This document shows, one piece after another, positions 1-64,000 of a stretch of 64,000 nucleotides of DNA (positions are counted from its first letter, which is position 1; the number at the start of each line of letters is the position of its first letter). The notes beneath the pieces are model-generated. The model did not search any database, had not been told where the DNA came from, and saw only the letters and a program-made list of their open reading frames with translations. The translations under genes and the position numbers were made by a program. The stretch lies in the IMG/VR virus record IMGVR_UViG_3300045988_171102, one strand, 5' to 3'. This stretch comes from a virus.

Positions 1-1003
1 CATCATATACATTTGATAAGGCTTTATTAATTGCGTTTCGTTGTCTTGCTTTAGCGTTGTTGCAAAAACGAGCAACTCTATCATAAATAGATTCTTCTAT
101 TGTTGGTTTATTTCTTGGCTTATAATCAAAATATTGAGTTTGTTCAATAAATGCCTGAAACATCAAATTCTTTTCTTCTTGTGAACCCATTCTTATTAAA
201 GCATTTATTAATGGAACGATATAAAATTGTACATTATGAATATTAACCCTGTTATGTATTGAATCAAATTGTTTTTTGATTAATGCTTTAAAAAGAGAGT
301 TGTAAACGCTTGACAATCCTTTGTCAATAATTCTTTTAGTCTCATAGCTCCTAATATCCATCATATCACCTATATTGCCTAATGCAACAAGGTCAAGATA
401 TTTCTCGGATTCAAAATTAAACCATTCATCATCAAGTGCTTGTAAAAATTTATATGTAATGCCTACTCCCGACAGTTCTTTGTTGGGATAATTACCTTTT
501 TGGTTATTAACGATAATTGCATATGGATTATCAATTTCGATAATATGATGGTCTAATATAATGATATCAAGAAGTGCATTTTCTGCTTTTAGCTTACAAC
601 ATTGTTCAACATCATTGCTCCCAGCATCGGGAATAATTAATAATTGAGTATCTTTTGGAATTGTAATATCTTCCGATAAGCCATGTTGCTTTTTATCATG
701 TAATGAATATGTCAGTTCCCACATTGGACATACCGTTTTAAGATACATATACATTATTGCTGACGAAGTATATCCATCTACATCAGAATCAACTATAATG
801 TGAACTTTTCTTGATTCTTCAGGTGTAACTTTGCAAAAACATCGTACTGCATTATCAATGTTATCTAACAACTTATAAGAATACACAACATCATCTGTTA
901 AATGTAAATATTTGCAAGGATTTTTTATTCCTCTATTATGTAAAACTGTCCCAGTTATATTGTTAATATCATTAGGACTGCTATTGATTAATTTACATTC
1001 CAT
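1..1003 (-). CDS. RecJ-like DHH-family ssDNA exonuclease, N-terminal part (ORF runs off the left window edge)
   Basis: Own translation from ATG at 1003 (MECKLINSSPND...). DHH-family motifs HIIVDSDVDGYTS, IIPDAGSND, ILDHH and GVGITYKF. The frame stays open to position 1, so it is missing from the ORF track. Confidence 0.65.
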   Translation of the reverse strand, partial: MECKLINSSPNDINNITGTVLHNRGIKNPCKYLHLTDDVVYSYKLLDNIDNAVRCFCKVTPEESRKVHIIVDSDVDGYTSSAIMYMYLKTVCPMWELTYSLHDKKQHGLSEDITIPKDTQLLIIPDAGSNDVEQCCKLKAENALLDIIILDHHIIEIDNPYAIIVNNQKGNYPNKELSGVGITYKFLQALDDEWFNFESEKYLDLVALGNIGDMMDIRSYETKRIIDKGLSSVYNSLFKALIKKQFDSIHNRVNIHNVQFYIVPLINALIRMGSQEEKNLMFQAFIEQTQYFDYKPRNKPTIEESIYDRVARFCNNAKARQRNAINKALSNVYD

Positions 1004-1007
1004 TATA

Positions 1008-2027
1008 TCACCTCAACCTTGTCATTCCATTTTGGATCAATGTTTTAAATTTTTTAGGATCATCACACGGACTTTCCTTTTCAGATAATATATTTTGCTT
1101 ATCAATAACCGCAAAGATATTGAGATAATTCATAAACTTATCAGCAATATGATTCAATTCTTCAATTTGAACATCTTTGTCATAAACAAAAATAATATTC
1201 TCGCATATCCTTGATAACTTATTAACTTGAATTTGTGTAATTTTCTTGCCACAGGTGGCTACTGTGTTTGTGTAGCCACCTGAAAACATCTGCATAACAC
1301 CTTTTTCAGATTCAACAACATATACAGAATTATTTTGTTTAATTGAATCATAAGCGATATTCAATCCATATAAGATTTGACCTTTAGCACAAGGTTCAAT
1401 ATATAAATACTTATTTATATAATCAGGCATATTAGTAGAGAAATACCTCCCCTTAACACCTACCAAATTACCTAATTCATCTCTAATTGGAATTGTAATC
1501 CTGTTTGTTTCTTCATCATATCCAACTTCAAACATTTTTTGTATTCGATAATCAATATTATCTTGGTAAAACATATCGTTCAAATATGGTTTATAATATG
1601 ATAAAATATGTTCACTGATTGGCTCAATAGGCTTTTCAATACAAATGTCCCCATCGTTATGTATGCTAAGCTCCGTAAGTAGTTTTGTCAATTTAAGGCT
1701 TGCAGGTAAATTTTTATTAAAATCATAATAATAATCAATGCCTATACACTGGCATACATATTTTAATGATTGAAAAAAGTTACAATGCTGAAAAAACATA
1801 ACCAAATTAAATATATCTGAGATATTTTTTTGTTCTATGTTGCGAGTATAATCTATTGTATGTAAACTATTTTTATATACAGTAATAGCATTAAGATTAT
1901 CTCCGTCTGGATTAGCACACTGATAATACTCCCCTTTGTCTTTAATATCATGGCATTTCAAACATTCTAAAATCTGTGGAACAAAATCATTATTGATTAT
2001 ATGTTCTTTTAAGCGTTGTACATCCAT
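1008..2027 (-). CDS. DnaG-like DNA primase (Cys-rich N-terminus plus TOPRIM)
   Basis: TOPRIM signature VYVVESEKG ... IFVYDKD. N-terminal Cys/His cluster. Lies immediately next to the helicase gene. Confidence 0.65.
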   Translation of the reverse strand: MDVQRLKEHIINNDFVPQILECLKCHDIKDKGEYYQCANPDGDNLNAITVYKNSLHTIDYTRNIEQKNISDIFNLVMFFQHCNFFQSLKYVCQCIGIDYYYDFNKNLPASLKLTKLLTELSIHNDGDICIEKPIEPISEHILSYYKPYLNDMFYQDNIDYRIQKMFEVGYDEETNRITIPIRDELGNLVGVKGRYFSTNMPDYINKYLYIEPCAKGQILYGLNIAYDSIKQNNSVYVVESEKGVMQMFSGGYTNTVATCGKKITQIQVNKLSRICENIIFVYDKDVQIEELNHIADKFMNYLNIFAVIDKQNILSEKESPCDDPKKFKTLIQNGMTRLR

Positions 2028-2029
2028 TT

Positions 2030-3445
2030 TTACCTTCCCCTTGCTACAACTACTAATTCACCTCGTTCATACCATTCATTGGTATCAAGATTAACTTCAT
2101 AAACCATTTTATGCTTATTGCCAAATCTATTCTTATCCGTAACCCCAATATAATATTTTTTACTATTGTCTAACGACTCTTCTCCGTAATCTCCCCATTC
2201 GGAATCATAAACAAGATATTTATATTTAGAATAATCTTTTAAATCAACGGATTTGAATAATACCAATGTATCAAGCACATGTTTTAATTGCTTACAGTTA
2301 GCGATATTTGATGAACACAAATCTTCAGGTTTGACAAAATTAGTGTCATCTGTCAACTGAATAGAACAATAAATAAAAATATTCAACTGCCTTGTTAGTT
2401 CTGATAACATTGTTGTAGTAACTTTTAATCCAGTCCAATCACCCACTGTACTGTCGGTGTCTTTTAATGTATCATAAAAGAAATATTGTGTTTGGCTAAT
2501 CATATGTTGTTTTCGGATTTCTAACTCTAATGTCTGATTATCATAAGCAGAAACCATATCAACAGCAAAAATCAATCCCTTAGTTTCTTTTTCAATCCAT
2601 TCAGCTACCTTAATAATGTTTGCATACTCAACTGATAATTGCGAGACTCTGGCATAATAATCATCGAACGATTCAATAAATTCACCTTCGGCATTTTGTT
2701 TACGGATAATAAACTCCCCTTTATTATCCTTGTATAACCCAAGTGTAATTTCTCTTTCTTTTTTACTTAAATGAATACCATGCAATTCTTCAAACTCTCG
2801 ATTATTAATAACAGTAGTTAGTAAACAAAATTTCATATTTTCAATTGACATTTCATTTAACAACACACATACTGGCTCTTTCTGATACAATGCCAAGTAT
2901 GCAATCAATTTAAACATAAATCGTGACTTACCGTCATTGGATCTCATGCCAACACACATTAAACATTCTGTTTTTAAGCCTTTAAACATTTCATTCCACA
3001 TCGGATAAGGTGTTGAAATTCCCATATCAGGTGTTTTAAGTCTGTCAAGAATCATGTCTGTCATCTTATTATTTAAGATTTCAGTATCAGCATTACCTAA
3101 AATAACAGTTTGAACCCTGTCAATTTTGCTCCTAACTAATCGTGGAATGTCACTTGAAGTCCACGATTCAAATTTCGGATGTGTTACGATTTTGCTAACA
3201 TTAAATCCCTTACGAGAATACTCTCTTAGTAAAGAATATTTTTTTAATACTTCTGCATACGATTTTACATTTTCAACTAAAGCAAGTTCCATCCATTTAG
3301 ATACAGTTGACCAACCACCATAGTTAATATAAGATTGATACCTTTCTTGATCTTCAGTCATATATGTTGTTATGATAGATGAATTAAAAGATTGACTACG
3401 ATTTTGGTAAATAGAAACAGCATTATCGTAAAAAAATCTTGTCAC
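2030..3445 (-). CDS. DnaB-family replicative helicase (true start probably upstream near 3577)
   Basis: Walker A GMRSNDGKS and DnaB-like KNRFGNKHK. The track start is GTG. The frame stays open and protein-like for 44 more codons upstream. Confidence 0.75.
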   Translation of the reverse strand: MTRFFYDNAVSIYQNRSQSFNSSIITTYMTEDQERYQSYINYGGWSTVSKWMELALVENVKSYAEVLKKYSLLREYSRKGFNVSKIVTHPKFESWTSSDIPRLVRSKIDRVQTVILGNADTEILNNKMTDMILDRLKTPDMGISTPYPMWNEMFKGLKTECLMCVGMRSNDGKSRFMFKLIAYLALYQKEPVCVLLNEMSIENMKFCLLTTVINNREFEELHGIHLSKKEREITLGLYKDNKGEFIIRKQNAEGEFIESFDDYYARVSQLSVEYANIIKVAEWIEKETKGLIFAVDMVSAYDNQTLELEIRKQHMISQTQYFFYDTLKDTDSTVGDWTGLKVTTTMLSELTRQLNIFIYCSIQLTDDTNFVKPEDLCSSNIANCKQLKHVLDTLVLFKSVDLKDYSKYKYLVYDSEWGDYGEESLDNSKKYYIGVTDKNRFGNKHKMVYEVNLDTNEWYERGELVVVARGR

Positions 3446-3613
3446 TTCGTCTGTAAAATCATATTTACTTCTTATTTGCGAAGCATATTCTACAAGTAAT
3501 GATGGCTGTTTATATATAGCCCCGACAAATAATATCTCATTTTGAACATTGTCAAGTTTAACTTCCTGTTCTTCTATAAAATATCACCACCCATTTAATT
3601 TAAGTGCCTATAA

Positions 3614-4258
3614 TCATATATCATCTATAATGTCAGAAATGTCAGCACCTTTATTCTCACTTCGATGATATTTTTTAAAAATAGTATAATCTATTTGTGT
3701 ACGCTGAGCATTAAGTGATTGTTTTTTTAACACAGACTCTTCCAACGCTGCCTGTTTCCATTCACAATAATCGTTATAATCATTTATGATGACCGCTATG
3801 TCATACGCAAACATAGATTCTACAGTTAAAGATTGTCCTGTTCGTATTTTTTTTGCCTCAAGTTGATAATTAATTTTTTTTAACTTATCCTGATTACGAA
3901 TAAACATTTGGTATAAATCTTCAACTGGTATCTTTATTGTAATGTCTTTATACCTACCATCGGCAATCATATTTACCAATTGCTTTGCCTTATTAGGCAT
4001 TATTTTTTGCCCATAAAATTGACAATACCATTCTGCTAATTGACCTAAATAATATGCTTTATTAGCTATTTCTTCGGTCTTATTTTTTAATGGCTGCAAA
4101 TATTTTGTTGCCTGATCTTCTGTCCACGGTTTTCTTTTTAAATTTGTTTTATATTGAATGAAACATGCACAATGGCAATAATGATTTTGGTCTATCACAT
4201 AACTGCCATCGTACATTTTTGTAATATCTATAATGTTTTTACAATAAAAACATTTCAT
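3614..4258 (-). CDS. hypothetical protein with N-terminal Cys/His cluster
   Basis: ORF in track with CxxC...HxxC at the N-terminus. Packed co-directionally in the replication module. Confidence 0.5.
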   Translation of the reverse strand: MKCFYCKNIIDITKMYDGSYVIDQNHYCHCACFIQYKTNLKRKPWTEDQATKYLQPLKNKTEEIANKAYYLGQLAEWYCQFYGQKIMPNKAKQLVNMIADGRYKDITIKIPVEDLYQMFIRNQDKLKKINYQLEAKKIRTGQSLTVESMFAYDIAVIINDYNDYCEWKQAALEESVLKKQSLNAQRTQIDYTIFKKYHRSENKGADISDIIDDI

Positions 4259-4264
4259 ATTTCA

Positions 4265-5419
4265 TCAAACAACAGATTCAAGAATTGATAGATATTTCTG
4301 AAGTGTAGCACTATCTTCAATCTGTTTGTATGTAGGGGAAAGACCAGCTTCAATAATTAAATTCTTTGCTTTCGCTTTCTTTGTGCTTACAAGACTTTTC
4401 AATGTGGTAGAAATTTTACTCTTCAATTCTTCAACACTACTATCAATTACCTTTGATGAAACTTCATCATCATCCTTAATAGCTGTTTCTTCAATGTTTT
4501 TAGCTTCAATATTAACGCTATTGTTAAGTGAAGAGACAACCTTAATTTCCTTTTTATTTTTATTTCTATCAATAACTTTTTGCCAAGCGAGAAGAGAAGG
4601 ATGTTCAATAAACTGATTTTGTGGATAAATATTTGTTCTATCTTTTCCCTCAACAATAGCTACCACTTCACCACTTTCTTCATCCTGTATCATGTGAAGC
4701 ACAGTCTTTACATTATATGCAACATCTTTAAAACCCTGTGGTCTTTTCTCACCAGTGGCAACCATCTTAAACTGACCATCTTTATCCTTCATATTTTCCT
4801 TTACATCTTCTTCTCGACAAGTCACAGCAAAATGTTTGCCACTTGCAAGAAGATCAAGAATGAATGACTGACCATCAAATTTAAGTGTCTGATAATCTTT
4901 AACTTCAAGACCGGCACCCTCAATGGCAACAAATTTTTCGTCACCAACCATTTCTTTCTTTTTGGCTCTTACTCCTGCCCTCTTTTTTGAGAACTCTACA
5001 ATACCTTGCTGACGAGCTGTATAAAGAAGTGACAATCCATCAACAACAATGGCATCTGCTACAAATTTATCACCCTTAGAGTCTACAGCAAGAACATCAT
5101 CACCATTATCATCAGTTAAATAAATTTCTTCATTTGCTGAAGCTGTCTTAATTAAATTTTCTGCCTCAGTAAGTGACTGTGTGTAAGCAATTAAAATATT
5201 ACTTGTATCTACACCTTGTGCTTCATAACCCTCAAGGTATGAATCAATAGAGCCTGCCTCAGCATCTATATACAAAACTCGAAAAGGTTCACCATCTTCT
5301 CTCTTAAACTTTGCAAATTCCAAGCAAAGACTTGATTTCCAAGTACCCTGCTTTCCATAAAGAAGAAAGCCAAGTTTTTCTTTTACTGCTGTTGCTTTTC
5401 TGATATTCATTAATCCCAT
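4265..5419 (-). CDS. RecA-fold AAA ATPase, Sak4/AAA_24-like
   Basis: Walker A-like LLYGKQGTWKSS and Walker B-like AIVVDGLS. Adjacent to the SSB-like gene. Confidence 0.5.
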   Translation of the reverse strand: MGLMNIRKATAVKEKLGFLLYGKQGTWKSSLCLEFAKFKREDGEPFRVLYIDAEAGSIDSYLEGYEAQGVDTSNILIAYTQSLTEAENLIKTASANEEIYLTDDNGDDVLAVDSKGDKFVADAIVVDGLSLLYTARQQGIVEFSKKRAGVRAKKKEMVGDEKFVAIEGAGLEVKDYQTLKFDGQSFILDLLASGKHFAVTCREEDVKENMKDKDGQFKMVATGEKRPQGFKDVAYNVKTVLHMIQDEESGEVVAIVEGKDRTNIYPQNQFIEHPSLLAWQKVIDRNKNKKEIKVVSSLNNSVNIEAKNIEETAIKDDDEVSSKVIDSSVEELKSKISTTLKSLVSTKKAKAKNLIIEAGLSPTYKQIEDSATLQKYLSILESVV

Positions 5420-6447
5420 TCCTCGCCTTCGTAATTTTCGCCCCAGTCATCACTGTCGCTTGTTGTTTTAAATTCACTATTTGCCTTATCATTAGCTTTC
5501 TGCTTGTAAAGAGCTTCCTCAATAACTTCTTCTGAATAAGTATCTGTGTCAATTGTATCTTTGTCAGCACCATTGATAATCAGTTTACGAACAGTTGGAG
5601 CTTTCACTTTTTCCATCTCAATGCCAACACCCCAAGCATCATCAACTTCAACTTCTTCAACAGGTGTTTCGACAGAAAAATAACCTCCTACTTTAATCAT
5701 GGTATAAGGCTTAAGCATTTTCTTAAAAGTCTGAGCCATTTTGCTGTTCTGAACATACATTTCGATATCTTCAATAGAGTTATAATTAACTACTTTAGCC
5801 GACACAATAAATTCATTATCGTTTTCCTTATTTTTTTCAATACCCATAAAAATAATTTCCTGCTTAAACATATTTATAGGCTTAAATTTTTCATCGTCAA
5901 AATCAATAGGTTTCTGACACAGCGATACTTGATCAAAGTCAAAAGAAGTGTTGTGTTTGCCATTATATGTAGAAAACTTAATATCGCCTTTCACAAATAC
6001 ATTATCATTATCCTGAAGATGTTCGGAAATTTCCTTACAAGCATCAAAAGCAACAAGTGTCTTTTTATTATTCACAATCTTACCGTCATCATCAACAATT
6101 TTTTCAACTCCACAATGAACGCCAACAAGATTGTATTCTTCAGATGGAGCTTTATGTCTGTCTGCCCAAGCAACTTTCTGTGTATCACTTACACGCTTAC
6201 CATTAACAACCTCTGACTTGTTAAAATATACATAATCTTGCTGAGAACCAGTCTGCTGAACATAGGCAACTGAATCAGGCTGATACATTACGCCAAAATT
6301 AACTCTACGCCAACTCTTACCAGTGTTTGATGACTTACCTTCTTTATAAAATCCATCTTTCTCAACTCCAGTAACTTTACCCATTATCTGAAATTTACCT
6401 TTTGTCTGTCTTAATCCAAGTCCTTTATTACTCATTTGTTGTATCAA
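5410..6447 (-). CDS. putative ssDNA-binding protein
   Basis: Acidic C-terminal tail (DSDDWGENYEGEEWD) typical of SSBs. Position between the recombinase-like ATPase and small genes. No strong motif, so tentative. Confidence 0.4.
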   Translation of the reverse strand: MIQQMSNKGLGLRQTKGKFQIMGKVTGVEKDGFYKEGKSSNTGKSWRRVNFGVMYQPDSVAYVQQTGSQQDYVYFNKSEVVNGKRVSDTQKVAWADRHKAPSEEYNLVGVHCGVEKIVDDDGKIVNNKKTLVAFDACKEISEHLQDNDNVFVKGDIKFSTYNGKHNTSFDFDQVSLCQKPIDFDDEKFKPINMFKQEIIFMGIEKNKENDNEFIVSAKVVNYNSIEDIEMYVQNSKMAQTFKKMLKPYTMIKVGGYFSVETPVEEVEVDDAWGVGIEMEKVKAPTVRKLIINGADKDTIDTDTYSEEVIEEALYKQKANDKANSEFKTTSDSDDWGENYEGEEWD

Positions 6448-6727
6448 CCTTTCTATTATCTTTTTTATTTGTATTTTTAGCTTTATATCCTACACATTTT
6501 TTATCCTTAAGAACTGTAATAAAATCACCTTCATCACAATTAGAAGGAACGGTTACACAATTTAAATTTTTACAAATGCAATATGTAGTCAATTTTTTTC
6601 CGTATTTATCGTAGACACAATGCTGTTCTTTCAATGCTCTACATTGCTTGTATTTGAAATCTAAATAAGTACAACCATTGCAAGTTAATTCCTTATCAAC
6701 TAAATAATTTTTGGATGTTTTTAACAT
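6428..6727 (-). CDS. small Cys-rich hypothetical protein
   Basis: ORF in track with many Cys pairs. Co-directional, with a short overlap with the neighbouring gene. Confidence 0.5.
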   Translation of the reverse strand: MLKTSKNYLVDKELTCNGCTYLDFKYKQCRALKEQHCVYDKYGKKLTTYCICKNLNCVTVPSNCDEGDFITVLKDKKCVGYKAKNTNKKDNRKVDTTNE

Positions 6728-6728
6728 C

Positions 6729-7043
6729 TTAAAATCCTTTCTCTATAATCTCTTTTTGCTGTTTATCATATGACTCAATATGTTTATTTGATTTTAAAAA
6801 CTTAATTGTATTAGCTACAGCTAAAGCAGGATTTTTACTTCCTTTAAGCTTCTTCAATACAATTGTAGAAATTGAGTATGCTCCAATCATAAGACCTTTT
6901 TTGTAAGCAGCATCATAAACATTTTTAACAGCTTCTTTAATTTTTTCATCAGGAAATGAATCAATTATTTCTTCAACTGTCATATCGTTTACTTCTTTTG
7001 AAATTATTTTCACCACCTTTCGATTTAAAGTCATAATAGACAT
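6729..7043 (-). CDS. hypothetical protein
   Basis: ORF in track with GGTGGTGA SD-like sequence upstream. Confidence 0.5.
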   Translation of the reverse strand: MSIMTLNRKVVKIISKEVNDMTVEEIIDSFPDEKIKEAVKNVYDAAYKKGLMIGAYSISTIVLKKLKGSKNPALAVANTIKFLKSNKHIESYDKQQKEIIEKGF

Positions 7044-7089
7044 CCTTCATAACATCACCACCTTTAATTTTATATTTTATTTTTTGCAA

Positions 7090-7105
7090 TTACAAATGAC
7101 GGTCA
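7090..7105 (-). promoter_or_regulatory. copy a of the 16-nt motif TGACCGTCAYTTGTAA (read on the minus strand)
   Basis: Plus strand reads TTACAAATGACGGTCA. On the minus strand, TTGTAA is followed 17 nt later by TAAAAT, upstream of the 6729..7043 gene. Confidence 0.5.
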
Positions 7106-7239
7106 ATAGTGTTAAAAAAATAAAACACACTTCCACCTCTTTGGTTAATTACGCAATATCTGTTTTTATCTGCTCATTTTGCCACTATAAATGCAATTAT
7201 CAAAGGATAAAAACGGGAATCACAGTTTTAGCTGTAAAA

Positions 7240-7869
7240 CTATACTTTTATTGTTTCCAAACTTTCCAAAAACTGCTTCATAAAAATGTTATAATCTTCG
7301 ACTCGCTTATTTTCTTTATCTAAATCCGATTTAGCTTGCCGTATTTCATCCTTTAACGACTTCAAAAAGTTTTTCTTATATTCTTTGATACTTTCTGGAG
7401 TATCGTCAAATGTCTTTTTTATAATTCGCATATAATAATCATAGTCATAATCTGTACTTATACACATGTCAACCTGGTTTAGCGCAAATGTCTTAATGTT
7501 TTCATGCAGGTCAGTCGGTGGTTTCCATTTCTCCACTTCTTGTTTGATGCGTTGATACACTTTATCTTTTGCAATCATCTCGTTCAAACACTGTTTGGCT
7601 CTATCTATACATGAATCACGTTCTGTACGCACATATTTAGCAAACTCTGTATCTGTCATTTGAGAAAATTTCTTATATTTCTCTACAGATTCTTCATAAT
7701 GTTTTTGATAAAAGTTATCAGGTGTGAAATGCGTTGGTATAGGTTTTTTCAACCCTTTATCTCTGCTTATTTTTGCTGCTAAACCAAAATTGCGAGAACA
7801 GAGTAAAAGAAAATCTTTTCCTGTTGTTATTGTTCCATTTTCAATAAAAGATGTAAATCCTGTTGGCAT
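7240..7869 (-). CDS. hypothetical protein
   Basis: ORF in track, co-directional with neighbours. Confidence 0.5.
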   Translation of the reverse strand: MPTGFTSFIENGTITTGKDFLLLCSRNFGLAAKISRDKGLKKPIPTHFTPDNFYQKHYEESVEKYKKFSQMTDTEFAKYVRTERDSCIDRAKQCLNEMIAKDKVYQRIKQEVEKWKPPTDLHENIKTFALNQVDMCISTDYDYDYYMRIIKKTFDDTPESIKEYKKNFLKSLKDEIRQAKSDLDKENKRVEDYNIFMKQFLESLETIKV

Positions 7870-7932
7870 ATTTAAAACTCCTTTTTTAATATTTTTTGAG
7901 ATTTTACACCCGACACTGTGAATGTACAGAGG

Positions 7933-8043
7933 TTATTGATGGTCATTGGTGAAATTCATTACAGGAACTACAACAACTGCGACAATAACTGCGATAATAA
8001 CTAATGTAATTACTGTTAAGTAACCTAAGCTCTTCTTTGACAT
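7933..8043 (-). CDS. small membrane protein (36 aa)
   Basis: Own translation MSKKSLGYLTVITLVIIAVIVAVVVVPVMNFTNDHQ. Strong SD AAGGAGAGG upstream. Below the ORF-track length cutoff. Confidence 0.45.
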   Translation of the reverse strand: MSKKSLGYLTVITLVIIAVIVAVVVVPVMNFTNDHQ

Positions 8044-8149
8044 TTTCTTTCTACCTCTCCTTGTATTTTTTATATAGGTATAGTCTTATTGTTTTCAATT
8101 TTGCTTTCATATATTTTTTTTAATTTGTAATAGAGTTATATTCTTTTCT

Positions 8150-8536
8150 TTATCCTTCTTCAGCAATCTGATTCCAACATTCAACACATTTGTTAGAATC
8201 TTTTTTGCAATCCTCTACGCTCATCAACCCTAAATCATGAGGACACACATAAGATGGTTTGCCATTGTTGTCGAGAGGAACATTTGGATATTTCTCTAAT
8301 AAATCCGTAAGATAGGTCTTTTGCGGATGTCCATCCGACCATTGTTGAACTTTTTCTATTGCTTTTTCAGGATAATTCGCTTCAAAAGTTGCACACATCA
8401 TACTTTCAGATGTACCATTATTTTGCCAAGATAATGGGCAGTCAGTGCATTCAATTTGACATCCTCCATATCTATACCTTTTTGTCATTCTCGCTTTTTC
8501 AACGAGATAGTTTTTAGTTTTCGAGCAATCACCCAT
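8150..8536 (-). CDS. Cys-rich hypothetical protein, paralog A
   Basis: Start moved to the internal ATG (MGDCSK...), which follows SD GAGGGTGGAGAA and overlaps the upstream stop (ATGGGTGA). Collinear similarity to 8529..8933. Confidence 0.6.
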   Translation of the reverse strand: MGDCSKTKNYLVEKARMTKRYRYGGCQIECTDCPLSWQNNGTSESMMCATFEANYPEKAIEKVQQWSDGHPQKTYLTDLLEKYPNVPLDNNGKPSYVCPHDLGLMSVEDCKKDSNKCVECWNQIAEEG

Positions 8537-8933
8537 TTTCTCCACCCTCTTCATTGTTTTTAATAGGCTGATTCCAGCATTTAGCACACGCATTGTCTAC
8601 TTCGCAATTATCTAAACTCGTCGCCCCTAATTCATACAGACATATACCTTTAGGAGTTCCATCATCCTTAAGTGGAGTGTTTGGAAAGATTTTCAAAAGC
8701 TCCGTAAGATATGTTTTCTGTAGATGTTCATTGCTCCATCTCTGAATTATTTCTATTGCCTTTTCAGGGTGAAGCATTTCAAGAGTGGTACACGAAACAA
8801 GACCGGATGTCCCGTTATTTTCACTGCATAAAGGACACACGGAACAATCAATTTTACATAACCCTTTTCTTGTTCTTTTCGTCATCCTCAACTTTTCGTT
8901 GAAGTAATTTTTAGCAATATTACAATCAATCAT
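8529..8933 (-). CDS. Cys-rich hypothetical protein, paralog B
   Basis: Shares KNY..EK.RMTKR, C..C.L...NNGTS, HPEKAIE, QKTYLT.LL and C..CWNQ with the downstream ORF. Confidence 0.6.
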   Translation of the reverse strand: MIDCNIAKNYFNEKLRMTKRTRKGLCKIDCSVCPLCSENNGTSGLVSCTTLEMLHPEKAIEIIQRWSNEHLQKTYLTELLKIFPNTPLKDDGTPKGICLYELGATSLDNCEVDNACAKCWNQPIKNNEEGGENG

Positions 8934-9015
8934 TTTTTACACCTCTATACTATCTTGTTTAAATGTTGAATTTATTCGTGGTTTTCCTCAACTAAATTCC
9001 AATAAAACCTCACTT

Positions 9016-9663
9016 TTATTCTTCAGTATCTACAGCCGCTACAAATTCACCATCTTTTAAAGTATAATAAACACCTGCTTTAATTTTATCTCCATCAACT
9101 CTTGTCATCTTTGCACCAACAAATTCCCATCCTTTTTTATTGCTAACATACCGCCATTCAGCACAGACGATATGAGAACCAATACAGCCTTTTGCCTTAC
9201 TTAGATACCCCCAAGCAACAGCCACCCCTGTTGTGTTCTCAACTGAGGACGCTCCTTTATAGCCTGTGGCTGAGGACGCTCCTTTATAGCCTGTAGCTGA
9301 GGACGCTCCGTAATCTCCTGTGGCATTCTGCATTGTGACGGTTTTGGATTTGGTAAAATCTATTGCAGCCTGAACAAGTCCAGCTATGCTTAATTTTGCA
9401 CCAATTTTAATCTTAGTTGATGCAATTTTTGAATCTCTATTATCAGAACCGGATGAAAATTCACCTGTCTGTTCAACTTCATGATATACACTTGTATTTG
9501 GTGAATAATAACCTAAACAATCTAAAGGGTATTCACATGCATGAAATCCTTCATTACAAACAACAGCTTTACTTGTTTCATATTCTTTGCCTTCTTTATA
9601 CTGAAAGCCTCTGCAAGTCATATCTTTATTAAAACCTTTGTAACTTTTAACTACTTTTGACAT
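9016..9663 (-). CDS. hypothetical protein with internal ATG[YD][KY]GASS repeats
   Basis: ORF in track. N-terminal KGFNKDMTCRGFQYKEGKEY...GFHAC block. Three 9-aa repeats. Confidence 0.55.
   Translation of the reverse strand: MSKVVKSYKGFNKDMTCRGFQYKEGKEYETSKAVVCNEGFHACEYPLDCLGYYSPNTSVYHEVEQTGEFSSGSDNRDSKIASTKIKIGAKLSIAGLVQAAIDFTKSKTVTMQNATGDYGASSATGYKGASSATGYKGASSVENTTGVAVAWGYLSKAKGCIGSHIVCAEWRYVSNKKGWEFVGAKMTRVDGDKIKAGVYYTLKDGEFVAAVDTEE
9243..9323. repeat. 3 x 27-bp tandem repeat inside the 9016..9663 CDS
   Basis: CTGAGGACGCTCCTTTATAGCCTGTGG occurs twice nearly identically. A third copy is diverged. Confidence 0.8.
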
Positions 9664-9962
9664 TATGTATTCTCCTTTATGCTCTTAATATTTTTAACCA
9701 CAATTGTAGGTTTTGGAACTTTCTTCCTTTTGAGAATCATCGTCATTCTGCGATGCTCAATTATTGTATCTTTGATGTTTATGTATATCATATTTACAAT
9801 GAATGGAATGAGCAAAATCAATAATTCGCCACCAAGCATTTCTGATTTTCGTTCATTCACTGCTCCCAGTCGGGCAATTATAAACAATGGAATCGTAATG
9901 GAAATTGATATTGCACTTATCCAGAATCGCATTCTATGTAGTTCAGTTTTTAACTTCTTCAT
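9663..9962 (-). CDS. small membrane protein
   Basis: ORF in track with two hydrophobic segments. Its stop overlaps the downstream start. Confidence 0.5.
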   Translation of the reverse strand: MKKLKTELHRMRFWISAISISITIPLFIIARLGAVNERKSEMLGGELLILLIPFIVNMIYINIKDTIIEHRRMTMILKRKKVPKPTIVVKNIKSIKENT

Positions 9963-10099
9963 TGGACTCTTTCCTTTCTTTTATTTGGACGGCTTCAGTT
10001 CATTCTGATGAACAACCACAGACCGTTATGGTGACGCTTATCCGTCATGCGTCAAGGAGGTTACAAAATGAGTTTGTGCCGATTGCACTCACTTGTAAA

Positions 10100-10175
10100 T
10101 GGTGACACAGAAGAGATTTGAACTCTCACTTTACAGATTTTAAGTCTGCTGTCTCTGCCGTTGGACTACTGTGTC
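10100..10175 (-). tRNA. tRNA with anticodon UAA (Leu by anticodon) but a short variable loop; CCA encoded
   Basis: Hand-folded cloverleaf. Acceptor GACACAG/CTGTGTC; anticodon stem GCAGA/TCTGT with loop CTTAAAA; T arm GAGAG-TTCAAAT-CTCTT; A73; CCA. Confidence 0.65.
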
Positions 10176-10336
10176 ATATCCGGTATTATGTAGACTAAAA
10201 GGCTGATGGAACAACAGTAAAAGGACATCGTCGTTCAACACCGAACTGAGCAAATATTCAGTATAAAGTCTTTCTACAAATTAAGTAGATTTTTATTTGA
10301 ATCGCTAAGATTATAAAATCACTACACAATACCGTT

Positions 10337-10411
10337 TGGCTGAGCAGGCGGGAATTGAACCCACGATACTGGAGTCAAAGTCCAGTGCCTTAACCGCTTG
10401 GCGACTGCTCA
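10337..10411 (-). tRNA. tRNA-Gln (anticodon UUG), CCA encoded
   Basis: Hand-folded. Acceptor TGAGCAG/CTGCTCA with U1:A72 and G73 as in bacterial tRNA-Gln; anticodon stem CTGGA/TCCAG with loop CTTTGAC; T arm GTGGG-TTCAATT-CCCGC. Confidence 0.8.
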
Positions 10412-10511
10412 ATATATAAAACCGTAAGCAAAAGAATTTCTGAAAAACTTACGGTTGATTTTCACAACTAATAAACCAACTAAAAAGGAGATAAGTTAAA
10501 TATATATAAAA

Positions 10512-11408
10512 TCAGACTTCCAAGCCAACACCATATTTTTCAACAAAATCATCAATTTCCTTTTGTTGAATATTAATATAGGCAGCCGTTATTTTTTGAC
10601 TGGAATGACCAAGAAATTCTGATGTAATTTGAAGTTCTTTGACATCCGTTGTATGATCTACAACATTTCGGGCAATTGTCTTTCGTAAGCTATGTGTTCC
10701 ATAATGTTTACAAAACATTTGTGGATTTTTACTATGCAGTTTTTTTGTTAATCTCTGAATGACTTTTCTCATTCCATCCACTGTATTTGGTTCATCTGGA
10801 GTGAAGCACTTAGGAAACAGCCAATCTGACATTTTTAATTTACAATTTCCATGAAGTTGATTATATTTTCCTAATTCACGGAAATAATATTGTAAAGCTG
10901 ATTTAGCAAAAGAGTTAATCTTCACATGAGCATATTTCTTAGTTTTTTGCTCATGTAAATTAATGTATTCCCCAACACTTATCCCATTAGAACTGGTTTG
11001 CAAAACATCTCCAACCTTTAAACTTACAATATCACCTGCTCTTCGAGCTGTATTTACACTCAATACTATATAAAGGTAATTTCTCAAACTGTTTATATAA
11101 TATTTTGAAGGTTTTAAAAGCTCTTCGAGCATGAGCTTTACTTCATTGGGCGTGAAAGCATCAGTGCTTTTATCAGTAATTTTCTTTGTAACTAAATAAT
11201 TATTGTCTACTTCAATACAATCAATTAAATTTTCGTTATCGTTAAAATATAATTCATCCTCATTGTCCATTTGTTCAAGATAACGATTTATTTCAACAAC
11301 ATTATCAAGATAACTTTTCCCGCTTATTTCAGTATTATCATTTGTAACAATGTTAATATCGGGAACATATTGCTCCTTAAATCCAATCAAAGCCAATTGC
11401 TGACTCAT
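10512..11408 (-). CDS. int: tyrosine recombinase / phage integrase
   Basis: Catalytic signature ARRAGD (R), HSLRKT (HxxR) and LGHSS...AAY (H...Y). Confidence 0.85.
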   Translation of the reverse strand: MSQQLALIGFKEQYVPDINIVTNDNTEISGKSYLDNVVEINRYLEQMDNEDELYFNDNENLIDCIEVDNNYLVTKKITDKSTDAFTPNEVKLMLEELLKPSKYYINSLRNYLYIVLSVNTARRAGDIVSLKVGDVLQTSSNGISVGEYINLHEQKTKKYAHVKINSFAKSALQYYFRELGKYNQLHGNCKLKMSDWLFPKCFTPDEPNTVDGMRKVIQRLTKKLHSKNPQMFCKHYGTHSLRKTIARNVVDHTTDVKELQITSEFLGHSSQKITAAYINIQQKEIDDFVEKYGVGLEV

Positions 11409-11452
11409 ATATTTTCACTCCTTATTATATGTTCCATTTCTTATTTTAAAAA

Positions 11453-11468
11453 TTACAAGTGACGGTCA
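11453..11468 (-). promoter_or_regulatory. copy b of the 16-nt motif TGACCGTCAYTTGTAA (read on the minus strand)
   Basis: Plus strand reads TTACAAGTGACGGTCA. Lies between a bidirectional terminator and the int start. Confidence 0.5.
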
Positions 11469-11478
11469 TTGATATGTA

Positions 11479-11511
11479 TTTTTTTGGCTACTAATCTTGT
11501 AGCCAAAAAAA
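11479..11511. terminator. bidirectional intrinsic terminator
   Basis: TTTTTTTGGCTAC-TAATCTT-GTAGCCAAAAAAA. Confidence 0.6.
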
Positions 11512-11530
11512 TATAAATTAATTAAATTAA

Positions 11531-12436
11531 TCATAAGTTAAAGTATGTTCGCCATTGTTTATATCTGTTGATCATCTTTCCTTTATCAAAGTCATTTCTT
11601 GGTTCAGGAAATCCAAAACTTAATAAAACTTTTGTATCAACTTGTTTGGGTGTAACAGATAAAAATATAAAATTATCGTTAGCTTTATCATATTTGTAAC
11701 ATCGTTGATAAATGCCAGACCAACGAAACTGATAAGAATTAATACCACAATTTTTCCAAAGATTACGAATAAGAACTGTATCCAATTTTGGATATAGCCT
11801 AAATATTTCAGCTAACATATCCGGAACTGCAAATGCAATGTTTTCAAAATTGACGATATTATTATTAGTACCCAAATGTTTAACAGAACAATCTGCCTCT
11901 TTTGCAGTTACATTTGCCCCATTAAAGTATAATAAAGCAAATATCATAGTTAAATCCCGATGAATCTTACTTTTGAAATATTTACTCCAATCCTCAGATA
12001 TAATACTGTAGGTTGTCCATTTCAGTGTTGGAATAACAGTCGGTACAAATACATCAGCCTTAAAGTCAATTATCAATTTTGGAATTGGTCGTTTTAACAC
12101 TTTAAAATATTCCATAATTAATAATTTATTTCTTACAATATCTTCTGTATATTTTTCATCTTGTATCTTGGATAACACATCATATTCATTCCAACACCAT
12201 ATAGGGGATTTATCACAACATTCTTTGTCAGATATATCTTTCAATTTATATAGCATCCTATGAATAACATATGCTGTATCTAAGTATAAAGAATGATACT
12301 CCTTTGTTTTTGCTTGACAATTTAAAATATTCTCTAATACTTGAATTTTTCCTTTTTGATCAAATAATATTTCTTCAATAATTGATTGACCTTTACGGTC
12401 ATTATCACACATTCCCATTAACAAACAGCCTTTCAC
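11531..12436 (-). CDS. hypothetical protein (301 aa) between int and the MazF-like gene
   Basis: ORF in track; no recognisable motif. Confidence 0.5.
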   Translation of the reverse strand: MKGCLLMGMCDNDRKGQSIIEEILFDQKGKIQVLENILNCQAKTKEYHSLYLDTAYVIHRMLYKLKDISDKECCDKSPIWCWNEYDVLSKIQDEKYTEDIVRNKLLIMEYFKVLKRPIPKLIIDFKADVFVPTVIPTLKWTTYSIISEDWSKYFKSKIHRDLTMIFALLYFNGANVTAKEADCSVKHLGTNNNIVNFENIAFAVPDMLAEIFRLYPKLDTVLIRNLWKNCGINSYQFRWSGIYQRCYKYDKANDNFIFLSVTPKQVDTKVLLSFGFPEPRNDFDKGKMINRYKQWRTYFNL

Positions 12437-12526
12437 GATTATTAATACATATTATACCAATATGTAAGGCAACTTGTCAAATACAAAATGGAAAGGTAAA
12501 TCAATTATTTATCAAGCAATTATCTA

Positions 12527-12928
12527 TCACCTATGAAGATTGCTGTATAGATGTACAAAACAATTTAATCCCATCATGTTAATAGCACAAAGGCGAGCGT
12601 CTTTTAATTCACTCTCAGTCAGTTGACCAATCTTATATCCTAATTGATTTTGATTAATTGTAGTAATCTGTTCCCCTAAGATTATCGACTCACTTCTCAA
12701 ACCATTTATGTCATTTGGTTTTATTTTCATATGCGTAGGTAAATCTTTCTTATGTTTAGAAGTCAACGGCATAACCGTAACAATACCACTATAATAATTA
12801 CCGATATCGTTACTAACAACAACGACTGGTCTTAATCCTGTTTGCAGAGAGCCTTGACCGCTTAAATTTGCGAAATATACATCTCCGCACTTAATATTCT
12901 TTACACTAACATTTTCTGCGACTCTCAT
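12527..12928 (-). CDS. MazF/PemK-family endoribonuclease toxin
   Basis: GDVYFANL...GLRPVVVVSND...VTVMPLTS...SIILGEQITTINQNQL matches the PemK/MazF pattern. SD AGGAAGGAG upstream. Confidence 0.8.
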   Translation of the reverse strand: MRVAENVSVKNIKCGDVYFANLSGQGSLQTGLRPVVVVSNDIGNYYSGIVTVMPLTSKHKKDLPTHMKIKPNDINGLRSESIILGEQITTINQNQLGYKIGQLTESELKDARLCAINMMGLNCFVHLYSNLHR

Positions 12929-13136
12929 CGCTAATCTCCTTCCTTTTGTACTTATTTTGAATTTACATAAGTTTTAGTGAGTGGATAATACCCTCACCAT
13001 TCGGCAGCAAAATCTACCGTTATAATCCATTCACTAATTATCAAACTAAATCAATGAAGTTGCTACCGAAATAAATGACATTTGACCGTCATTTATTCGT
13101 CGCTTTTATTCTTCTATTGTTTATGCTCATATGATA

Positions 13137-13682
13137 TCATTTATTGTTGCCGTTGTCAATAGTTTTATTAAAAAAAATTGAAAAAAATTCAAATTTATTT
13201 TTGCAACTATGTAATTTAAGTGCGTTTATAATTTTCAAGCTCTCTGTCTGTACATCCTTCAACATTCCGATCCTATCACCTATCAAGTAAAACCCCATAG
13301 AAACATACGCTAAACAATCTTCATTGTTCGGATCTGAAGGAAGATAGCCTATTACATATGCCTTTTTTTCTGTTCCTAACTCTATACAAGTAAATTTACG
13401 GCATTTAATATATTTACAAGCTGTTAAGTAGTCTTGTTCTGATACGAAATCAGCAAGTGAACACTCGCCTATGTAGACTAAATTCTTAAAATCATAATTA
13501 CAAAAATCAGTAAAACATAAATCTATTAACCGTGTTTCAGTTTCAGTCTTACACCTGCAATTCATTTCAAGGTCATTAGTTATTTGTGGCTTGCAAGCCT
13601 GATTTCGAGGAATAATCATTCCATTATCAAGGTAAATGCTCCAGTTCCAACATTCATTGAATAAGTTAATTGTGTTGTTCAT
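13137..13682 (-). CDS. hypothetical protein
   Basis: ORF in track. Confidence 0.5.
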   Translation of the reverse strand: MNNTINLFNECWNWSIYLDNGMIIPRNQACKPQITNDLEMNCRCKTETETRLIDLCFTDFCNYDFKNLVYIGECSLADFVSEQDYLTACKYIKCRKFTCIELGTEKKAYVIGYLPSDPNNEDCLAYVSMGFYLIGDRIGMLKDVQTESLKIINALKLHSCKNKFEFFSIFFNKTIDNGNNK

Positions 13683-13788
13683 TATACCCGCTTCCTTTTA
13701 TTTTAAAAATAGAACACTTGTTCGATTACTTAATTTAATTATAATCAAAAAATTCTATATTGTCAATGAGTAAACCAACATTTATCAA

Positions 13789-13941
13789 TCAAATCTTTGG
13801 CTCATCATCATTTCTGTTTTTAATATATTGATTTAAATATTGTTTATTATTTTTTTTGATCTTATGGTTTGCATAATTTTCTTTACTCTTTTCCCACAGA
13901 ATTAAGATAATAAACCCTATAATACACACTAAAGTTATCAT
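13789..13941 (-). CDS. small membrane protein (50 aa)
   Basis: Own translation MITLVCIIGFIILILWEKSKENYANHKIKKNNKQYLNQYIKNRNDDEPKI. GGTGATGA SD upstream. Confidence 0.4.
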   Translation of the reverse strand: MITLVCIIGFIILILWEKSKENYANHKIKKNNKQYLNQYIKNRNDDEPKI

Positions 13942-13956
13942 GATTCATCACCATAT

Positions 13957-14136
13957 TTATATTAGGTTTAATTCTTTAGTTAAGCGTAAAGCTATTACTG
14001 ATTTAAAATTTCTTACAGGTACAGATACAGTATTCATTCCATTGCCATATATCGCATGATTACCATTCTGCCTAAGAAAACTATACCCATTATTCCTTAA
14101 CTTTCTTAAAAAGGCTCTTTCATTTACCTGTTTCAA
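13957..14136 (-). CDS. HicA-like mRNA interferase toxin (59 aa, TTG start)
   Basis: Own translation (M)KQVNERAFLRKLRNNGYSFLRQNGNHAIYGNGMNTVSVPVRNFKSVIALRLTKELNLI. HicA pattern L.k.Gf...rq.GsH..y. The TTG start overlaps the upstream TGA stop (TTGA). Below the ORF-track cutoff. Confidence 0.6.
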   Translation of the reverse strand: MKQVNERAFLRKLRNNGYSFLRQNGNHAIYGNGMNTVSVPVRNFKSVIALRLTKELNLI

Positions 14137-14363
14137 TTATAAATTTCCTCCAATTCTTGAATAGTCGATGACAAATCATCAAGTAAATCCTCAAAGTTAT
14201 CATAGGACTCACAGTTCTCTTCATATCTTTCTGAGTTTTGCAAATTTTCAGGAACAGAATCTAAATACTCTTCTTCTTCGGAAAGAATATTTTCTAACTT
14301 ACCAATGCATATATTAATAGAATCTATTTCTACCTTAATTTTCTTTCTTCTTAAATTGTTCAT
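14133..14363 (-). CDS. small acidic protein (PENLQNSERYEE motif)
   Basis: ORF in track; translationally coupled to the HicA-like ORF. Confidence 0.55.
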   Translation of the reverse strand: MNNLRRKKIKVEIDSINICIGKLENILSEEEEYLDSVPENLQNSERYEENCESYDNFEDLLDDLSSTIQELEEIYN

Positions 14364-14388
14364 ATATATTCATTTACCTTTCACTATT

Positions 14389-14418
14389 ATTGTACAAAAT
14401 TTTCCTATCCAAATTCAA
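14389..14418 (-). promoter_or_regulatory. sigma70-like promoter for the 14363 operon
   Basis: On the minus strand: TTGAAT, 18-nt spacer, TACAAT with TG immediately upstream. Back-to-back with the plus-strand promoter at 14441. Confidence 0.4.
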
Positions 14419-14475
14419 CCCACAAAATATGGAAATAACATTGACAAAATTCTCCAAATAGTGTATCATTATGTT

Positions 14476-14577
14476 AGGCTTAGAAAATGGGTAGGCTAAC
14501 GCTGACCATCTTTCGATAGCTTACTTGGTATAGACATCACCAGATTTTCGCAGGTCGAAGTGATGTCTATTTTTTTA
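14476..14577 (+). ncRNA. candidate small RNA A (about 100 nt), antisense orientation to the surrounding operons
   Basis: Promoter TTGACA (14441-14446), 17-nt spacer, TATCAT (14464-14469). Terminator ATAGACATCAC...GTGATGTCTAT (14530-14570) followed by T7. No plausible ORF. TSS is estimated. Confidence 0.45.
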
Positions 14578-14594
14578 TGTATAAAACCTTTGTT

Positions 14595-14879
14595 TTAAAC
14601 ATCTTCCGATACATAATGTTCGTACCGTAATCTATTTAACAATTCTTCAAGCGTAATTGATAGGGCGTATTCTTTGTCTGTCATACCGCCTATAATAGAT
14701 TTTTTAAGACTAAATCTGCTTACTATCTGTATGTCAGGCGAATTTGCAACAGAGCGAAACGAAATAATAACATAACATCTCAAATCTTTACCATAGAGCC
14801 GAATGTCATTTTCTACTCTTTCTATCATCTCGGTATGATTAACTTCAATGGGTTTATCGTTATTGTCAAACCACGGCAT
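14595..14879 (-). CDS. hypothetical protein
   Basis: ORF in track; overlaps the upstream gene end. Confidence 0.5.
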   Translation of the reverse strand: MPWFDNNDKPIEVNHTEMIERVENDIRLYGKDLRCYVIISFRSVANSPDIQIVSRFSLKKSIIGGMTDKEYALSITLEELLNRLRYEHYVSEDV

Positions 14880-15084
14880 TTAATACCCTCCTTATTACTG
14901 TCTGAGCATAAGCGTCAGTTTTAGCTTTCTCGTCAACATATTCCACCTCGGAATTAGCAAGATTGATTTTGGCAATTACTTTACCCTCTTCGTTGGAACT
15001 TGTTGTTCTCCAAGCGTCAATATACATTATATTTTTATCATAATCAATAAAGTTGCTTCTAATTTCTCTATATTTACTTTGCAT
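14866..15084 (-). CDS. hypothetical protein
   Basis: ORF in track. Confidence 0.5.
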   Translation of the reverse strand: MQSKYREIRSNFIDYDKNIMYIDAWRTTSSNEEGKVIAKINLANSEVEYVDEKAKTDAYAQTVIRRVLNAVV

Positions 15085-15164
15085 AAAGCTACATTCCTCC
15101 TTATTTAAGATAATTTTTTAAAAAAGTATTGACTTTTTTAAAATTGCGATGTATTATAATGCTG

Positions 15165-15252
15165 TGTAAGGTTTTGTTATTTACTTACGCAAGCATAAAC
15201 TATTAGTTTTTTAAGCGGAAAAGACTCAGTCAAAAGCTGAGTCTTTTCTGTT
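15165..15252 (+). ncRNA. candidate small RNA B (about 90 nt)
   Basis: Promoter TTGACT (15129-15134), 17-nt spacer, TATTAT (15152-15157). Hairpin AAAAGACTCAG-TCAAAAG-CTGAGTCTTTT (15219-15247), then CTGTT. The U-tract is weaker than in A and C. Confidence 0.35.
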
Positions 15253-15302
15253 ATACAAAAAAAAGCTTGACTGTAAACTGAAAAAGTAGTATCATATAAG
15301 TG

Positions 15303-15396
15303 TGGAAGTTTGTTTTTTAATTTCTACTATGGTAGATTAGTTTTTTTATCCTTTCTTCCGTACCTCGCACACTGTTATACAGTGTGCGTTTTTTTT
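15303..15396 (+). ncRNA. candidate small RNA C (about 95 nt)
   Basis: Promoter TTGACT (15267-15272), 17-nt spacer, TATCAT (15290-15295). Terminator CGCACACTG-TTATA-CAGTGTGCG (15366-15388) followed by T8. Confidence 0.45.
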
Positions 15397-15532
15397 ATTG
15401 TCAACACACTAATACTTTGGGATTCACTTATTATAAAGCAACATTACCGCCTTTAAACTGTATTCTTGTCCTGTTTTTGTACTGCATTACCTTGTATTCA
15501 GGATAATCTGATTGATGACTTAAACAATCTCT

Positions 15533-16153
15533 TTATTTGGATTTGGTGTCTTTGTCTATGCCTTTCATATAACCATCAATCCACACTACCTGTCCTGTCT
15601 GATATCTTCTGAAATGTCCTCTAACTTGGAATACACCTTCAGGACTGCGATGATGACCGACCGATGTAGCATAAAGCTGATTCTTAAACGGTCTGAATAC
15701 GATAGTCTTATCTTGATTATCGTTTTTACCAATAGCGGAAAACTCTCGTTTATCTCGATCAAGATAATTGCCATACCATAGGAAAGCATTAGCGTTGATA
15801 TATGAATCAATCATGTATTCTATTGCCTCAAGACAGTCATCAAGCATTTGTTGACTGTCAATATTGCGTTCAACAATTTGGTAATCTATCTTTAAATCGC
15901 AATCGCTTTGTTCAGGTGATTTGTGAAACAATCCTTTGGCGATTTGTGTCTTATTGTATTTTAAAGAGAATTTTTGTTTTGGGATATTATTCTTAACACA
16001 AGCCGTAACATACAGTATGTATTCGGGACATTCTTTGATTATTACTTCACATTTCTCAAAATACGGTTTCGCAGACATAACCTTGTCCATAATGTTGCGA
16101 TTCCATTGTTGAAAGTATGCGTAAGTGTTTTCGTCAATACAAATTAGATTCAT
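15533..16153 (-). CDS. hypothetical protein
   Basis: ORF in track. Confidence 0.5.
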   Translation of the reverse strand: MNLICIDENTYAYFQQWNRNIMDKVMSAKPYFEKCEVIIKECPEYILYVTACVKNNIPKQKFSLKYNKTQIAKGLFHKSPEQSDCDLKIDYQIVERNIDSQQMLDDCLEAIEYMIDSYINANAFLWYGNYLDRDKREFSAIGKNDNQDKTIVFRPFKNQLYATSVGHHRSPEGVFQVRGHFRRYQTGQVVWIDGYMKGIDKDTKSK

Positions 16154-16190
16154 AAGGTTGGATTCAACATCCTTTCAATCTTACTCTTCA

Positions 16191-16631
16191 TCACTTATAG
16201 AGAATTTCATAAAAATCTTCTGTATAGGTGCCGTCAGCCTTATCTTGCTCTTCGTACTTTTCAAGTGCCTTGACTGCATCTTCGTGAGTGTCAAAAGAGT
16301 CAATTAACTCTTTTGTTCCTGCGTAAGCAATCCAATATCTTGGCGGATTCTCACTAAGAATAATAACCAAGATTTGAGCATTCTTGTCACCGAACCAGTC
16401 TTCAAAATCTGCGGTAACATCATCATTGGCAATGACGGTCATACCGTACTCTTCCTCATCCATAAGTTCTTCATACACAACTTCTTCATTTTCATTGTAC
16501 TGGTCATTCTCTATATCGTCAGATGTATAAATAAAATCACTGTGAACACGGTGTGTGAAGTCTGTAAATCTGTAGATTTCGCATTCAACATATTGTCCTT
16601 TGTAATGTTCTTTAACTTCTTTGATTGTCAT
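16191..16631 (-). CDS. acidic hypothetical protein
   Basis: Start moved to the internal ATG (MTIKEVKEHY), which follows SD AAAGGAGAA. Confidence 0.5.
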   Translation of the reverse strand: MTIKEVKEHYKGQYVECEIYRFTDFTHRVHSDFIYTSDDIENDQYNENEEVVYEELMDEEEYGMTVIANDDVTADFEDWFGDKNAQILVIILSENPPRYWIAYAGTKELIDSFDTHEDAVKALEKYEEQDKADGTYTEDFYEILYK

Positions 16632-17301
16632 AATGTTTTCTCCTTTTTGTTGTTTCTTTGTTTTTTGCAATTAATAATAATTTATCAATGATTAAATTTT
16701 CAATCCAACGAGATAGTACCTTTTTTCCACTCTCCAAACTTTCAATTGTTTGCTGTCTCATTCCAAAAATTTCAGACATTTCTTCTTGTGTTAATTCCGC
16801 ACACAAGCGAGCTTCCTTTATCGTCATGCGTTTAGAAGGTTCAAAAATCTCATCAATAGATACAGGAAGATTAAATTTTAAAAGAGTTGAAACTTTATAC
16901 GCTGAGTCTAATAAAGGTATTTTCTTATGATGATAATAACAAAATGCAGTTGAATGAGAAATACCATATTTTTTCTCAACCTGCATATAAGTTTCGTCAA
17001 GTGCATCAAATGCCTGACTAAAAGCAAAATAAAACTTATGTTCAATATCTTTTTGAAATTGAATTCTTTCATCGGCACTTACAAATCTTCTGCCATGTAA
17101 TACCTCTAAAAGGACTACAGCCGTACTATAAGACATCTTCTTGTTATTGTTACTTTCTACGAAATAAAAACCCATTGTTGAAGGATAATATTGACTCCTT
17201 TTAGCTATTTCATAATAAGTTAAATACTGTTCTTTGATTTTTGTTTTACAATATTGAACAAAAATATCACTTACAGGCAATTTATTATTTTCTTTGTTCA
17301 T
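16612..17301 (-). CDS. XRE-family helix-turn-helix transcriptional regulator
   Basis: C-terminal ARLCAELTQEEMSEIFGMRQQTIESLESGKK matches the Cro/CI-type HTH pattern. Confidence 0.6.
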   Translation of the reverse strand: MNKENNKLPVSDIFVQYCKTKIKEQYLTYYEIAKRSQYYPSTMGFYFVESNNNKKMSYSTAVVLLEVLHGRRFVSADERIQFQKDIEHKFYFAFSQAFDALDETYMQVEKKYGISHSTAFCYYHHKKIPLLDSAYKVSTLLKFNLPVSIDEIFEPSKRMTIKEARLCAELTQEEMSEIFGMRQQTIESLESGKKVLSRWIENLIIDKLLLIAKNKETTKRRKHYDNQRS

Positions 17302-17339
17302 ATAATCACCACGCTGTCTTGTTTTCTAAAACAAGAATT

Positions 17340-18017
17340 TTATTTATTGTGTTTATCATACCAAGCGGATTTGTTGGTCAGGTAAAGCACAAAATCTTCA
17401 TCTTTGTATAAGTCTGATAAAGTATCTTCATACTCTTTGTCATCGCACCAATAAATCCGCCAGTACACGCATCCAATAAAATCCTCATATATACAATCGT
17501 TATAATAAAAATTACAGGAATTTAATTCGTATGCTAATGCGAAATACCCAGAGCCATCTTGCAATGTATAACTGCCATCATCGCAACAATAGCCGTTATC
17601 ATATAACTCATATATAGGTTGCTCATAAGAAGCCTTAACACTGCTCATAACATTCAGCATAGCTTTATATGTTGATATCACCTCAATAATGTTTGATGCT
17701 ACACATTTGTCAGTACACAACTGATACGAACTGTGTGTTTGAGCAACAACATCATTGGTTCTAAATCTAATATATAAATGTTCGTTATCTTGATTCATTT
17801 CTTCAAACGCTTCATTGAAAAATTTATTCCGCCACACTTTATCAGTTGATGCTTTATAATAGTTAATGATATAATAATCAACAAACTGCATTGAAGTAAT
17901 ATCTTTGACAGCAATGATTTCAGAGTTTGGTAACACTTCAAAATTAGAATTACCAATTAACCCACTATCATCAAATTGCAACCGTATTACCTCATAGTTT
18001 TTATCATATCTTTTCAT
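17340..18017 (-). CDS. hypothetical protein
   Basis: ORF in track. Confidence 0.5.
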   Translation of the reverse strand: MKRYDKNYEVIRLQFDDSGLIGNSNFEVLPNSEIIAVKDITSMQFVDYYIINYYKASTDKVWRNKFFNEAFEEMNQDNEHLYIRFRTNDVVAQTHSSYQLCTDKCVASNIIEVISTYKAMLNVMSSVKASYEQPIYELYDNGYCCDDGSYTLQDGSGYFALAYELNSCNFYYNDCIYEDFIGCVYWRIYWCDDKEYEDTLSDLYKDEDFVLYLTNKSAWYDKHNK

Positions 18018-18093
18018 AAATATCCCCCGCTATATTAGTTAATAATAGTATCTGCCTTTATTTCTTCAACCGTAGATTAGTACTCAACAATTA

Positions 18094-18285
18094 TTACTGC
18101 CTGTCAATAATGCAATCTTGATAGCCTAAACCTGTTAATGCGAGTGCAAACTGTTCGGGAGCAATTAAAACAATATCTTTTTTAAAGTCATCATCTGTAA
18201 TAGATATAATAATTTGATTTATATTATTGATATTACGAGAAATAGTTATTTTTGCGTTAGCTTTCATTTGTTCACTCCTCCTCAC
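18094..18285 (-). CDS. small hypothetical protein
   Basis: ORF in track; GAGGAGGAGTGA SD upstream. Confidence 0.5.
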   Translation of the reverse strand: MRRSEQMKANAKITISRNINNINQIIISITDDDFKKDIVLIAPEQFALALTGLGYQDCIIDRQ

Positions 18286-18395
18286 ACTGTTTTTTCACTA
18301 CACTTTTAAAGATAGAAGTTAAAATGTCATTAATGCTTTGAGAATCATTCATCATATGGTCGCCTCCGATCTAAATTTTGTACTTGTTCTAATTG

Positions 18396-18743
18396 TTAAG
18401 CTAATTCTGCGACATAAATATCCCAAATTTCCCACTCTGCATCCGCATCATAATCCTCTTCATCATCCTCATTAAGAGGGATGCTTTGGATGTACAACAC
18501 ATCATAAGTGTATGTATGAAGTCCATGCTCCAATCCCCAAGTTGTTGTACACTTATCTTTTGAAGATTCAAACAACTTTCGAGCCTCCTCTAAAGTGTTA
18601 AATCTGCCGATAACATTATAAGTATCGCCTAAACAATTACCTCCGCAGTAGCACGCATGGTCGGCAAGTTGTTTTGTAGTAAGATTATTTTTACGGTTGC
18701 GATATTCCCAATTTTCCATTCTTACTTCATATACTTTTTTCAT
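18396..18743 (-). CDS. hypothetical protein
   Basis: Start moved to MKKVYEV, which follows SD GGAGGT. The longer track ORF would overlap the upstream gene. Confidence 0.5.
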   Translation of the reverse strand: MKKVYEVRMENWEYRNRKNNLTTKQLADHACYCGGNCLGDTYNVIGRFNTLEEARKLFESSKDKCTTTWGLEHGLHTYTYDVLYIQSIPLNEDDEEDYDADAEWEIWDIYVAELA

Positions 18744-18759
18744 TTTGTATACCTCCATT

Positions 18760-19257
18760 TTATTTGCTATCTTCAAATGGCTCTCGATAAGAATAGTGAT
18801 TCTCTGTACAGAAAACACAACCCCACCAGCAGTGTTGTTGTCCACAAGGTCTAACACCATAGCCATCGTACCCTGCATTAAGCTTGCAACCATCACATTC
18901 GTCTTCCCCTGTGATTGTACAATATCCTTTCCCATCTGGGCAAGGTCTATATATATATGTGTGTGTGTCACCAGTTTTCCTTTCAACAAAGACTATCTCG
19001 CAATTGTCTGTATCGTAAGTTAAAGCAAAACCATCTGTGAAATCTAATGCCTTATTGTTTTTCCAGATTTGCCATTCCTTTACTTTTTCAAATAGTGTTT
19101 GCCAATCACCATTTTTGAAAGTTTTTCGGTCAATTCCATACATATCCACTGTATACTCATGACCGCTTGCCTTGTCGATGACTGTAAGAATCACAACACC
19201 GTTCTTATAATCAATACAAGCGTTGCCATTTGACAAATATTTTGGTCTTAACAGCAT
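18760..19257 (-). CDS. hypothetical protein with Cys-rich C-terminus
   Basis: ORF in track. Confidence 0.5.
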   Translation of the reverse strand: MLLRPKYLSNGNACIDYKNGVVILTVIDKASGHEYTVDMYGIDRKTFKNGDWQTLFEKVKEWQIWKNNKALDFTDGFALTYDTDNCEIVFVERKTGDTHTYIYRPCPDGKGYCTITGEDECDGCKLNAGYDGYGVRPCGQQHCWWGCVFCTENHYSYREPFEDSK

Positions 19258-19293
19258 ATTATATCCTCCTTATGTTTTACCAATTCGACATAC

Positions 19294-19491
19294 TCATATG
19301 CCAATCATCGTATCCATTGTATTGTGTATCAAATCAATGTTTGTTTGGATTTCAAACCGTTCATCTTCTGTTGTTGTATAGGCAATACCGATACATTCAA
19401 GGTTTGAAAAGTCAACATTCTCTGTTCCATATTCTTCTTCGCAAAAATCAGTTATCAACCGTTTTGCATCGTCAATTGTATATTGTCTCAT
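19294..19491 (-). CDS. small hypothetical protein
   Basis: ORF in track, co-directional. Confidence 0.45.
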   Translation of the reverse strand: MRQYTIDDAKRLITDFCEEEYGTENVDFSNLECIGIAYTTTEDERFEIQTNIDLIHNTMDTMIGI

Positions 19492-19531
19492 TTTGTATTC
19501 TCCTTTATTATATCATAATATCAACAATATT

Positions 19532-19762
19532 TCAAGTGAAACTCGCTAATATTTTATTATTTTCCACAATGTTAAGCCAATCTATCGGTTCTTTTGTTCT
19601 CCTGTTTGTGAGTAAACCTTTTCTCAGCAAGGGCAATAATGTATTGAGATGAGTTTTGGCTTCGATATATGTTCCAAACAATCCGTAGGGTACATATGTG
19701 TCAGCATCTTCATTATAACCATTAACACTAAACATGCTCTCTATCTTGTCCACTTTACACAC
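19532..19762 (-). CDS. small hypothetical protein
   Basis: ORF in track, co-directional. Confidence 0.45.
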   Translation of the reverse strand: MCKVDKIESMFSVNGYNEDADTYVPYGLFGTYIEAKTHLNTLLPLLRKGLLTNRRTKEPIDWLNIVENNKILASFT

Positions 19763-19801
19763 TCCTTTTTCTTTATCGGCATTAAAATATCGGTTTTATT
19801 T

Positions 19802-20326
19802 TTAGTCGTCATCTTCTATACATTCATTGTCTAACCATTCATCAAAGCAAGGATAAATCATTCCACCTTTAAATCCTGTATCTTCAAACAAATCAAATGC
19901 ATCCCAAATATCAATAGTCTTATCGTAAAGACAACCTTTAAACACTGGCTCTTTTGCCTGTAACTCCTCATAACAATCGTTAATTTTACTTAAAAAATCT
20001 ATTAGAGAATAACCGTGTGCAGCCATCCATTTTAATTGAAAATCATGATACTGTTTTATAATTTCTCCTTGCTTATTTAGTAATGCCTTTACCATTTGTG
20101 CGTTACCGCAAAATATGTCCATATACCTTTCAAGATTTTTTCGATAAAAACGTCCTTTGTCCAGACTAATCAAGACATTAACAGCATACTCAAAAGTCAA
20201 CATCTCATCATCACGCCCACACAAAGATGTAAAAATATCTTCGATAGTTCCATATTTATCCAGCATTGAAGAATTGATTACCCGATCAATATCGTTGTAT
20301 ATTTTCTGTATTTTTGATATATCCAT
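19802..20326 (-). CDS. hypothetical protein
   Basis: ORF in track. Confidence 0.5.
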   Translation of the reverse strand: MDISKIQKIYNDIDRVINSSMLDKYGTIEDIFTSLCGRDDEMLTFEYAVNVLISLDKGRFYRKNLERYMDIFCGNAQMVKALLNKQGEIIKQYHDFQLKWMAAHGYSLIDFLSKINDCYEELQAKEPVFKGCLYDKTIDIWDAFDLFEDTGFKGGMIYPCFDEWLDNECIEDDD

Positions 20327-20419
20327 ACTTTAATCCTCCTTAATTAAAAAAACTATATTATGTAATATTACATAAACAATTCCGAGTTATAAAAGTGTTT
20401 TAATCTCTGTTTGCCGTAA

Positions 20420-20701
20420 TCAAATCATTATTATATAATTAATGCTATCTGAATCCATCTGAACCTTACAGTCTTGTTTCTTAAACCAATTTGCAACTTC
20501 TGGTGAGATTGTTCTCCCTACACCTAATTGCACCAAATCGTGCCAAATATATGGTATAGTTTCATATTGTACTAAAGTTAATTTATTTTTTCTCATATCC
20601 ACAGCATTATCAATTGATTTCCATTTTATAAAGATTGCTTCTGTTTTTTTATTAGCTCTATACTTTTTGCCGTCATACCATTTATATAACATTTTTTGCA
20701 C
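20420..20701 (-). CDS. hypothetical protein
   Basis: ORF in track. Confidence 0.5.
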   Translation of the reverse strand: MQKMLYKWYDGKKYRANKKTEAIFIKWKSIDNAVDMRKNKLTLVQYETIPYIWHDLVQLGVGRTISPEVANWFKKQDCKVQMDSDSINYIIMI

Positions 20702-20745
20702 CTCATTTATGAATATAACTATTAAACAATCTTAAAAGTAATTAC

Positions 20746-20943
20746 TTACAGATACACTTTACGCAACTCCATATCTGATAATCCGATTGTTCCATCAAGA
20801 AGATTGCATAACATATTATATTGCTCATTCTCATTAGTAGCATTGTTTGAAACGAAATCAAGAATATTACTAATCAGTCGATAACTCTCACCAGTTATAT
20901 TGAAATTTTCTTCAATGTATAACAAAAACTCTGATTTATTCAT
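20746..20943 (-). CDS. small hypothetical protein
   Basis: ORF in track. Confidence 0.45.
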   Translation of the reverse strand: MNKSEFLLYIEENFNITGESYRLISNILDFVSNNATNENEQYNMLCNLLDGTIGLSDMELRKVYL

Positions 20944-20988
20944 TTATATTTCTCCTTATCGTTTATAGTTCTCCTTAAAAGTGCCGTT

Positions 20989-21516
20989 TTAATCTTCTCT
21001 GAATGTACATTTAAGTTCTTTATACCCAACCGGAATATCATCTTCAACGGATATAGCACACCAAGCCCAACCGCCAACTTGATCTTTATTGATGCCATAA
21101 TAATCTCCGTCACCCAAACCGTTGCCTACGGCTGTCAATAACGGCAATGGATGTAAAATCCAACCATTATTATTACATCTTGCTTTATACTTGTCACAAT
21201 CGAGATATGCTCCTATTGTATGATTAACAAGATACTTACCGTCAAGATACATTTCATCCTGATGTATGCTATGTTTTTCAACCTCATCTTCCCAAGCAAA
21301 TTCAAAGAGTGTCTGGTTGATTTCTTTAGAATAATCACCTATCCACGCCACTTTACAGGGATTTTTATATAACAATTTTGCAATTGAAGAAACAAATGGA
21401 TTATACCACCACGAATGTTCTGTCAATTTTGGCATTGTGTACTTGCCATCAACTTTTTTGTTGTATGTGATTATTCTGTTGTTATTATAGACTACAACAT
21501 TATAATACTGCCCCAT
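20989..21516 (-). CDS. hypothetical protein
   Basis: ORF in track. Confidence 0.5.
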   Translation of the reverse strand: MGQYYNVVVYNNNRIITYNKKVDGKYTMPKLTEHSWWYNPFVSSIAKLLYKNPCKVAWIGDYSKEINQTLFEFAWEDEVEKHSIHQDEMYLDGKYLVNHTIGAYLDCDKYKARCNNNGWILHPLPLLTAVGNGLGDGDYYGINKDQVGGWAWCAISVEDDIPVGYKELKCTFRED

Positions 21517-21518
21517 AA

Positions 21519-21722
21519 TTAAACCTCCTGTACACCTGCAATCGTTTCAAGCACTTTATACAATACTCTGTACCCTTCTGGATTATATGGATTTTGAGTT
21601 GCTGCTAATAATCCGAGTAAACCGTCTGTACATTCCATTATAGTTTGCCTGCTTGGATTATAAAAAGCAATCAAACATAAAGCTTCAGCTACATCTTCTG
21701 GATAGTATTTTACTGTAAACAT
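21519..21722 (-). CDS. small hypothetical protein
   Basis: ORF in track; 2-nt gap to neighbours. Confidence 0.5.
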   Translation of the reverse strand: MFTVKYYPEDVAEALCLIAFYNPSRQTIMECTDGLLGLLAATQNPYNPEGYRVLYKVLETIAGVQEV

Positions 21723-21724
21723 AA

Positions 21725-21997
21725 TTAAATCTCCCTATACATTTTCTTTGCGGTTGGTACGCCATACTCTTGAACAAGATTCCAAAGCACATCCAACCCT
21801 TGTATATCTATATGCAAAATTTCTGTCGAATCTACAACACCTTGCAACCAAGCTTGTGCTGTTTCATCTGCAATATTCATGAATTTTCCATATATCTTTT
21901 TACCAGTATCGGATTCTAAAAGAACAGGTAAATCTTTGGAATAAATTTCTTTCCTTGTATATGGTTGTTTCTTTATGATACTTTTTGATCTCCCCAT
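21725..21997 (-). CDS. small hypothetical protein
   Basis: ORF in track; overlaps the end of the methylase-helicase gene. Confidence 0.5.
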   Translation of the reverse strand: MGRSKSIIKKQPYTRKEIYSKDLPVLLESDTGKKIYGKFMNIADETAQAWLQGVVDSTEILHIDIQGLDVLWNLVQEYGVPTAKKMYREI

Positions 21998-24957
21998 CTT
22001 ATTACATAACCTTCTTCCGTTTTTTCTTTATACATGAGGTTCTGCAACATATTACTATCCACTCCAAAACGTTCATATAATTCATCGTCTGTCAAATCCT
22101 GATCCTTCATAAACAGATTTAATTTGTCTTTTACAAGAATCATTTTTAACAGATTGCTTTCAATACTATTCTCGTAAGTTACAAAATACACTTGCTTGAA
22201 TTCCGTTGAAGTATAACGAATAAAGCGGAAATAATACTGACTCATGCTGGAGTTGTTCCAGTGCAATTCTGGAATAATACACTTATTCACAAAATCAATA
22301 TTCATACTTGCAGATAAGCTCTGCTGTGTGCTTATTAGAATTCCGTTTGTTGTTTCTTTTAACTCTTTGACAATTTTCTTTCTCTGTTTCAATGTAGTTT
22401 CATTTCCAGTAATCACAAATACAGGTCTACCCGGAAATGCTTTTTTGATTTCCTTTGCATATGCATCTACTACTGAAATATGACGCACACCAATAGCAAC
22501 TCTTTCATCAGAAAATTCGTCTAAAAGTGATAATACAGTTTTGAATTTTTCCGGCATTATCGACTGATTGTACTCTCTCAACATCTGAGGCGCAGCGCAA
22601 ATCTTCAAAAGTGCAAGCAACTGATTCAAAATTTTCAACATTGCATCTTTCCGGCTGTTCCCAGTTTTCGCAAACAGATATTCCATTTTATAGAACTCAT
22701 CCAATGCAACCTTATACAGACGTTTCTCTTCTTCTCCCATTTCACAAGCAATCTGTATAATCTCATAAAGCTGTTTGCCAGTAATTTCTTCAAATGTACG
22801 TGTGATAATCGTCTTATCAATCATCTGTTTCAAAATGTCTGCATTAAGAATATCTTGTGTGAACTGAGATACGCCAAATACAGTGATTTTCTCTGGAATA
22901 TGACTCGCTGCAAATAACTTACTACCCTTACGATATGCTGGATATGGCTGTAAAAAATATTCATTTATCCGGTTTTCCAGTTCTCCATCTTTGTTGCGTT
23001 CCATAATATACTCACATTCAGACAGCATATTGATAGAATTGTTGTACAATAATTCAAACTGAGGATAAATTTCAGTGATATTATTCCTTGTGCTTGTACC
23101 CGTCATCAGTGTTTTATACTTCAGCCGGCGAAAAGCATTTAATACGGCTTTTGTCCGTTTACTATCCTGATTACTCATATTATCCGATTCGTCAAAAATC
23201 AAAACGGCTTTCTGGCAGATTGATTTTACATATCGCTTGATGAATTTATGATATTTACACATCATATTTAAAGTGATAATTACAAATTGACCTTCTTTGA
23301 TATTTTGAATATCTGCAAGGTTTCCAATCATAACAAAATCAATACCGTACTGATCCAATACATCCTGCCAATTGTTCTTGATTGAGATTGCCGTACTCAC
23401 AATAAATACATTTTTCACATGATCGTGCTGCAAACGATATTTACCTATTGCAATTCCGGCGAATGTTTTACCGCTTCCCTGTTCCCACTGTATGAAACTA
23501 TATGGTTTCTGAATAAACAGATTCAGATCCGCTTTCTGAGCATCATTCAGCTTTATAGTTCTTTCATCATCCGTCAATGTAAACTCATCAAGCCACTTTG
23601 CTATTTTTTTGTTTGGTTGCATTTCAGAAAATGGCATATTCTGGATATCATACATCTTTCGCTTTTTATTCACGATCTTATCAATCCATTTTGACTGAAA
23701 ATGCCCCATTGAAAAGCCTTGCAACACAACATCGTTTATAGATGTAAAATCGCCATTATACTCAAATGTATAATTGTTTTTAATAATTCTACCAGTTCTA
23801 TCAAGTTTTGGATTCTGTGAACATAACGCCATTTTTAAATGCTTAATAACATCTTTCGGCTTGATTTTAAGTTGTTCCCATTCGTCCCATTTGATATGAT
23901 CCGGTTTTTTCTGTGTCTTATACCTATTGACATATTCACAACATTCTGCATACTGGCTGCATGTTTTCGGATTTCGTTTGATATCATACAGGAGTTTCTC
24001 AACCTTAAAACTCCACGCTTCATCGTCTTTACTATTTCTTACGGTTTCCAGAAAAATCTTGTTTTTAATCTGTTCTCTTTCTTCTGTAATAGGCTTTAAA
24101 TACTGCTCCCATACTTCATCGGAAGTAACACCGGAAAGTATCTCTGTACTATATGGAACTTCTTTCGTATATTCAGATTTTTTCTGAAAGAACACTATTT
24201 TGGTCTTGTAGTTCTCAACGCCCAAATGCTTAAAAGTATTCTTGTCAAGTTCTACTTGGCAGATAAAATTAAAATGCTCATTCATTCCGTCAATCATGCC
24301 ACCATCAGAGAAACTGTCAGCACAAAACGACATAGGCACGATAATAGCCATAATTCCGGCTGGCTTTAACAGTTCCGCAGCTTTCAGACAATAATAATAT
24401 TCTGACAAATAGTTACTGTCATCTTTTCTCCATCTCAGATTATACGGTGGATTTCCCAGAACATAATCAAAAGTAATTTTCGGCTCATAAAAACGAATAT
24501 CTGTATTTTCCAGCTTTGCATCTGGATAAAGGTATTTTGCCACTCTGTACGGCTTCCCGTCTAATTCGCAACCGTAAAAATTCGATTCAACCGGCGCACA
24601 ACTAATAAATGAACCATGTCCACAAGTAAGATCTGCTATCAAATCAGTATTTGAAATATGTAAACAATTATAAATCCATTCAACCAGCTTATAAGGTGTA
24701 AAGAACTGTCCTTGCTCAATATCTGCTTTCGCTCTCTGATAATCATAGTAACTATCATAGTTGTTGAACTCTAAACCATGAAGCCCACCTAATCCAGTAT
24801 ATGCATTGAAAATATCATCTTTTGAAATACCTGTTTCTACTTCTGGCAAATCGTTATTCACAATATATTCAATTTTTGTATTGATGTCTTCCCTCATTTT
24901 CTGTGGGATTACTTCATTTGTACATTTATACTTCATGACTTGTATATCTCCATTCAA
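21973..24957 (-). CDS. fusion of N6-adenine DNA methyltransferase (N-terminal) and SNF2-family helicase (C-terminal)
   Basis: Methyltransferase motif I DLTCGHGSF and motif IV GNPPYNLRW. Helicase Walker A QGSGKTFAG, motif II LIFDESDN and SNF2-type motif III LMTGTSTRNN. Confidence 0.8.
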   Translation of the reverse strand: MNGDIQVMKYKCTNEVIPQKMREDINTKIEYIVNNDLPEVETGISKDDIFNAYTGLGGLHGLEFNNYDSYYDYQRAKADIEQGQFFTPYKLVEWIYNCLHISNTDLIADLTCGHGSFISCAPVESNFYGCELDGKPYRVAKYLYPDAKLENTDIRFYEPKITFDYVLGNPPYNLRWRKDDSNYLSEYYYCLKAAELLKPAGIMAIIVPMSFCADSFSDGGMIDGMNEHFNFICQVELDKNTFKHLGVENYKTKIVFFQKKSEYTKEVPYSTEILSGVTSDEVWEQYLKPITEEREQIKNKIFLETVRNSKDDEAWSFKVEKLLYDIKRNPKTCSQYAECCEYVNRYKTQKKPDHIKWDEWEQLKIKPKDVIKHLKMALCSQNPKLDRTGRIIKNNYTFEYNGDFTSINDVVLQGFSMGHFQSKWIDKIVNKKRKMYDIQNMPFSEMQPNKKIAKWLDEFTLTDDERTIKLNDAQKADLNLFIQKPYSFIQWEQGSGKTFAGIAIGKYRLQHDHVKNVFIVSTAISIKNNWQDVLDQYGIDFVMIGNLADIQNIKEGQFVIITLNMMCKYHKFIKRYVKSICQKAVLIFDESDNMSNQDSKRTKAVLNAFRRLKYKTLMTGTSTRNNITEIYPQFELLYNNSINMLSECEYIMERNKDGELENRINEYFLQPYPAYRKGSKLFAASHIPEKITVFGVSQFTQDILNADILKQMIDKTIITRTFEEITGKQLYEIIQIACEMGEEEKRLYKVALDEFYKMEYLFAKTGNSRKDAMLKILNQLLALLKICAAPQMLREYNQSIMPEKFKTVLSLLDEFSDERVAIGVRHISVVDAYAKEIKKAFPGRPVFVITGNETTLKQRKKIVKELKETTNGILISTQQSLSASMNIDFVNKCIIPELHWNNSSMSQYYFRFIRYTSTEFKQVYFVTYENSIESNLLKMILVKDKLNLFMKDQDLTDDELYERFGVDSNMLQNLMYKEKTEEGYVIRWGDQKVS

Positions 24958-24987
24958 TTACATTTATTATCGTGTATATGATTCCTC

Positions 24988-25854
24988 CTAAATAAGTGTA
25001 TAACCACACCATTCTCTTGCGAATTTACGGCAAAATTCTGCATCTGTAAAAGTAACATCAACCCTTCCATTCTTGAAGAGTTTGATATGCTTGACTCCGA
25101 CCTCTGGTGCTGAAAATCCATTCTGAAAATCATCCTCTTCAAGTCTTATAGAATAAGAGTCATATAGATGATTCAGTGAATAAACTTGTGTTTTTTCTCC
25201 ATATGTATTAAATGCCAACGCATCAATAAAAGCACATAACCATTCTGTACCACCGAAATTGTAATAATCAAAATATTTTTCTTTACTACAATAACCACCT
25301 GTATATGTGAATTTATTACCTTTTACTTTAATTTTCCATGTATCACGATAGCCGTTGTAACATTTTTCTTTCAATTTATCTTTTATTTCTTTGATAGCCT
25401 TTTCTTCAAAACTCATACCGCCTAACTGGTCAAAAATCTTGTCAAGCACTGCATGGTAGTCAATGAAGTCAACAACAAGCTCTTTGATAGGTTCTGAGTC
25501 AGTGTATCTGTAATATTCTCTATCCAGATCATATCTATCAAAATTGTTTTCAAGTTGCACATTATACTTATTTGAAAAGTAACTGAAAATACCGCTTATA
25601 TAATTATTTTGAACATCAGAAAGCGATTTTGGGACACCAAAATTCCCAACTAAAAAAGAAGAATACTTGTAATTTTTGCGGTCTTCTTCTGAATATGATT
25701 CATTTTCTGCCTTATAGATATTATAAACAGACTTGTAAACTGCAATTGCTCGTTTGTATAATTCCTCTCTGTGAGTCAACCATGCTTGATCTTCCTTGCT
25801 GATTCTATCAGATTTCTTAATTTGAAAGTTTCCGAATTTATCTGTAATTCCCAT
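24988..25854 (-). CDS. hypothetical protein
   Basis: ORF in track. Confidence 0.5.
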   Translation of the reverse strand: MGITDKFGNFQIKKSDRISKEDQAWLTHREELYKRAIAVYKSVYNIYKAENESYSEEDRKNYKYSSFLVGNFGVPKSLSDVQNNYISGIFSYFSNKYNVQLENNFDRYDLDREYYRYTDSEPIKELVVDFIDYHAVLDKIFDQLGGMSFEEKAIKEIKDKLKEKCYNGYRDTWKIKVKGNKFTYTGGYCSKEKYFDYYNFGGTEWLCAFIDALAFNTYGEKTQVYSLNHLYDSYSIRLEEDDFQNGFSAPEVGVKHIKLFKNGRVDVTFTDAEFCRKFAREWCGYTLI

Positions 25855-25911
25855 TTTATAACTCTCCTTTATACTTTTAATTTTTAACCTGTACGATGCA
25901 TTGTTTTCTCT

Positions 25912-27741
25912 TTAAAATACAGGCTTATATGTATTGATAATAGGTTTCAATCCTTGTTCCGCAAAGTATTCAAGTATAGCATCATACTGCTTTCTATCAA
26001 ATAATGCCCATTTAGATTTTTGTGTAATACAATGTTCTTTGTATGATATATCAAACAGAACTGTATCAGGAAGGTCATACCATCCATTGTAGATGATAAC
26101 ATCTCCATAAAACCACTTATAATAAAGACCTTTCTTTCTATGCGGCTTGAATGTCATTTTCACAGAATTATCATACTGTGCGTATTGCCCGATTTCGTAA
26201 CTATGAAATGTTACTTTTGATACCGACATCATACCAAAGTCGCTATACTTTACGATTGTGATTCTCTGTCCTGCCTCAAGGTTTGTATTTTTGAATTGTT
26301 CCGCTATGCTGTCAACTTCTGTAAGAACCTTATACATAACCGTTTTAAGTTCGGGAATTGTAATTGCTCTGACAATGCCGGCATTCAACTTGAATTTATT
26401 TGCATAAATCCATTCTTTCATACAAGCCTTATATAAATCAAAATCTTCATCCTGCCATGTCTTTTTGATTTCATTTTGGCTGATAATCTCGGTGCTGACA
26501 TCTTCAATAGTTTCTGCAAGTTCAATATTATGCTGATGTTCTTCTTCACTAATACCATAATCTGAATGGTAAGTGTCAACCTTTTGGCTCTGCTCATCGT
26601 AAACATATACATATCTTGCATAATTGTAACCCTGTGGATCAACGATAAGTTTCAGTTCACCATCACAATATATAGCAACGCAATCAATATTGTACCACTC
26701 GACAGTTTCCCTTTCTTCTTCGGTCATCATATCGTAGTCTATTGATGATTGGATTCTACTGTCATCTGTACGGCTTCCGCCCATTCCATCAAAGAATGAA
26801 TAATCGCTCATCAACTGTTTTTCAAAAAGTGCATAGACCTCTGTGGTAAAATGTACTTCTCTGGAAACCTGACAAGTTTCTCTACACTGTTTTTCATCAT
26901 AAATTTCAGTGTGGTCAAGGTTGTCATCTTTGTTAGCCTTTAGAATGGCATTCACGATAGTATAATCAACCGCTTTAATCTCTGCGTTCTTTTCAATTCT
27001 GCGGATTTTCTTCTGTCGTTCTGCTTCTGCTTTTTCATACTCCGCCTGCCTGATTTTATATTCTTCAACACCTTTTTTAATTCGTTCTTCTTCCTGCTTC
27101 TTTTGTTCGGCATCAAACTCTGATTTTTTTACAAGAAAATCTGTTTCAAGCTCTGTTTCGTTCGGTTTACATTCACGCTGATTATAGTTGTAATTTACAA
27201 TGTCATTTTTATAAACGCCGTAAAAATTGACATCAAAATAATCTGTCATGCTGTCGCTGTTGTCATAATTCCAGCTCTGCGCATATGTATAAGCATAATT
27301 AACAATAGCCTTCAAAGCCTCTGAATTCCGTGAAAATGGGCTTTCAAGCAATTCAACACGAATACTGTTATAATCACTCGTAACCGACCATTTGCACATT
27401 GAAAACCTATTCCGTAAATGTTTACGAATATTGGCAGCAATTTCTTTTGTATTCGTTATGTGGGTTTTACCGTAATTATCTTCAATTCCTTCTGTATGTG
27501 TTAAAGACCATAAGTCAATGTTAGTTTCTGTTTTTGGCTTATACTCAAAACTGCCTTCCGATTCTGAAATTTGATTAGCAAGAGCAACCGTGTCATCGTT
27601 TTGTTTTGCGTACCACATCCGCTGTTTTCCATTCCAACGAAATCCCGCTTCTTTAATGGCAGTAATAACATCTGTATTCGGTTTAGTGTCAAAGCGTAAT
27701 TCAATGCCGTTCTTCTCTGTATTTAATGTAATGTTTAACAT
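25912..27741 (-). CDS. large hypothetical protein (609 aa) with a small N-terminal domain seen in polyvalent proteins of mobile elements, plus a coiled-coil segment
   Basis: N-terminus NGIELRFDTKPNTDVITAIKEAGFRWNGKQRMWYAK. Recalled from memory as a module common in conjugative-element and phage multidomain proteins; not verified. Confidence 0.5.
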   Translation of the reverse strand: MLNITLNTEKNGIELRFDTKPNTDVITAIKEAGFRWNGKQRMWYAKQNDDTVALANQISESEGSFEYKPKTETNIDLWSLTHTEGIEDNYGKTHITNTKEIAANIRKHLRNRFSMCKWSVTSDYNSIRVELLESPFSRNSEALKAIVNYAYTYAQSWNYDNSDSMTDYFDVNFYGVYKNDIVNYNYNQRECKPNETELETDFLVKKSEFDAEQKKQEEERIKKGVEEYKIRQAEYEKAEAERQKKIRRIEKNAEIKAVDYTIVNAILKANKDDNLDHTEIYDEKQCRETCQVSREVHFTTEVYALFEKQLMSDYSFFDGMGGSRTDDSRIQSSIDYDMMTEEERETVEWYNIDCVAIYCDGELKLIVDPQGYNYARYVYVYDEQSQKVDTYHSDYGISEEEHQHNIELAETIEDVSTEIISQNEIKKTWQDEDFDLYKACMKEWIYANKFKLNAGIVRAITIPELKTVMYKVLTEVDSIAEQFKNTNLEAGQRITIVKYSDFGMMSVSKVTFHSYEIGQYAQYDNSVKMTFKPHRKKGLYYKWFYGDVIIYNGWYDLPDTVLFDISYKEHCITQKSKWALFDRKQYDAILEYFAEQGLKPIINTYKPVF

Positions 27742-27796
27742 AATGTTACCTCCTTAACATTCTGTTTTATTCCTGAGAATGCTACACAATTTTTAA

Positions 27797-27964
27797 TTAT
27801 TCAAATTTAGCACCACTGAAATACCATCCGGGATGGCGTTTCAAAAGGTTTTTCAACTCATTATAACTATAACCAACGCACCATACTACAATACGACCGT
27901 CTTTGTCTCTGATGCATTGTTCTGTTCCTTTTTTTCTACTTCTACAATAATCTGCCCATGCCAT
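27797..27964 (-). CDS. small hypothetical protein (55 aa)
   Basis: Own translation MAWADYCRSRKKGTEQCIRDKDGRIVVWCVGYSYNELKNLLKRHPGWYFSGAKFE. Strong SD AAGGAGGAA upstream. Confidence 0.45.
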   Translation of the reverse strand: MAWADYCRSRKKGTEQCIRDKDGRIVVWCVGYSYNELKNLLKRHPGWYFSGAKFE

Positions 27965-28003
27965 AATATTTTCCTCCTTAAAATCAATGAAATGTTAGTT
28001 TTA

Positions 28004-28228
28004 TTACCATTTAATGTTTCCAACTTTGATATAACTATTTTCATACATCATTTCAGCAGTGTCAGATACCTTTATATCTTCCAAAGTGCAATGCTCGGAC
28101 TCTATCTGCTCGAATTGCTCCCGCAAGCCCTCACCAAAAGCAATAGCACATCTTTTATTTACAACTTCCTTTTTGTCTCCCAGATATTTCGTCCGATGTC
28201 CTTTTGCGTGATACTTCACAACAAACAT
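28004..28228 (-). CDS. small hypothetical protein
   Basis: ORF in track; GAGGAGGAA SD upstream. Confidence 0.5.
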   Translation of the reverse strand: MFVVKYHAKGHRTKYLGDKKEVVNKRCAIAFGEGLREQFEQIESEHCTLEDIKVSDTAEMMYENSYIKVGNIKW

Positions 28229-28529
28229 TTTGATTATTCCTCCTCGATAATTTCTAACTCCCGCATTCCCACTCCCATTCCGCTTCTCTAAACTTCTTCA
28301 TAAACTCATCAAAAGAAAGATTTTTCCAGTCATTGATTGTTTTCTTATTCCATCTACATTTTGCTCTGTTGAATTTGAAAGCCGTCAAGCCAGATGTTCC
28401 GAAGGATACAAAAGCAACTACTTGATATATCCATATCCTCTTTATATATGCTATTCTTTAACCTTTCTCTATATCTTTCGTAGTTTTGTTTTAGGATTTC
28501 AATATCTCTGTTGTTCATATTTTCACCCC

Positions 28530-28877
28530 TTACTGTTCGTACACATTGTACTTCAAAATTGCATTTCCTCTAACCTGATTATCAAGAATTTTTCCGTTGT
28601 AGTTATAATACTTGCCTTTTACGGGTTCATAACCAGCAAGCCAAGGGCAAGGGCATTTCTTGAAATAGTCCTTCTTTTTCCAGTAGACATCACCGTATGG
28701 ATTCTGCTTGTAGTAGTCATCCTCGATTTTCTGCCAGTCTGCAAGAATTTTCCTCTCCTGCTCGGTCAAATCCCTTTCGCCTCTCTCATAGATGGTCAAG
28801 GATTTTCCGTCATATTCGATTAACTTTGCTGGAGGAAAATCCAAACTGCTGGTCAATCCATCGGCGGTTTCAAGCAT
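28530..28877 (-). CDS. hypothetical protein
   Basis: ORF in track; its start overlaps the upstream stop (ATGCTTGA). Confidence 0.5.
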   Translation of the reverse strand: MLETADGLTSSLDFPPAKLIEYDGKSLTIYERGERDLTEQERKILADWQKIEDDYYKQNPYGDVYWKKKDYFKKCPCPWLAGYEPVKGKYYNYNGKILDNQVRGNAILKYNVYEQ

Positions 28878-29025
28878 AATTTTTTACAGTATTTACAGAT
28901 TGAATCGTTCTGATTCCTCTGTATCTTTCCGGGATTTCTTCTCCTGTTTTTCCATAGCGTTCCACCATTTCAAGTTTGATTTTTCCGCTTGCTGCATCTC
29001 GTTTAAAATCTGCAAGTGTTTTCAT
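28870..29025 (-). CDS. small hypothetical protein (51 aa)
   Basis: Own translation MKTLADFKRDAASGKIKLEMVERYGKTGEEIPERYRGIRTIQSVNTVKNYA. SD AAAGGAGAA upstream. Confidence 0.45.
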   Translation of the reverse strand: MKTLADFKRDAASGKIKLEMVERYGKTGEEIPERYRGIRTIQSVNTVKNYA

Positions 29026-29038
29026 TTCGTTTTCTCCT

Positions 29039-29293
29039 TTACTTACTGTAAATTAGTTTGTCGGCTATATCACGCCATTCAAAATTTATATTTAATTTTC
29101 CGTCACAAACATCCCATTGTTGTAACTCGCTGTTAAGTATTGCAGCTAAATCCGATTCCGGATTTTCGTCAACATTTTCAATTAAAGTATCAATTTTTCC
29201 ATCGTAAAAATTTCCTTGTTCCTCATAGTTATAAAGTACAATATTTTCCGTTGTTGTATCTGTTGCCATTTCTAAAAATTCTCTGATTGTCAT
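29039..29293 (-). CDS. small acidic hypothetical protein
   Basis: ORF in track; AAGGAGGAA SD upstream. Confidence 0.5.
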   Translation of the reverse strand: MTIREFLEMATDTTTENIVLYNYEEQGNFYDGKIDTLIENVDENPESDLAAILNSELQQWDVCDGKLNINFEWRDIADKLIYSK

Positions 29294-29320
29294 TCTATTA
29301 TTCCTCCTTGTTTATGTCTG

Positions 29321-29384
29321 GGTTGCCTCATCAGGCAGTGAGCGCCCATCTCACTGCTACGGGCTTTTTCTGCCCGTTTCGCCG
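29321..29384 (-). ncRNA. hammerhead-ribozyme-like core (type II topology); stem II not evident
   Basis: Minus-strand RNA reads C-GAA-ACGGGC(AGAAAAA)GCCCGU-A / GCAGUGAG(AUGGGCG)CUCACUGC-CUGAUGA-G. All core nucleotides are contiguous and the cleavage triplet is GUA. Confidence 0.35.
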
Positions 29385-29583
29385 ATATTACAACGTATTT
29401 TAATTATTTTTAAAATTCTTCTTTTATAAAACAGTAAACGGAACATCAAAAATTAGCGTGTTATAAAATGCAACAATCAATCACTGTTAAAAAAGGATTT
29501 TTGCGTAGCTCATCAACAATTTTTTCATATTCTAAATGTCGTTGATATTCAGACTCATTTAAAATATGACCAAACTGCTTTAT

Positions 29584-29841
29584 TTACATTTCATAAAAAT
29601 CAGTAACATTATGAGGGTAATATAATTTTATACCGTCAGTATATATGTTTCCCCTGTATTCATTCAAGCCGTTATCAGCTAAAACTTTATGCAGTGAAAA
29701 CAATTTTGAAGGCGGTAATTGCATAATTGGTGTTATCCCACGAATTACACCTTTAGTTTTAAGCGTATTAGAATTTTTTACAGTCCACGAATTTCTACTG
29801 ATTTTTATAGAATCAGTTTTTTCAATTTCTGTAATTTTCAT
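29584..29841 (-). CDS. hypothetical protein
   Basis: ORF in track. Confidence 0.5.
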   Translation of the reverse strand: MKITEIEKTDSIKISRNSWTVKNSNTLKTKGVIRGITPIMQLPPSKLFSLHKVLADNGLNEYRGNIYTDGIKLYYPHNVTDFYEM

Positions 29842-29845
29842 AGTT

Positions 29846-30178
29846 TTAAACCTCTTTTAATAATTCCGCCGTTTCTAATTCCAATTCATAATCCGTTATT
29901 TTATTTAAATAAGATATAAAATCACGCAAATAAATAATGGCATCCTCGCTCAATTCACATTGATAATTATTTATATATTTATATATAAGTTTCTTTAATA
30001 CAAAAGTTTCTTTTATATTAAATTTATATATAGTATATATTTCCATATTGGATTTATTTAGACTATTCCAATCAAGATTTGATATATCATCATTTCTATT
30101 CATATCAGTATAATTTGTAATTATATCATAGAATTTAAGTATTTTATTTTTAGATTCTGTTTTCATAAATAATTCCAC
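29846..30178 (-). CDS. hypothetical protein
   Basis: ORF in track. Confidence 0.5.
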   Translation of the reverse strand: MELFMKTESKNKILKFYDIITNYTDMNRNDDISNLDWNSLNKSNMEIYTIYKFNIKETFVLKKLIYKYINNYQCELSEDAIIYLRDFISYLNKITDYELELETAELLKEV

Positions 30179-30212
30179 CTTTATTTTTTAATTATTTTGA
30201 GTTTTCACTCTA

Positions 30213-30440
30213 TCATATAACTTCATCTGTAAGATTATTTAATATACCCAATAATGCGCAATAAGTGCATCCGTTTTTATTGTACAAGTCTGTTGTAAAT
30301 ATTTCCGTATAGTTATCGCTCTGTATAGCTTGCAAGATCTGTTTGAAAAATAACTTGTTAAAATAACGGATGTTGCTACACTCTGATTGTAATTCTGTTT
30401 TAACTGTTTTATATAATTGTTCAAATTTTTTTGTTGTCAT
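30213..30440 (-). CDS. small hypothetical protein
   Basis: ORF in track. Confidence 0.5.
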   Translation of the reverse strand: MTTKKFEQLYKTVKTELQSECSNIRYFNKLFFKQILQAIQSDNYTEIFTTDLYNKNGCTYCALLGILNNLTDEVI

Positions 30441-30446
30441 ATTATT

Positions 30447-30608
30447 TCAGCCTCCGATCATTACAAGAAATTTACAACAGTAATAAAAACTTAAATAGGC
30501 AGCAGTAAAAATAATAATAGCAATTGCAAGGAATAAACTAATTTCAAGTGTTACGGCTCTGTTATGTTGTTTTTTTCGGTTTACTATGTATTTCGTGGGC
30601 GTTCTCAT
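30447..30608 (-). CDS. small membrane protein (53 aa)
   Basis: Own translation MRTPTKYIVNRKKQHNRAVTLEISLFLAIAIIIFTAAYLSFYYCCKFLVMIGG. SD AAGAGGAGGAAG upstream. Confidence 0.45.
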   Translation of the reverse strand: MRTPTKYIVNRKKQHNRAVTLEISLFLAIAIIIFTAAYLSFYYCCKFLVMIGG

Positions 30609-30697
30609 TGTGTGTCTTCCTCCTCTTTAAGTAATAAAAAGCATTAAAAAAAGAAGCTAACACACAAGTTAGCTTCTTTACAATTTAGATTATTCAA

Positions 30698-31603
30698 TTA
30701 TTTATTTTCGGGTTTTCCGGCTTCAGTTTTTGTCTTTGAAGGCTTTTCAGCTTCTTTTTTCGGTTTATTTTCCTTTTCGGGTTTTATAGTTTTTGCACAA
30801 CTATTTTTACTCTTAATGACAAATTGTTCGTCATTGATTTTTGACTTTACAAGATTAAACAAGTGTTTTTCCATCTTTTTTTCACCTGCAAAAGTGATAA
30901 GTCTTTTGTTCTCGGCACATTTTGCGCAGCTATCAATAATGTAGTGAACATCTTTTTTGCTGACAAGTAAATTAAAGTCCGGAAGCATCAGCTTCAGAAG
31001 CTCAGCAAGTGCCTTTTGTATTGTATTAATTGAAACCGAAGAAGGGCGAAATACTGCAAAATCAGAGTCAGAATTAGTATTTGGCACATTTTCAAATTTT
31101 TGAATTGTTTTTGCTTCCTGCTGATTTTTTGCAAATCGGAAACAAAGAATATTAAAAAGTGTTAAAGCAAAATCATATTTGAGATCGGTCAAGTTTTTAT
31201 ATTTTGCTTTAATAGCTGCAAAATCAATAAATTTTGACTTTTCATTAAAGTTAAAGTCTTTATCAATTTTAATAAAGCCGTTCATAAATTCATTTTTACA
31301 AATAAATTCAATTAGGTTTTTGCGGTCATCTTTAAACCGTAAAACGATTTCATTGATCTTAAAATCAGAATAGTAGTTGTTGAAATCATTGCAAAAGTCA
31401 ACATTTTCATTGAACAAGTCAAAATCATTATTTTTTCTTGCGTATGTAAAATTGTTTTTGAGAGCTTCTTTAATGCCTTCAAATTCTTCTTGCGTGTGTT
31501 CCTGCTGCAAATTTGTTTTTTTATCAAATTCGCAAAAGGGATTAGCTGAATAAGTCAAAATGTTTTCGGTTGTTGCCGTTGTTGTTGTGTTAGTTTTTTT
31601 CAT
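30698..31603 (-). CDS. hypothetical protein with Lys/Glu/Pro-rich C-terminal tail
   Basis: ORF in track; SD AGGAGGTAA upstream. Confidence 0.5.
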   Translation of the reverse strand: MKKTNTTTTATTENILTYSANPFCEFDKKTNLQQEHTQEEFEGIKEALKNNFTYARKNNDFDLFNENVDFCNDFNNYYSDFKINEIVLRFKDDRKNLIEFICKNEFMNGFIKIDKDFNFNEKSKFIDFAAIKAKYKNLTDLKYDFALTLFNILCFRFAKNQQEAKTIQKFENVPNTNSDSDFAVFRPSSVSINTIQKALAELLKLMLPDFNLLVSKKDVHYIIDSCAKCAENKRLITFAGEKKMEKHLFNLVKSKINDEQFVIKSKNSCAKTIKPEKENKPKKEAEKPSKTKTEAGKPENK

Positions 31604-31940
31604 TTTTTGTTACCTCCTAAAAAATGAATAATAAAATATATTTATTGTTGTTTTTTCAAAATGATATAATTTACCTGCGGAATTTAGTACCATTTCTAAA
31701 AACAAAATGAATACAAAATGTAAAAATATGATAGATTTGAAATCTTTTAAAAATTCAATTTCATGAAGTTTTTTTGTTTGAGCTTCAAAAAATTCATTTT
31801 GCAGCCCGAAAAAGATTTTTTTGTCTATATTTTTCAAAGATCTAAAAAATAATTCAAGCACATTAAAATTAACGGATGATTTATTTTTTTTAATTGATGG
31901 GATAGGACTGATAGGCTCAACCCTTCAGAAACCGTTTAAT

Positions 31941-32141
31941 TTATTGAATTATAGGCGTTTTATATATTTCAGTTTCCCCATTATATGTAATTGCTATATT
32001 GTTATTTGAAGTATAATCCACCTCTAAATGTTTAAGTATATAAGACCCTGTAATTTTAACAGTACAAATGACAGTACATGCAAAAATAACAATTATTGCA
32101 AAAATTAATGCTATTTTTTTACAGTTACTAAAAGATTTCAT
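31941..32141 (-). CDS. small signal-anchor membrane protein; first gene of the leftward arm
   Basis: ORF in track; GGAGGT SD upstream; N-terminal hydrophobic helix. Confidence 0.5.
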   Translation of the reverse strand: MKSFSNCKKIALIFAIIVIFACTVICTVKITGSYILKHLEVDYTSNNNIAITYNGETEIYKTPIIQ

Positions 32142-32172
32142 TTTGTTACCTCCACAGTTTTTTTGATTATGT

Positions 32173-32201
32173 TTGACAAAGAATAAATAATAATGTATGA
32201 T
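32173..32201 (+). promoter_or_regulatory. sigma70-like promoter of the RHH gene
   Basis: TTGACA, 17-nt spacer, TATGAT. Confidence 0.55.
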
Positions 32202-32351
32202 ATGTTTTAGATTTTAAACATCTTTTTTTCCTTTTTGTCTACGACAATTATATCACAAGTTGTTACATTTTTCAAGCGTTATTTTATACAAAGATATAAC
32301 AACTTGTTATATCGGTTTTATATAAACTGCACAATAACAGAAGGTGATACA

Positions 32352-32573
32352 ATGACAATAAATAACAATAGCAATAACAATAATTTACAAAATAAAACTT
32401 CAGAAGCTCGAAAAAAAGCAAGTGCAAAATATACTAAAAAAACATATAAAAACAAAACGGTATATATTAAATTAACTGATTTAGAAAAGATTGACGCATA
32501 CCTTCAAAGCGTGGGTATGAGCTGCACACAGTTTTTTTATAAAGCGTTAAGGGATAATGGTGTAGATGTATAA
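32352..32573 (+). CDS. ribbon-helix-helix (CopG/Arc-like) DNA-binding protein
   Basis: Start moved to MTINNN, which follows SD GAAGGTGA. KTVYIKLTDLEKIDAYLQSVGMSCTQFFYKALRD fits the strand-helix-helix pattern. Confidence 0.45.
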   Translation: MTINNNSNNNNLQNKTSEARKKASAKYTKKTYKNKTVYIKLTDLEKIDAYLQSVGMSCTQFFYKALRDNGVDV

Positions 32574-32606
32574 ATATTATTGTTTATGGCAGGCAGGAAG
32601 ATAGGC

Positions 32607-32631
32607 AAGAAAAAAAGCACAAAAGTGCTTT
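32607..32631 (-). terminator. intrinsic terminator oriented for leftward transcription
   Basis: The AAAGCAC-AAAA-GTGCTTT hairpin has its U-run (T7) only on the minus strand. Confidence 0.45.
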
Positions 32632-34364
32632 AACAAATTAAAGTGTTATAAAAAATATAAGTATTTATTTCGTTGAAGTGCATTTATATATACTTATAAA
32701 TAATATAACTGTATAATCAATGAATGCACGAAGTCTTTTAATACTTTAATGTACTAAAGTGTTATAATAAATATAACTGTATTTTCTCCCGCTCCCACGA
32801 ACTTATAAAACAGCTCTTCAAGCTCTTTTCTTCTTTTCTAACTGTCCGCTTTTTGATGTTTTGTGGACAATTAACAAGTTTTTTAATGCCGATGAAGTAA
32901 GATAACGCAAGCTGCTAAAACAAATAAGAAACAATTTTTTTCAAATTTTAAGAATTAAAATAATCAAAAAACCTCCGATATTATCTATCTTTTTTTTGAT
33001 TTTCTTAAAGTTTAAAGTATAATGCAAAAGCAAAAAAATACAATAATTTATAATTCAAATTTCATAACGCTAACGCTTTATGCCGTACACTAAACGGCTA
33101 TATATAGGGGGGTAGTTTACATTCCCTAAACGATTTTCATTTCCAATAAAGGGCATAGTACACTCATCCAAATATTCGCCACCAAAAATCCAATTATGAA
33201 TTTCCCCACCTCCCCTATCTCTAAAATCCCCTATTTTTTACTCTTATATTTTTGACCACTTTTTTTCAACCAATTTAAAAATTATTAATGCTTTATAAAT
33301 TCCTTAAATACCGCATATTCAAGCCATTTTTTACTTATTAAACCTACACAACATTATTTTCATATTTAACCCCTTTAAACTTCCTTAAAACCTCATTGCC
33401 AAGCCATTTTCACGAACTTAACATAGAATTAATAAAAAAACGCAATTTTACAAATTATAGTATCCCCAATAATACAATTAATATATTCTTTAGGTTTTAA
33501 GCCATTTTTTAAATAATTTACGCTTTAAATAATTTCATAATCTTAATAGATTCAATATTCAAGTTCATTCCAATTCATTTTCTTAAAATACCGTATATCT
33601 AAATGCAAAAAAATACTTTATTTTTTTCAACTGCTATTTCTGTAACCATATACAACTTTTAACTTATTACTCTTATTTCCCATTATTGCTTAATAATCAT
33701 ATTAAAAAACAATTTCAATTCTTAGTTTAACCACTCATTTTTGTATGAAGTGGTCTTTTTATTTCTTAAAGATCTAATTAAACAACCACACTAACGCTAC
33801 AGTAAAATTACAAAAATTATTATGTCAGACAACAAATTGAAAATAAGAGACGAGTAAACTCGGATGTTATTTTCTGTTTGTTGTCGTAAACAGTTGTTGA
33901 TTGTTTTACCTTCAGGTGAAACAAGAAATGACTGTTTACTTTTATTGGCTTGGCAACAATTATGTGATAAGAAATTTATTTGTTATAATTCACAATAATA
34001 AGTATCTCTTATGCTCTTCATAGTCTCTATACGCTCTCAGATTGCAATGAACTCTCTTTTATGTAAAAAATACCCTAATACACCAATAACTTTGCTTACA
34101 ATCAATTTTTAAGCCTTTTAGAGCACATTCTGTTTTATTTAATTCTTTAATAATTACTTTTAAAAAATACAACATATCTCTATTTTGCTCTATTTTGCCC
34201 TGTATTCGATTTTTTGGTTTAGCAATGTAATTATACTATTTTTGTATTTTAGTTTAATACAAGCCAATTTTCGCAAGAATAGAATAAGTTTTGAACGCAA
34301 ATGCTTATTACATATTGATTTAATATTAATTTAATAATATTTTTTACTTTTTTTACTGAAACTA

Positions 34365-34392
34365 TTGCAATTTTAAAATTATCTGTTATAAT
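34365..34392 (+). promoter_or_regulatory. strong sigma70-like promoter with extended -10, firing rightward
   Basis: TTGCAA, 16-nt spacer ending in TGT, then TATAAT. Confidence 0.55.
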
Positions 34393-34410
34393 ATATTTTA
34401 GACATATCAG

Positions 34411-34426
34411 TTACAAGTGACGGTTA
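34411..34426 (-). promoter_or_regulatory. copy c of the 16-nt motif (TAACCGTCACTTGTAA on the minus strand)
   Basis: Plus strand reads TTACAAGTGACGGTTA. On the minus strand, TTGTAA is followed after 17 nt by TATTAT. Inverted relative to copy d. Confidence 0.5.
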
Positions 34427-34451
34427 AAGATTATTTGTATTTACATGTTCA

Positions 34452-34557
34452 GGATTAAATAAGCGTTAGCGTTTTAATCCGTTTAAGGTTTAATTATCGC
34501 TAAGCGTTAGCTTAGTGAGAAATAAACCGCAATCAGCCCCCGTAGCGTTAGCTACGG
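34452..34557 (+). repeat. three consecutive stem-loops sharing the apex AGCGTTAGC (GC-GUUA-GC)
   Basis: GGATTAAA(taAGCGTTAGCgt)TTTAATCC at 34452-34480; GCTAAGC-GTTA-GCTTAGT at 34499-34516; CCGTAGC-GTTA-GCTACGG at 34540-34557. Confidence 0.75.
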
Positions 34558-34621
34558 CACAAAAGAATGAATATATCTAACTAATAAGTTTTCTTATTGG
34601 TTTGTTTCTTTTTACTTATGT

Positions 34622-34637
34622 TCACCGTCATTTGTAA
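34622..34637 (+). promoter_or_regulatory. copy d of the 16-nt motif (TCACCGTCATTTGTAA), pointing at the rightward genes
   Basis: Read directly from the plus strand. TTGTAA is followed after 17 nt by TATTTA. Confidence 0.5.
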
Positions 34638-34731
34638 TTTATGTTTTATTTGACTATTTATTTTATTCTTTTGTTTCTTATTTCTTATTTTCTTAATTTT
34701 ATTTTGAATTTAAAGAAAGAACCAAAGAAAG

Positions 34732-34769
34732 GATTTACTTATTACCCCTAAAGGGGTAATAAGTAAATC
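34732..34769. repeat. perfect 18-bp inverted repeat (GATTTACTTATTACCCCT aa AGGGGTAATAAGTAAATC)
   Basis: Read directly. Flanked by TTTCTTAT repeats and an extremely AT-rich tract. About 200 bp upstream of the Rep-like gene. Confidence 0.85.
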
Positions 34770-34970
34770 TAATAATATTAAATTTCTTATATTTATTTCT
34801 TATATTATTTATATTATTAAATATATATTATATTATAAATTTATATTATAAATAACAAAAAGGTGTGAGTAAAAAACGAACACCGTATTAATGAACTTTT
34901 ATTTATAAAAGGTTGTGTGCAAAAAATAGTCGAAAAGTGGTTACAATTTTGTTACAAAAAGGATGATTGA

Positions 34971-35990
34971 ATGGTGTATACATATAAAAATGAGTTTGTC
35001 AATTTTAAGTTACTTGTAAATCAATCAGTTACTTCTAACATGACAATACCAAAAAACATTATTGATGAATTATTCAAAAATAAAAATGAAAAAGTTTGGT
35101 TTGCGTATTATGTTATGAGAGGGCTTGGGCGGTTAATTATGTATTCACAAGCAATACATAGTTGGAAGCAAGATAAATTTCAGGCAAGCAATCAAAAAAA
35201 TGGTAATAAGATTATTGCCGATTATTTTAATAACATAAGACTTATTGAAATCAAACGCAGCTTCACTGACTTGACCAAAGACATATTTGAGAATTTTTCA
35301 TTTTATGTAATTTTTGAAACTTTATTTCCTTTTGTAGATAGAAAGTTTTATAAGTCACTTGAGAAAATCTTTTTTGATGGATTAGAATATTTCATTAAAC
35401 AAGGTAAGATTGTACGAATTTGTAATCGTAGAATTGGTTATCCGTATTATCGGACTATGTATTGGAACATCACTGTTGATATAAAGCCAATTTACATTAC
35501 AGATGAGTTTGCAGATGAATTAACAGTTGAGACACTTAACTTACCTAATAATATTTTAAACACTTCTTACTCATTTAAATCTGAATGGTTAAGTCAATGT
35601 TTTAAGATTACCGAAGCGAATCCAATGAAGGCATTAAGGATGTCGAGAGTTTTGTGTTTTATAATAAATAAAAGAATTAAGCGATATCATAAAAAAATTG
35701 CATATCTATCATTTAGGACATTGAGCAACCTTACAGGACTTTGTGAACGAAGTATTAAAAATTATGTAAAAGAATTACGAGATAATAATTTACTTTATTA
35801 TGACAACTATATTTTAATTGCGAATCCTCTGAAGCAGGTGTGTAAGTATAGCAAAAATTTTTATTGCCTGCCTGAAGATAAAGACTATTTAGAGAAAATA
35901 GTTGAAAAATATAGAATTAAAAAAATTGAAGCAGAACAAAATACAAAAGCGAAACAACCAATAAATGAAATGATAGAAAATTTTGAATGA
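34971..35990 (+). CDS. putative replication initiator / DNA-binding protein with C-terminal winged-HTH
   Basis: ISFRTLSNLTGLCERSIKNYVKELRDNNLL is HTH-like. Sits next to the iteron/palindrome/AT-rich region. Confidence 0.4.
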   Translation: MVYTYKNEFVNFKLLVNQSVTSNMTIPKNIIDELFKNKNEKVWFAYYVMRGLGRLIMYSQAIHSWKQDKFQASNQKNGNKIIADYFNNIRLIEIKRSFTDLTKDIFENFSFYVIFETLFPFVDRKFYKSLEKIFFDGLEYFIKQGKIVRICNRRIGYPYYRTMYWNITVDIKPIYITDEFADELTVETLNLPNNILNTSYSFKSEWLSQCFKITEANPMKALRMSRVLCFIINKRIKRYHKKIAYLSFRTLSNLTGLCERSIKNYVKELRDNNLLYYDNYILIANPLKQVCKYSKNFYCLPEDKDYLEKIVEKYRIKKIEAEQNTKAKQPINEMIENFE

Positions 35991-36189
35991 GTCTTTTAAT
36001 ACATTATTTGGTATTTAGTGTAATTCACTTTAATGCTTTAGTGTGTTAAAGAGTTTTATGAAAGGTTGTGGTATATTCAATTACTTTTATTTAAATGAAG
36101 TTAGTTAGACACCTTTTTCAATTTTAACTAATGGGTAATTCAACTATTGAGACATTAAAAAACAATTTAGAATGGTCAGAAAGGATTGA

Positions 36190-36384
36190 TTGATAAATGA
36201 TTATGAAAGGAAAAGTAAAGTTACGAAAAATTTCAATTGCATATGGCACGATGTTTGCGAGGATAATTGTATGAATTGTGAATTTGGTGCGAACATAGAA
36301 GTTTTGGCTGAAAGAGAATATCGAGAAAGTCTAAACGAGAGACAGGAATATTACCTTGATATTATTGCAGATTTTAATGACTAA
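36190..36384 (+). CDS. small Cys-containing hypothetical protein
   Basis: ORF in track (TTG start). Confidence 0.4.
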   Translation: MINDYERKSKVTKNFNCIWHDVCEDNCMNCEFGANIEVLAEREYRESLNERQEYYLDIIADFND

Positions 36385-36447
36385 TAAAATTTAGTTTTAA
36401 AAAATAACATAATGAGATAAGATCTACATAACAACAGAAAGGAATGT

Positions 36448-37002
36448 ATGACATTGAATAATTTAGAAAACAAACAGAATGATTGCCGTAATTATGAAAC
36501 AGAATCATTTTTAATTGGTGTTGATGGTTCATTTAAAATACATACTGAACCTCCTACATCAAGTGCAATTGAAACAGTGTTTGAAATAATGCGTACTGAG
36601 GATGAAAAAATCGTTTATAACATAGAGAGACTGTTATACTTTAATTCGGAACAAGAAGAAGCTATATTTTGGCAGAAATGTATTGATAGTTTGATTAATT
36701 ATGTCGGTAAAGGATTAAACTATAATTTTAAAAGAATCCCTATTATGCCACTTGCCTATTCACAGAATATGTGTTATGTGATTAACCGATTATTAAAACT
36801 CGTAATAGACAACGATAATATGCAAAATCAAACTTTTAATACTGTAGCATCTTTAGCAAATTGTTGCTTAACTATTTTGCAAGATAAACGATATGATACC
36901 ATTGAAGATTTGATTAATGAGGTATCAATCTGTGTTCTCGTGATGTTAATTTCAACTAATCTTGATTTAACTAATCTTGATTTGCAAAATATAAATATTT
37001 AA
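36448..37002 (+). CDS. hypothetical protein
   Basis: ORF in track; AAAGGAA SD-like sequence upstream. Confidence 0.5.
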   Translation: MTLNNLENKQNDCRNYETESFLIGVDGSFKIHTEPPTSSAIETVFEIMRTEDEKIVYNIERLLYFNSEQEEAIFWQKCIDSLINYVGKGLNYNFKRIPIMPLAYSQNMCYVINRLLKLVIDNDNMQNQTFNTVASLANCCLTILQDKRYDTIEDLINEVSICVLVMLISTNLDLTNLDLQNINI

Positions 37003-37082
37003 AATTCAATAATAGTATTGACAGGAGTGTGATATTTAATTAATTACAATAGGGGTGTTACAGCATAGCTAAGTCAACAAGT

Positions 37083-39959
37083 ATGGCTCAAAGCAAAGCT
37101 GTAAATATACCGTTATTGGACGGTAAAGATGTGTATATTGCAAATCATTATATTAACAATAGTTTGAACGGATATACACTTAGAGACAAATTTGGTGACT
37201 TAAATATAAAGAAATTTGTCGCCACAATGGATTATAGTTTAGACTTAATTAAATTGAATGATGTTTACAAAGAAGTGTATCGAAATAGAAATTTTTATGA
37301 ATATGTTGGCAGAAATAAAAAATATACAAGGCATGTTATAAATGTCACTTTTAAATACAGCAATAAACTTTACAATCGGGCTGGTTCAGGTTTGTATATT
37401 AAATTCGGTTACTCCCCTACCGAAGTTATATTAGAAAATAATGCTTGTATTAAAGATGGTACTTTAATAGCTATTCGAGTATTGCCAGATGGTAAAGAAA
37501 AAAATATTACAGAAGATTATCTTGTGAAGTCTCCCCTTTCACAAGAAATCTTAGGTGAATATTTTTTTTATGATAAAGAATTATCTGTTTATAGAGCTAA
37601 AGATAATATTGAGACATTAACCTCAATTTCTGACATTAGAACTGATTTATATGAAAATGGTTTTGTTTGTGACGGAATTAAGTATGTACGATTTAAACGC
37701 AGTAGTGGTAGCAGTCGTGTAGGTAAATGCCTATTTATTGACGAAAAATTATACAAAAAGATGCATAAATGGGAAATGTGTGGATTAAATGTAAAGAATG
37801 GTGTTAAATGTGATTTGGCGAGTCTTGAGCCTTATATAGCATTAACTCTTTCTTCTATCATAGACACAATAACCATTGAACCAAATGAAATTCTTGTCAT
37901 CCCCGATTATGAAAGCAAATTTACGACAACTTGCGTTGCTACAGAACTTGATAAGGATAATAGACTTATTTCGTCAGCAAAACAAGTTGATATGTCAAAT
38001 AGTATTTGGGATGGACAGTCCTTATTAGATGTTAGTAAATTTGAGGACTACAAAAATTATGGTATGTTGTTATTGCGTACACGTTTTTTTAAATCTGCTT
38101 GTTTTAATACTAATATTCAGCAATGGTTTACTGATAACGGAATCACTGACATATCGCAATTAAATGGATATACTCAAGCCACAAAATTGTCTGATATTAA
38201 ATTAATTACTACTCCAAGCAGTATTAAATATTTAAAATTTGGTTCTTTAGAAGATTGGCTATGGACAATTGAACCACAATTTGGTGTTGTAAAACATGAA
38301 AAGCCTACTCATTATTTTGATGGTAGAATGGTTCAAACACATTATCAATTGCTTAATACTTTACAATTGACGAAAGATGAAGTAGAGAAATTTATTCAAC
38401 CTACAATTGACTATATTATGAAATTGAAAACAGACAGTGCTGTATTTAGGCATCACATTAAATATTCAATTCCTGAATATACAAATGCTGAATCTCAACA
38501 ATTGGCGAATAAAAATGATATTGTATATTACTTGCTTGGACTAAATAATAAATTTAGCCAAACCAAAATGTACAAAGACTTTTGTAATGAAACTGTTAAG
38601 GCATTTGTTAAAAACTGTCGCAAGGGACATATCTTCGTACATGGTAATTATTCAACACTATTTGGCAACCCTATCGAAATGCTACAAAGTTGCATTGGAC
38701 GATTTAATGGAGAACCTAAAATTAAAGCAGGCACAGTACATTGTACGATGTTTAATAATGGTGATAAGTTAATAGGAAGTCGTTCTCCTCATGTTACAAT
38801 GGGAAATATTTTATGTTGTCAGAATGTAATATATGAGGACATTAATAAATATTTTAATTTAAGTAATGAGATAGTATGTGTCAATAGTATTCGTGATAAT
38901 TTATTAGAGAGATTAAGTGGTTCAGATTTTGATTCTGACACTGTTTTGTTGACAGATAATAAAATATTATATCAAGCTGCAATTCGTAATTATGATAATT
39001 TTCTTGTACCGACAAAATTAGTGTCAAGTAAAAAATGTGAGCGTAGATATACGGCACGAGATAAAGCTGAACTTGACATTAAGACAGGAACAAATAAAAT
39101 TGGAGAAATCATTAATTTATCTCAAGAATTAAATTCTAAGTTATGGGAATTAATTTATAACGGATATGATATACAATCAAATGAGGTACAATCACTTTAT
39201 GCTGATATTGCACAATTAGATGTGATGAGCAATTTGGAGATTGATTCAGCTAAAAGAGAAAATCCGGCAAACAATTCTATGGAGCTTAAATTATTAAAAG
39301 CTAAATATGCTGTATATGATAACAAAGGTAGATATGTCCGACCACTATTTTTTAAATATTTGGATAAGTATAAGGGGTATGACAATAATCGAAAACATTA
39401 TCGGCTTTATAATACTACGATGGATTATGTCGAACTTGCTTTAAATAAAATACCTCGTGTAAGAAATAATGCTCCCCTTTTAAATTTATCAGACATTTTT
39501 AAATCATCTAATGCAATTGATGGACAAGTGTATTATGAACAAGTTGAGCGTATATTGTCCGCCATTCAAGATACTAAAGACGAAATTGGTCATTTGTGGT
39601 CAAAGTATAAATCTAAAACTGGGAATGTTAATAAAGGTGAAGATGCTTTCTCTTATGAGCAGTGTTTAAAGATGACAGAAGAAGCAAAAGAAGATTGCGT
39701 AGAATATATTAATTCACTTAAAATTTCTAAAAAAACAATGCGTTATCTTTTATCTTTAATCGAAAAACCCACACATAAAAATTATTCAGCATTATTTTTA
39801 TCAGCAATATTCACTTACCACAATATAAATTTTGATGAATTAGTTGCCGATAGTCAAGAAAATGTATTTCAAATTAAAGAATGTCCGATAGAATCAGAAC
39901 AGTATGACATTAAGTTATATGACTTTAATTACCGATATGTAAGTAATGTGAATACATAA
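37083..39959 (+). CDS. YonO / cellular RdRP-like single-subunit two-barrel RNA polymerase (putative)
   Basis: RSPHVTMGNILCCQNV ... LSGSDFDSDTVLLTDN resembles the catalytic block of RNAi-type RdRPs and their phage homologues (DxDxD metal loop). Confidence 0.65.
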   Translation: MAQSKAVNIPLLDGKDVYIANHYINNSLNGYTLRDKFGDLNIKKFVATMDYSLDLIKLNDVYKEVYRNRNFYEYVGRNKKYTRHVINVTFKYSNKLYNRAGSGLYIKFGYSPTEVILENNACIKDGTLIAIRVLPDGKEKNITEDYLVKSPLSQEILGEYFFYDKELSVYRAKDNIETLTSISDIRTDLYENGFVCDGIKYVRFKRSSGSSRVGKCLFIDEKLYKKMHKWEMCGLNVKNGVKCDLASLEPYIALTLSSIIDTITIEPNEILVIPDYESKFTTTCVATELDKDNRLISSAKQVDMSNSIWDGQSLLDVSKFEDYKNYGMLLLRTRFFKSACFNTNIQQWFTDNGITDISQLNGYTQATKLSDIKLITTPSSIKYLKFGSLEDWLWTIEPQFGVVKHEKPTHYFDGRMVQTHYQLLNTLQLTKDEVEKFIQPTIDYIMKLKTDSAVFRHHIKYSIPEYTNAESQQLANKNDIVYYLLGLNNKFSQTKMYKDFCNETVKAFVKNCRKGHIFVHGNYSTLFGNPIEMLQSCIGRFNGEPKIKAGTVHCTMFNNGDKLIGSRSPHVTMGNILCCQNVIYEDINKYFNLSNEIVCVNSIRDNLLERLSGSDFDSDTVLLTDNKILYQAAIRNYDNFLVPTKLVSSKKCERRYTARDKAELDIKTGTNKIGEIINLSQELNSKLWELIYNGYDIQSNEVQSLYADIAQLDVMSNLEIDSAKRENPANNSMELKLLKAKYAVYDNKGRYVRPLFFKYLDKYKGYDNNRKHYRLYNTTMDYVELALNKIPRVRNNAPLLNLSDIFKSSNAIDGQVYYEQVERILSAIQDTKDEIGHLWSKYKSKTGNVNKGEDAFSYEQCLKMTEEAKEDCVEYINSLKISKKTMRYLLSLIEKPTHKNYSALFLSAIFTYHNINFDELVADSQENVFQIKECPIESEQYDIKLYDFNYRYVSNVNT

Positions 39960-40071
39960 AAATAGCTCATTTTTTGCAAAAAACGGCAAAAAACTAAGTT
40001 TTTTAAATTGAAATCTTCAAAAAAGCCAGTATTTAAGCCATTTTTTATAATAAATAAAAGATGTATATGGT

Positions 40072-40102
40072 AAAGAGAGTGAACCTCCCCATCACTCTCT
40101 TT
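40072..40102. other. 11-bp stem hairpin without a U-tract, in the RNAP-downstream intergenic region
   Basis: AAAGAGAGTGA-ACCTCCCCA-TCACTCTCTTT. Confidence 0.6.
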
Positions 40103-40131
40103 AAATATAATTTAGAAAGAGTGATTTATTT

Positions 40132-40332
40132 TTGTTTCCTATTACAAAGGAAGAAAGTATAAAAATCAGAAAGAAATATCCTGAAGCAGAAATCAGAAGA
40201 ACTGTTAAGCAGAAAAGTAAGAGGCATAAATATTTTTGTCCAGAGATAAAAAAATATCTTGTATTAATCAAAGATACGAATGAGATAGCTTGTTCAATCT
40301 ATACACGAAAGAGAAAATACTTTAATGCTTAA
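40132..40332 (+). CDS. small basic hypothetical protein
   Basis: ORF in track (TTG start); overlaps the next gene start. Confidence 0.45.
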   Translation: MFPITKEESIKIRKKYPEAEIRRTVKQKSKRHKYFCPEIKKYLVLIKDTNEIACSIYTRKRKYFNA

Positions 40333-41653
40333 TCCAAAATATCAGCAAAAGCCTAATGAAAATTGGCGTGATTATGGAATTAGGTTGATTGGCACATTAA
40401 TTGAACAGAGACCAGATGATTTAGAATGGCAGGATATAGTAGATGCTTTAAATTTAAATATACATAGAGATAGCTTGAGGAAAGCTCAAAACACGGAATT
40501 TGGCGGTTATGCTATTTACAAGTATATGTTAGATAAAATTGATAAACTTAGAGCAGAAAATCAAAATTGCACAACTGACGAAGATTATCTTGCAAGCATT
40601 AAAGAAGAACGAAGAAAACTTGAAAATGAAAAATATAAAATTCGTGATGAACGCAGTGAACTAAGACGATTACAAAGAGAAGAATCTCGTAGAGAAAGCT
40701 TTATTGATTTAATTAAACGAGTATTAAGTGACAATATAGAACCTTTGCCCTATTCGGCTTCTAATTCAAATAAATGTGAATTGGCAGTTATGGATAAAGG
40801 GGTTAAAGATGTAGATGAGTCTACTTTGATTATACCCATTACAGATGTACATACTGGTATAGTATGTAAAAATTCTTGGAATAGTTACAGCTCTGAAGAA
40901 CTGATATGTAGATTACATTCATATTATCAGCAAATATGTGCTATTCGTAAAAGACATAATGCTCATAATGCTGTTATTGTGCTTGGTGGAGATTTAATTA
41001 GTGGTATAATTCATAAAAATTTACGGATAGAGAATAATGAAAATGTTATTGAACAATTAAAATTAATTTCTATTTACTTGACAAATTTTGTTAAAGATTT
41101 ATCAGAAGAATTTAAAGAAATTAAAGTTTATTCTGTCAATGGAAATCATTCACGAATAATGGAGAATAAAGAAGAAGCACTAAAGGGTGAAGAATTGGAT
41201 GCGTTAATTCCGTTTTACATGAAGGCATCGTTACAAAATTTCCATAATGTACATATATTCACTGAAAATTCAACTGATGATACAATGGTTGCTTTTAAAA
41301 TTTATGATAGATTATGGTACGCAGTACATGGAACATATGACAATCCGGCAAGTGTTGTTCAGAATTTGACAATGATGACAGGACTTAAACCTGACGGTGT
41401 TTTAATGGGGCATAAACATACTAATGCTCTTTTGAGTGTACATGATACTAAAGTTGTACAAAGTGGTTGTTTATCAGGTGTGGATAATTACGCAATTCAA
41501 AAAAGACTTGCAAACACATCTGAACAATTTATAGTAGTCAGTACACCTAATAGTACAATTGAATGTTTATATGATGTTCAATTAGCAGAACCTTCTGTAC
41601 AAAAAGCGAAAACAACAATTATAAATTCAACGAAAGAAAAGAACGAGTTATAA
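40325..41653 (+). CDS. calcineurin-like metallophosphoesterase with a charged coiled-coil N-terminal extension
   Basis: Motifs ITDVHTG, GGDLISG, GNHSR and GHKHTN. Confidence 0.7.
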   Translation: MLNPKYQQKPNENWRDYGIRLIGTLIEQRPDDLEWQDIVDALNLNIHRDSLRKAQNTEFGGYAIYKYMLDKIDKLRAENQNCTTDEDYLASIKEERRKLENEKYKIRDERSELRRLQREESRRESFIDLIKRVLSDNIEPLPYSASNSNKCELAVMDKGVKDVDESTLIIPITDVHTGIVCKNSWNSYSSEELICRLHSYYQQICAIRKRHNAHNAVIVLGGDLISGIIHKNLRIENNENVIEQLKLISIYLTNFVKDLSEEFKEIKVYSVNGNHSRIMENKEEALKGEELDALIPFYMKASLQNFHNVHIFTENSTDDTMVAFKIYDRLWYAVHGTYDNPASVVQNLTMMTGLKPDGVLMGHKHTNALLSVHDTKVVQSGCLSGVDNYAIQKRLANTSEQFIVVSTPNSTIECLYDVQLAEPSVQKAKTTIINSTKEKNEL

Positions 41654-41669
41654 CAGCTCGTTCTTTTTT
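41639..41669 (+). terminator. intrinsic terminator
   Basis: AAGAACGAG-(9 nt)-CTCGTTCTT followed by a T-run. Overlaps the stop codon. Confidence 0.55.
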
Positions 41670-41704
41670 CTATTTTTTAGTGTAACAAGTAAGGTGGTGA
41701 TTGG

Positions 41705-42697
41705 ATGCCTGTAAGAAGTAAAAAGATATGTCTACTTGACTATGATAAACTAAGCAAAGTTAATTCTGAAACGCTTAAATTATACAAGAAATATGAAGCT
41801 GATATGGCTATTCGAGAATTGTCCAAAAAATCTATTGCAGTGTATTACAATGACCTTGTTAATTGGTGGATGTACATTTATGACTATCAGGATAATCGCT
41901 CAGTCAAAGAAATTAACGAAGATGACATTATTGAATTTATTTACTTCTGTAAGCAGAATGGTAATAACACAGAAAGAATAAAGCATAGAATGGCTTCAAT
42001 TTCAGCTTTTTATAAATTTTTAAGAAAAAGAAAATTAATTGTAGAAAATCCAATGGATTATGTTGACCGTCCAAAAAAAGGTCAAGCTGTTGTTAAGCAG
42101 ACTTTTTTAACTGTTGAACAAGTAGATACAATGAGAAAAGTCTTAAAGCAGAAGATTGAGGATAGTAAAAATAAATCCTTGCGTTGTAAACATGACTCGA
42201 TTATGTTGAGGGTGTATGCAGAATTTTCGCTTATTACAATGGCAAGAATAAATGCTATTGCTAATTTGCGTTGGGAACAAATTGATTTTGCTGAATGTGT
42301 CGCAAACGATGTTATTGAAAAATTAGGCAAAATTGTAAGTTTGTACTTTGATGAGAGCACTAAAGAGTATTTGATTGAATTACAGAATTTCAGAAAAGAA
42401 AACAGAATTAACGATAATGGATGGGTGTTTTATTCTATGGCATCGCAGACAGGCAATCACTTATCAACAACAGCCTTATCTGATATGTGCAAAGAAATTG
42501 GACAAATGATTAGTGTTCCTACCCTACATCCACACGATTTTCGTCATAGTGGTGCTACTTTATACAAGAATGCAGGAATGTCATTAGAAGAAGTTTCTCA
42601 CTGTCTGCATCATGAAAGTACAGAAGTTACCCGAAAATTTTACATCAAAGAAAATGACACTGAATTAAGAGCGAAAAAGAATCAGTGTCATATTTAA
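41705..42697 (+). CDS. tyrosine recombinase (XerC/D- or integrase-like), second copy in the window
   Basis: MARINAIANLRW (R), HPHDFRHSGAT (HxxR) and LHHES...RKFY (H...Y). SAM-like N-terminal domain. Confidence 0.8.
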   Translation: MPVRSKKICLLDYDKLSKVNSETLKLYKKYEADMAIRELSKKSIAVYYNDLVNWWMYIYDYQDNRSVKEINEDDIIEFIYFCKQNGNNTERIKHRMASISAFYKFLRKRKLIVENPMDYVDRPKKGQAVVKQTFLTVEQVDTMRKVLKQKIEDSKNKSLRCKHDSIMLRVYAEFSLITMARINAIANLRWEQIDFAECVANDVIEKLGKIVSLYFDESTKEYLIELQNFRKENRINDNGWVFYSMASQTGNHLSTTALSDMCKEIGQMISVPTLHPHDFRHSGATLYKNAGMSLEEVSHCLHHESTEVTRKFYIKENDTELRAKKNQCHI

Positions 42698-42713
42698 AGG
42701 GCGGTGAGCGTTA

Positions 42714-43853
42714 GTGGCAAACAATACAACTACCAAAACTCAGCGTGAATATAAATGTAAAATATGTGGAAAGTCATATAAAAATATTACAGGCAATTTT
42801 TATAAATCTGCTAATTCTTTATATTTCATTAGTAATAATGGCATTATAGATGTGTGCGTAGATTGCTTAAAGGAGTTATTTAGTCAATTAAGTAAAAAAT
42901 ATGATTCTGATAGAATGGCACTTATTGCAATTTGTGCTTTAACCGATTGGTATTACGATGAAAGTGCATATAATACAGCGATAAAAAATCGAGAAGAATT
43001 TAGTATTGGTGTATATGCAAGACTTATGAACACTGTTAAGTATAAAGGAAAAACTTTTATTACCAGTGTTGCAGAGAAAAAACTGGGGGAAACAACCATT
43101 CAAATGGTTGAGCAGACTCATGATGTGGGTTGGAATGATATTGATAAAAAGAACAGAGATACTGTAATTGAGATTTATGGATATGATCCATTCCCTGATA
43201 ATGATTTTTCAGATAAAAGTAGAAAATATTTATTTAATACAATAATAGATTTTCTTGATGAAGAAACTCAAGAAGATGCTTTCAAGAAATCACAAATCAT
43301 TCAAATTGTTGTTAATAACGAAATGATTCAAAGGTGTAATGCAAAAATTGCTTCACTTGATGAAACAAGAGATCTTGAGCAAATTAAAAACTTAAGTAAC
43401 ATTATTACCTCGAAAGTTAATGATAATGATAAAATCGCAAAAGAAAACGAAATCTCCGTTAGAAATCGTAGTAATAAAAAACAAGGTAAAGGTACATTTA
43501 CAGATTTGCAAAAAGAATTAAGGTTAAAAAACTTTGATGAAGCAGAAGCAAATTATTACAAGCAATTACAATCTGAGGGCAGTGCATGGGCTGTTAATCA
43601 ATCTATGCAAGCAATAAAGAAAAATTCCTTTTTTGATGAAAGTGACCAAAAAGAAATTGTAGATATACAAAGAGAACTGATAGAAAAAAAGGATAAGGCA
43701 TTAGATGATGCTTTAGAAGAAAACAGATTATTGTATGTAAATATTGAGAAATATAAATCTCAAATAAAGGAACTTGAAAATAAAAATAGCGAACTTAATG
43801 AAGAGTTGACAAGCTTTAATAACAAACATAATACAGGTGATGACAATGAGTAG
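42714..43853 (+). CDS. putative terminase small subunit (zinc-ribbon N-terminus, coiled-coil C-terminus)
   Basis: Lies immediately upstream of, and overlapping, the large terminase gene. CKICGK...CVDC. GTG start. Confidence 0.4.
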   Translation: MANNTTTKTQREYKCKICGKSYKNITGNFYKSANSLYFISNNGIIDVCVDCLKELFSQLSKKYDSDRMALIAICALTDWYYDESAYNTAIKNREEFSIGVYARLMNTVKYKGKTFITSVAEKKLGETTIQMVEQTHDVGWNDIDKKNRDTVIEIYGYDPFPDNDFSDKSRKYLFNTIIDFLDEETQEDAFKKSQIIQIVVNNEMIQRCNAKIASLDETRDLEQIKNLSNIITSKVNDNDKIAKENEISVRNRSNKKQGKGTFTDLQKELRLKNFDEAEANYYKQLQSEGSAWAVNQSMQAIKKNSFFDESDQKEIVDIQRELIEKKDKALDDALEENRLLYVNIEKYKSQIKELENKNSELNEELTSFNNKHNTGDDNE

Positions 43854-45678
43854 TTGTCAATTTATTATGTCTGAGCGTAAACGCAGAATTTGTGAATTAG
43901 ATGCTAAAAGTATTGCTTTTTATAGAAAAAACCCATGTATAGCTTGTGAAGATTTACTTGGTATCAAGCTTATAGATAGCCAAAAGTACATATTGCAATC
44001 TATATGGAATGCTGGTCATTCAACATTGTGCTGTTCCAGAAACTTCGGAAAATCTTTTCTTGGTGCAGTATTTATGCTTTTAAAAGCTATCTTATATGAA
44101 AATCAAGCAATTTATATTGTATCTTCTGTTGGTGATCAAGCTAAAGAAACCTTTACTAAAATTGAAGAGATTGTTCTTAACACAGGTAAAACTGCAAATT
44201 CTATTAGAAGTTTGAAATCAATTGTAAAAAATGAAGTTGTAATTACTCCACCTTCACAAACAGGATTTTCACATTCAGCCAGTGGTTATCATGTTAAATT
44301 CTTTAACGGTAGTGAAATTTATACTTTAAACTCGAAACCAGATAACAACAGAAGTAGAAGAGCTACCCTTGTATTTTTTGATGAAGCAGCGTTTTGTGAA
44401 GATGATCTTATTTTAGTTTGTGAAGCATTTGCGACACAGAATATGGATTTTGAAACTTCTACTGATGAATTGTACAACCCTAAAACAGCAAAAAGGCAAT
44501 GTCCAACACAATTAGTTTATGCTTCTTCTCAAGGCGGTACTGATACGGTGTTCTATAAACATTATAAAGAGTTTGCTAAGAGAATGATTGCCGGTGACAG
44601 AGATTATTTTTGTTGTGATATGGATTGTATGACAGCTATCAATGTGTATTTAGATGGCAAGAAATGGACTCCTCTTTTAACTATGGATAAAGTTGAAGCT
44701 GCTTTAAAAGGTAATAGACAAAAAGCATTAAGAGAATATTATAATCAACCAATTGTTGATGGTGGTGTAAATCAAATTGTCAAAAGAGGTATGATTACTC
44801 GAAATGAATCTTTTATTTTACCGACTTTATTTAGAGACGGTAAGAACAAATATGTTTTAGCATTTGATCCAGCTCGTACTTTTGATAACAGTGTAGTTAC
44901 TGTAATGGAAGTTTGCTATGACAAAGAAATAGGATACTATGGTAAAATCGTCAATTGTGTTAATCTTGTAGATTTAGGCAGTAAACGAGGATATAAGTTA
45001 GATTCAAATAAACAGGTTGATATTATTAGACAAATGTTAATTGATTATAATGGCGGCGCTCCTGATTATGAGTATCTATACAAACTTTTAATTGATGCTG
45101 GTGCTGGTGGTGGTGGTCAACAGTATGGCGATAGATTATTGCAATCTTGGACTGATGTCAACGGCAAAAAGCATAAAGGGCTAATAGACGCTGATTATAG
45201 ACTGTTTGAAGGATATGGAGATTTATACCCAGACAATATAGATAAACTTGAATTAATTGATCCAAGAGCTGAAAAGCGGATTATGGTTGAAGAAATGATT
45301 GAAATAGTATCAATGGATTTGATTAAATTTCCAAGAGAATATTCAGGCAAAGGCTCAATTAGAGTTTATGAAAGCAATGGTGGCGGAGAAGAAAATGAAG
45401 AAAGTTATAAAGATATAATACTATCTGATGAGCAAGAAGCAGCCTTGTATAACATTGATAGTTTAAAAACTGAAGTAACTTCTATTCACCGTTTTACTAA
45501 TAATTCAAGTAAAAATGTTTATTATGCTTTGCCGAAAGATAAAGAAAATAAAATGCACGATGACCGTTTTTATACATTCATTATGTTGTGTCATTTTTTG
45601 TACCAATTAAGACGAGAAGATAATTTTAGTTCGGTAATGAATAGTGATGCATATACTTTTCAACCTTTGTATGATTGA
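43837..45678 (+). CDS. terL: terminase large subunit
   Basis: Walker A CSRNFGKSF, Walker B LVFFDEAAF and nuclease-domain LAFDPAR. Confidence 0.8.
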   Translation: MMTMSSCQFIMSERKRRICELDAKSIAFYRKNPCIACEDLLGIKLIDSQKYILQSIWNAGHSTLCCSRNFGKSFLGAVFMLLKAILYENQAIYIVSSVGDQAKETFTKIEEIVLNTGKTANSIRSLKSIVKNEVVITPPSQTGFSHSASGYHVKFFNGSEIYTLNSKPDNNRSRRATLVFFDEAAFCEDDLILVCEAFATQNMDFETSTDELYNPKTAKRQCPTQLVYASSQGGTDTVFYKHYKEFAKRMIAGDRDYFCCDMDCMTAINVYLDGKKWTPLLTMDKVEAALKGNRQKALREYYNQPIVDGGVNQIVKRGMITRNESFILPTLFRDGKNKYVLAFDPARTFDNSVVTVMEVCYDKEIGYYGKIVNCVNLVDLGSKRGYKLDSNKQVDIIRQMLIDYNGGAPDYEYLYKLLIDAGAGGGGQQYGDRLLQSWTDVNGKKHKGLIDADYRLFEGYGDLYPDNIDKLELIDPRAEKRIMVEEMIEIVSMDLIKFPREYSGKGSIRVYESNGGGEENEESYKDIILSDEQEAALYNIDSLKTEVTSIHRFTNNSSKNVYYALPKDKENKMHDDRFYTFIMLCHFLYQLRREDNFSSVMNSDAYTFQPLYD

Positions 45679-45782
45679 GAAAGGAGTGATAAAAAATAAG
45701 CATATTAGATAAATTATTTGGCGGTAAAAGAGAAATAAATGATAATCTAAATATAAAAAATAATAAGCAAGATAATAATGAA

Positions 45783-47402
45783 TTGTGTGCCAATAACAGT
45801 GAAATAAATTCACATGATTATTCACAAATAAATTTCGCTCCTGACCTTGTTGAATATTGTAACCATCGTCATTTTAATGGTGAGTTACTTTATTCTTTAT
45901 CACAAGTTGAAACAATTATATCTCATCCACAAGATTACCCAGTGGCTGCAAGGAAGTTGGGACAATGGGCATATAATACAGACGGTGCTATTAAATCAGG
46001 AATTAATAAAATGTCTACGATGCATTATTTAAGCTATGTATTATTTAGTTCAAGTTCAAAAGGTAAAGATGAATTGGTTTTAAAAAACAAGCAAAAGTTT
46101 AATGCTACTTTAAGAAAAATTCGATACAAAAATTTTTTTAGAGATTGCATTAAGAGAGTTTCGATTGAAGGAACGGCTTATTATTACTTTGATGTTCAAA
46201 AGAGAAATTCAAGTGTCGGAAAATATATGAGTGACATAGATGTTTCATTTATTCAAGAAATAAATAATAAGAAAAATTTAGATTATGAAGTTAATTTATA
46301 TTCTTTACCCTTTGAGTATTGTCAGTTGGTAAGTCGTCAAAATGGAATACCAATTATAGCTTTTAATGTCAAATATTTTACCGAGAACTGTGTTTCAGAA
46401 AGTGAAATTCAAAGGCAGTTAGCAACTATGCCATTAGAAATTGGTAAAGCTTTTGATAAGTGGAGAAAGACAGGTAACAAAGGTAAAAATTGGATAGTTC
46501 TTGATTGGCGTAAAACAATTTATATTACTAATGGCAGTACAGACAGAGATAAATGGGGTGTTCCACTTGCTCTAACCTCTCTTGATGAAATTATGTATGC
46601 TAATTATTTTGTTGATACTAAACGAGGTGTTTTGAGTAACATCAATAATAATTTAGTTTATGAAACATTTCCACTTAGAGGTGATGGCTCAGGTAAGAGT
46701 ACATTGACAGATGCTCAACAGAGAGAACAGCATAATGTATTAAAAAATGCAGTTTCACAAAAGAGTAATAGTCAAAGAACTGCTGTAGTATCATTGGCTG
46801 CTGGTACACAGTTAAATAATTTAAAAATAGACACAAGTTTATTTGATGAGAAAAACGAAAAGTCAATTAAGGATAATATAGCTGAGTCATTAGGTTTTTC
46901 TCCATCAGCTTTATATGGCGGTTCAAAGTCAAGTGGCTCAAATTATGCAACTGCTCTTTTGAATTTGGAGTTAGTAGCAAGTGATACATATTCAATTATT
47001 GAAAAGATCGTAGATGAATTAAATAAGTGTATCAACTTTAATATTATTAAAGATGTTAATAATATAGTAAATATGTACATTCTTCCTATTACATCCTTTA
47101 ATAGAGATAAATATTTTGATAAGTTTAAATCTATTTATTCAGATTGCGGTGGTGCTATGACACCTTTGATTGCTGCGACTGGTATAGAACCTGATGTTTA
47201 TATTGACATTATGAAATTTGAACGAAATCAAAATTATGAAGAATTATTTCCCCCACATCAATCAATGTACACCTTGAGTAATAAAAATAAGCAACAAAAT
47301 ACAGACGATAAAGGTGGTAGACCTGAAAAGGATAGTTTAGAGAACGAGAATACAATAATATCTAAAAATAATAATGCAAATATTTCCCCTTCTCCAAATT
47401 AA
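45783..47402 (+). CDS. portal protein (true start probably upstream near 45696)
   Basis: Size and position directly after terL. The frame is open upstream and encodes ..ILDKLFGGKRE.. after SD GGAGTGA. Confidence 0.6.
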   Translation: MCANNSEINSHDYSQINFAPDLVEYCNHRHFNGELLYSLSQVETIISHPQDYPVAARKLGQWAYNTDGAIKSGINKMSTMHYLSYVLFSSSSKGKDELVLKNKQKFNATLRKIRYKNFFRDCIKRVSIEGTAYYYFDVQKRNSSVGKYMSDIDVSFIQEINNKKNLDYEVNLYSLPFEYCQLVSRQNGIPIIAFNVKYFTENCVSESEIQRQLATMPLEIGKAFDKWRKTGNKGKNWIVLDWRKTIYITNGSTDRDKWGVPLALTSLDEIMYANYFVDTKRGVLSNINNNLVYETFPLRGDGSGKSTLTDAQQREQHNVLKNAVSQKSNSQRTAVVSLAAGTQLNNLKIDTSLFDEKNEKSIKDNIAESLGFSPSALYGGSKSSGSNYATALLNLELVASDTYSIIEKIVDELNKCINFNIIKDVNNIVNMYILPITSFNRDKYFDKFKSIYSDCGGAMTPLIAATGIEPDVYIDIMKFERNQNYEELFPPHQSMYTLSNKNKQQNTDDKGGRPEKDSLENENTIISKNNNANISPSPN

Positions 47403-47522
47403 TAAATTAAATATTAATAATACTCTAAGACCGCTACTATAAGCGGCTTTTTGTATATGTGGAAGATGGCGAGTGAACCTTCCAGCCTTAATGCTTTTGA
47501 GCAGGAGGTGAAATTATAAAAA

Positions 47523-48677
47523 ATGTTTTTATATGAAATTAGCAATCAACAACAAGCAGGCTATGTTAAATGCAAATTAGCACTTCATGAAATATTTGAT
47601 AGCAATGACAAATATCAGAACAATGGTATTTCATGGCAAGAACCATATGTAACTAATAATTTAAAGTCTGCTATTGGTGCATCAATTACTGCCGAATTTA
47701 CAGATGACGATAAAACAGAAATTTGGTCACATGGTATGACAGGATATCGCAATGGAGTATTGCAATGTGCAAATGCAAGTATTGTTGGAAGTATTGTAGA
47801 TGCATATGTGACTGATATTAATTTAGATGGAAAATTTATAAAAGTGCTTATGGCAGATTGTAAATTAGATTATATTCGGCATGGAGCATTTATTGATCAT
47901 TATAGACAAATGTTTAAAGAGCATGGACATATGTATGGTTCTGTTGAAATAACAGGTACGGCAGAAAACAATAATCAAATTGTTTATAAGGATAATTTTA
48001 CTGGCACAGGACGAGTACCGACAGAATATGAATATAGCGGTTTTGCATTATTGGATTCTTTTGTTGGACAAGGTGATGATGCGGCAATAGTTGTTGAATT
48101 AAATGCTAAACATACACAAGGAGGAAAAGAAATTATGGATATGGCACAGTTGGTTAATGAAATCTCTCAGAAGATTTCTGATGAAGTTAATAGCCTTAAA
48201 GACGAGTTTAAATCAAAGAAAACAATTGAAGAACTTGAAGCTCAGGTGTCGGAACTCAATGAGAGAATTACAAGTTTGAATGACACGATTAATAGTAAAG
48301 ATGTAACAATCACAGAGCTAAATCAGCAGATTGAGGATATTAAAGCTGAAAAATCTGTTTGTGATAAAAAGCTTTCAGAGATTGAAAAAGTTAATGAATG
48401 TAACTCTTTAGAAGAAGCATTGAAGCCTTTTAGTGAAGATGAGAAAAAGTGCGTAGAGGCTGAAATTAATTCATTTAAGGAGAGTCCATTTGATAGCAAG
48501 ATGTCTATAGATGAAATCGTTACTAAAATTAAGGCTACTGCATTTGATAAGATTCAGGCTGATAAGAAATCAAGTGAAATTAATTCACTTGGCATAGGTT
48601 CATTGTTTATTGATGTTGATATGCCTGACGAAACAAACCTTGAAAAAACAGAAGAAACTGATATTTTTGATATTTAA
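47523..48677 (+). CDS. scaffolding-like protein (C-terminal coiled coil), possibly fused to another N-terminal domain
   Basis: Position between the portal and capsid genes. Long heptad-like acidic region. Confidence 0.45.
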   Translation: MFLYEISNQQQAGYVKCKLALHEIFDSNDKYQNNGISWQEPYVTNNLKSAIGASITAEFTDDDKTEIWSHGMTGYRNGVLQCANASIVGSIVDAYVTDINLDGKFIKVLMADCKLDYIRHGAFIDHYRQMFKEHGHMYGSVEITGTAENNNQIVYKDNFTGTGRVPTEYEYSGFALLDSFVGQGDDAAIVVELNAKHTQGGKEIMDMAQLVNEISQKISDEVNSLKDEFKSKKTIEELEAQVSELNERITSLNDTINSKDVTITELNQQIEDIKAEKSVCDKKLSEIEKVNECNSLEEALKPFSEDEKKCVEAEINSFKESPFDSKMSIDEIVTKIKATAFDKIQADKKSSEINSLGIGSLFIDVDMPDETNLEKTEETDIFDI

Positions 48678-48694
48678 AAAAGGAGAGAATAATT

Positions 48695-49153
48695 ATGGTT
48701 AAGTTTAAAATGGTTGGCGACTATAAGAACGCTCGTAATATTGGCAATCTTAAAGCCTCCGTAAATCTTAAGAATGGTAATCTTGTTACCGTTGACAGAG
48801 CAACAGGCACTGTTGCTCTTCCGACAGCTACTACTGCAAAGAAAGGTCTTTGGCTTGTACAGAATGAAAGAGAACCAGTAGAATATATCGGTTCTACACC
48901 TGAAAACATTATAGCTATTGGTGAGCCAGTAAGACTGTTTGATACAGCAACACTTAAAGATGTTGTTCTTGAAATTGACGATTCTGTACTTACGACTGAT
49001 TACGCTTCAATTTCAAAGGGCGATACACTTGTAGCTGACACAAAGGGTAATTATGAAAAGTCATCTGATGCTACTGGTTATGAAGTTACATTTACCGTTT
49101 TGGAAAAGACAAACTACTGCGGTCACGGTCTTAGTATTTCTGTAAATGTTTGA
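48695..49153 (+). CDS. head-associated protein (decoration or auxiliary)
   Basis: Position directly upstream of the capsid gene; AAGGAGAG SD upstream. Confidence 0.35.
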   Translation: MVKFKMVGDYKNARNIGNLKASVNLKNGNLVTVDRATGTVALPTATTAKKGLWLVQNEREPVEYIGSTPENIIAIGEPVRLFDTATLKDVVLEIDDSVLTTDYASISKGDTLVADTKGNYEKSSDATGYEVTFTVLEKTNYCGHGLSISVNV

Positions 49154-49173
49154 TAAAGGAGGAATGAATAATT

Positions 49174-50262
49174 ATGTTTTCAATTGAGCTTAATAACGCA
49201 CAGAGAAAAGAAGTAAGAGTAAAGAATGTTGATAAGATCAAAAGATATGCTGAAATTAATATGGCACTTCTTACAGGTCAGGATACAACTGCGTATGGTA
49301 AGGAAGTTGATGAAGTAGTTAAGTTTATGTCTCAGCTTGGTGCAAGAGCTGCACAGAATGATGAGACAGCTAAAGCTGAAATTAATACAATTGTAAAGAT
49401 TGGTATTGAGCCACTTCTTGTAAAGCAGATGCAGGTTTATCAGCTTTTTGGTAATTATAGATCTATTGGCATGGATGAAACTCCTGTTGTACATACATGG
49501 ACATATGAAAGTCTTAATGCTGATATTCAGGCAAAGGGTTCAGATGTATCATTTGCTGACCGTAAAGAAGTTAGTTATACTATTCCTACAAAAACTATTT
49601 CTGCTGGTATGAGATACAATTATCGTGACTTTGAGTCAAAGAATTTTGTAGGTACAAACGCACAGGAAATTGAGCAGATTCAGACAACAATGCACAATAA
49701 AGGTGTTGCTTATGTTATTGATACAATTGTATCAGCTTTAAAGAATAACACAACAGGAGTAAAGTTCTACGGTGAATATAATGACGAACCAACACAGACT
49801 GCTACTGATGATATGATTAAGAAGATTCGTAGAATGGGTAAGGTTAGTGTTCTTGGTGATTTTGATAAGATTGCTACAATTTCTGGCTTTAATGGTTATC
49901 AGAATCCAAACTCAACAACACTTCCCTTCTATACACCTTCACAGGTTGATGAAATTGCAAAGCAGGGTTATAACGGTGATTACAAGGGTTCAAGTCTTGT
50001 TGTACTTCCGAACGCTTATAATTTCACAAAGCCTCTTGCAGACAAGACTGCTTTTGAGACTTATTATAATCCAGATCACATTTTCTTTGTACCACAGAAT
50101 GGTCAGTCTCCTATTAATATTATTCGTAGAGGTGGCTTGACAACAATGACAGGTAATGATGTATCAACAGGTTCAATTCTTACAAGATTTGATATGGAAA
50201 TTGGTGCAGATGTTGTTAAGGGTAGAGAATTTGAGATTGGTTGCCTTACAAAGTCAGCGTAA
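49174..50262 (+). CDS. major capsid protein
   Basis: Synteny, size (362 aa) and strong SD AAGGAGGAA. A hairpin (50294-50325) follows the gene. Confidence 0.6.
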   Translation: MFSIELNNAQRKEVRVKNVDKIKRYAEINMALLTGQDTTAYGKEVDEVVKFMSQLGARAAQNDETAKAEINTIVKIGIEPLLVKQMQVYQLFGNYRSIGMDETPVVHTWTYESLNADIQAKGSDVSFADRKEVSYTIPTKTISAGMRYNYRDFESKNFVGTNAQEIEQIQTTMHNKGVAYVIDTIVSALKNNTTGVKFYGEYNDEPTQTATDDMIKKIRRMGKVSVLGDFDKIATISGFNGYQNPNSTTLPFYTPSQVDEIAKQGYNGDYKGSSLVVLPNAYNFTKPLADKTAFETYYNPDHIFFVPQNGQSPINIIRRGGLTTMTGNDVSTGSILTRFDMEIGADVVKGREFEIGCLTKSA

Positions 50263-50352
50263 TAATTATACTTAAATTAATTATTTTGTTTAATACGGAC
50301 AGGTTAGTTATTTAATCTGTCCGTAAATATATTTATAAAGGAATGATATTTT

Positions 50353-50871
50353 TTGGCAAGAGGAACTACAGAAACGACAATTAACACTGAAGGTAGAATT
50401 GCTATTACCAATTTGCGTGGATATGCTTTGCATTTTCGTGATAGTGACAATCGCTCTGATATTATGATTCCCGCAGGTGTAAAAGGCTGGAAAGGCTTGA
50501 CTTATAGAGAAGTTGAAAATCAAGTGGCAATGGACAATAAGATGTTTACTGGAAGTGATACTAAAGGTTCTAATGCCCGTATAGTAATTGATGATGAATC
50601 GGTCAGGAAAGCTATTTTTCACATTGATAATATTGATGAATTAAATACTAAAACTTTAAGTTTAGATAGTGTTAAGAGTTTACTTAAAATTACAGATATA
50701 AAAGCATTTAGAGCAGAAATTGCCAAATATGTTAATAATGAAGGTGACAAACAGGCATTTATTGATCTTGCAAGTCAGGCTGGTATTGATAAAGCAACGG
50801 TTGCTCAGAAAAATGCAATTGAAAAAATAACAGGTTATAAATTTTCCAAGAAGGCTGAAGATGGTGAATAA
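50353..50871 (+). CDS. hypothetical head/neck protein
   Basis: ORF in track (TTG start, 6 nt after GGAATGA). Confidence 0.45.
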   Translation: MARGTTETTINTEGRIAITNLRGYALHFRDSDNRSDIMIPAGVKGWKGLTYREVENQVAMDNKMFTGSDTKGSNARIVIDDESVRKAIFHIDNIDELNTKTLSLDSVKSLLKITDIKAFRAEIAKYVNNEGDKQAFIDLASQAGIDKATVAQKNAIEKITGYKFSKKAEDGE

Positions 50872-50891
50872 AAAATAATTTTTTAGGAAGG

Positions 50892-51302
50892 GTGTTGTGT
50901 GTGAGCGAATTTGAACAAATTATAGAAATTTTTGAAACTAAATATGTTGATGCTTCAACTCTTCCTAAAGAGTTAATATCATTGTGGGCGAAGCTTGCAA
51001 TTGCAGATTACGAAAGAGAAGTAAGTTCTTTAAATTTTGATGTACAAAATGAAGTTTTTAAGAACGGCATATCTTTAACAACTATGGATGTAATAGCCAA
51101 TATTATGAAATTGTATTATCTTGAAAGAGAATTTGATCGTCAAAATAAAAAAATTAATATTGTTGGTAAAGATTTATCTCTCAATGATACTTCAAATGCT
51201 AAGAAAATGACTTTAGCGGAATTGGAGTATTTTAAATCTAAAGTAAATTTATTACTCGATCAGGCAAAAATGCCTGCATATGGTGGTGAGTCGAATGGCT
51301 AA
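50892..51302 (+). CDS. head-tail connector-like protein
   Basis: Synteny only. Confidence 0.4.
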   Translation: MLCVSEFEQIIEIFETKYVDASTLPKELISLWAKLAIADYEREVSSLNFDVQNEVFKNGISLTTMDVIANIMKLYYLEREFDRQNKKINIVGKDLSLNDTSNAKKMTLAELEYFKSKVNLLLDQAKMPAYGGESNG

Positions 51303-52092
51303 AGAATGGACTCAATTTGCTTCTCCCCCATCCTATACTGGTGGAAATGAATCAAATGATTTTAATTTTTTTAAAGAATTATACTTAGATGATATTTTCG
51401 ATAGTCCACTTGGTAGTGATTTAAAATATTATCATGGAAAACCAAATCTTGTAAATGATAATGGTGTTTCATTTAAGGGGGTAGTCCAGCAAGTCATTTC
51501 TGACAATGATGATAGCAGTAAAAAAAGACAAGTCTTGTGTTCAGTAGGCACTTTAACAAGTGGAGACTACATTAAATACAAGGATAATTTTTGGATTGTT
51601 GTTGGATTAGTTGATGATAATAAATTTTATGAAAAGGCAATTATTTATTATTGCAATTGGGTTTTAAAATTTACATTATCGCCTGATTTCGGAAGTAAAG
51701 TTGCTGAATACCCTGTATATTGTACTAATTCTACTCAATATAATAGCGGTGTAAAAAATGCTATAAATACAAAGTTTGGCAGTGCTCAATATTTAGTTTA
51801 TATTCAAAGTAATGATGAAACTAATATGGTTGAGAGAGATACCAGATTTTTAATTGACAAAAATAATTTAAGACCAACTGCTTATAGAATTACGCAGGTA
51901 GATGAAACAAGTAAGTCTTTTAATAACAAAGGCGTCAACATTTGGACTATTATGGAATGTCAGACAGAATATATGAATGATGATATACATAATGGTATTG
52001 CAAATAAAGTTAAGCAAGAAGTTGTGAGCGATAGTTATAAAAATCATAATATTTCAACGAATAATCAAAATTTATTAGACGAATGGGCGTGA
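51295..52092 (+). CDS. hypothetical structural protein
   Basis: Start moved to the ATG after SD GGTGGTGAG. Confidence 0.45.
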   Translation: MAKEWTQFASPPSYTGGNESNDFNFFKELYLDDIFDSPLGSDLKYYHGKPNLVNDNGVSFKGVVQQVISDNDDSSKKRQVLCSVGTLTSGDYIKYKDNFWIVVGLVDDNKFYEKAIIYYCNWVLKFTLSPDFGSKVAEYPVYCTNSTQYNSGVKNAINTKFGSAQYLVYIQSNDETNMVERDTRFLIDKNNLRPTAYRITQVDETSKSFNNKGVNIWTIMECQTEYMNDDIHNGIANKVKQEVVSDSYKNHNISTNNQNLLDEWA

Positions 52093-52129
52093 GCATATCG
52101 CAAGATTAGACAATTTAAATATTTATGAA

Positions 52130-52585
52130 ATGCAAATTTTAAAGAAACTTTGTGAGAACATTGATATCCAAAGACTATTGGATAACGGTGATCCATCATA
52201 TGATCCTCATACTTTAAAATGGGATTATGTTAGACCAGAGGTTTATTATCCTAAAGTTGGCGATGCAGCTCGAACTTATATTACTTTTGGCATTAGTGGA
52301 GATGTTTATGGTGGCAAAACAGAAAAAATGTTATATGTTAATTTTTACATTTATTGTCATGACAGTTTGCTACGAACAGATAAGGGTAAAAGAACCACTT
52401 TGATTGCTTCCGTTATAGATAAATTGTTTAATGGCACACATGATATTGCATTAGGTGAAATGCAATTAACGCAGTTTGATGGAAATTTCAGTGCCACACA
52501 AGATTATCATGGGTATCATTTGATATATGCAGTTCGAGATTTTAATAACCTCTCAAATAGTGACACATTAAGTTATGCAAAATAA
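52130..52585 (+). CDS. hypothetical structural protein
   Basis: ORF in track; synteny. Confidence 0.45.
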   Translation: MQILKKLCENIDIQRLLDNGDPSYDPHTLKWDYVRPEVYYPKVGDAARTYITFGISGDVYGGKTEKMLYVNFYIYCHDSLLRTDKGKRTTLIASVIDKLFNGTHDIALGEMQLTQFDGNFSATQDYHGYHLIYAVRDFNNLSNSDTLSYAK

Positions 52586-53378
52586 AATATTTTTAGACAA
52601 TTATATTAAAATTAATGATTATGTTGAATTGTACATTCCAACAGTGCGTGAAGTATATAAAAATGAAGATGATTATTATTTGTTATCATATCATTTAACC
52701 GCTATGCCTTTCACTCGCAGGGCTGAATTGTGGTTAAATAAAATAGATTACATTACTTTGAATTTTTATGATTTGTTTACTTACGCATTGTATGAAATGA
52801 AAGTGCTTGCTTCTAATGATACACAAATGATTACGAAGGTGTTTGGGACACATAAAAAGAGCAACCCAAACATTGGTAATTTATTTTTTAGAGGGTTTGA
52901 TATAAAAAATATTGAAATCAGATATACAGAGGACAAACATTATCTTGTTGCAGATAGTACAAATCAACATATTTTATTTGATGAAACTGACATAGATAAA
53001 ACGGCAGAAGTTTTAAGAAAAATTATAGGTGAAAAGAAAGACAATAGAAAAGAGGATGCTAAAGGTGCTTCTGGTAGATATGTTCTTGAACGAGCTGTAA
53101 AAGTATTAAAGAGAAAGCTAAAAAAAGAGGCTGAATGTCCACGACAGTACAGTATCATTGAGTCGTATATTGTAACTTTGGTTAATAATAAAGATTTTAA
53201 GTATAATTTTGGAACTGTAATGGACATGAGTTATGTCGAATTTATTTTGTCAGCTAAACAAATTTTACAAAATATTCATGTAGCAAATATTGACTTGGGA
53301 ATATATACAGGCAATATTTTAGCTGATAAATTAACCGATAAAGACCGTTCTTACTTTGCTTTAGAAGTAATTAAGTAA
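52575..53378 (+). CDS. hypothetical structural protein
   Basis: ORF in track; overlaps the upstream gene. Confidence 0.45.
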   Translation: MQNKIFLDNYIKINDYVELYIPTVREVYKNEDDYYLLSYHLTAMPFTRRAELWLNKIDYITLNFYDLFTYALYEMKVLASNDTQMITKVFGTHKKSNPNIGNLFFRGFDIKNIEIRYTEDKHYLVADSTNQHILFDETDIDKTAEVLRKIIGEKKDNRKEDAKGASGRYVLERAVKVLKRKLKKEAECPRQYSIIESYIVTLVNNKDFKYNFGTVMDMSYVEFILSAKQILQNIHVANIDLGIYTGNILADKLTDKDRSYFALEVIK

Positions 53379-53416
53379 GAATGGTCTTTATTATTTTTAA
53401 GGAGGAATTATTTATT

Positions 53417-54211
53417 ATGTCAAAGTTAAATGTAAATAATGTTGTTTTCACAAGCGTTGACACTGTTGATGTGTTTACACCAATGTTTGGCTCATATAAA
53501 TATACTTGTGATGAAATTACAAGTTTTGTAGTAAATAACGGTCAGACAAACACTGATATTGTTGGTGGTAACGGTGCTATTATTAACACTCTTAAAAGAA
53601 ATCCTAATGCAACAATTAGTTGGACTGCTGGTGTTGTTGACGCTAATATTATGGCTGATGAACACGGTACAGAAGTTGTAAATGGTGCAGTGACAATTGG
53701 TTGGAACGACACCGTTAAGATTGCTTCTAATAAAGCAGAATTAAGTTTTATCCCTGTGGACAACCCACTTATGATTAAGGTTGGTGATATTGAATATACT
53801 GTCGGTAAGGCTGCTGAGAAGGGTAAAACAGTTACATATACACAAGGTAGTAAGACTACAAAAGCATCTATTACTTTTGCCGAAGGTGAGTATACAGATG
53901 GTACAGAAGTTCATGTAAAGTATGATCGTCAGATTCTTGCAAGTTATGTTGATAGAGTTTCAGATAAGGTTTCTGAAAAGATTGCCATTAGAGTAACTGG
54001 ACAGTGGGAGGACGCTTGTAACACTGTTCGTAAATGGGAGTTTGATGTTTATACTCTTGACCTTACTGGTGAGTATGAAACAAATATTAGCGACAGTCAG
54101 ACAAATCAAACTTTTGAGGGTAAAGCTCTTAAGACAAGATGTGGTGGTTCAAAGATTCTTACTCGTTGGAAGTTCTTTGATGAAAATGAAGAGGATTATA
54201 CTACAGCATAA
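53417..54211 (+). CDS. putative major tail protein
   Basis: Start moved to MSKLNV, which follows SD AAGGAGGAA. Synteny only. Confidence 0.4.
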   Translation: MSKLNVNNVVFTSVDTVDVFTPMFGSYKYTCDEITSFVVNNGQTNTDIVGGNGAIINTLKRNPNATISWTAGVVDANIMADEHGTEVVNGAVTIGWNDTVKIASNKAELSFIPVDNPLMIKVGDIEYTVGKAAEKGKTVTYTQGSKTTKASITFAEGEYTDGTEVHVKYDRQILASYVDRVSDKVSEKIAIRVTGQWEDACNTVRKWEFDVYTLDLTGEYETNISDSQTNQTFEGKALKTRCGGSKILTRWKFFDENEEDYTTA

Positions 54212-54222
54212 GGAGTGATAAT

Positions 54223-54558
54223 ATGAAGGTTTATAAAACCTGCCCTATTTGCTCTAAGCCTTTTAATCCGTGTAGAATTGGCATTGCCACAACTGGTACT
54301 TTTAATTGGAGAGAAGTAGCTTGTTCGTTTGAATGTGGTCAAAAATATCTGCTTAAGATTGAAGAAGAAAAGAAACCTAAATCAGCTAAAGAGTTTGCAG
54401 ATACGGTAATTGAAGATGTGAATAATTTACAAAATGTTATTATTACAGATGATATTGACGAAAGCACATCAACCTCTAAGGCTACAGACCTTAAAAGCAA
54501 TAAAACCAAAATAAAAAGTAAAACGAAGTCGAAGTTTACTGAGGATGAAATGATTTAA
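54223..54558 (+). CDS. zinc-ribbon protein with Lys/Ser-rich tail
   Basis: CPICSK...CSFECG. Confidence 0.45.
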   Translation: MKVYKTCPICSKPFNPCRIGIATTGTFNWREVACSFECGQKYLLKIEEEKKPKSAKEFADTVIEDVNNLQNVIITDDIDESTSTSKATDLKSNKTKIKSKTKSKFTEDEMI

Positions 54559-54570
54559 AAACATAATTTT

Positions 54571-54611
54571 AATAAGGGAAAATAGACAAAGCCTACTTTC
54601 CCTTATTTTTT
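54571..54611 (+). terminator. intrinsic terminator
   Basis: AATAAGGGAAA-(15 nt)-TTTCCCTTATT followed by a T-run. Confidence 0.6.
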
Positions 54612-54626
54612 ATAATGTGATTATTT

Positions 54627-55148
54627 ATGAATAAGAGTAATAGGACAAAATTTAATGTAGATAAAAATACGGCAAAAAGAATGTCCGATGATGGCATTGT
54701 TTTTGATAGTATTTTAGAGAAAAATTTTTATCAAGAAGTTATTTTGCCCAATGTGCAAAGTGGTATTATTGTTGAATATGAATTACAAAAAAAATATATA
54801 TTACAAAATGACTTCAAGAGAAAAAAACATACTGTCAGGGCAATCACTTATGTAGCTGATTTTTATGTCAAACTATATAACGGGAAAGAATTTGTTTTGG
54901 ATACGAAAGGTATGCCCGATTCTGTTGCCAAAATAAAAAGAAAACTATTTTGGCATAATTATCCTTTAATTGATTATTATTGGGTAGCATACTCTAAAAT
55001 TGATGGTGGCTGGTTGGATTATGAGTTTATACAAAAGCAAAGAAGAATTAGAAAACGACATCCTGAACTTGCGTCACATAATAAAATAGAAAATCAAAGA
55101 TTGTTAGAGGTGAATTTTTTTGAAAAAATTGACAAATACACAGGTTAA
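54627..55148 (+). CDS. PD-(D/E)XK nuclease-like protein (DUF1064-like)
   Basis: ITYVADFYV...EFVLDTKG fits the D...(D/E)xK pattern. Recalled family resemblance, not verified. Confidence 0.4.
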   Translation: MNKSNRTKFNVDKNTAKRMSDDGIVFDSILEKNFYQEVILPNVQSGIIVEYELQKKYILQNDFKRKKHTVRAITYVADFYVKLYNGKEFVLDTKGMPDSVAKIKRKLFWHNYPLIDYYWVAYSKIDGGWLDYEFIQKQRRIRKRHPELASHNKIENQRLLEVNFFEKIDKYTG

Positions 55149-55758
55149 AGAATTAACTAAAGTCAAAAGTTACTCGAAAAAATATGTTTTTGATTCGGGT
55201 GATGAATTACTGTATACAGAATATGCATGGATTGGTCAGGCAACACAATTAGATATGATTACCAGCATAGCAGAACAAGTATTGTTTATAGATGACGATT
55301 ATTGTCCTCAGTATTTAATAGTTGCAAATTATGTTGCGTGGTTAAACGTATGTACTGATATACCTCTTGTAATGAAAAAGATAAAATATAACAATAGTGT
55401 TATTGAAGTAATTGATTTTGAAACGAATTATAATGTAGCCCAAACATTAATTCATACCAATGGCATCCCTCTATGTTTGGATGTAATTGCACATATTATA
55501 AAAGAATATGTTGACGATAGACTGATTGTTAATCATAATCGTCTTAAAACTAAATTAGAGACACTTACTTCAAATTGTGAAAGAAGTGTCTCTATTATTA
55601 TGAATATTAGTAATGAGTTAGAAAAAATATATAAGGATACTGATATTATGACTGGATTACAAGATGTAGCAAATGAAATGAATGGATTAAACAAAAGGTT
55701 GGATAGCAATGCCAGTGATAAAATAATAAATATGTTGGCAAACAAAGACAGTGATTAA
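55120..55758 (+). CDS. hypothetical protein (tail assembly chaperone position)
   Basis: ORF in track; TTG start 6 nt after AGAGGTGA. Confidence 0.4.
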   Translation: MKKLTNTQVKELTKVKSYSKKYVFDSGDELLYTEYAWIGQATQLDMITSIAEQVLFIDDDYCPQYLIVANYVAWLNVCTDIPLVMKKIKYNNSVIEVIDFETNYNVAQTLIHTNGIPLCLDVIAHIIKEYVDDRLIVNHNRLKTKLETLTSNCERSVSIIMNISNELEKIYKDTDIMTGLQDVANEMNGLNKRLDSNASDKIINMLANKDSD

Positions 55759-56320
55759 TATGGCAGAATTTAAATCTTTAGCAGACTTATTTAAATCAGT
55801 AAATAAGGATATTGATCAAGCTTTAGATAGTGGTGTTAGTGATTATGTAACTCAAGTGGCTATTAGCTATGCTAAACAGAGAGTGTATAATAGATATCGC
55901 ATTCATTATGAACGCAAATCGAGACCGCATTATGTCAGAAGGAAGAGTCTTTTGCAGGAAGAAAATTGGAATAGCGAACTTATATCACAACCTGCAATTG
56001 AAATTGGTGTTTCAAATCATACTGTCGCAATTTATAATACGGCAAAACCTAATAAGGTATTAAATGATAAAGGCGAAGCAGCGAATAACACAGATGAGAT
56101 ACAAAGTTTGCCTGAATTAATTGAACTTGGACAAAAAAAATATACGCAAAAATTTGGTGGCGTTGGCTATATGTTTAATAATTTATCTACTAATAAATAT
56201 AGATATTTGCAAGCCAGACCTTTTGTACAAGCAACTGTAAAACAATTAAATAGTAATGATATATTATCAACGGTATTTGATACTTGTTTGATAATGAATG
56301 GTTATCGAATAAAAGATTAA
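55751..56320 (+). CDS. hypothetical tail/neck protein
   Basis: ORF in track; synteny. Confidence 0.4.
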   Translation: MINMAEFKSLADLFKSVNKDIDQALDSGVSDYVTQVAISYAKQRVYNRYRIHYERKSRPHYVRRKSLLQEENWNSELISQPAIEIGVSNHTVAIYNTAKPNKVLNDKGEAANNTDEIQSLPELIELGQKKYTQKFGGVGYMFNNLSTNKYRYLQARPFVQATVKQLNSNDILSTVFDTCLIMNGYRIKD

Positions 56321-56346
56321 GAGACGGGTTTCCTGTCTCTTTTTTA
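56320..56346 (+). terminator. intrinsic terminator directly upstream of the tape measure gene
   Basis: AGAGACGGG-TTT-CCTGTCTCT followed by T5. Confidence 0.55.
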
Positions 56347-56365
56347 TTTGTAGGTGGTGAATAAA

Positions 56366-59300
56366 ATGGCAGGAAACACTAATCATGAATCAACAATTTT
56401 AGTCACAGCTAAGTTGGATGAAGCTCGTAGTGCTGAAGTTATCAATAATCAATTAAAGACTATAAAATCAAAATTAAACAAGGTAGAAGTTGATATCGGT
56501 GTTAGTAAAGCAACTTTGTCTAAAGGTTTAGGAAATATTAAATCTGACATTCAGAAACAATTTTCAACAATTAAACTTGATTTAGGACAAGCTAATATTG
56601 ATAATTTACTTAATAAACAAAGCATAGAAGAAGCAAGGGTTAAATTGCAAAATTTAGCTGCTGAAATAGGTAAAGATTTAGGACAAATTGATAAAATTAG
56701 ATTTACTAATTTGCAAAATGGTCTTGTTGATTTTGAGCAAGGGACTCAAGCTGTTGTTACATATGTAGATAAACTTAATAATGGTTTAACAAGAACAACT
56801 GATTTAGTTTACAGAATGAATACGCTTGTAGATGAAAATAGTGGTGGGACTATTCAGGAAATGTCTGCAAATGTCTCTCGTATGATTGAAAATTATTCTA
56901 AAATGGATAAAGCAAAAAATCAAAGAGAGCAAGCATATTATGAAGAACTACAAAGAACGAATAAGGAATTAGCGGAACAAGAAAAACAACTTCAAAAAGT
57001 TGCACAGACGGAAAAAGCTGTTCGTAGTAACATGCACTCCGCTGGACAACAAATGTATAATTTGCCTACTCCTACTACTTCAACAGAAGCATCTGCAACG
57101 GCATATAGTGCAGTAGTGAGTCAATATGAAAAAATAATATTATTACAACAGCAATATAATAACAGCATGAATGGCACAGGCAAGCCATTGTCTACTGAAC
57201 AACAACTGCAATCGTTAAAACAAATTGATATTGAATATCAACAGTTGCTTGATTTGGTAAGTCAATATAAATCTGAGGTTACTTATGCTAATAAAGCTGC
57301 AAATAGTCAAAATCAAGCAGTTGCAAAGTTACAACAAGAAAATCAGCAACAATCTCTTTTAAATTCAAAAATTGAAAAAGCTCAAGCTGATATTATTGCT
57401 TTATCTAATGCTTGGACAAATATAAAGCGAAATCCTGTGTTGTTAAATGAATTAAATCAACTTATTGCTAAAAGTAAAGAGTTACACACTTCTGCTGACT
57501 TAACTGAATTCAATACACAATTAGGAGCTTTTAAATCAAAATGTAAAGCTGCTGGCGTTGCTACTGCAAGTTGGGTAAGTGGCATTAAAGATGCGTGGAC
57601 ACATTTTAGTTATTTTTTCGGTGCATCAAGAGTATTTTATGCCATTATTCAAAGGACTAAAGAGTTATATAATAATGTCAAAGAACTTGATACTGCTATG
57701 GTGGCTTTAAAAAAAGTTACTGATGAAACAAGTGGTACATATTCAAGATTCTTATCAGATGCAAAGCAGTCATCAAAAGAATTGGGTGCAAGTCTAACAG
57801 ACTTTGTAAACTCTACGGCTGATTTTGCAAAATTGGGTTATTCTATTAGTGATTCTTCCGAATTGGCTAAAGTGGCTACAATGTACTTAAATGTAGGCGA
57901 TGATTTAGATGGTATAGATGACGCTACATCAACCATTGTGTCAACTTTAAAAGCATTTAATATGACCGCAAGTCAATCAGAAAGTATTATAGATAAATTA
58001 AATGAAGTTAGTAACCGATTTGCAGTTAGTTCTGGTGACTTAGGACAAGGATTAGCAAATTCTGCGGCAGCATTATCAACGGCAGGCAATGATTTAAACG
58101 AAACAATTGCATTATTAACCGCTGGTACAGAAATTACTCAAAATGCCAGTGAAATGGGTAACTCTATTAAAGTGTTAAGTATGCGACTTCGTGGTATGAA
58201 AGGTGAATTAGAGGCACTTGGCGAAGATGTAGATGATAATGTTGAATCCATCTCAAAAATGCAAACTCAAATTTTAAATCTTACTCACGGTAAAGTCAAT
58301 ATATTTGAGTCTAATGGTGATTTTAAATCTACATATGAGATAATGAAAGAAATCAGTGAGGTTTATAGTAGTCTTACTGATCCTGAAAAAGCTCAGTTAT
58401 TGGAAACAATCGCCGGCAAACAGCGTGGCAACCAAATTGCTGCTATTTTAACAAACTTTTCTCAGGCTGAAAAATCATTAGCAGTATCTATGAACTCAAC
58501 TGGTTCAGCAGCTAAAGAACAAGCAAAATGGATGAATAGCATTGAAGGTCGTTGCAATCAATTGCAGTCTGCGTGGGAGTCTTTAAGTACAAGTATGCTT
58601 GATGACAAATCGGTAAAAAATACGATAGTTGGACTCACTGGATTGGTTGACGCTTTAGATGACATTATTAATACTATTGGTTTATTTCCTACTGTTATTG
58701 GTGCACTTGGTCTTGGTTTGCTAATAAAGAATATAAACAATATTAAATCTACTATAGTAGGCGTTAGTAGTGCATTATCTCAAGTCAATCAAGTAACCAG
58801 CCTTAATGCAAATGGACAATTGTTCACTCTTGATGCTAACGGAAATTCTACTGGTCAATTGACAGATGTTGCAATTATGAAATATCAGTCAGCATTGGAA
58901 GGATTGTCTGTTTCACAACAAAAAGCTGTATTGAGCAGTGGTGGATTAAATCAAGCAATGCAAGAACAAATTTTGTCAAGTAATCTTTTGGAAAATAGTA
59001 CAAAAACACTTTCTTTAACTGATACTCAATTGCTTTTGTCAACTGCAAATATTAGTGAAGAAGAATATGCGAATATACTTGCTTTTACACAAGGTAAACT
59101 TGCCGTTGATGGATTAACAGATGGCACAAGGCAATTAAGTTTAACAAATTTAATGTTATTAAAAGAACAAGGTCTGTTATCAGAGGCAACTTATAAGCAA
59201 GTTGAGGCTTATTTGGTGCAAAAGAATACAATGAGCAAGTTAAGTGGAGCTGGAGTTTCTTTAAAGGCTATGTTTAAATCTGTCGGCACATGGATTGGTA

Positions 59301-62254
59301 TAGCAACTATGGCTATTACTGCTGGCATTGCTATTTGGAACGCTTACGATCAAGCTCAGCAAAAAATTTATCAAGATACAATACACAAGGCACAAGAAAG
59401 CGCAAGTAGTATTGAAAAAGTTTATCAAGCATGGGACAGTTATGCGTCACTTGATAGTTCTGCAACTGAAAAAGAAAAGCAATCTGCAATTGACAATGTT
59501 AATGAGCAGTTAAAAAATAAAATTAAGTTATTAAAAGATACAACTGATGCAGAGAAGGAATATGCTGACGCTGTTAAAAAATCAAATTCAGAAGATTTCA
59601 ACAAAGCAAAAACTGATGCATATACTGCGGCAACGAAAGCAAAAGAAAAAATTAAGTCAAAATGGACTTCGGATTTTCAAAGAAGTATAGTATATAATGA
59701 TAAAACTAATGATGGTGATAAGCCCGAAATAAGTGATCAGGCTTATGGAATTATAAAAGACATATTAGGCAAATATGCTACTCAGAAATACACTAATGCC
59801 AAAGATATATATGGAAATGTAATTAGTGGTATTTCATATGGTCTTGGAGTAAATGTAGATACATCTAATATAAAATCTGTATTAGATTATTATGATAAAG
59901 TGCAAAAGGCTATTGCTGACATTGAAAGTGAGGCAGAAAAACTTGGCGGTAAACAGGGCGATAAATTATTGTCGTCTGATGTATATAATCGTTTGAAAAG
60001 TATATTTGCCGATGATGAAAGTAAACAAGATGATTTATATGACTTAATCAGTAACTATGTTGATAATCAAGCAAATTATATTATTTCAAATACAGAGTCT
60101 GCTCTTGGACTGCCAACAAGTACAGAAGAATTTGCTAAATTTAAAGAGTCTTGTGAAAAGGCTACCGATTCAGAGACTGTTCAAGAAGCTGTATTAAATA
60201 GACTGTCGGAGCTATTTCCTAAATTAGCACAAAATACAGAAGAGGCTACTACCGCTACTACTGCATGGAATTATTCTATTACATCATCTAAAGTTGATGA
60301 TAAACTTGGTTCTGCAAAAGATGCTTTAGATGATATCGGAAAAACTTATAAAACGCTTTCTGGCGTTGTTGAAGATTACAACACTAATGGATATTTAACA
60401 TTAGAAAATCTTGATAGTATTATTGATGCTGGTGACGATTATATAAGTGCATTGTTTAATGAAAATGGACAATTGGAATTAAATAAAAATGCTTATATTA
60501 AATTGGCAAAAGCTAAGATTGAGAATTTAAAGTATACACAATTACAGTCTGCTTTAAGCGATATAAATGCGTTATCAAACGCCACTGAAGTTGCTACGAC
60601 CGATAAATTAACTAATAGTACACTTAAACTAACTGAAGCAACTCTTACAATGGCTGCTGCTAAAAAAATTGCAGAAGGTATTGATCCGAAAAAAGTATAT
60701 GGTGTTATTGATAGGTATTCTAAAATCATTACTATATATGATGAGGCTGAAAATCAATTAGAAAATAATACTGATGCGTTTTTTGGTTATACAAAATCTA
60801 CCGATAAAGCTACTGATGCTTTAGAAAAACAAAAGGATACTTTAGAAAAAAATAAAGATGCTTTAGAAAAGCAAAAGGACGCTTTAGAAGATGCGAAGGA
60901 CTCAACAGAGAACGGTATAGATAGTATCAAAGACCTGATTGATTTAGTTCAGGAAATGATACAAAAAAATAAAGAACTTGAAAAAGAAGGTCTTGAAAAG
61001 CAAAAGAAATCTCAAGATGATATTATTGATAAATATAAAGAGCAGTTAGACCTTCAAGAAGAACAAATTAAAAAAGCAAAAGAATTAGCAGAAAAAGAAT
61101 CTGATGTAGCAAAAAATGCTTTAAGTGTTGCAATTACAGGTCTTGACGATTCTTCAGCGGGTAAAAAGGCAAATAAAGAAGCTCTTGATTCTTATAATGA
61201 TAGTAAAGATGATTTATCTGACACACTTAGAGAAGATACATATAATGATCGTATAGATGCTTTAGATAAGTTAAAAGAAGCTAATGATAAGTATTATGAT
61301 GATAAAATTCAGTTAATTGAAGATTATCTTGGTGATGAAGTACGATTATATAAAGATGCTTGTAGTATGATTGATAACGATAACGGACAATTGTATAGTC
61401 AATTATCCGCATATGTACAGCAATACACTACTACTTCTGAAGCCGAGTTTAATCATATGTGGACTGAGGCACAAAATGCTTTACAAGCATATAACACTGA
61501 TAATTTATCGACTATTGATTTACTTAATGTAATGCAAAATCATATCTATGATTTGACAGGACAAATTGAAATTTATCAAACTCAAATTGATAATGTTAGC
61601 GATGCTATTGATAGTGTTAGTAGTTCTATTAATACTATTAAGGATAACATTAATAATAATGCCAGTGCGATTACTAATAATGCACAAGCTGTTATGGACT
61701 ACACTGATAAAGCTAATAAGCTGAAAGAGGCATTAGGCGAAGCTGTAGAAAATGGTAAGAAATTTCGTAAATTATATGACTCTCCTATCGGTCCGGTTCA
61801 GCAAAGAAATTATAACAACCCTAAACCATTTTTATACGGATCTCCTATTGGTTTTGTGGCTGGTAAACACGCAAGTGGTACAAAATCAGCCAAAGGCGGT
61901 TTGTCTATTGTTGACGAAGAGGGCATCGGTTCAGAACTTATCCCTACATCTCTTGGCAATGGCAGATATACAATCTTACCACAAGGCAACCCTGTATTTA
62001 GCAAAGCGATGACAAATGAATTGTTTGAATTTGCGTCAGCCCCAACTGATTATTTTGCACAGAAGTTTGGCTCTGAAATAACACCGAATGTTGTGAACAA
62101 TAAATCAACTGTTGTTTCCCCTGTTATTAACATCAATGTGCAAGGTGATGCTACTCAGGCTACTGTTAATGCACTGCACAAGGAATCCGAAAAGATTATG
62201 AATAACACTATCAAAAGACTTATGTCATATACCGTAAATAACAGACATATTTAA
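56366..62254 (+). CDS. tail tape measure protein
   Basis: 1963 aa, highly helical and repetitive, with a TM-like central segment. ATG follows SD AGGTGGTGA. Confidence 0.8.
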   Translation: MAGNTNHESTILVTAKLDEARSAEVINNQLKTIKSKLNKVEVDIGVSKATLSKGLGNIKSDIQKQFSTIKLDLGQANIDNLLNKQSIEEARVKLQNLAAEIGKDLGQIDKIRFTNLQNGLVDFEQGTQAVVTYVDKLNNGLTRTTDLVYRMNTLVDENSGGTIQEMSANVSRMIENYSKMDKAKNQREQAYYEELQRTNKELAEQEKQLQKVAQTEKAVRSNMHSAGQQMYNLPTPTTSTEASATAYSAVVSQYEKIILLQQQYNNSMNGTGKPLSTEQQLQSLKQIDIEYQQLLDLVSQYKSEVTYANKAANSQNQAVAKLQQENQQQSLLNSKIEKAQADIIALSNAWTNIKRNPVLLNELNQLIAKSKELHTSADLTEFNTQLGAFKSKCKAAGVATASWVSGIKDAWTHFSYFFGASRVFYAIIQRTKELYNNVKELDTAMVALKKVTDETSGTYSRFLSDAKQSSKELGASLTDFVNSTADFAKLGYSISDSSELAKVATMYLNVGDDLDGIDDATSTIVSTLKAFNMTASQSESIIDKLNEVSNRFAVSSGDLGQGLANSAAALSTAGNDLNETIALLTAGTEITQNASEMGNSIKVLSMRLRGMKGELEALGEDVDDNVESISKMQTQILNLTHGKVNIFESNGDFKSTYEIMKEISEVYSSLTDPEKAQLLETIAGKQRGNQIAAILTNFSQAEKSLAVSMNSTGSAAKEQAKWMNSIEGRCNQLQSAWESLSTSMLDDKSVKNTIVGLTGLVDALDDIINTIGLFPTVIGALGLGLLIKNINNIKSTIVGVSSALSQVNQVTSLNANGQLFTLDANGNSTGQLTDVAIMKYQSALEGLSVSQQKAVLSSGGLNQAMQEQILSSNLLENSTKTLSLTDTQLLLSTANISEEEYANILAFTQGKLAVDGLTDGTRQLSLTNLMLLKEQGLLSEATYKQVEAYLVQKNTMSKLSGAGVSLKAMFKSVGTWIGIATMAITAGIAIWNAYDQAQQKIYQDTIHKAQESASSIEKVYQAWDSYASLDSSATEKEKQSAIDNVNEQLKNKIKLLKDTTDAEKEYADAVKKSNSEDFNKAKTDAYTAATKAKEKIKSKWTSDFQRSIVYNDKTNDGDKPEISDQAYGIIKDILGKYATQKYTNAKDIYGNVISGISYGLGVNVDTSNIKSVLDYYDKVQKAIADIESEAEKLGGKQGDKLLSSDVYNRLKSIFADDESKQDDLYDLISNYVDNQANYIISNTESALGLPTSTEEFAKFKESCEKATDSETVQEAVLNRLSELFPKLAQNTEEATTATTAWNYSITSSKVDDKLGSAKDALDDIGKTYKTLSGVVEDYNTNGYLTLENLDSIIDAGDDYISALFNENGQLELNKNAYIKLAKAKIENLKYTQLQSALSDINALSNATEVATTDKLTNSTLKLTEATLTMAAAKKIAEGIDPKKVYGVIDRYSKIITIYDEAENQLENNTDAFFGYTKSTDKATDALEKQKDTLEKNKDALEKQKDALEDAKDSTENGIDSIKDLIDLVQEMIQKNKELEKEGLEKQKKSQDDIIDKYKEQLDLQEEQIKKAKELAEKESDVAKNALSVAITGLDDSSAGKKANKEALDSYNDSKDDLSDTLREDTYNDRIDALDKLKEANDKYYDDKIQLIEDYLGDEVRLYKDACSMIDNDNGQLYSQLSAYVQQYTTTSEAEFNHMWTEAQNALQAYNTDNLSTIDLLNVMQNHIYDLTGQIEIYQTQIDNVSDAIDSVSSSINTIKDNINNNASAITNNAQAVMDYTDKANKLKEALGEAVENGKKFRKLYDSPIGPVQQRNYNNPKPFLYGSPIGFVAGKHASGTKSAKGGLSIVDEEGIGSELIPTSLGNGRYTILPQGNPVFSKAMTNELFEFASAPTDYFAQKFGSEITPNVVNNKSTVVSPVININVQGDATQATVNALHKESEKIMNNTIKRLMSYTVNNRHI

Positions 62255-62330
62255 TTGTATATTATGAATAAATGCCAACCCTTGTGACACAATAAATGTG
62301 TATATTTCATCCCGATTTTACAGAAAAGTC

Positions 62331-62360
62331 TTGACTTTTGCACAATATATAGTATATAAT
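62331..62360 (+). promoter_or_regulatory. sigma70-like promoter of the accessory cassette
   Basis: TTGACT, 18-nt spacer, TATAAT. Confidence 0.55.
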
Positions 62361-62460
62361 ACTTCTATGACGATTGTGACAGTAATACAATGCATGAGGG
62401 TTGGCATATACTGAACATAGTCATAATGATATAGGGCATAATAATGATAGGAGGATTTAT

Positions 62461-62709
62461 ATGAAAACTACCATTAAACCTAATGCCATAAAGATAGAAT
62501 ATAATCAAGACAGCTTTATGATTATGTTTGCCCAGATGGACGAAAATGAAAATATTCTTAATGAAATATGTATACAAGTAGATCCCAGAAATATGTTGTC
62601 TATTACTGCTCCTATAATAGAAGCAGTGTCAGGGTATCAGGACAATTACGATATAGATCTTGGTATGCGTATTCAAGTAAGAGAAAATGACGCTGCAAAG
62701 GAGGAATAA
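62461..62709 (+). CDS. hypothetical protein (82 aa), cassette gene 1
   Basis: Start moved to MKTTIKP, which follows SD AGGAGGA. Confidence 0.5.
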   Translation: MKTTIKPNAIKIEYNQDSFMIMFAQMDENENILNEICIQVDPRNMLSITAPIIEAVSGYQDNYDIDLGMRIQVRENDAAKEE

Positions 62710-62711
62710 CT

Positions 62712-63113
62712 ATGCATGCCTCAAAGTTGCAAGCGATTTCTGATATAGATAAAAAATATACTATTATCGTTGATTCAAATACAACGCATAAAATGCTTAA
62801 AAAAAATGCGTCAGTTGTTCAGGGGAAAAATTATGTAATTTCAAATCTCTTATATGAAAATGACTATTTAGAGTTTGCTTACAAGATTAAGCGTGTGTCA
62901 CCAGAAACAATTACGGTAGGCATTAGAAGATTATCTGAAAATAATATTGAATATTGGGTAATCTATGACCATCCCAATGAGCATCTATTGGATTTGGTGG
63001 CTGATGTATATATTGACAACCATCGTGACTTTAATTTCAATGTCGAGATTGTGAATATTAGTAAAGCAGAGATGAAAGAAGTTACTCATATTAGATTTCA
63101 AGACGAAGTGTAA
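62712..63113 (+). CDS. hypothetical protein (133 aa), cassette gene 2
   Basis: ORF in track; AAGGAGGAA SD upstream; 2-nt gap to gene 1. Confidence 0.5.
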   Translation: MHASKLQAISDIDKKYTIIVDSNTTHKMLKKNASVVQGKNYVISNLLYENDYLEFAYKIKRVSPETITVGIRRLSENNIEYWVIYDHPNEHLLDLVADVYIDNHRDFNFNVEIVNISKAEMKEVTHIRFQDEV

Positions 63114-63135
63114 AAATATATTTAAGGAACAGAGT

Positions 63136-63516
63136 ATGAATGAGAAAATATATAATACGCATATAGAACAAATGAATCATAATAAAAACTTCATAAGTTT
63201 TGGTATTAGCAATTCTAAGGAATCTTTTTTAGATTGGGAGATTGTAGCATATTTTTATACTGCTGTTCATTTGATTGAAGCTGTATTATGTAAAGAATGC
63301 GGTATTGATAGTGTAAATAGCCATCAAGAACGCAAAGAATATATATGTGATTTTACAAATATATTTTCTCATCAAGTGCAAAGAGATTATATTAAACTAA
63401 TTGCGTTAGCACACAAGGCACGATATACTGGGTTTGCTGTGGTGTCTGAACAGGATGGCAGGAATGCTCAAATGTGGTTGGAAAATATGGAATTTGCATT
63501 AAGTACATATATGTGA
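63136..63516 (+). CDS. possible HEPN-like helical protein, cassette gene 3
   Basis: WEIVAYFYTAVHLIEAVL ... LIALAHKARYTGF weakly resembles the HEPN helices and the terminal RY motif. Confidence 0.3.
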   Translation: MNEKIYNTHIEQMNHNKNFISFGISNSKESFLDWEIVAYFYTAVHLIEAVLCKECGIDSVNSHQERKEYICDFTNIFSHQVQRDYIKLIALAHKARYTGFAVVSEQDGRNAQMWLENMEFALSTYM

Positions 63517-63555
63517 GTACGACATTCTATTAAAAAGAATATTAAAAATATTTAA

Positions 63556-63587
63556 AGAGAAGATGAAATTTCATCTTCTCTTTTTTA
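63556..63587 (+). terminator. intrinsic terminator ending the cassette
   Basis: AGAGAAGATGAAA/TTTCATCTTCTCT palindrome followed by T6. Confidence 0.65.
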
Positions 63588-63602
63588 TTGCAAAATTAAA
63601 AG

Positions 63603-63626
63603 AAAGGCTGCCGGTTGACAGCCTTT
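63603..63626 (-). terminator. terminator for the minus-strand gene 63631..63843
   Basis: AAAGGCTG-(8 nt)-CAGCCTTT, with a T-rich run on the minus strand. Confidence 0.5.
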
Positions 63627-63630
63627 TGTG

Positions 63631-63843
63631 TTACTTAGATTGTTCCATTTCGTGAGCTAAATAATGTATTGACTCATGATAAGTACACCAATAACTGTTA
63701 TTAGCTCTTGGTCGGTCACATCCATCTTCAATACAAGTTGATGAACAATTTGAGCCAATCAATGAAAGTAACAGTATTACGCCCACTATAATGCCAATGG
63801 TAATCAGTTTTCCACTATTGTTTTTAGTGTTATTTGCATTCAT
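63631..63843 (-). CDS. small membrane-anchored Cys/His-rich protein
   Basis: ORF in track. One TM helix, then CSSTCIEDGCD...WCTYH. Confidence 0.5.
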   Translation of the reverse strand: MNANNTKNNSGKLITIGIIVGVILLLSLIGSNCSSTCIEDGCDRPRANNSYWCTYHESIHYLAHEMEQSK

Positions 63844-63942
63844 TATTCTTCACTCCCTTTTTGTTTTATTTTACCATAATATTTTTATTTTTACAAGTAA
63901 GATTATATATTTATCTATGTTTTTATTAAGGAGGTGTTTTGG

Positions 63943-64000
63943 TTGTTTAGAGATTGTTATTTTACTTACAACGATGTGTACTCAGGTGATTATAATTTAA
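63943..64000 (+). CDS. start of a distal-tail-like protein (partial, runs off the right edge)
   Basis: AAGGAGG SD, then 8 nt, then TTG. (M)FRDCYFTYNDVYSGDYNL resembles the usual N-terminus of siphovirus distal tail proteins (recalled, not verified). Confidence 0.35.
   Translation, partial: MFRDCYFTYNDVYSGDYNL

Follow-up and report, generated by a model that had tools for sequence, protein, structure and literature searches.

Short sequences that recur between the genes of a virus raise the question of what reads them and which genes they serve. The window considered here, meaning the whole stretch of 64,000 nucleotides of viral DNA, carries a 14-base sequence at five intergenic places, mostly at the -35 of the promoters of replication, recombinase, and phage RNA-polymerase genes. 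A sequence-only reading had already drawn attention to it as a 16-nt motif and had proposed a regulon of operator-plus-promoter sites, or of stoperator-like sites, for one phage regulator. We conclude that it is a real and conserved five-site cis-regulatory motif at the early promoters of a common gut prophage.

The window has a G+C content of ~30%, and ~14% of it is without coding. It belongs to a prophage of ~100 kb that encodes an RNA polymerase of the YonO type together with a late module of the type of Bacillus phage SPβ, and contigs near-identical to it are 100-101 kb long. Leftward genes extend to 32141 and rightward genes run from 32235, among them that of the polymerase:

37083-39959, plus strand: YonO-type single-chain RNA polymerase gene, 958 aa, with a DFDSD motif at 615-619, downstream of the site numbered 4 below.

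Homologues of this 958-aa protein in its large family carry PF05183, and the genes that follow the RNA polymerase in close relatives, which are syntenic with the window, encode the Pfam domains YonJ_CC, YonG_N, YonD_N, and YonB. Since the polymerase is of the YonO type and Yon-type domains lie downstream of it in relatives, the phage is best placed as a distant low-G+C relative of the SPβ group. The kinship is very distant at the sequence level, tblastn comparison with SPβ proteins giving E=3e-4 for YonO and E=4e-12 for YonF. More than 3000 homologues of the polymerase are found in public assemblies, mostly on contigs of 100-130 kb. In the public assembly collection, 2080 indexed blocks contain the window's MazF-like protein, and human-gut contigs of 200-490 kb account for many of them; thus the phage is a common prophage. 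Megablast against deposited known phages returned no close relative, a scan of the GTDB representative genomes with the polymerase found no relative, and an Rfam scan of the window gave two tRNAs and no other match.

Three further observations concern the genome at large. A second tyrosine recombinase, full-length and XerC/D-like (41705-42697, 330 aa, with an N-terminal SAM-like domain), lies inside the late block between the YonJ-like exonuclease and YonG-like genes, a position kept in the related loci L008 and L012. The gene at 9016-9663, which belongs to the DUF7666 family in relatives and has a faint collagen-like match, contains three exact-register 27-nt tandem repeats (9243-9324). Finally, there is an insertion hot spot at 10099-10104 and 9985-10030, the variants of which carry either an extra 74-nt tRNA after tRNA-Leu or 1.65 kb of inserted DNA that encodes a TnpB/Cas12f-like protein (OrfB_IS605 in L159).

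How many sites are there? The window has two exact matches to TGACCGTCAYTTGTAA, which are minus-strand copies at 7090-7105 and 11453-11468, where 100 shuffles give a chance expectation of 0.00. Pattern scans bear out the coordinates and strands of the four copies that had been described as full. All four do recur, but only these two are exact, the others differing at the second base (TAACCGTCACTTGTAA at 34411-34426 on the minus strand and TCACCGTCATTTGTAA at 34622-34637 on the plus strand). A position weight matrix that was built from the sites themselves scores five sites at 22.2-27.5 bits and everything else at ≤14 bits, and the highest score in 30 Markov-chain nulls was 19.2 bits. Two partial copies had also been listed. 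That at 13083 is a genuine fifth site, because the matrix scan sets it apart together with the other four, whereas that at 10085-10100 is unsupported, since it scores <10 bits and coincides with the tRNA-Leu 3' end and terminator. The local polymorphism at the latter place is an extra tRNA or a TnpB-like insertion, with no motif at its borders. Weaker matches at 16426, 32062, and 47698 fall in coding sequence with scores within the null range, and an ACCGTCA between the portal gene and the next gene in L008 belongs to a terminator hairpin and is no site. All five sites are intergenic (p ~6e-5 given the non-coding share of the window), and a 101-kb sister contig carries at least 4 exact copies. 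A literature search for the 9-mer returned primers only and nothing relevant, and a GTDB scan with the 18-mer of site 5 gave chance-level matches only. The sites and the genes that adjoin them are as follows.

Site 1, 7090-7107, minus strand: ATTGACCGTCATTTGTAA; TTGTAA (7095-7090), a 17-nt spacer, and TAAAAT (7072-7067).
Small tyrosine recombinase gene, 10512-11408, minus strand: 298 aa; the proposed binder, whose gene always adjoins a copy.
Site 2, 11453-11470, minus strand: AATGACCGTCACTTGTAA; ~44-45 nt before the ATG (11408) of the small tyrosine recombinase gene.
MazF/PemK-like toxin gene (12527-12928) and 301-aa gene (11531-12436), together 11531-12928, minus strand: bracketed by sites 2 and 5.
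Site 5, 13081-13098, plus strand: TTTGACCGTCATTTATTC; inverted with respect to the MazF/PemK-like gene, in its leader.
Site 3, 34411-34428, minus strand: TTTAACCGTCACTTGTAA; a leftward TTGTAA, 17 nt, and TATTAT (34393-34388), leading into ORF-free DNA.
Site 4, 34620-34637, plus strand: GTTCACCGTCATTTGTAA, then 17 nt and a poor -10, TATTTA.

What is conserved within the motif is asymmetric. Its invariant part is ACCGTCAYTT(G/A)T(A/T), and natural variants leave ACCGTCAYTT and the GTAA that follows it (ATTC at site 5) unchanged. The first two bases of the 16-mer are by comparison free, occurring as TG, TA, TC, TT, AG, and CG. The left half of the supposed palindrome is accordingly TGAC, TAAC, TCAC, TTAC, AGAC, or CGAC, its second base taking all four values. 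Each copy had been said to contain the palindrome TGACnGTCA. It is present in two of the four full copies and absent from the other two, and because the variants change the left half while they keep ACCGTCAYTT, we regard the palindrome as incidental, its role as the recognised unit as unsupported, and the conserved unit as asymmetric. Site 5 is invariant in >20 natural variants, including ones in which both flanks have been replaced, and site 1 is kept together with its upstream flank before a different gene (L023; contig 170155).

The sites stand in a close but uneven relation to promoters. At site 1 the promoter-like hexamers are followed by a ribosome-binding site and an ATG at 7043, behind which an operon runs from 7043 to 1008 with genes for a 104-aa, a 99-aa, and a phrog_2367 protein, a Sak4-like protein, a DnaB helicase, and a primase. 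At site 2 the sole good -10 is TATAAT (11429-11424), 23 nt past TTGTAA, and therefore the motif lies just upstream of a weak -35; between TTGTAA and TATAAT is a box, ATGGAACATA. Site 3 faces two ways, as it also occupies +12 to +29 of a strong rightward promoter, TTGCAA (34365-34370), 16 nt, TGtTATAAT (34387-34392). Site 4 stands at the head of the rightward arm, in which the gene of an HTH_36 protein (34971-35990) and two small genes precede that of the YonO-like polymerase. Site 5 lies at ~+26 to +43 of the consensus promoter TTGACA (13159-13154), 17 nt, TATCAT (13136-13131) that drives the MazF/PemK-like gene. The hexamer TTGTAA is invariant at four sites and lacking at site 5. From the end of the motif to the start codon there are 47 nt at site 1, 45 nt at site 2, and 41 nt in the variant L023. 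At sites 1, 3, and 4 the core is centered near -41 of the inferred start, the classical position of a class II activator.

Three of the sites had been credited with a -10 hexamer at exactly 17 nt. TAAAAT (site 1) and TATTAT (site 3) pass the standard test, but TATTTA (site 4) fails it because the final T is missing. For two of five sites to have a good -10 at exactly 17 nt, p is ~0.02-0.03; promoter-like matches as such are not enriched in the AT-rich DNA of the window. Measured against the σA spacing of 16-18 nt, sites 1 and 3 are good and site 4 is poor, and there is no -10 at that distance at site 2. The motif had been described as always pointing in the direction of transcription. Sites 1, 2, and 4 clearly do so; site 5 is inverted in the MazF leader and site 3 is ambiguous.

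Other sequence elements accompany these promoters. The box TATGGAAYAT, which is no σA -10, is found 15-17 nt past TTGTAA both in the recombinase promoter (11424-11440) and in two further promoter variants (L023 at ~7945; L085 and L049), once as a tandem duplicate (L085 and L049). Another repeat, (T/C)AAGCCATTTTT(T)A, is found on the plus strand at 33321, 33401, 33499, and 40035 of the window, at 6302 and 6478 of L008, and at 454 and 529 of L012. Three of its copies in the window are in an ORF-free region and one (40035) is in the gap that separates the YonO-like polymerase gene from the late genes, the place at which SPβ has its one YonO start. Because this repeat is common to relatives that lack the 16-mer, it is a candidate polymerase promoter or iteron. 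The ORF-free stretch itself (32573-34970, 2.4 kb) contains islands conserved in L008, among them the adjacent hairpins at 33828-33885 and 33886-33939. Three hairpins at 34446-34560 each show AGCGTTAGC in the loop region, with the same 9-mer, reversed, at ~33065. The stretch has no Rfam match, and it may serve as an origin, for packaging, or as a non-coding RNA. An AT-rich tandem-repeat stretch at ~34800-34850 is where at least seven independent assemblies (IMG/VR, ENA) stop, because of either a repeat that assembles poorly or a genome end. At 32250-32312, between divergent promoter-like sites and before an RHH-like gene, two 9-bp palindromes, ACAASTTGT, are set in a 23-nt inverted repeat. They are probably the operator of a different regulator, and similar arrays of the palindrome GGACAAnTTGTCC are found in L145 (3048-3460) and L146.

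The motif persists where neighboring DNA has diverged. One related lineage, represented by L008, L009, and L144, shares 84% identity with the window in the RNA polymerase and 78% in the recombinase. In this lineage the core is kept at all four positions examined, with flanks that are ~80% identical or unalignable, and the copies are conserved in position. L144 has the identical 16-mer upstream of its recombinase gene and the identical 18-mer in its MazF leader. The divergent positions beside the early operon read TGACCGTCATTTATTT and TCACCGTCACTTGTAG: the counterpart of site 3 in L008 is aaTGACCGTCATTTATTT, where the facing rightward promoter is also kept, and that of site 4 in L008 and L009, in the same place, is ttcACCGTCACTTGTAG.

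More distant relatives keep the arrangement and replace the sequence. L145 and L146 have recombinases 44-52% identical to that of the window and maintain the gene order MazF, ~295-aa gene, recombinase, but the window motif is absent from these loci. Another sequence takes its place both before the recombinase gene and in the MazF leader, the two copies being mutually inverted; it is TGTAAAAAGCGA in L145 and ATAGCCAAAGGCGGTTT in L146. An IMG/VR scan for the motif of the L146 type gave chance matches only. In L132, L134, and L012 a homologous recombinase gene heads the early operon without the MazF and 301-aa neighbors, and a lineage-specific repeat lies 18-50 nt upstream of it with an inverted copy 61-919 nt farther upstream. 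Altogether, in six lineages the recombinase gene is preceded at 18-75 nt by a lineage-specific sequence of 12-19 nt, of which a second, inverted copy lies 61 nt to 1.6 kb farther upstream. Because this gene moves or loses its MazF neighbors and yet keeps an adjoining repeat, it is the sole constant neighbor of the sites. The link between site and recombinase therefore extends over six lineages with six different site sequences.

The most likely candidate for the binder is the 298-aa tyrosine recombinase. Its catalytic Arg, Lys, His-x-x-Arg, His, and Tyr are kept in all ten family members aligned. In a structural model only residues 80-294, the catalytic domain, fold confidently; the model matches XerH, Cre, and XerA, and the 50 best PDB matches listed do not include MrpR. 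We detected no sequence similarity between this recombinase and MrpR (YopR), the tyrosine-recombinase-fold regulator of SPβ. BLAST of YopR against both recombinases and every reading frame of the window likewise found none, nor was any other SPβ regulator matched by BLAST in the window. Kinship with MrpR was also sought for the recombinase and for its 301-aa neighbor by BLASTP, PDB phmmer/hmmsearch, and hhalign, with negative results.

The two proteins nominated by the sequence-only reading are poor candidates, because they are poorly or not conserved in the lineage that keeps the motif. For the XRE protein (16612-17301), tblastn (E≤1e-4) finds no homologue in the loci L144, L008, and L009, although L144 is in synteny with the window over the interval where the XRE gene lies and its lineage keeps the motif at four positions. 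The RHH protein (32352-32573) is matched in these loci at 51% identity over its C-terminal 33 residues only, and therefore its DNA-reading N-terminal strand is not conserved. Nor does the 301-aa protein recommend itself. The three-gene order MazF, ~295-301-aa gene, recombinase is conserved in L144, L145, and L146, and the 301-aa gene is absent beside the sites in L132 and L134. No family was detected for the protein, and its AlphaFold model (pLDDT 41) is unusable. As regards the MazF/PemK-like gene, no recognisable antitoxin gene lies upstream of it (its 208-nt leader has no ORF of ≥27 aa), and the conserved ~295-aa gene that follows it might be its partner. SPβ-type phages interact with host MazEF.

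The known system that most resembles this locus is that of SPβ itself. MrpR, the master repressor of this prophage, which has a tyrosine-recombinase fold and has lost catalytic function, binds the 15-bp SPBRE at about ten SPβ promoter regions, including one upstream of yonP-yonO (PMC10516654). The SPBRE that we recovered from NC_001884 is ACAAATACAAAWAATATGTATA. In six promoter regions examined, 7 of 7 copies are co-oriented with the downstream gene, and each is placed either 6 nt before the -35 or in the stretch from promoter to ribosome-binding site. Both phages, which belong to the same broad group, thus have a YonO-type polymerase and a Yon-type late module, a repeat of ~15 bp in intergenic promoter regions that is mostly co-oriented and close to the -35 or in the gap between promoter and gene, one copy before the operon that holds the phage RNA polymerase, and a linked gene of the tyrosine-recombinase family. 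They differ in that the sequences are unrelated (ACAAATACAAAWAATATGTATA in SPβ and ACCGTCAYTTGTAA here, the window motif having no copy in the 95 kb of SPβ examined), in that there are about ten sites in SPβ and five here, and in that the recombinase here is intact, no MrpR/YopR homologue is detectable in the window, and binding is predicted only. The arrangement is therefore analogous, and sequence and protein are not homologous.

Likeness to stoperators is more limited. Those of Cluster A mycobacteriophages such as L5 and TipsytheTRex are also asymmetric sites, of ~13 bp and read by one repressor, that occupy an early promoter and short gaps between genes (PMC9283540, PMC6550527), and they too have lineage-specific sequence variants that track the divergence of the repressor. 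However, they number >20 genome-wide and obey a strict orientation rule (PMC9283540), whereas there are five sites here and none in the late block. Two of the five are inverted with respect to their transcript, and a strict stoperator-like orientation is not supported. In Cluster A the repressor is monomeric and has a helix-turn-helix domain (PMC9283540, PMC6550527).

We propose that the five sites are a lineage-specific operator set for one phage regulator, analogous to SPBRE and MrpR, and put its chances at about even. The evidence for operators is recurrence beyond chance, a spacing of 41-47 nt from the start codon, a core conserved amid diverged flanks, the other shared sequences that stand in its place in more distant relatives, and the precedent of SPβ. 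The operator-plus-promoter regulon first suggested is in this sense the best-supported reading, as the sites are intergenic, conserved, and joined to a -35-like hexamer; its palindrome, its XRE and RHH regulators, and its strict orientation are not upheld. Against operators weigh the two of five sites only that have a convincing -10 at the right distance and the two, sites 3 and 5, that break a single orientation rule. That a protein binds here, with which sign it regulates, and which protein it is, we infer. A putative lineage-specific, phage-encoded DNA-binding protein would occupy all five sites and coordinate the replication operon (site 1), the recombinase gene (site 2), and the rightward polymerase operon (site 4). 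Because ACCGTCAYTT runs into or abuts the -35 at sites 1, 2, and 4, the bound protein would there exclude or contact the host σA polymerase, and at sites 3 and 5, just downstream of strong promoters, it may act as a roadblock. The sequence evidence fits repression and activation alike, but repression in the prophage state seems most likely, replication and the phage RNA polymerase being genes that a lysogeny repressor should silence. The recombinase may act on these sites as MrpR (YopR) acts on SPBRE, in which case site 2 would serve autoregulation; that it is catalytically intact, and MrpR not, counts against such a role.

An intact enzyme could also use the sites as its substrates. On this reading they are recombination targets of the small tyrosine recombinase, inversion toggling the units between them as in an inverton of the fimS/FimB type, which we consider improbable. 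There is indeed a resemblance to fimS and FimB/FimE, where a small recombinase gene lies beside short inverted repeats that bracket DNA with the promoter outside or inside. Sites 2 and 5 flank, as inverted repeats, a segment of 1.6 kb with the MazF-like and 301-aa genes, the MazF promoter being outside it, and sites 3 and 4 flank in the same way a segment of 195 bp before the early operon. Analogous inverted pairs exist in L145, L146, L132, L134, and L012. All catalytic residues are kept, and the one domain of the recombinase that folds in the model resembles small invertases. Nonetheless, unlike fimS, the locus has no inverted form in 39 assemblies (the segment 11469-13080 is flipped in 0 of 23 independent assemblies and the segment 34429-34619 in 0 of 16), counts that reflect the majority form only, such that a rare inversion could escape. 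No recombinase-sized inverted arms around a 6-8-bp spacer are conserved in the variants, and within each pair the two sites disagree at one or two bases of the core. Large deletions would also be possible between five sites of mixed orientation. Moreover, the sites coincide with -35 hexamers, extra copies lie at unrelated promoters 4 kb and 23 kb away, and inversion leaves the start-codon spacing and the fusion to the -35 unexplained. The broader proposal that an intact recombinase with lineage-specific sites is either the master repressor of replication and phage-polymerase genes, an enzyme-competent counterpart of MrpR, or the invertase of the MazF cassette and of a 195-bp switch strikes us as doubtful.

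The remaining explanations keep the motif at promoters and change what reads it. It is unlikely, in our estimation, to be a positive promoter element, that is, an activator site of the phage or the extended -35 of a phage-encoded or redirected sigma factor, by which one temporal class of genes would be turned on upon infection or induction. The position of the core near -41 at three sites would suit an activator, and the constancy of TTGTAA at four sites is unlike ordinary, variable -35 elements. The poor -10 at sites 2 and 4 is often seen in activator-dependent promoters, and the related phage L134 encodes a Sigma70_r2 protein. Yet no sigma-factor gene was found among the window proteins scanned, and site 5 is the most strictly conserved while lacking TTGTAA. 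Because it is inverted and downstream of a consensus σA promoter, site 5 suits a roadblock and not an activator. A host transcription factor that couples the prophage early genes to a host signal is less probable still. A short GC-containing core in AT-rich promoters is typical of host regulator boxes, and the candidate phage binder is so far inferred only, but the relatives put unrelated sequences at the same positions, and these replacements point to phage-specific specificities. To our knowledge the motif is also unlike the Firmicutes LexA, CodY, CcpA, Rex, CtsR, Fur, and Spo0A boxes. We think it very improbable that the motif is the promoter of the phage's own YonO-type RNA polymerase. The phage does encode such an enzyme, phage polymerases use long conserved promoters, and the 2017 study of YonO gave no promoter sequence that it recognises (PMC5467207). 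However, one copy precedes the polymerase gene itself, and the genes behind the sites are of the early type (replication, recombinase) and not late. YonO of SPβ initiates at one start only, before yonK, which heads the late operon (PMC5467207), and the equivalent gap here, 39960-40325, has no copy of the motif and contains the other repeat, AAGCCATTTTTTA.

This phage is widespread. The five sites define a putative regulon that spans replication genes, the phage RNA polymerase, and a toxin module, and they offer a direct experimental handle on its lysogeny control. Were the recombinase an invertase, DNA inversion, instead of or alongside a classical repressor, would set the prophage state. Regulators or switches of the recombinase family, so far known from MrpR of SPβ, may be general in phages that encode YonO.

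What the first reader, a model, noticed from the sequence alone, without database searches (positions are those of the whole stretch)
14441..15396. Three plus-strand promoter / short transcript / terminator units embedded in a minus-strand gene block
All flanking genes are on the minus strand. Within about 1 kb there are three near-consensus plus-strand promoters with exact 17-nt spacers: TTGACA-N17-TATCAT at 14441, TTGACT-N17-TATTAT at 15129 and TTGACT-N17-TATCAT at 15267. Each is followed 90-100 nt later by a hairpin. For units A and C the T-run lies only on the plus strand (T7 and T8). The inserts contain no credible ORF; the best is a 15-codon frame that starts inside the -10 of unit B. 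Unit A is back-to-back with the minus-strand promoter of the acidic-protein/HicA-like operon. These look like dedicated small-RNA genes. Possible roles are antisense or roadblock regulators, RNA antitoxins for the nearby partnerless toxins, or immunity RNAs.
Basis: seen in the sequence. Interest (0 to 1): 0.7.

Follow-up and report, generated by a model that had tools for sequence, protein, structure and literature searches.

The report
Phage small RNAs aimed at Cas12a
A gut phage carries three small-RNA genes: one copies the handle that the bacterial Cas12a CRISPR enzyme uses to hold its guide RNA (a known anti-CRISPR trick), one appears built to pair with and block the start of the host's cas12a message (not described before, as far as I could find), and one is strongly conserved but of unknown function.

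Summary
Three plus-strand promoter / ~95-nt transcript / terminator units sit in a minus-strand gene block of a ~100-kb human-gut phage.

- **Unit C (15267-15396)** is a solitary type V-A CRISPR repeat. Its handle AAUUUCUAC-UAUG-GUAGAU is followed by a 23-nt spacer-like segment and a terminator. This is the architecture of the known Cas12a RNA anti-CRISPRs (Racr/Cracr). About 35 viral contigs in at least 3 lineages carry it, with a compensatory A-U to G-C change in the handle stem.
- **Unit B (15129-15252)** always lies just upstream of a C unit. It has no Cas12a handle. Its single-stranded centre is perfectly antisense (14 nt, 20 bp with wobble) to the Shine-Dalgarno/start codon of cas12a in Ruminococcus sp. 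AF37-3AC-type bacteria. That species' V-A array holds a spacer matching, with a TTTA PAM, a phage that carries the same A-B-C module. I read B as an antisense anti-cas12a sRNA; this is an inference.
- **Unit A (14441-14576)** is found in every relative of this lineage in which the site is held and evolves about five times slower than neighbouring third codon positions. Its target is unknown.

The antitoxin and immunity roles it suggested do not.

The parts
14441..14469 (+). Unit A promoter (TTGACA-N17-TATCAT)
   Evidence: The -35 hexamer is invariant, the -10 is TATCAT or TATTAT and the spacing is fixed, while the spacer sequence varies across 31 sequences of the lineage.
14476..14576 (+). Unit A transcript (~100 nt): imperfect 5' hairpin 14476-14522, linker ACUUGGUAU, terminator hairpin 14531-14569, then U7
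   Evidence: Fold -31.5 kcal/mol, z -3.35. Nucleotide diversity is 0.020, against 0.103 at third codon positions of the adjacent 94-aa gene. Found next to the 94-aa gene in every related locus that holds the site, and otherwise only in this lineage.
15129..15157 (+). Unit B promoter (TTGACT-N17-TATTAT)
   Evidence: Kept in relatives and replaced by another consensus promoter in the second lineage.
15164..15190 (+). Unit B 5' hairpin (GUGUAAG / CUUACGC, 13-nt U-rich loop)
   Evidence: Fold. Kept in all 10 aligned distinct variants (of 11 found), with three one-sided consistent changes and no disruptions.
15193..15212 (+). Unit B seed: GCAUAAACUAUUAG plus UUUUUU, antisense to the host cas12a Shine-Dalgarno and start codon
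   Evidence: 14-nt perfect complement to L344 5991-6004; the ATG is at 6001. Duplex energy is -25.8 kcal/mol, the best of 28,410 host windows, and 0 of 2000 shuffled seeds reach it.
15213..15252 (+). Unit B terminator hairpin with interrupted U tract
   Evidence: Conserved in all B variants.
15267..15295 (+). Unit C promoter (TTGACT-N17-TATCAT)
   Evidence: Four different promoters in the C family all place the -10 hexamer 8-9 nt before GGAAG.
15300..15337 (+). Unit C pseudo-repeat, with the Cas12a 5' handle AAUUUCUACUAUGGUAGAU at 15319-15337
   Evidence: Only match in the window. It differs only in the 4-nt loop from the Moraxella V-A repeat and from the host array repeat. The handle stem is 100% paired, with a compensatory A-U to G-C change.
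15338..15360 (+). Unit C spacer-like segment UAGUUUUUUUAUCCUUUCUUCCG
   Evidence: The core TTTTTATCCTTTCTTCC is conserved in about 35 viral contigs. No PAM-flanked target was found.
15366..15396 (+). Unit C intrinsic terminator (10-bp stem, then T8)

Best explanation
The three units are separate small-RNA genes of a temperate-looking, ~100-kb human-gut phage whose lineage is attacked by the type V-A (Cas12a) CRISPR system of Ruminococcus sp. AF37-3AC-type bacteria.

**Unit C** is a crRNA mimic. The transcript starts at a pseudo-repeat whose last 19 nt are the Cas12a handle. Cas12a should bind and trim it, which yields handle + UAGUUUUUUUAUCCUUUCUUCCG, a guide with no target that I could find. 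Made from a strong promoter, it occupies Cas12a in place of phage-targeting crRNAs (the Racr mechanism).

**Unit B** is a trans-acting antisense sRNA: a 5' hairpin, a single-stranded seed and a terminator. The seed pairs with the Shine-Dalgarno sequence and AUG of the host cas12a mRNA and should block its translation. This would cancel the rise in cas12a transcription that the host's CreR autorepression circuit produces when Cas12a is titrated away.

**Unit A** is a structured sRNA under strong purifying selection and core to this phage lineage. I commit to a trans-acting regulatory or anti-defence RNA whose partner is not in the sequence I could reach.

Shown by computation: the anatomy, homology, conservation, covariation, complementarity and the host spacer match. 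Inferred: transcription, Cas12a loading, translational repression and the B-C synergy.
For: **Unit C**
- The handle is at 15319-15337 and is the only TCTAC-N(3-6)-GTAGAT match in the 64-kb window, against 0.14 expected by chance.
- It is identical outside the loop to the MbCas12a repeat listed in the Racr paper's supplement and to the host array repeat GTTTAATAACCCTATATAATTTCTACTATTGTAGAT.
- The exact handle occurs in 28 viral stretches, one copy each; in most of them a promoter-like sequence precedes it and a terminator-like hairpin follows (read by eye).
- The C family is in about 35 IMG/VR contigs, in at least 3 lineages, with 4 promoters and 3 terminators.
- The handle stem is 100% paired, with a TCTAC/GTAGA to TCTGC/GCAGA double change.
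- The architecture (pseudo-repeat + spacer-like segment + rho-independent terminator) is that of CracrVA1. RacrVA1-3 were shown to inhibit MbCas12a.
- No ORF of 500 aa or more in the window carries a Cas12a domain in Pfam.

**Host link**
- Cas12a cluster P0011 is named Ruminococcus sp. AF37-3AC.
- Its array spacer CAAGCATATACATCACCACCTTTCAAG matches L224 at 26 of 26 positions, with a TTTA PAM. L224 carries A, B and C at 93% identity to window 14353-15483.

**Unit B**
- It shows 14-nt perfect antisense complementarity to cas12a at -10 to +4 in eight contigs of that host (L344-L351). The following U6 can pair with GGAGAG by G-U and A-U pairs.
- This is the best of 28,410 windows in 9 host loci, at -25.8 kcal/mol against a mean of -6.8 and sd 2.6. 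None of 2000 shuffled seeds reaches it.
- It is specific: -4 to -10 kcal/mol against seven other cas12a start regions.
- The two seed positions that vary between B variants (T to C in L042; T to C in L110, L118 and L188) both turn G-U pairs into G-C pairs with the host Shine-Dalgarno sequence.
- Every B unit found lies immediately upstream of a C unit.
- Rationale from the literature: a non-targeting Cas12a-binding RNA raised cas12a transcription by about 66% and lost anti-CRISPR activity.

**Unit A**
- See the parts list.
Against: - No transcript data exist for any of the three units.
- C's spacer-like segment is conserved over about 21 nt in all lineages. Pure titration does not explain that, so an unfound target (Cracr mode) is possible.
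- C often occurs without B (L162, L175, L182, L186, L189, L191, L199, L215). B is therefore not required for C.
- B also resembles the host CreR: the 5' part of the pseudo-repeat aligns with z = 3.7, and TATTAGTTTT equals the first 10 nt of the CreR spacer. B may be a decayed CreR mimic whose match to the start codon region is partly fortuitous, because TATTAG is shared by both readings.
- The L337 strain has one mismatch in the B target. Variant B' (L190) has a different seed that pairs less cleanly.
- The matching spacer targets a relative (L224), not the window itself.
- For A, no target, partner or homologue outside the lineage was found.
Confidence: 0.6

Rival explanations
1. Unit C is a Cracr rather than a plain Racr. 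Its spacer-like segment would guide Cas12a, without cleavage, to a PAM-flanked site in a cas12a promoter or another defence promoter of a host that I did not retrieve.
For: - The architecture is identical to CracrVA1.
- About 21 nt of the spacer-like segment are conserved across lineages, while promoters and terminators differ.
- Host CreRs with exactly this logic were recovered here as positive controls. L337 and L344 have TTTA|TATTAGTTT, L339 has the same, and L005 has a 13-nt match.
- C's pseudo-repeat is 28 of 29 identical to the L005 CreR.
Against: - No TTTV-flanked match of 9 nt or more was found in the window, in 19 genome loci, within about 6 kb (±1.5 kb for two of the loci) of cas12a in the identified host and three other Cas12a clades, or in the collection scans.
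- The T run at guide positions 4-10 varies from 5 to 7 T among close relatives. That shifts the register of everything behind it.
- Against the host CreR spacer it matches only 2 PAM-proximal nt.
Confidence: 0.3
2. Unit B is a degenerate duplicate of a CreR-mimicking Cracr that has lost its Cas12a handle. Under this reading it is a relic, and its complementarity to the cas12a start region is coincidental.
For: - B aligns with the host CreR better than any of 500 shuffles (z = 3.7).
- TATTAGTTTT equals the first 10 nt of the CreR spacer and 9 nt of its PAM-flanked target.
- B resembles C at its 5' end.
- A tandem duplication of C exists in L168.
- The cassette may have spread recently, so conservation need not mean selection.
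Against: - The 8 nt GCAUAAAC next to TATTAG continue the antisense match exactly where a handle should be.
- Variant substitutions break the would-be guide seed but improve pairing with the Shine-Dalgarno sequence.
- The consensus promoter, 5' hairpin and terminator are intact in all 11 variants and in two lineages.
- The top-ranked interaction falls exactly on the start codon of the host's cas12a.
Confidence: 0.3
3. Unit C is a one-spacer mini-CRISPR. It would be a real crRNA that borrows host Cas12a to cut a competing phage or plasmid.
For: - For Cas12a, repeat + spacer + terminator is sufficient to make a crRNA.
- One viral locus holds a two-repeat mini-array with this handle (L046).
Against: - All non-handle hits to the conserved 17-mer in IMG/VR lack a PAM and look like chance.
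- The closest hit, L197, lies inside a coding region behind CGTC.
Confidence: 0.07
4. Unit A acts in cis. Its convergent transcription and perfectly complementary RNA would insulate or process read-through from the minus-strand 225/72/94-aa operon.
For: - A faces the operon, and its hairpin lies 25 nt beyond the 94-aa stop codon.
- On the minus strand the hairpin has no U tract, so read-through is likely.
- A sits at the border between a conserved and a variable module.
Against: - The whole RNA, loops included, evolves at the rate of second codon positions. That is more constraint than a roadblock or generic antisense needs.
- Its G-U pairs make the structure specific to the plus strand.
Confidence: 0.3
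5. The promoters are chance consensus matches, and the hairpins are only stability or processing elements of the minus-strand mRNA.
For: Promoter-like sites are not enriched in the region: 33 found against 35.7 expected.
Against: - The hexamers and their spacing are conserved while the spacer sequence varies.
- C is found behind four promoters with the same distance to the pseudo-repeat.
- The Cas12a handle reads only on the plus strand.
- The U tracts are on the plus strand only.
Confidence: 0.04

Closest known systems
RacrVA1-3: type V-A RNA anti-CRISPRs, solitary repeat units (Camara-Wilpert et al. 2023, PMC10651486)
   Same: Unit C is a solitary Cas12a repeat in a phage. It sits just behind a promoter and is not associated with a cas gene or an array. 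The expected action is competition with crRNAs for Cas12a.
   Different: - The tested RacrVA RNAs are 34-36 of 36 identical to the Moraxella repeat. Unit C keeps only the 19-nt handle and has its own conserved 5' part.
- Unit C carries a conserved spacer-like segment, a terminator and a 7-9 bp closing helix.
- The host is a gut Ruminococcus.
CracrVA1: Cas-repressing RNA anti-CRISPR (Liu et al., bioRxiv 10.1101/2024.10.29.618823)
   Same: The architecture is the same: a single pseudo-repeat, a spacer-like segment and a rho-independent terminator. It also comes from an uncultured phage aimed at Ruminococcus Cas12a, and the handle has the same stem.
   Different: CracrVA1's spacer matches 10 nt of the cas12a promoter next to a TTTA PAM and mimics the host CreR. 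Unit C's does not do so in the host identified here. In this phage the job of keeping Cas12a levels down may fall to a separate RNA, unit B.
Host CreR: degenerate mini-CRISPR that autorepresses cas12a (bioRxiv 10.1101/2023.03.10.532045)
   Same: B and C are both similar in sequence to the CreR found 60 nt upstream of cas12a in L337 and L344. B shares the first 10 nt of its spacer.
   Different: CreR is a host gene and has a working handle. B lacks the handle. C lacks the matching spacer.
Base-pairing sRNAs that occlude a translation start (general class), and AcrVA2, a protein reported to lower cas12a mRNA (from my own knowledge, not checked here)
   Same: Unit B has the classical layout: a 5' hairpin, a single-stranded seed and an intrinsic terminator. 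The seed covers the Shine-Dalgarno sequence and the AUG. The aim, lowering Cas12a synthesis, is the same as AcrVA2's.
   Different: I found no report of a phage sRNA antisense to a cas mRNA in the searchable library. AcrVA2 is a protein.
rAcrVIA1 and rAcrIIA1: RNA anti-CRISPRs that mimic structure or a whole sgRNA
   Same: They are phage small RNAs in anti-CRISPR loci. They show that such RNAs can lack sequence similarity to repeats, which matters for unit A.
   Different: No similarity of unit A to any guide RNA could be shown.

Membership tests
Racr (solitary repeat unit RNA anti-CRISPR), type V-A: unit C | A CRISPR repeat-like sequence in a mobile element, solitary, with no array or cas genes | tested here: met
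   One handle match in the 64-kb window. The six ORFs of 500 aa or more are a methylase-helicase, a terminase, a tail protein and others, with no Cas12a domains.
Racr (solitary repeat unit RNA anti-CRISPR), type V-A: unit C | Sequence and stem-loop similarity to the cognate repeat | tested here: met
   The 19-nt handle differs only in the loop from the Mb repeat and the host array repeat. The stem is 100% paired with a compensatory change. The 5' 17 nt are not similar to the host repeat.
Racr (solitary repeat unit RNA anti-CRISPR), type V-A: unit C | A promoter within 250 bp upstream | tested here: met
   TTGACT-N17-TATCAT ends 4 nt before the pseudo-repeat. Four promoter types occur in the family.
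Racr (solitary repeat unit RNA anti-CRISPR), type V-A: unit C | Expressed as a small RNA, binds the Cas protein and inhibits interference | not testable with these tools
   This needs small-RNA sequencing and interference assays.
Cracr (Cas-repressing RNA anti-CRISPR), type V-A: unit C | Single pseudo-repeat + spacer-like segment + rho-independent terminator | tested here: met
Cracr (Cas-repressing RNA anti-CRISPR), type V-A: unit C | At least 9 PAM-proximal nt matching the host CreR spacer or a PAM-flanked site in a cas promoter | tested here: not met
   No such site was found in L337, L338, L339, L342, L344 or L345, in 19 genome loci or in the collection scans. Only hosts that I could retrieve were tested.
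Cracr (Cas-repressing RNA anti-CRISPR), type V-A: unit B | At least 9 PAM-proximal nt matching the host CreR spacer or its target | tested here: met
   TATTAGTTT(T) gives 9 nt against TTTA|TATTAGTTTATTG and 10 nt against the CreR spacer, in L337, L339 and L344.
Cracr (Cas-repressing RNA anti-CRISPR), type V-A: unit B | A Cas12a 5' handle (UCUAC-loop-GUAGAU) directly before the guide | tested here: not met
   B has UUUACUUACGCAAGCAUAAAC in that place. No canonical stem is present. B is therefore not filed as a Cracr.
Trans-acting antisense sRNA occluding a translation start: unit B | Own promoter and intrinsic terminator, with no ORF | tested here: met
   (sequence level only).
Trans-acting antisense sRNA occluding a translation start: unit B | An accessible seed complementary to the Shine-Dalgarno/AUG of a specific mRNA, beyond chance | tested here: met
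   14 nt Watson-Crick, 20 bp with wobble, -25.8 kcal/mol; rank 1 of 28,410 windows; 0 of 2000 shuffles reach it. The seed lies between the two hairpins of the fold.
Trans-acting antisense sRNA occluding a translation start: unit B | Seed-dependent repression of the target | not testable with these tools
   This needs a reporter fusion with compensatory mutations.
RNA antitoxin (type I or type III toxin-antitoxin): units A, B, C | Conserved linkage to a toxin gene; for type III, tandem repeats cut by the toxin | tested here: not met
   B and C occur in other phages without these toxins. A's toxin-side neighbour is replaced in relatives. There are no tandem repeats.
Any Rfam family: units A, B, C | A covariance-model match at or near the gathering score | tested here: not met
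   Only two tRNAs in the window reach threshold. The best hits in 14300-15500 are far below it.

The most novel reading that the evidence does not exclude
Unit B would be the first phage antisense small RNA found to silence a cas gene after transcription. It would sit on the ribosome-binding site and start codon of the host's cas12a mRNA and work alongside the Cas12a-titrating crRNA mimic (unit C). Together they would form a two-RNA answer to the host's CreR feedback, which otherwise makes more Cas12a when the protein is sequestered. Unit A would be a third, lineage-specific RNA counter-defence with an unknown partner.
Probability: 0.4. Interest if true: 0.8.

Novelty: new variant of a known kind. 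Interest (0 to 1): 0.62.

Why it matters
RNA anti-CRISPRs are a young class. All described members work by imitating a guide RNA.

- Unit C adds a widespread human-gut member of that class, with an identified host species and an actual host spacer against the phage lineage.
- If unit B works as predicted, phages also use ordinary antisense regulation against a cas mRNA. Searches based on repeat similarity cannot see such RNAs, so many intergenic promoter-hairpin-terminator units in phage accessory regions would deserve target prediction against host defence genes.
- The B-C pair also offers a direct test of how phages deal with CreR-type feedback in Cas12a hosts.
- The C scaffold belongs to the handle family (ErCas12a and Ruminococcus Cas12a) already used for genome editing.

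Tried and rejected
- **Rfam.** Gathering and E-value modes found nothing for A, B or C.
- **Annotated phage collection.** BLASTN of window 13000-17000 gave no match.
- **A as tracrRNA partner.** A-B, A-C and B-C duplexes are no better than shuffles.
- **B as a mimic of another CRISPR type's repeat, ending in AAAC.**
  - The 18-mer occurs only in B units, never in arrays.
  - It is absent from the SRUFinder tables.
  - Variant B' lacks that tail.
  - Rejected.
- **Covariance model of B.** It found no B-like unit next to other V-A solitary repeats or in host loci.
- **Targets inside the window.** None were found for A, B or C's spacer-like segment.
- **Search for C's target or a matching host CreR.**
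  - The genome scan gave single-copy CreR-like sites with other spacers.
  - The viral scan gave only chance hits; L197 is coding and has no PAM.
  - The metagenome scan stopped at 120 rows and was mostly chance, including a recurrent hit read by eye as RNase J-like coding sequence, without a PAM.
- **Neighbouring proteins (94, 72, 206 and 159 aa).** No Pfam or PDB-sequence match to known Acrs, and PHROGs gave only one family of unknown function (206-aa).
- **Energy scan of A against host loci.** The cheaper version showed nothing for A.
- **My first reading of B.** I first read B's variant substitutions as decay of a CreR-like guide. I revised this once the cas12a start region was compared.
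Full report
**1. The observation**

Each is followed after about 95 nt by a strong hairpin.

- Units A and C have clean plus-strand U runs. Unit B has an interrupted one.
- Plus-strand folds beat dinucleotide shuffles, with z = -3.35, -6.30 and -6.74.
- Consensus matches alone prove nothing here. The region holds 33 promoter-like sites against 35.7 expected from shuffles.
- There is no coding potential. The only ATG frame inside the A transcript is lost in relative L060, and the 15-codon frame in B starts upstream of the predicted transcription start.
- Rfam finds only two tRNAs in the window and nothing in this region.

**2. Unit C is a Cas12a repeat**

The C transcript begins GUGUGGAAGUUUGUUUUUU-AAUUUCUACUAUGGUAGAU.

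- Its last 19 nt (15319-15337) are the type V-A 5' handle. They differ only within the 4-nt loop from the Moraxella bovoculi repeat printed in the Racr paper's supplement and from the array repeat of the host found later.
- This is the only TCTAC-N(3-6)-GTAGAT match in the window, against 0.14 expected by chance.
- The six ORFs of 500 aa or more have no Cas12a domains.
- After the handle come 23 nt (UAGUUUUUUUAUCCUUUCUUCCG) and a textbook terminator.

The literature describes exactly this kind of element:
- Solitary repeat units act as RNA anti-CRISPRs, and three V-A examples inhibit MbCas12a (PMC10651486).
- CracrVA1 has a single pseudo-repeat, a spacer-like segment and a rho-independent terminator. 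It comes from an uncultured phage and steers Ruminococcus Cas12a onto its own promoter by mimicking the host regulator CreR (bioRxiv 10.1101/2024.10.29.618823).

**3. The C family**

- The exact handle occurs in 28 viral stretches, one copy each; in most of them a promoter-like sequence precedes it and a terminator-like hairpin follows (read by eye). It also occurs in 19 genome stretches, all but one (L007) with a single copy; some of the single-copy sites are host CreRs directly upstream of cas12a.
- The conserved core of C's spacer-like segment identifies about 35 IMG/VR contigs in at least three phage lineages. They use four different promoters and three terminators.
- All four promoters place the -10 hexamer 8-9 nt before the same GGAAG, so the RNA starts at the pseudo-repeat.
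- One sublineage has the stem TCUGC/GCAGA instead of UCUAC/GUAGA, a compensatory A-U to G-C change. The handle stem is 100% paired in 16 distinct variants.
- A further 7-9 bp helix between the 5' end of the transcript and the 3' end of the spacer-like segment is kept, with G-U, A-U and G-C at one pair. Its role is unknown.

**4. Where B and A occur**

- Unit B's core occurs only in B units, and every one lies immediately upstream of a C unit. This holds in the window's lineage and in a second lineage of 27-42 kb phages, where the cassette follows a DNA methylase or lysin-like gene.
- C frequently occurs without B.
- In the window's lineage, B, C and three minus-strand genes (206, 159 and 229 aa, the last with an HTH domain) form a ~2.2-kb accessory insert. 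It is present in a minority of relatives.
- Unit A lies next to the 94-aa gene in every related locus in which that site is held (31 of 33 loci, plus the terminator end in a truncated one), and is otherwise found only in contigs of this lineage (two of them known only from this scan).
- A's RNA has a nucleotide diversity of 0.020. The adjacent gene shows 0.103 at third, 0.038 at first and 0.013 at second codon positions. A's promoter spacer is more variable, at 0.067.
- The few changes in A's stems are mostly consistent with pairing (G-U to G-C or A-U), with one exception.
- The G-U pairs make the structure specific to the plus strand.

**5. The host**

C's spacer-like segment has no PAM-flanked target in the window, in the genome loci or in the viral and metagenome scans. 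I therefore fetched cas12a loci through protein searches.

- The very large cluster P0011 (4863 member sequences) is named Cas12a of Ruminococcus sp. AF37-3AC.
- Its loci from human gut samples consist of a CreR, cas12a and a short array. The repeat is GTTTAATAACCCTATATAATTTCTACTATTGTAGAT, and no adaptation genes were called.
- The CreR spacer TATTAGTTTTATTG has its PAM-flanked partial target (TTTA|TATTAGTTTATTG) about 50 nt upstream. This serves as an in-session positive control for the CreR logic.
- One of the five array spacers matches metagenome contig L224 at 26 of 26 positions, behind a TTTA PAM. L224 carries A, B and C at 93% identity to window 14353-15483.
- This species' V-A system therefore targets phages of the window's lineage. 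The protospacer lies in a part of L224 that the window does not share.

**6. What B is**

B carries TATTAGTTTT, the first 10 nt of that CreR spacer, and its 5' part aligns with the CreR pseudo-repeat (z = 3.7). However, the 3' half of the handle is replaced by GCAAGCAUAAAC, so B cannot be a canonical Cas12a guide.

The replaced stretch explains itself when compared with the cas12a mRNA:

- B nt 30-43 (15193-15206, GCAUAAACUAUUAG) is the perfect reverse complement of CUAAUAGUUUAUGC, which is positions -10 to +4 of cas12a in eight contigs of the host (L344-L351).
- The following U6 can pair with the Shine-Dalgarno sequence GGAGAG through A-U and G-U pairs. That gives a 20-bp duplex of -25.8 kcal/mol.
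- This is the best of 28,410 windows across nine host loci (mean -6.8, sd 2.6). None of 2000 shuffled seeds reaches it.
- Seven other cas12a start regions give -4 to -10 kcal/mol.
- The seed lies between B's conserved 5' hairpin and its terminator, which is the standard layout of a base-pairing sRNA.
- The two seed positions that differ among B variants both change G-U pairs into G-C pairs with the host Shine-Dalgarno sequence. In L042 the change lengthens the Watson-Crick run to 15 nt.
- Read as a Cas12a guide, these same changes would damage the seed.

I therefore favour B as an antisense repressor of cas12a translation. The relic-of-a-Cracr reading is the main rival, because TATTAG is common to both readings and the cassette may be young. 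I found no report of such an RNA in the searchable literature.

**7. How it most likely works**

- **C (inferred from the family):** Cas12a binds and trims it. The resulting complex has no target within about 6 kb of the host's cas12a, so C competes with real crRNAs as a Racr does.
- **The host response:** In hosts with CreR, titrating Cas12a relieves autorepression. A non-targeting CracrVA1 mutant raised cas12a transcription by about 66% and lost anti-CRISPR activity.
- **B (inferred):** Blocking cas12a translation would neutralise that response without needing Cas12a itself. That C occurs without B shows that B is an optional addition.
- **C as a Cracr:** C may still have an unfound target. 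Its ~21-nt conservation argues for one, while its variable T run and the failed searches argue against.
- **A:** I can show that it is a selected, plus-strand, non-coding RNA gene. I commit to a trans-acting role (about 0.45) over a cis-antisense insulator role (about 0.3), without a target.

**8. Verdict**

The roles it proposed are mostly wrong.
- C is a new member of a known kind (V-A Racr/Cracr).
- B, if it acts as predicted, is a new variant of RNA anti-CRISPR.
- A is unexplained.
- Nothing here rests on expression data. The decisive experiments are small-RNA sequencing, an interference assay with the Ruminococcus locus, and a compensatory-mutation reporter test for B.

Noticed in passing
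window 9243-9323: Three tandem 27-nt units (CTGAGGACGCTCCTTTATAGCCTGTGG), 85-96% alike. They lie just left of the tRNA genes.
   Followed up: no
window 10100-11408: tRNA-Leu(taa) and tRNA-Gln(ttg) on the minus strand, next to a 298-aa ORF read by eye as a tyrosine recombinase (not itself scanned; the 298-aa genes at the matching position in related loci carry Pfam Phage_integrase). The genes beyond it still look phage-like in relatives, so this is not a prophage end.
   Followed up: partly
window 12527-12928 and 13957-14363: A MazF/PemK-like toxin (Pfam E = 5e-25) has its own 11/12 promoter and no upstream antitoxin ORF of 30 aa or more. A HicA-like 59-aa gene is preceded by an acidic 76-aa ORF that may be its antitoxin.
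   Followed up: partly
L155 11086-12234: In one relative, an IS605-type TnpB gene (OrfB_IS605 / Cas12f1-like_TNB, 382 aa) is inserted about 450 nt from unit A.
   Followed up: no
L344-L351 (host loci), e.g. L345 5880-10400: The Ruminococcus sp. AF37-3AC-type V-A locus is minimal: CreR, cas12a and a 2-5-spacer array, with no cas1, cas2 or cas4 called. The CreR handle has a 7-nt loop in these strains and a 4-nt loop in L337.
   Followed up: partly
window 15300-15308 with 15355-15363; alignment A3: A 7-9 bp helix joins the 5' end of the C transcript to the 3' end of its spacer-like segment and is kept across the family (G-U, A-U and G-C at one pair). It could set the 3' end or mask the guide until processing.
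   Followed up: partly
window 15348-15359; L005: C's spacer-like segment (AUCCUUUCUUCC) resembles an anti-Shine-Dalgarno sequence. It pairs at -17.9 kcal/mol with the cas12a start region of L005, an uncultured Eubacterium whose CreR pseudo-repeat is 28 of 29 identical to C's.
   Followed up: partly
L168 1217-1589: A 260-bp tandem duplication gives two identical C units in one phage of the second lineage.
   Followed up: no
window 15533-17301: The accessory insert that brings B and C also carries three minus-strand genes: 206 aa, an acidic 159 aa and a 229-aa HTH protein. They have no match to known Acr or Aca families by sequence and are candidate protein anti-defence genes and their regulator.
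   Followed up: partly
window 21973-24957; L110/L175 upstream of B-C: The window encodes a 994-aa N6-methylase/helicase fusion. In the second phage lineage the B-C cassette sits directly after a gene whose product, read by eye from the DNA, looks like a DNA methylase (no domain scan was run on it), so anti-restriction and anti-CRISPR functions may be neighbours there.
   Followed up: no

What the first reader, a model, noticed from the sequence alone, without database searches (positions are those of the whole stretch)
14476..14577. Small RNA candidate A is complementary to the hairpin apexes and to the SD-start region of the small-terminase-like gene
Predicted RNA A contains GGUAGGCUAACGCUGACC (14491-14508). 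Its core GCUAACGCU is the exact complement of AGCGUUAGC on all three hairpin tips at 34462, 34503 and 34544. The same stretch can pair with GGUGAGCGUUAGU at 42702-42714, which lies between the SD (GGGCGGUGA) and the GTG start of the 42714 gene: 12 pairs including one G-U, with one mismatch. I noticed the 8-mer AGCGTTAG or its complement at least 8 times (also at 33070, 33791 and 14496). My rough expectation is about one for an 8-mer of this composition in 2 x 64 kb. A trans-acting RNA that touches both the rightward leader and a packaging gene would be an unusual immunity or timing device.
Basis: partly seen in the sequence, partly recalled or inferred. Interest (0 to 1): 0.7.

Follow-up and report, generated by a model that had tools for sequence, protein, structure and literature searches.

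The report
Conserved prophage small RNA, doubtful targets
A roughly 100-base non-coding RNA gene with its own promoter and terminator is real and very well conserved in a widespread group of human-gut prophages, but its proposed pairing with three hairpin tips is at best specific to this lineage, and its proposed pairing with the packaging gene is a chance match.

Summary
RNA A (14476-14577, + strand) is a real, self-contained gene. It has a TTGACA-17-TATCAT promoter, a long 5' hairpin with apex GGC-UAAC-GCU, and an intrinsic terminator with a U7 tail. Thirty-three IMG/VR contigs and eight ENA gut contigs carry it almost unchanged. It varies about three times less than the neighbouring protein genes. 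Rfam has no match.

The complementarity is real but miscounted. AGCGTTAG occurs 7 times, not 8 or more (0.78 expected). Five of the seven lie in the 2.4-kb control region.

Four conserved hairpins (H1-H3 and a leftward one, L1) carry AGCGUUAGC at the apex, and RNA A carries the exact complement. Another hairpin-tipped copy outside the control region arises by chance with P about 0.02.

Functional pairing is weakly supported. Only 4 of the 33 RNA A contigs have the hairpin array, and one near-complete genome has the array but no canonical RNA A. A diverged relative keeps the three hairpins through compensatory changes but not the 9-mer. Net pairing energies are -7 kcal/mol (H1, L1) and -2 (H2, H3).

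The site at 42707 is chance: it has no hairpin, is not conserved in diverged relatives, and its start region ranks about 16th of 75.

Most likely RNA A is a trans-acting base-pairing sRNA whose main target lies elsewhere.

The parts
14441..14469 (+). RNA A promoter, TTGACA-17-TATCAT
   Evidence: It matches 11 of 12 consensus positions. Across 27 haplotypes both hexamers are invariant except position 4 of the -10 box (C/T), while the spacer and discriminator vary. This is the conservation pattern of a working promoter.
14476..14522 (+). RNA A 5' stem-loop (helices P1-P4) with apical GGC-UAAC-GCU
   Evidence: The whole RNA folds at -31.5 kcal/mol, z = -3.35. The consensus structure shows only one-sided, pair-preserving changes and no double compensations. 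This is the least variable stretch, with pi = 0.0145 over 14483-14515.
14495..14503 (+). GCTAACGCT, the exact complement of the hairpin-tip 9-mer AGCGTTAGC
   Evidence: Position 14503 is T or C in relatives, and the adjacent base 14494 (G or A) also varies, with all four combinations seen, so there is no covariation signal.
14530..14577 (+). RNA A intrinsic terminator: an 11-bp plus 5-bp hairpin followed by U7
   Evidence: The 3' arm is invariant in all relatives although it was not part of the search pattern.
14353..14597 (.). Smallest mosaic unit shared among relatives: the RNA A gene plus the divergent leftward promoter at 14418-14389
   Evidence: Homology starts at 14353 in most loci. It ends at 14597 in L015 and at 14605 in L026.
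34365..34392 (+). Rightward early promoter, TTGCAA-16-TATAAT with an upstream TG
   Evidence: It is conserved in all relatives.
34452..34480 (+). H1: an 8-bp stem closing the 13-nt loop UAAGCGUUAGCGU
   Evidence: The net pairing energy with RNA A is -7.2 kcal/mol. The apex is invariant in 11 close relatives even when the search pattern left it unspecified. In L260 it reads AAGCGAUAGCG on a compensated stem.
34487..34528 (+). H2: a 19-position stem with a GUUA tetraloop, and 12-bp potential complementarity to RNA A 14492-14503
   Evidence: The net energy is only -1.8 kcal/mol. In L232 two changes repair both stem mismatches, and L226 has a U-G wobble that pairs only on the + strand. The loop is GUCA in 162981, 160913 and L255. 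L260 has an unrelated sequence that still forms a long hairpin.
34540..34557 (+). H3: CCGUAGC-GUUA-GCUACGG
   Evidence: The net energy is -2.1 kcal/mol. In L260 the stem is the same and the loop is AUUA.
34581..34613 (+). t1: an AU-rich 8-bp hairpin plus a U-rich tract, a candidate attenuator or the 3' end of a roughly 200-nt leader RNA
   Evidence: It is almost invariant even in L260.
33063..33082 (-). L1: CAUAA-AGCGUUAGCG-UUAUG, on the leftward strand
   Evidence: It is conserved in every relative whose held sequence covers this stretch, while the sequence just past the hairpin diverges. The neighbouring hairpin at 33082-33098 has changes that give G-U wobbles only on the - strand. The net energy with RNA A is -6.9 kcal/mol. 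It is replaced by a different hairpin in L260.
33791..33798 (-). AGCGTTAG copy with no hairpin, judged a chance or decaying copy
   Evidence: It is mutated in L230 (CTAACACT) and L019 (CTACCGTT), whose RNA A is canonical.
42707..42714 (+). AGCGTTAG copy between the ribosome-binding site and the GTG start of the YonG-like gene, judged chance
   Evidence: It has no hairpin and is not conserved in L260, L261 or L262. Its energies are weak and its rank is ordinary.

Best explanation
The region 14476-14577 is a genuine, independently transcribed small non-coding RNA gene of about 100 nt. It is carried as a self-contained unit (promoter, RNA, terminator) by SPbeta-like temperate phages of human-gut Clostridia that encode a YonO-type RNA polymerase.

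It most likely works as a trans-acting base-pairing regulator. Its reading head would be the top and 3' shoulder of the 5' hairpin, GGCUAACGCU followed by the invariant GACCAUCUUUCGAUAGC.

The RNA is nearly invariant in phages whose early control regions are unrelated. Its principal conserved partner is therefore most likely a host transcript, or a phage transcript shared by all carriers, and not the hairpin array.

The AGCGUUAGC-tipped hairpins belong to a separately conserved structured early leader: three hairpins plus the attenuator-like t1. In this lineage, pairing of RNA A with the open loops of H1 and L1 is possible as a secondary interaction.

Shown: the gene anatomy, its conservation, its autonomy as a unit, and the exact complementarity. 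Inferred: that it is transcribed, that it acts in trans, and what it targets.
For: Gene anatomy: a consensus-like promoter whose hexamers are conserved while the spacer varies, a stable 5' hairpin, and a terminator with a U7 tail.

Distribution: near-identical copies are in 33 IMG/VR contigs and in all 8 ENA gut-metagenome loci examined. The neighbouring 94-aa gene is seen on contigs up to 1.3 Mb, which indicates integrated prophages.

Selection on sequence: pi is 0.03 in the RNA, against 0.09 and 0.21 in the two adjacent protein genes and 0.11 in the left flank. That is selection on the sequence itself, not just on having a promoter and terminator, and it argues for a sequence-specific partner.

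Autonomy: mosaic breakpoints at 14353 and at 14597 or 14605 bracket the unit.

Not coding: the 10-codon ORF inside it loses its ATG or its frame in L152 and L247, and the 31-aa ORF on the opposite strand loses its ATG in L005 and L025.

Independence from the array: only 4 of the 33 carriers have the array, and eight 20-kb ENA loci show no further hairpin-tipped motif.
Against: No transcript data exist. No target has been identified.

No base pair in RNA A shows a double compensatory change.

Most relatives were found with exact-match patterns, so their similarity is partly forced by how they were collected.

The match between RNA A's apex and four conserved hairpin apexes is unlikely by chance (P about 0.02 for any further hairpin-tipped copy in the window). 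This explanation treats that match as secondary.

The convergent layout also allows a purely cis-antisense role.
Confidence: 0.42

Rival explanations
1. RNA A would be an immunity or timing RNA. Its apical GCUAACGCU pairs with AGCUUAGC-type loops, specifically AGCGUUAGC, in the nascent rightward leader (H1-H3) and leftward leader (L1). The pairing would change leader folding or stability so that transcription stops at t1 or at the 38-nt palindrome, or the duplex is cut. That would lower expression of the Rep-like gene, the YonO-like polymerase and therefore the late genes. This resembles P4 CI RNA acting on seqA and seqC.
For: RNA A has exact 9-nt complementarity to four conserved hairpin apexes, extending to 12 bp at H2. 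All four are on the sense strand of the two divergent early leaders.

The complement sits at the apex of RNA A's own hairpin, where antisense RNAs usually make first contact.

The chance of another hairpin-tipped copy in the window is about 0.02.

H1 and L1 present the motif in open loops of 13 and 10 nt, with net energies of -7.2 and -6.9 kcal/mol.

A second match lies in the same leader: RNA A nt 27-42 pairs with 34928-34944, net -6.9 kcal/mol, rank 2 of 75 start regions.

All four array-bearing IMG/VR contigs that also contain the RNA A neighbourhood carry RNA A.

The P4 precedent is described in PMC4825925.
Against: RNA A is present in 29 contigs that lack the array, and its sequence is invariant regardless of the control region.

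Contig 160913 has the array and L1 but no canonical RNA A.

The H2 loop is GUCA in three genomes, with no compensating change in RNA A where RNA A is known.

L260 keeps the hairpins, but with apexes AGCGAUAGC, GCGAC-UUUA-GUCG and AGCAUUAGC that no single RNA could match.

RNA A's loop is only 4 nt, and H2 and H3 are tight tetraloops with a net energy of about -2 kcal/mol.

Simple duplex energies of the same size occur elsewhere in the window.
Confidence: 0.22
2. RNA A would act in cis as an antisense insulator. It is transcribed head-on against the 72-aa/94-aa operon, whose stop codon is 18 nt from RNA A's terminator. It is therefore perfectly complementary to any read-through RNA running into the variable toxin-antitoxin cargo downstream. 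Polymerase collision, or cleavage of the duplex, would uncouple the cargo, which has its own divergent promoter inside the conserved unit. The match to the hairpin tips would be coincidence.
For: The geometry fits. No terminator-like site lies on the - strand between 14595 and RNA A.

RNA A is linked to the 94-aa gene in about 30 of 33 contigs.

The unit always includes the divergent leftward promoter, and toxin-like cargo follows it: a HicA-like gene and a MazF-like gene here, and PemK in the ENA loci.
Against: A pure insulator needs only a promoter and a terminator. The transcribed sequence is nevertheless 3 to 7 times less variable than its flanks.

RNA A persists where the 94-aa gene is absent, in L015 and L026.
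Confidence: 0.2
3. The AGCGTTAGC hairpins, including the one inside the RNA A gene, would be binding sites for one phage or host protein. That protein could be an antiterminator or stabiliser that reads RNA hairpins, as lambda N reads boxB. It could instead be a DNA-binding regulator, for which orientation does not matter; the site at +20 of RNA A would then be an operator.
For: Five hairpins with unrelated stems share the same 9-mer apex.

If the RNA A locus is read on the - strand, all five are in the sense orientation of the local genes.

H2 and H3 are near-palindromes at the DNA level.
Against: No candidate binding protein was identified.

The flanking half-sites differ between sites.

The - strand version at RNA A is a poor hairpin, with two internal mismatches.

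L260 keeps the hairpins with different apexes.

The loop varies within the clade, with GUCA at H2.
Confidence: 0.1

Closest known systems
P4 CI RNA (targets seqA and seqC), and by the same logic P1/P7 c4 RNA and N15 CA RNA: antisense immunity RNAs that cause premature termination in a phage early leader
   Same: Each is a small stable RNA with short complementarity (about 8-15 nt) to several sites in the leader of an early or anti-immunity operon, upstream of terminator-like hairpins. The P4 mechanism is as summarised in PMC4825925. The P1 and N15 cases are from my own knowledge.
   Different: Those RNAs are processed out of the same leader transcript that holds their targets. RNA A has its own promoter and terminator and lies 20 kb from the hairpins.

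RNA A has no Rfam match to the c4 or IsrK/P4-type families.

The hosts are Gram-positive gut Clostridia.

RNA A and the target array do not co-occur across relatives.
Generic trans-encoded base-pairing sRNAs carried by prophages, such as IsrK of Gifsy-1 (PMC4825925)
   Same: RNA A sits in a horizontally mobile prophage region as a stand-alone transcription unit, ends in an intrinsic terminator, and has a conserved exposed segment.
   Different: No target is known. There is no sequence or structure homology to any of the 4227 Rfam families.
Convergent antisense RNAs of type I toxin-antitoxin systems in Firmicute prophages, such as bsrG/SR4 and txpA/RatA (from my own knowledge)
   Same: RNA A has the same convergent orientation at the 3' end of a neighbouring gene, inside a prophage region rich in toxin genes.
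   Different: No conserved small hydrophobic toxin ORF lies opposite RNA A. The 31-aa ORF there loses its start codon in relatives, and the 94-aa neighbour is not hydrophobic. A layout closer to type I systems is seen instead at 33030-33210.
The non-coding RNA at the head of the SPbeta late operon, described in PMC5467207 as an 'unannotated non-coding RNA' upstream of yonK
   Same: The phage type is the same: it has a YonO-like polymerase and YonG, YonD and YonB homologues. In both cases a structured non-coding stretch heads an operon.
   Different: This comparison concerns the three-hairpin leader, not RNA A. The leader here sits behind a host-type sigma-A promoter ahead of the early genes. 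No sequence comparison with SPbeta was made.

Membership tests
P4 CI / P1 c4 / N15 CA-type immunity antisense RNA | Sequence and structure homology to the curated RNA families | tested here: not met
   Rfam 15 gave only two tRNAs at gathering thresholds for the whole window. It gave nothing meaningful at E up to 10 for 14350-14650.
P4 CI / P1 c4 / N15 CA-type immunity antisense RNA | The RNA is processed from the same leader transcript that carries its target sites | tested here: not met
   RNA A has its own promoter and terminator and lies about 20 kb from the hairpins. It moves as an independent mosaic unit.
P4 CI / P1 c4 / N15 CA-type immunity antisense RNA | Short complementarity to two or more sites in the leader of the controlled operon | tested here: met
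   RNA A has a 9-nt exact match to H1, H2, H3 and L1, and up to 12 bp at H2.
P4 CI / P1 c4 / N15 CA-type immunity antisense RNA | The RNA and its targets co-occur and co-vary among related phages | tested here: not met
   Only 4 of 33 RNA A contigs have the array. Contig 160913 has the array without canonical RNA A. The H2 loop variant GUCA is uncompensated. The L260 apexes diverge in three different ways.
P4 CI / P1 c4 / N15 CA-type immunity antisense RNA | Pairing causes premature termination and confers immunity | not testable with these tools
   This needs reporter assays or in vitro transcription.
Trans-encoded base-pairing sRNA (generic) | Own promoter and Rho-independent terminator, and non-coding | tested here: met
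   The small ORFs are not conserved.
Trans-encoded base-pairing sRNA (generic) | A seed more conserved than the rest of the RNA, with conserved complementary targets | tested here: inconclusive
   The 5' hairpin is the least variable part (pi 0.0145), and 14504-14520 is invariant. However, no target conserved across carriers was found in the sequence held.
Type I toxin-antitoxin antisense RNA | A conserved small hydrophobic toxin ORF overlapped by, or adjacent to, the antisense RNA | tested here: not met
   The 31-aa ORF at 14374-14469 loses its ATG where the -10 box reads TATTAT, in L005 and L025. It has no Pfam hit.
Protein-sequestering multi-hairpin RNA (CsrB/RsmZ type), considered for the H1-H3 leader | Several hairpins presenting one identical loop motif, plus a cognate binding protein | tested here: inconclusive
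   The repeated apex is present in this clade but not in L260. No binding protein was identified, and Rfam gives nothing.
Small terminase (TerS), for the 42714 gene | Homology to a TerS family | tested here: not met
   Pfam, PHROGs and PDB give no terminase hit. Positional homologues hit PF27269 YonG_N. Only its position upstream of TerL suggests a packaging role.

The most novel reading that the evidence does not exclude
RNA A would be an RNA-based immunity or superinfection-exclusion factor of SPbeta-like gut prophages. It is encoded away from its targets and pairs with AGCGUUAGC loops in both divergent early leaders of phages of this clade. The single-base loop variants seen in relatives (GUCA at H2; GAUA and AUUA in L260) would be escape alleles that create RNA-defined heteroimmunity groups. 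Carriage of RNA A by phages without the array would be inter-phage warfare.
Probability: 0.15. Interest if true: 0.75.

Novelty: new member of a known kind. Interest (0 to 1): 0.38.

Why it matters
RNA A is an uncatalogued small-RNA family. It is very strongly conserved and is carried by a common group of human-gut prophages: its neighbour gene is found on hundreds of metagenome contigs, some of chromosome size.

Phage-encoded regulatory RNAs are poorly known in Gram-positive gut bacteria. A conserved, constitutively promoted sRNA sitting among toxin-like cargo is a good candidate for a lysogenic-conversion or phage-competition factor.

The three-hairpin leader ahead of the Rep-like and YonO-type polymerase genes keeps its structure across diverged relatives. 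It is therefore a candidate control point for the early-to-late switch in this little-studied phage type.

If the RNA A/loop pairing were shown, it would extend P4/P1-style RNA immunity to an unlinked, trans-encoded RNA in Firmicute phages.

Tried and rejected
- **Cultured phages:** DNA searches of INPHARED with 13.5-16 kb and 32.5-35 kb of the window found nothing.
- **Genome collection:** an exact RNA A pattern gave 0 hits in genome contigs.
- **Loose array patterns:** two- and three-copy patterns in IMG/VR mostly returned unrelated coding repeats, because GCG-TTA-GC encodes Ala-Leu-Ala. An extra copy in L009 and L019 lies inside a 205-aa ORF. One in L247 is an ordinary terminator stem.
- **Plain duplex folding:** it gives sprawling, meaningless duplexes and many equal-energy off-targets. 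I replaced it with a windowed duplex energy plus opening-energy calculation.
- **Covariation between the RNA A seed variants and their targets:** this could not be done.
- **First metagenome scan:** it failed because I used 11 instead of 10 unspecified bases. It was repeated correctly.
- **attP hypothesis:** I asked whether the cluster of contig ends at 34801-34845 marks attP, which would separate the leader from the Rep-like gene in lysogens. This is rejected, because a 374-kb contig carries them contiguously.
- **Type I toxin at RNA A:** rejected, because the ORF is not conserved.
- **CRISPR-like mini-array, replication iterons and a phage-polymerase hairpin promoter for H1-H3:** I considered these from the anatomy only. 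I set them aside because the stems differ, the spacing is 41 nt, and the hairpins lie downstream of a sigma-A promoter.
- **Paralogues and diverged copies:** a covariance model of RNA A finds no paralogue in the window and no homologue in the diverged loci L259-L263.
- **RNA A status of the L260 phage:** not obtainable. No listed homologue of the methylase-helicase lay on that contig, and the closest one fetched, L263, has a different neighbourhood.

Full report
**What the window is.** The window has leftward genes up to about 32.2 kb, a 2.4-kb non-coding control region (32573-34971), and rightward genes from 34971.

The rightward genes are, in order:
- a Rep-like HTH_36 protein;
- a 958-aa protein that matches phrog_8308 (E = 1.5e-98) and, weakly, the PHROG annotated as 'RNA-dependent RNA polymerase', which makes it a YonO-like two-barrel RNA polymerase (some homologues carry PF05183);
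- an exonuclease;
- a tyrosine recombinase;
- a 379-aa gene whose positional homologues hit PF27269 YonG_N;
- TerL, followed by YonD-like and YonB-like genes.

No cultured phage is similar at the DNA level. The nearest cultured relatives by protein are Clostridium, Bacillus and SPbeta-like phages, and Enterocloster bolteae phages of about 100 kb.

The exact Rep-like protein occurs on a 374-kb human-gut contig with the same surroundings. The element is therefore an integrated SPbeta-like prophage of a gut Firmicute.

**Check of the observation.** AGCGTTAG or its complement occurs 7 times, not 8 or more, against 0.78 expected. The 9-mer AGCGTTAGC occurs 5 times against 0.13 expected.

Five of the seven copies lie in the control region. 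The two outside it (14496 and 42707) are not more than chance allows for the 8-mer. For the 9-mer, a further copy outside the control region has P = 0.119, or P = 0.02 if it must also sit at a hairpin tip as it does in RNA A.

The '12 pairs' at 42703-42715 are counted correctly.

**RNA A is a real gene.**
- It has a TTGACA-17-TATCAT promoter.
- It has a 47-nt irregular 5' hairpin with apex GGC-UAAC-GCU.
- It has a strong terminator hairpin plus U7. The whole RNA folds with z = -3.35.
- Exact-pattern scans found it in 33 IMG/VR contigs, and it is in all eight ENA loci fetched through the neighbouring 94-aa protein.
- Across 27 haplotypes of the shared module, the RNA varies about three times less (pi 0.03) than the adjacent 94-aa gene (0.09), and less still than the 72-aa gene (0.21) or the left flank (0.11).
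- The promoter hexamers are fixed while the spacer varies.
- Homology breakpoints at 14353 and at 14597 or 14605 show that it travels as a self-contained unit together with a divergent leftward promoter.
- The small ORFs in or opposite it are not conserved.
- Rfam has no family for it, and a covariance model finds no paralogue in the window.
- The consensus structure is supported only by one-sided, pair-preserving changes.

**Which motif copies are real.** Four copies are conserved and sit at hairpin apexes: H1 (34452-34480, 13-nt loop), H2 (34487-34528), H3 (34540-34557) and L1 (33063-33082, on the - strand).

Strand-specific wobble changes support RNA structure: in H2 on the + strand, and in the hairpin next to L1 on the - strand. 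In L232, two changes repair both mismatches of the H2 stem.

The copy at 33791 has no hairpin and is mutated in two relatives whose RNA A is canonical.

The copy at 42707 has no hairpin and lies in the spacer between the ribosome-binding site and the start codon. In diverged relatives only the ribosome-binding site and the start codon are conserved there: GGCGGTGAGAATTAATG, GGTGGTGGGAATATG and GGCGGTGATAAGTTG. I count both copies as chance, which agrees with the expectation of about 0.75.

**Does RNA A pair with the hairpin tips?** I computed duplex energy plus the cost of opening both partners.

| Site | Net energy (kcal/mol) |
|---|---|
| H1 | -7.2 |
| L1 | -6.9 |
| H2 | -1.8 |
| H3 | -2.1 |

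The best register anywhere in the 42714 start region gives -3.2, about 16th of 75 start regions. The best-scoring start regions are those of 6729..7043 (-10.0) and of the Rep-like gene (-6.9), and both pair with RNA A nt 27-42. Pairing with the open loops H1 and L1 is therefore plausible but not outstanding. Pairing with the packaging-gene start is not supported.

**Comparative evidence.** In the relatives that carry it (five IMG/VR contigs and six gut-metagenome contigs), the leader is about 99% identical to the window's, so it carries no covariation signal.

Three observations weigh against a dedicated partnership:
1. Only 4 of the 33 RNA A contigs hold the array or L1, although many of the others are 80-114 kb long. 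Conversely, contig 160913 (100 kb), whose two ends abut in the window's coordinates, has the array and L1 but neither exact RNA A anchor.
2. The H2 loop is GUCA in three genomes, with RNA A unchanged in the one where it is known.
3. The more distant relative L260 (YonO-like protein 84% identical) has the same gene order, and its leader folds into the same three hairpins plus t1 (z = -9.5). H1 there has a re-paired stem and apex AAGCGAUAGCG. H2 is a different sequence that still forms a 20-position stem. H3 has loop AUUA. L1 is replaced by another hairpin.

The architecture is therefore under selection, but the shared 9-mer is not. RNA A's status in that phage could not be determined.

**Interpretation.** The hairpin array is a conserved structured early leader behind a sigma-A-type promoter. 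It ends in an attenuator-like hairpin and U-tract that is nearly invariant even in L260.

RNA A is a separate and much more widespread sRNA. Strong sequence conservation that does not depend on the type of control region points to a sequence-specific partner shared by all carriers, either host or common phage RNA. That is my best explanation (0.42).

In form it would resemble P4 CI RNA acting on seqA and seqC (PMC4825925).

A cis-antisense insulator role against read-through from the convergent 72/94-aa operon is also possible (0.20). A shared protein site is less likely (0.10).

**Limits.** There is no expression data. The relatives were gathered with exact-match patterns. Full genomes of the carriers could not be read. 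All energies are predictions.

Noticed in passing
15129-15255 and 15267-15396 (+ strand): There are two more units that look like small-RNA genes, each with a promoter and a terminator. They lie just right of RNA A and are antisense to the leftward gene cluster. One has TTGACT-17-TATTAT with the hairpin AAAGACTCAG...CTGAGTCTTT. The other has TTGACT-17-TATCAT with the terminator CGCACACTGT-TAT-ACAGTGTGCG plus T8, and it contains CCUUUCUUCC, which resembles an anti-Shine-Dalgarno sequence. Parts of these units recur in relatives.
   Followed up: partly
37083-39959 (+): This 958-aa ORF is a YonO-like single-chain two-barrel RNA polymerase (phrog_8308 E = 1.5e-98; weak hit to the 'RdRP' PHROG; homologues carry PF05183). 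With the YonG, YonD and YonB homologues downstream, it makes this an SPbeta-like prophage of a human-gut Firmicute.
   Followed up: yes
34732-34769, and 34801-34845: A perfect 38-bp palindrome lies here. Its 4-nt centre reads TAAA in the window but TTTA in every relative, so the centre is flipped. Just to the right, in extremely AT-rich sequence, four IMG/VR contigs end within 45 bp of one another. A 374-kb contig spans the spot, so it is not the attachment site and is probably an assembly break.
   Followed up: partly
33030-33210: This stretch has a layout like a type I toxin-antitoxin locus. A 27-aa hydrophobic ORF (33126-33209, - strand) keeps its frame through a block of changes in relatives. 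It is followed by two hairpins, one of them L1. A convergent + strand promoter (32996-33023) would produce an RNA carrying CGCUAACGCU, the same apex as RNA A. There is no family hit.
   Followed up: partly
34928-34944 and 14502-14517: The invariant stretch of RNA A, CUGACCAUCUUUCGAU, has a 7+7-bp match just upstream of the ribosome-binding site of the Rep-like gene. The net energy is -6.9 kcal/mol, rank 2 of 75 start regions. One relative (L231) has a mismatch there.
   Followed up: partly
12527-12928 (-) and 13957-14136 (-): Toxin-like cargo lies next to RNA A: a MazF/PemK-like gene (phrog_1936, E = 5e-26) and a 59-aa HicA-like ORF (PF07927, E = 3.5e-4). In other carriers the unit is followed by an 84-aa gene and a PemK toxin.
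   Followed up: no
33828-33939: Two adjacent long imperfect hairpins (28-nt and 26-nt arms) lie in the control region. They are 94-100% conserved in close relatives and partly conserved in L260. Their function is unknown; they could be an origin or another RNA.
   Followed up: no
10100-10175 and 10337-10411 (-): The phage encodes tRNA-Leu(UAA) and tRNA-Gln(UUG).
   Followed up: no
21973-24957 (-): This 994-aa gene is a fusion of an N6-adenine methyltransferase (Eco57I-like) with a DEAD/SNF2-type helicase. It is widely conserved, with homologues down to about 50% identity in Paenibacillus genomes.
   Followed up: no
L007 and L023 (IMG/VR contigs 3300032605_001456 and 3300032722_000030): The RNA A 18-mer GGTAGGCTAACGCTGACC also occurs in an unrelated, GC-richer context in these two contigs. 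One or two such hits are expected by chance in a collection of this size.
   Followed up: no
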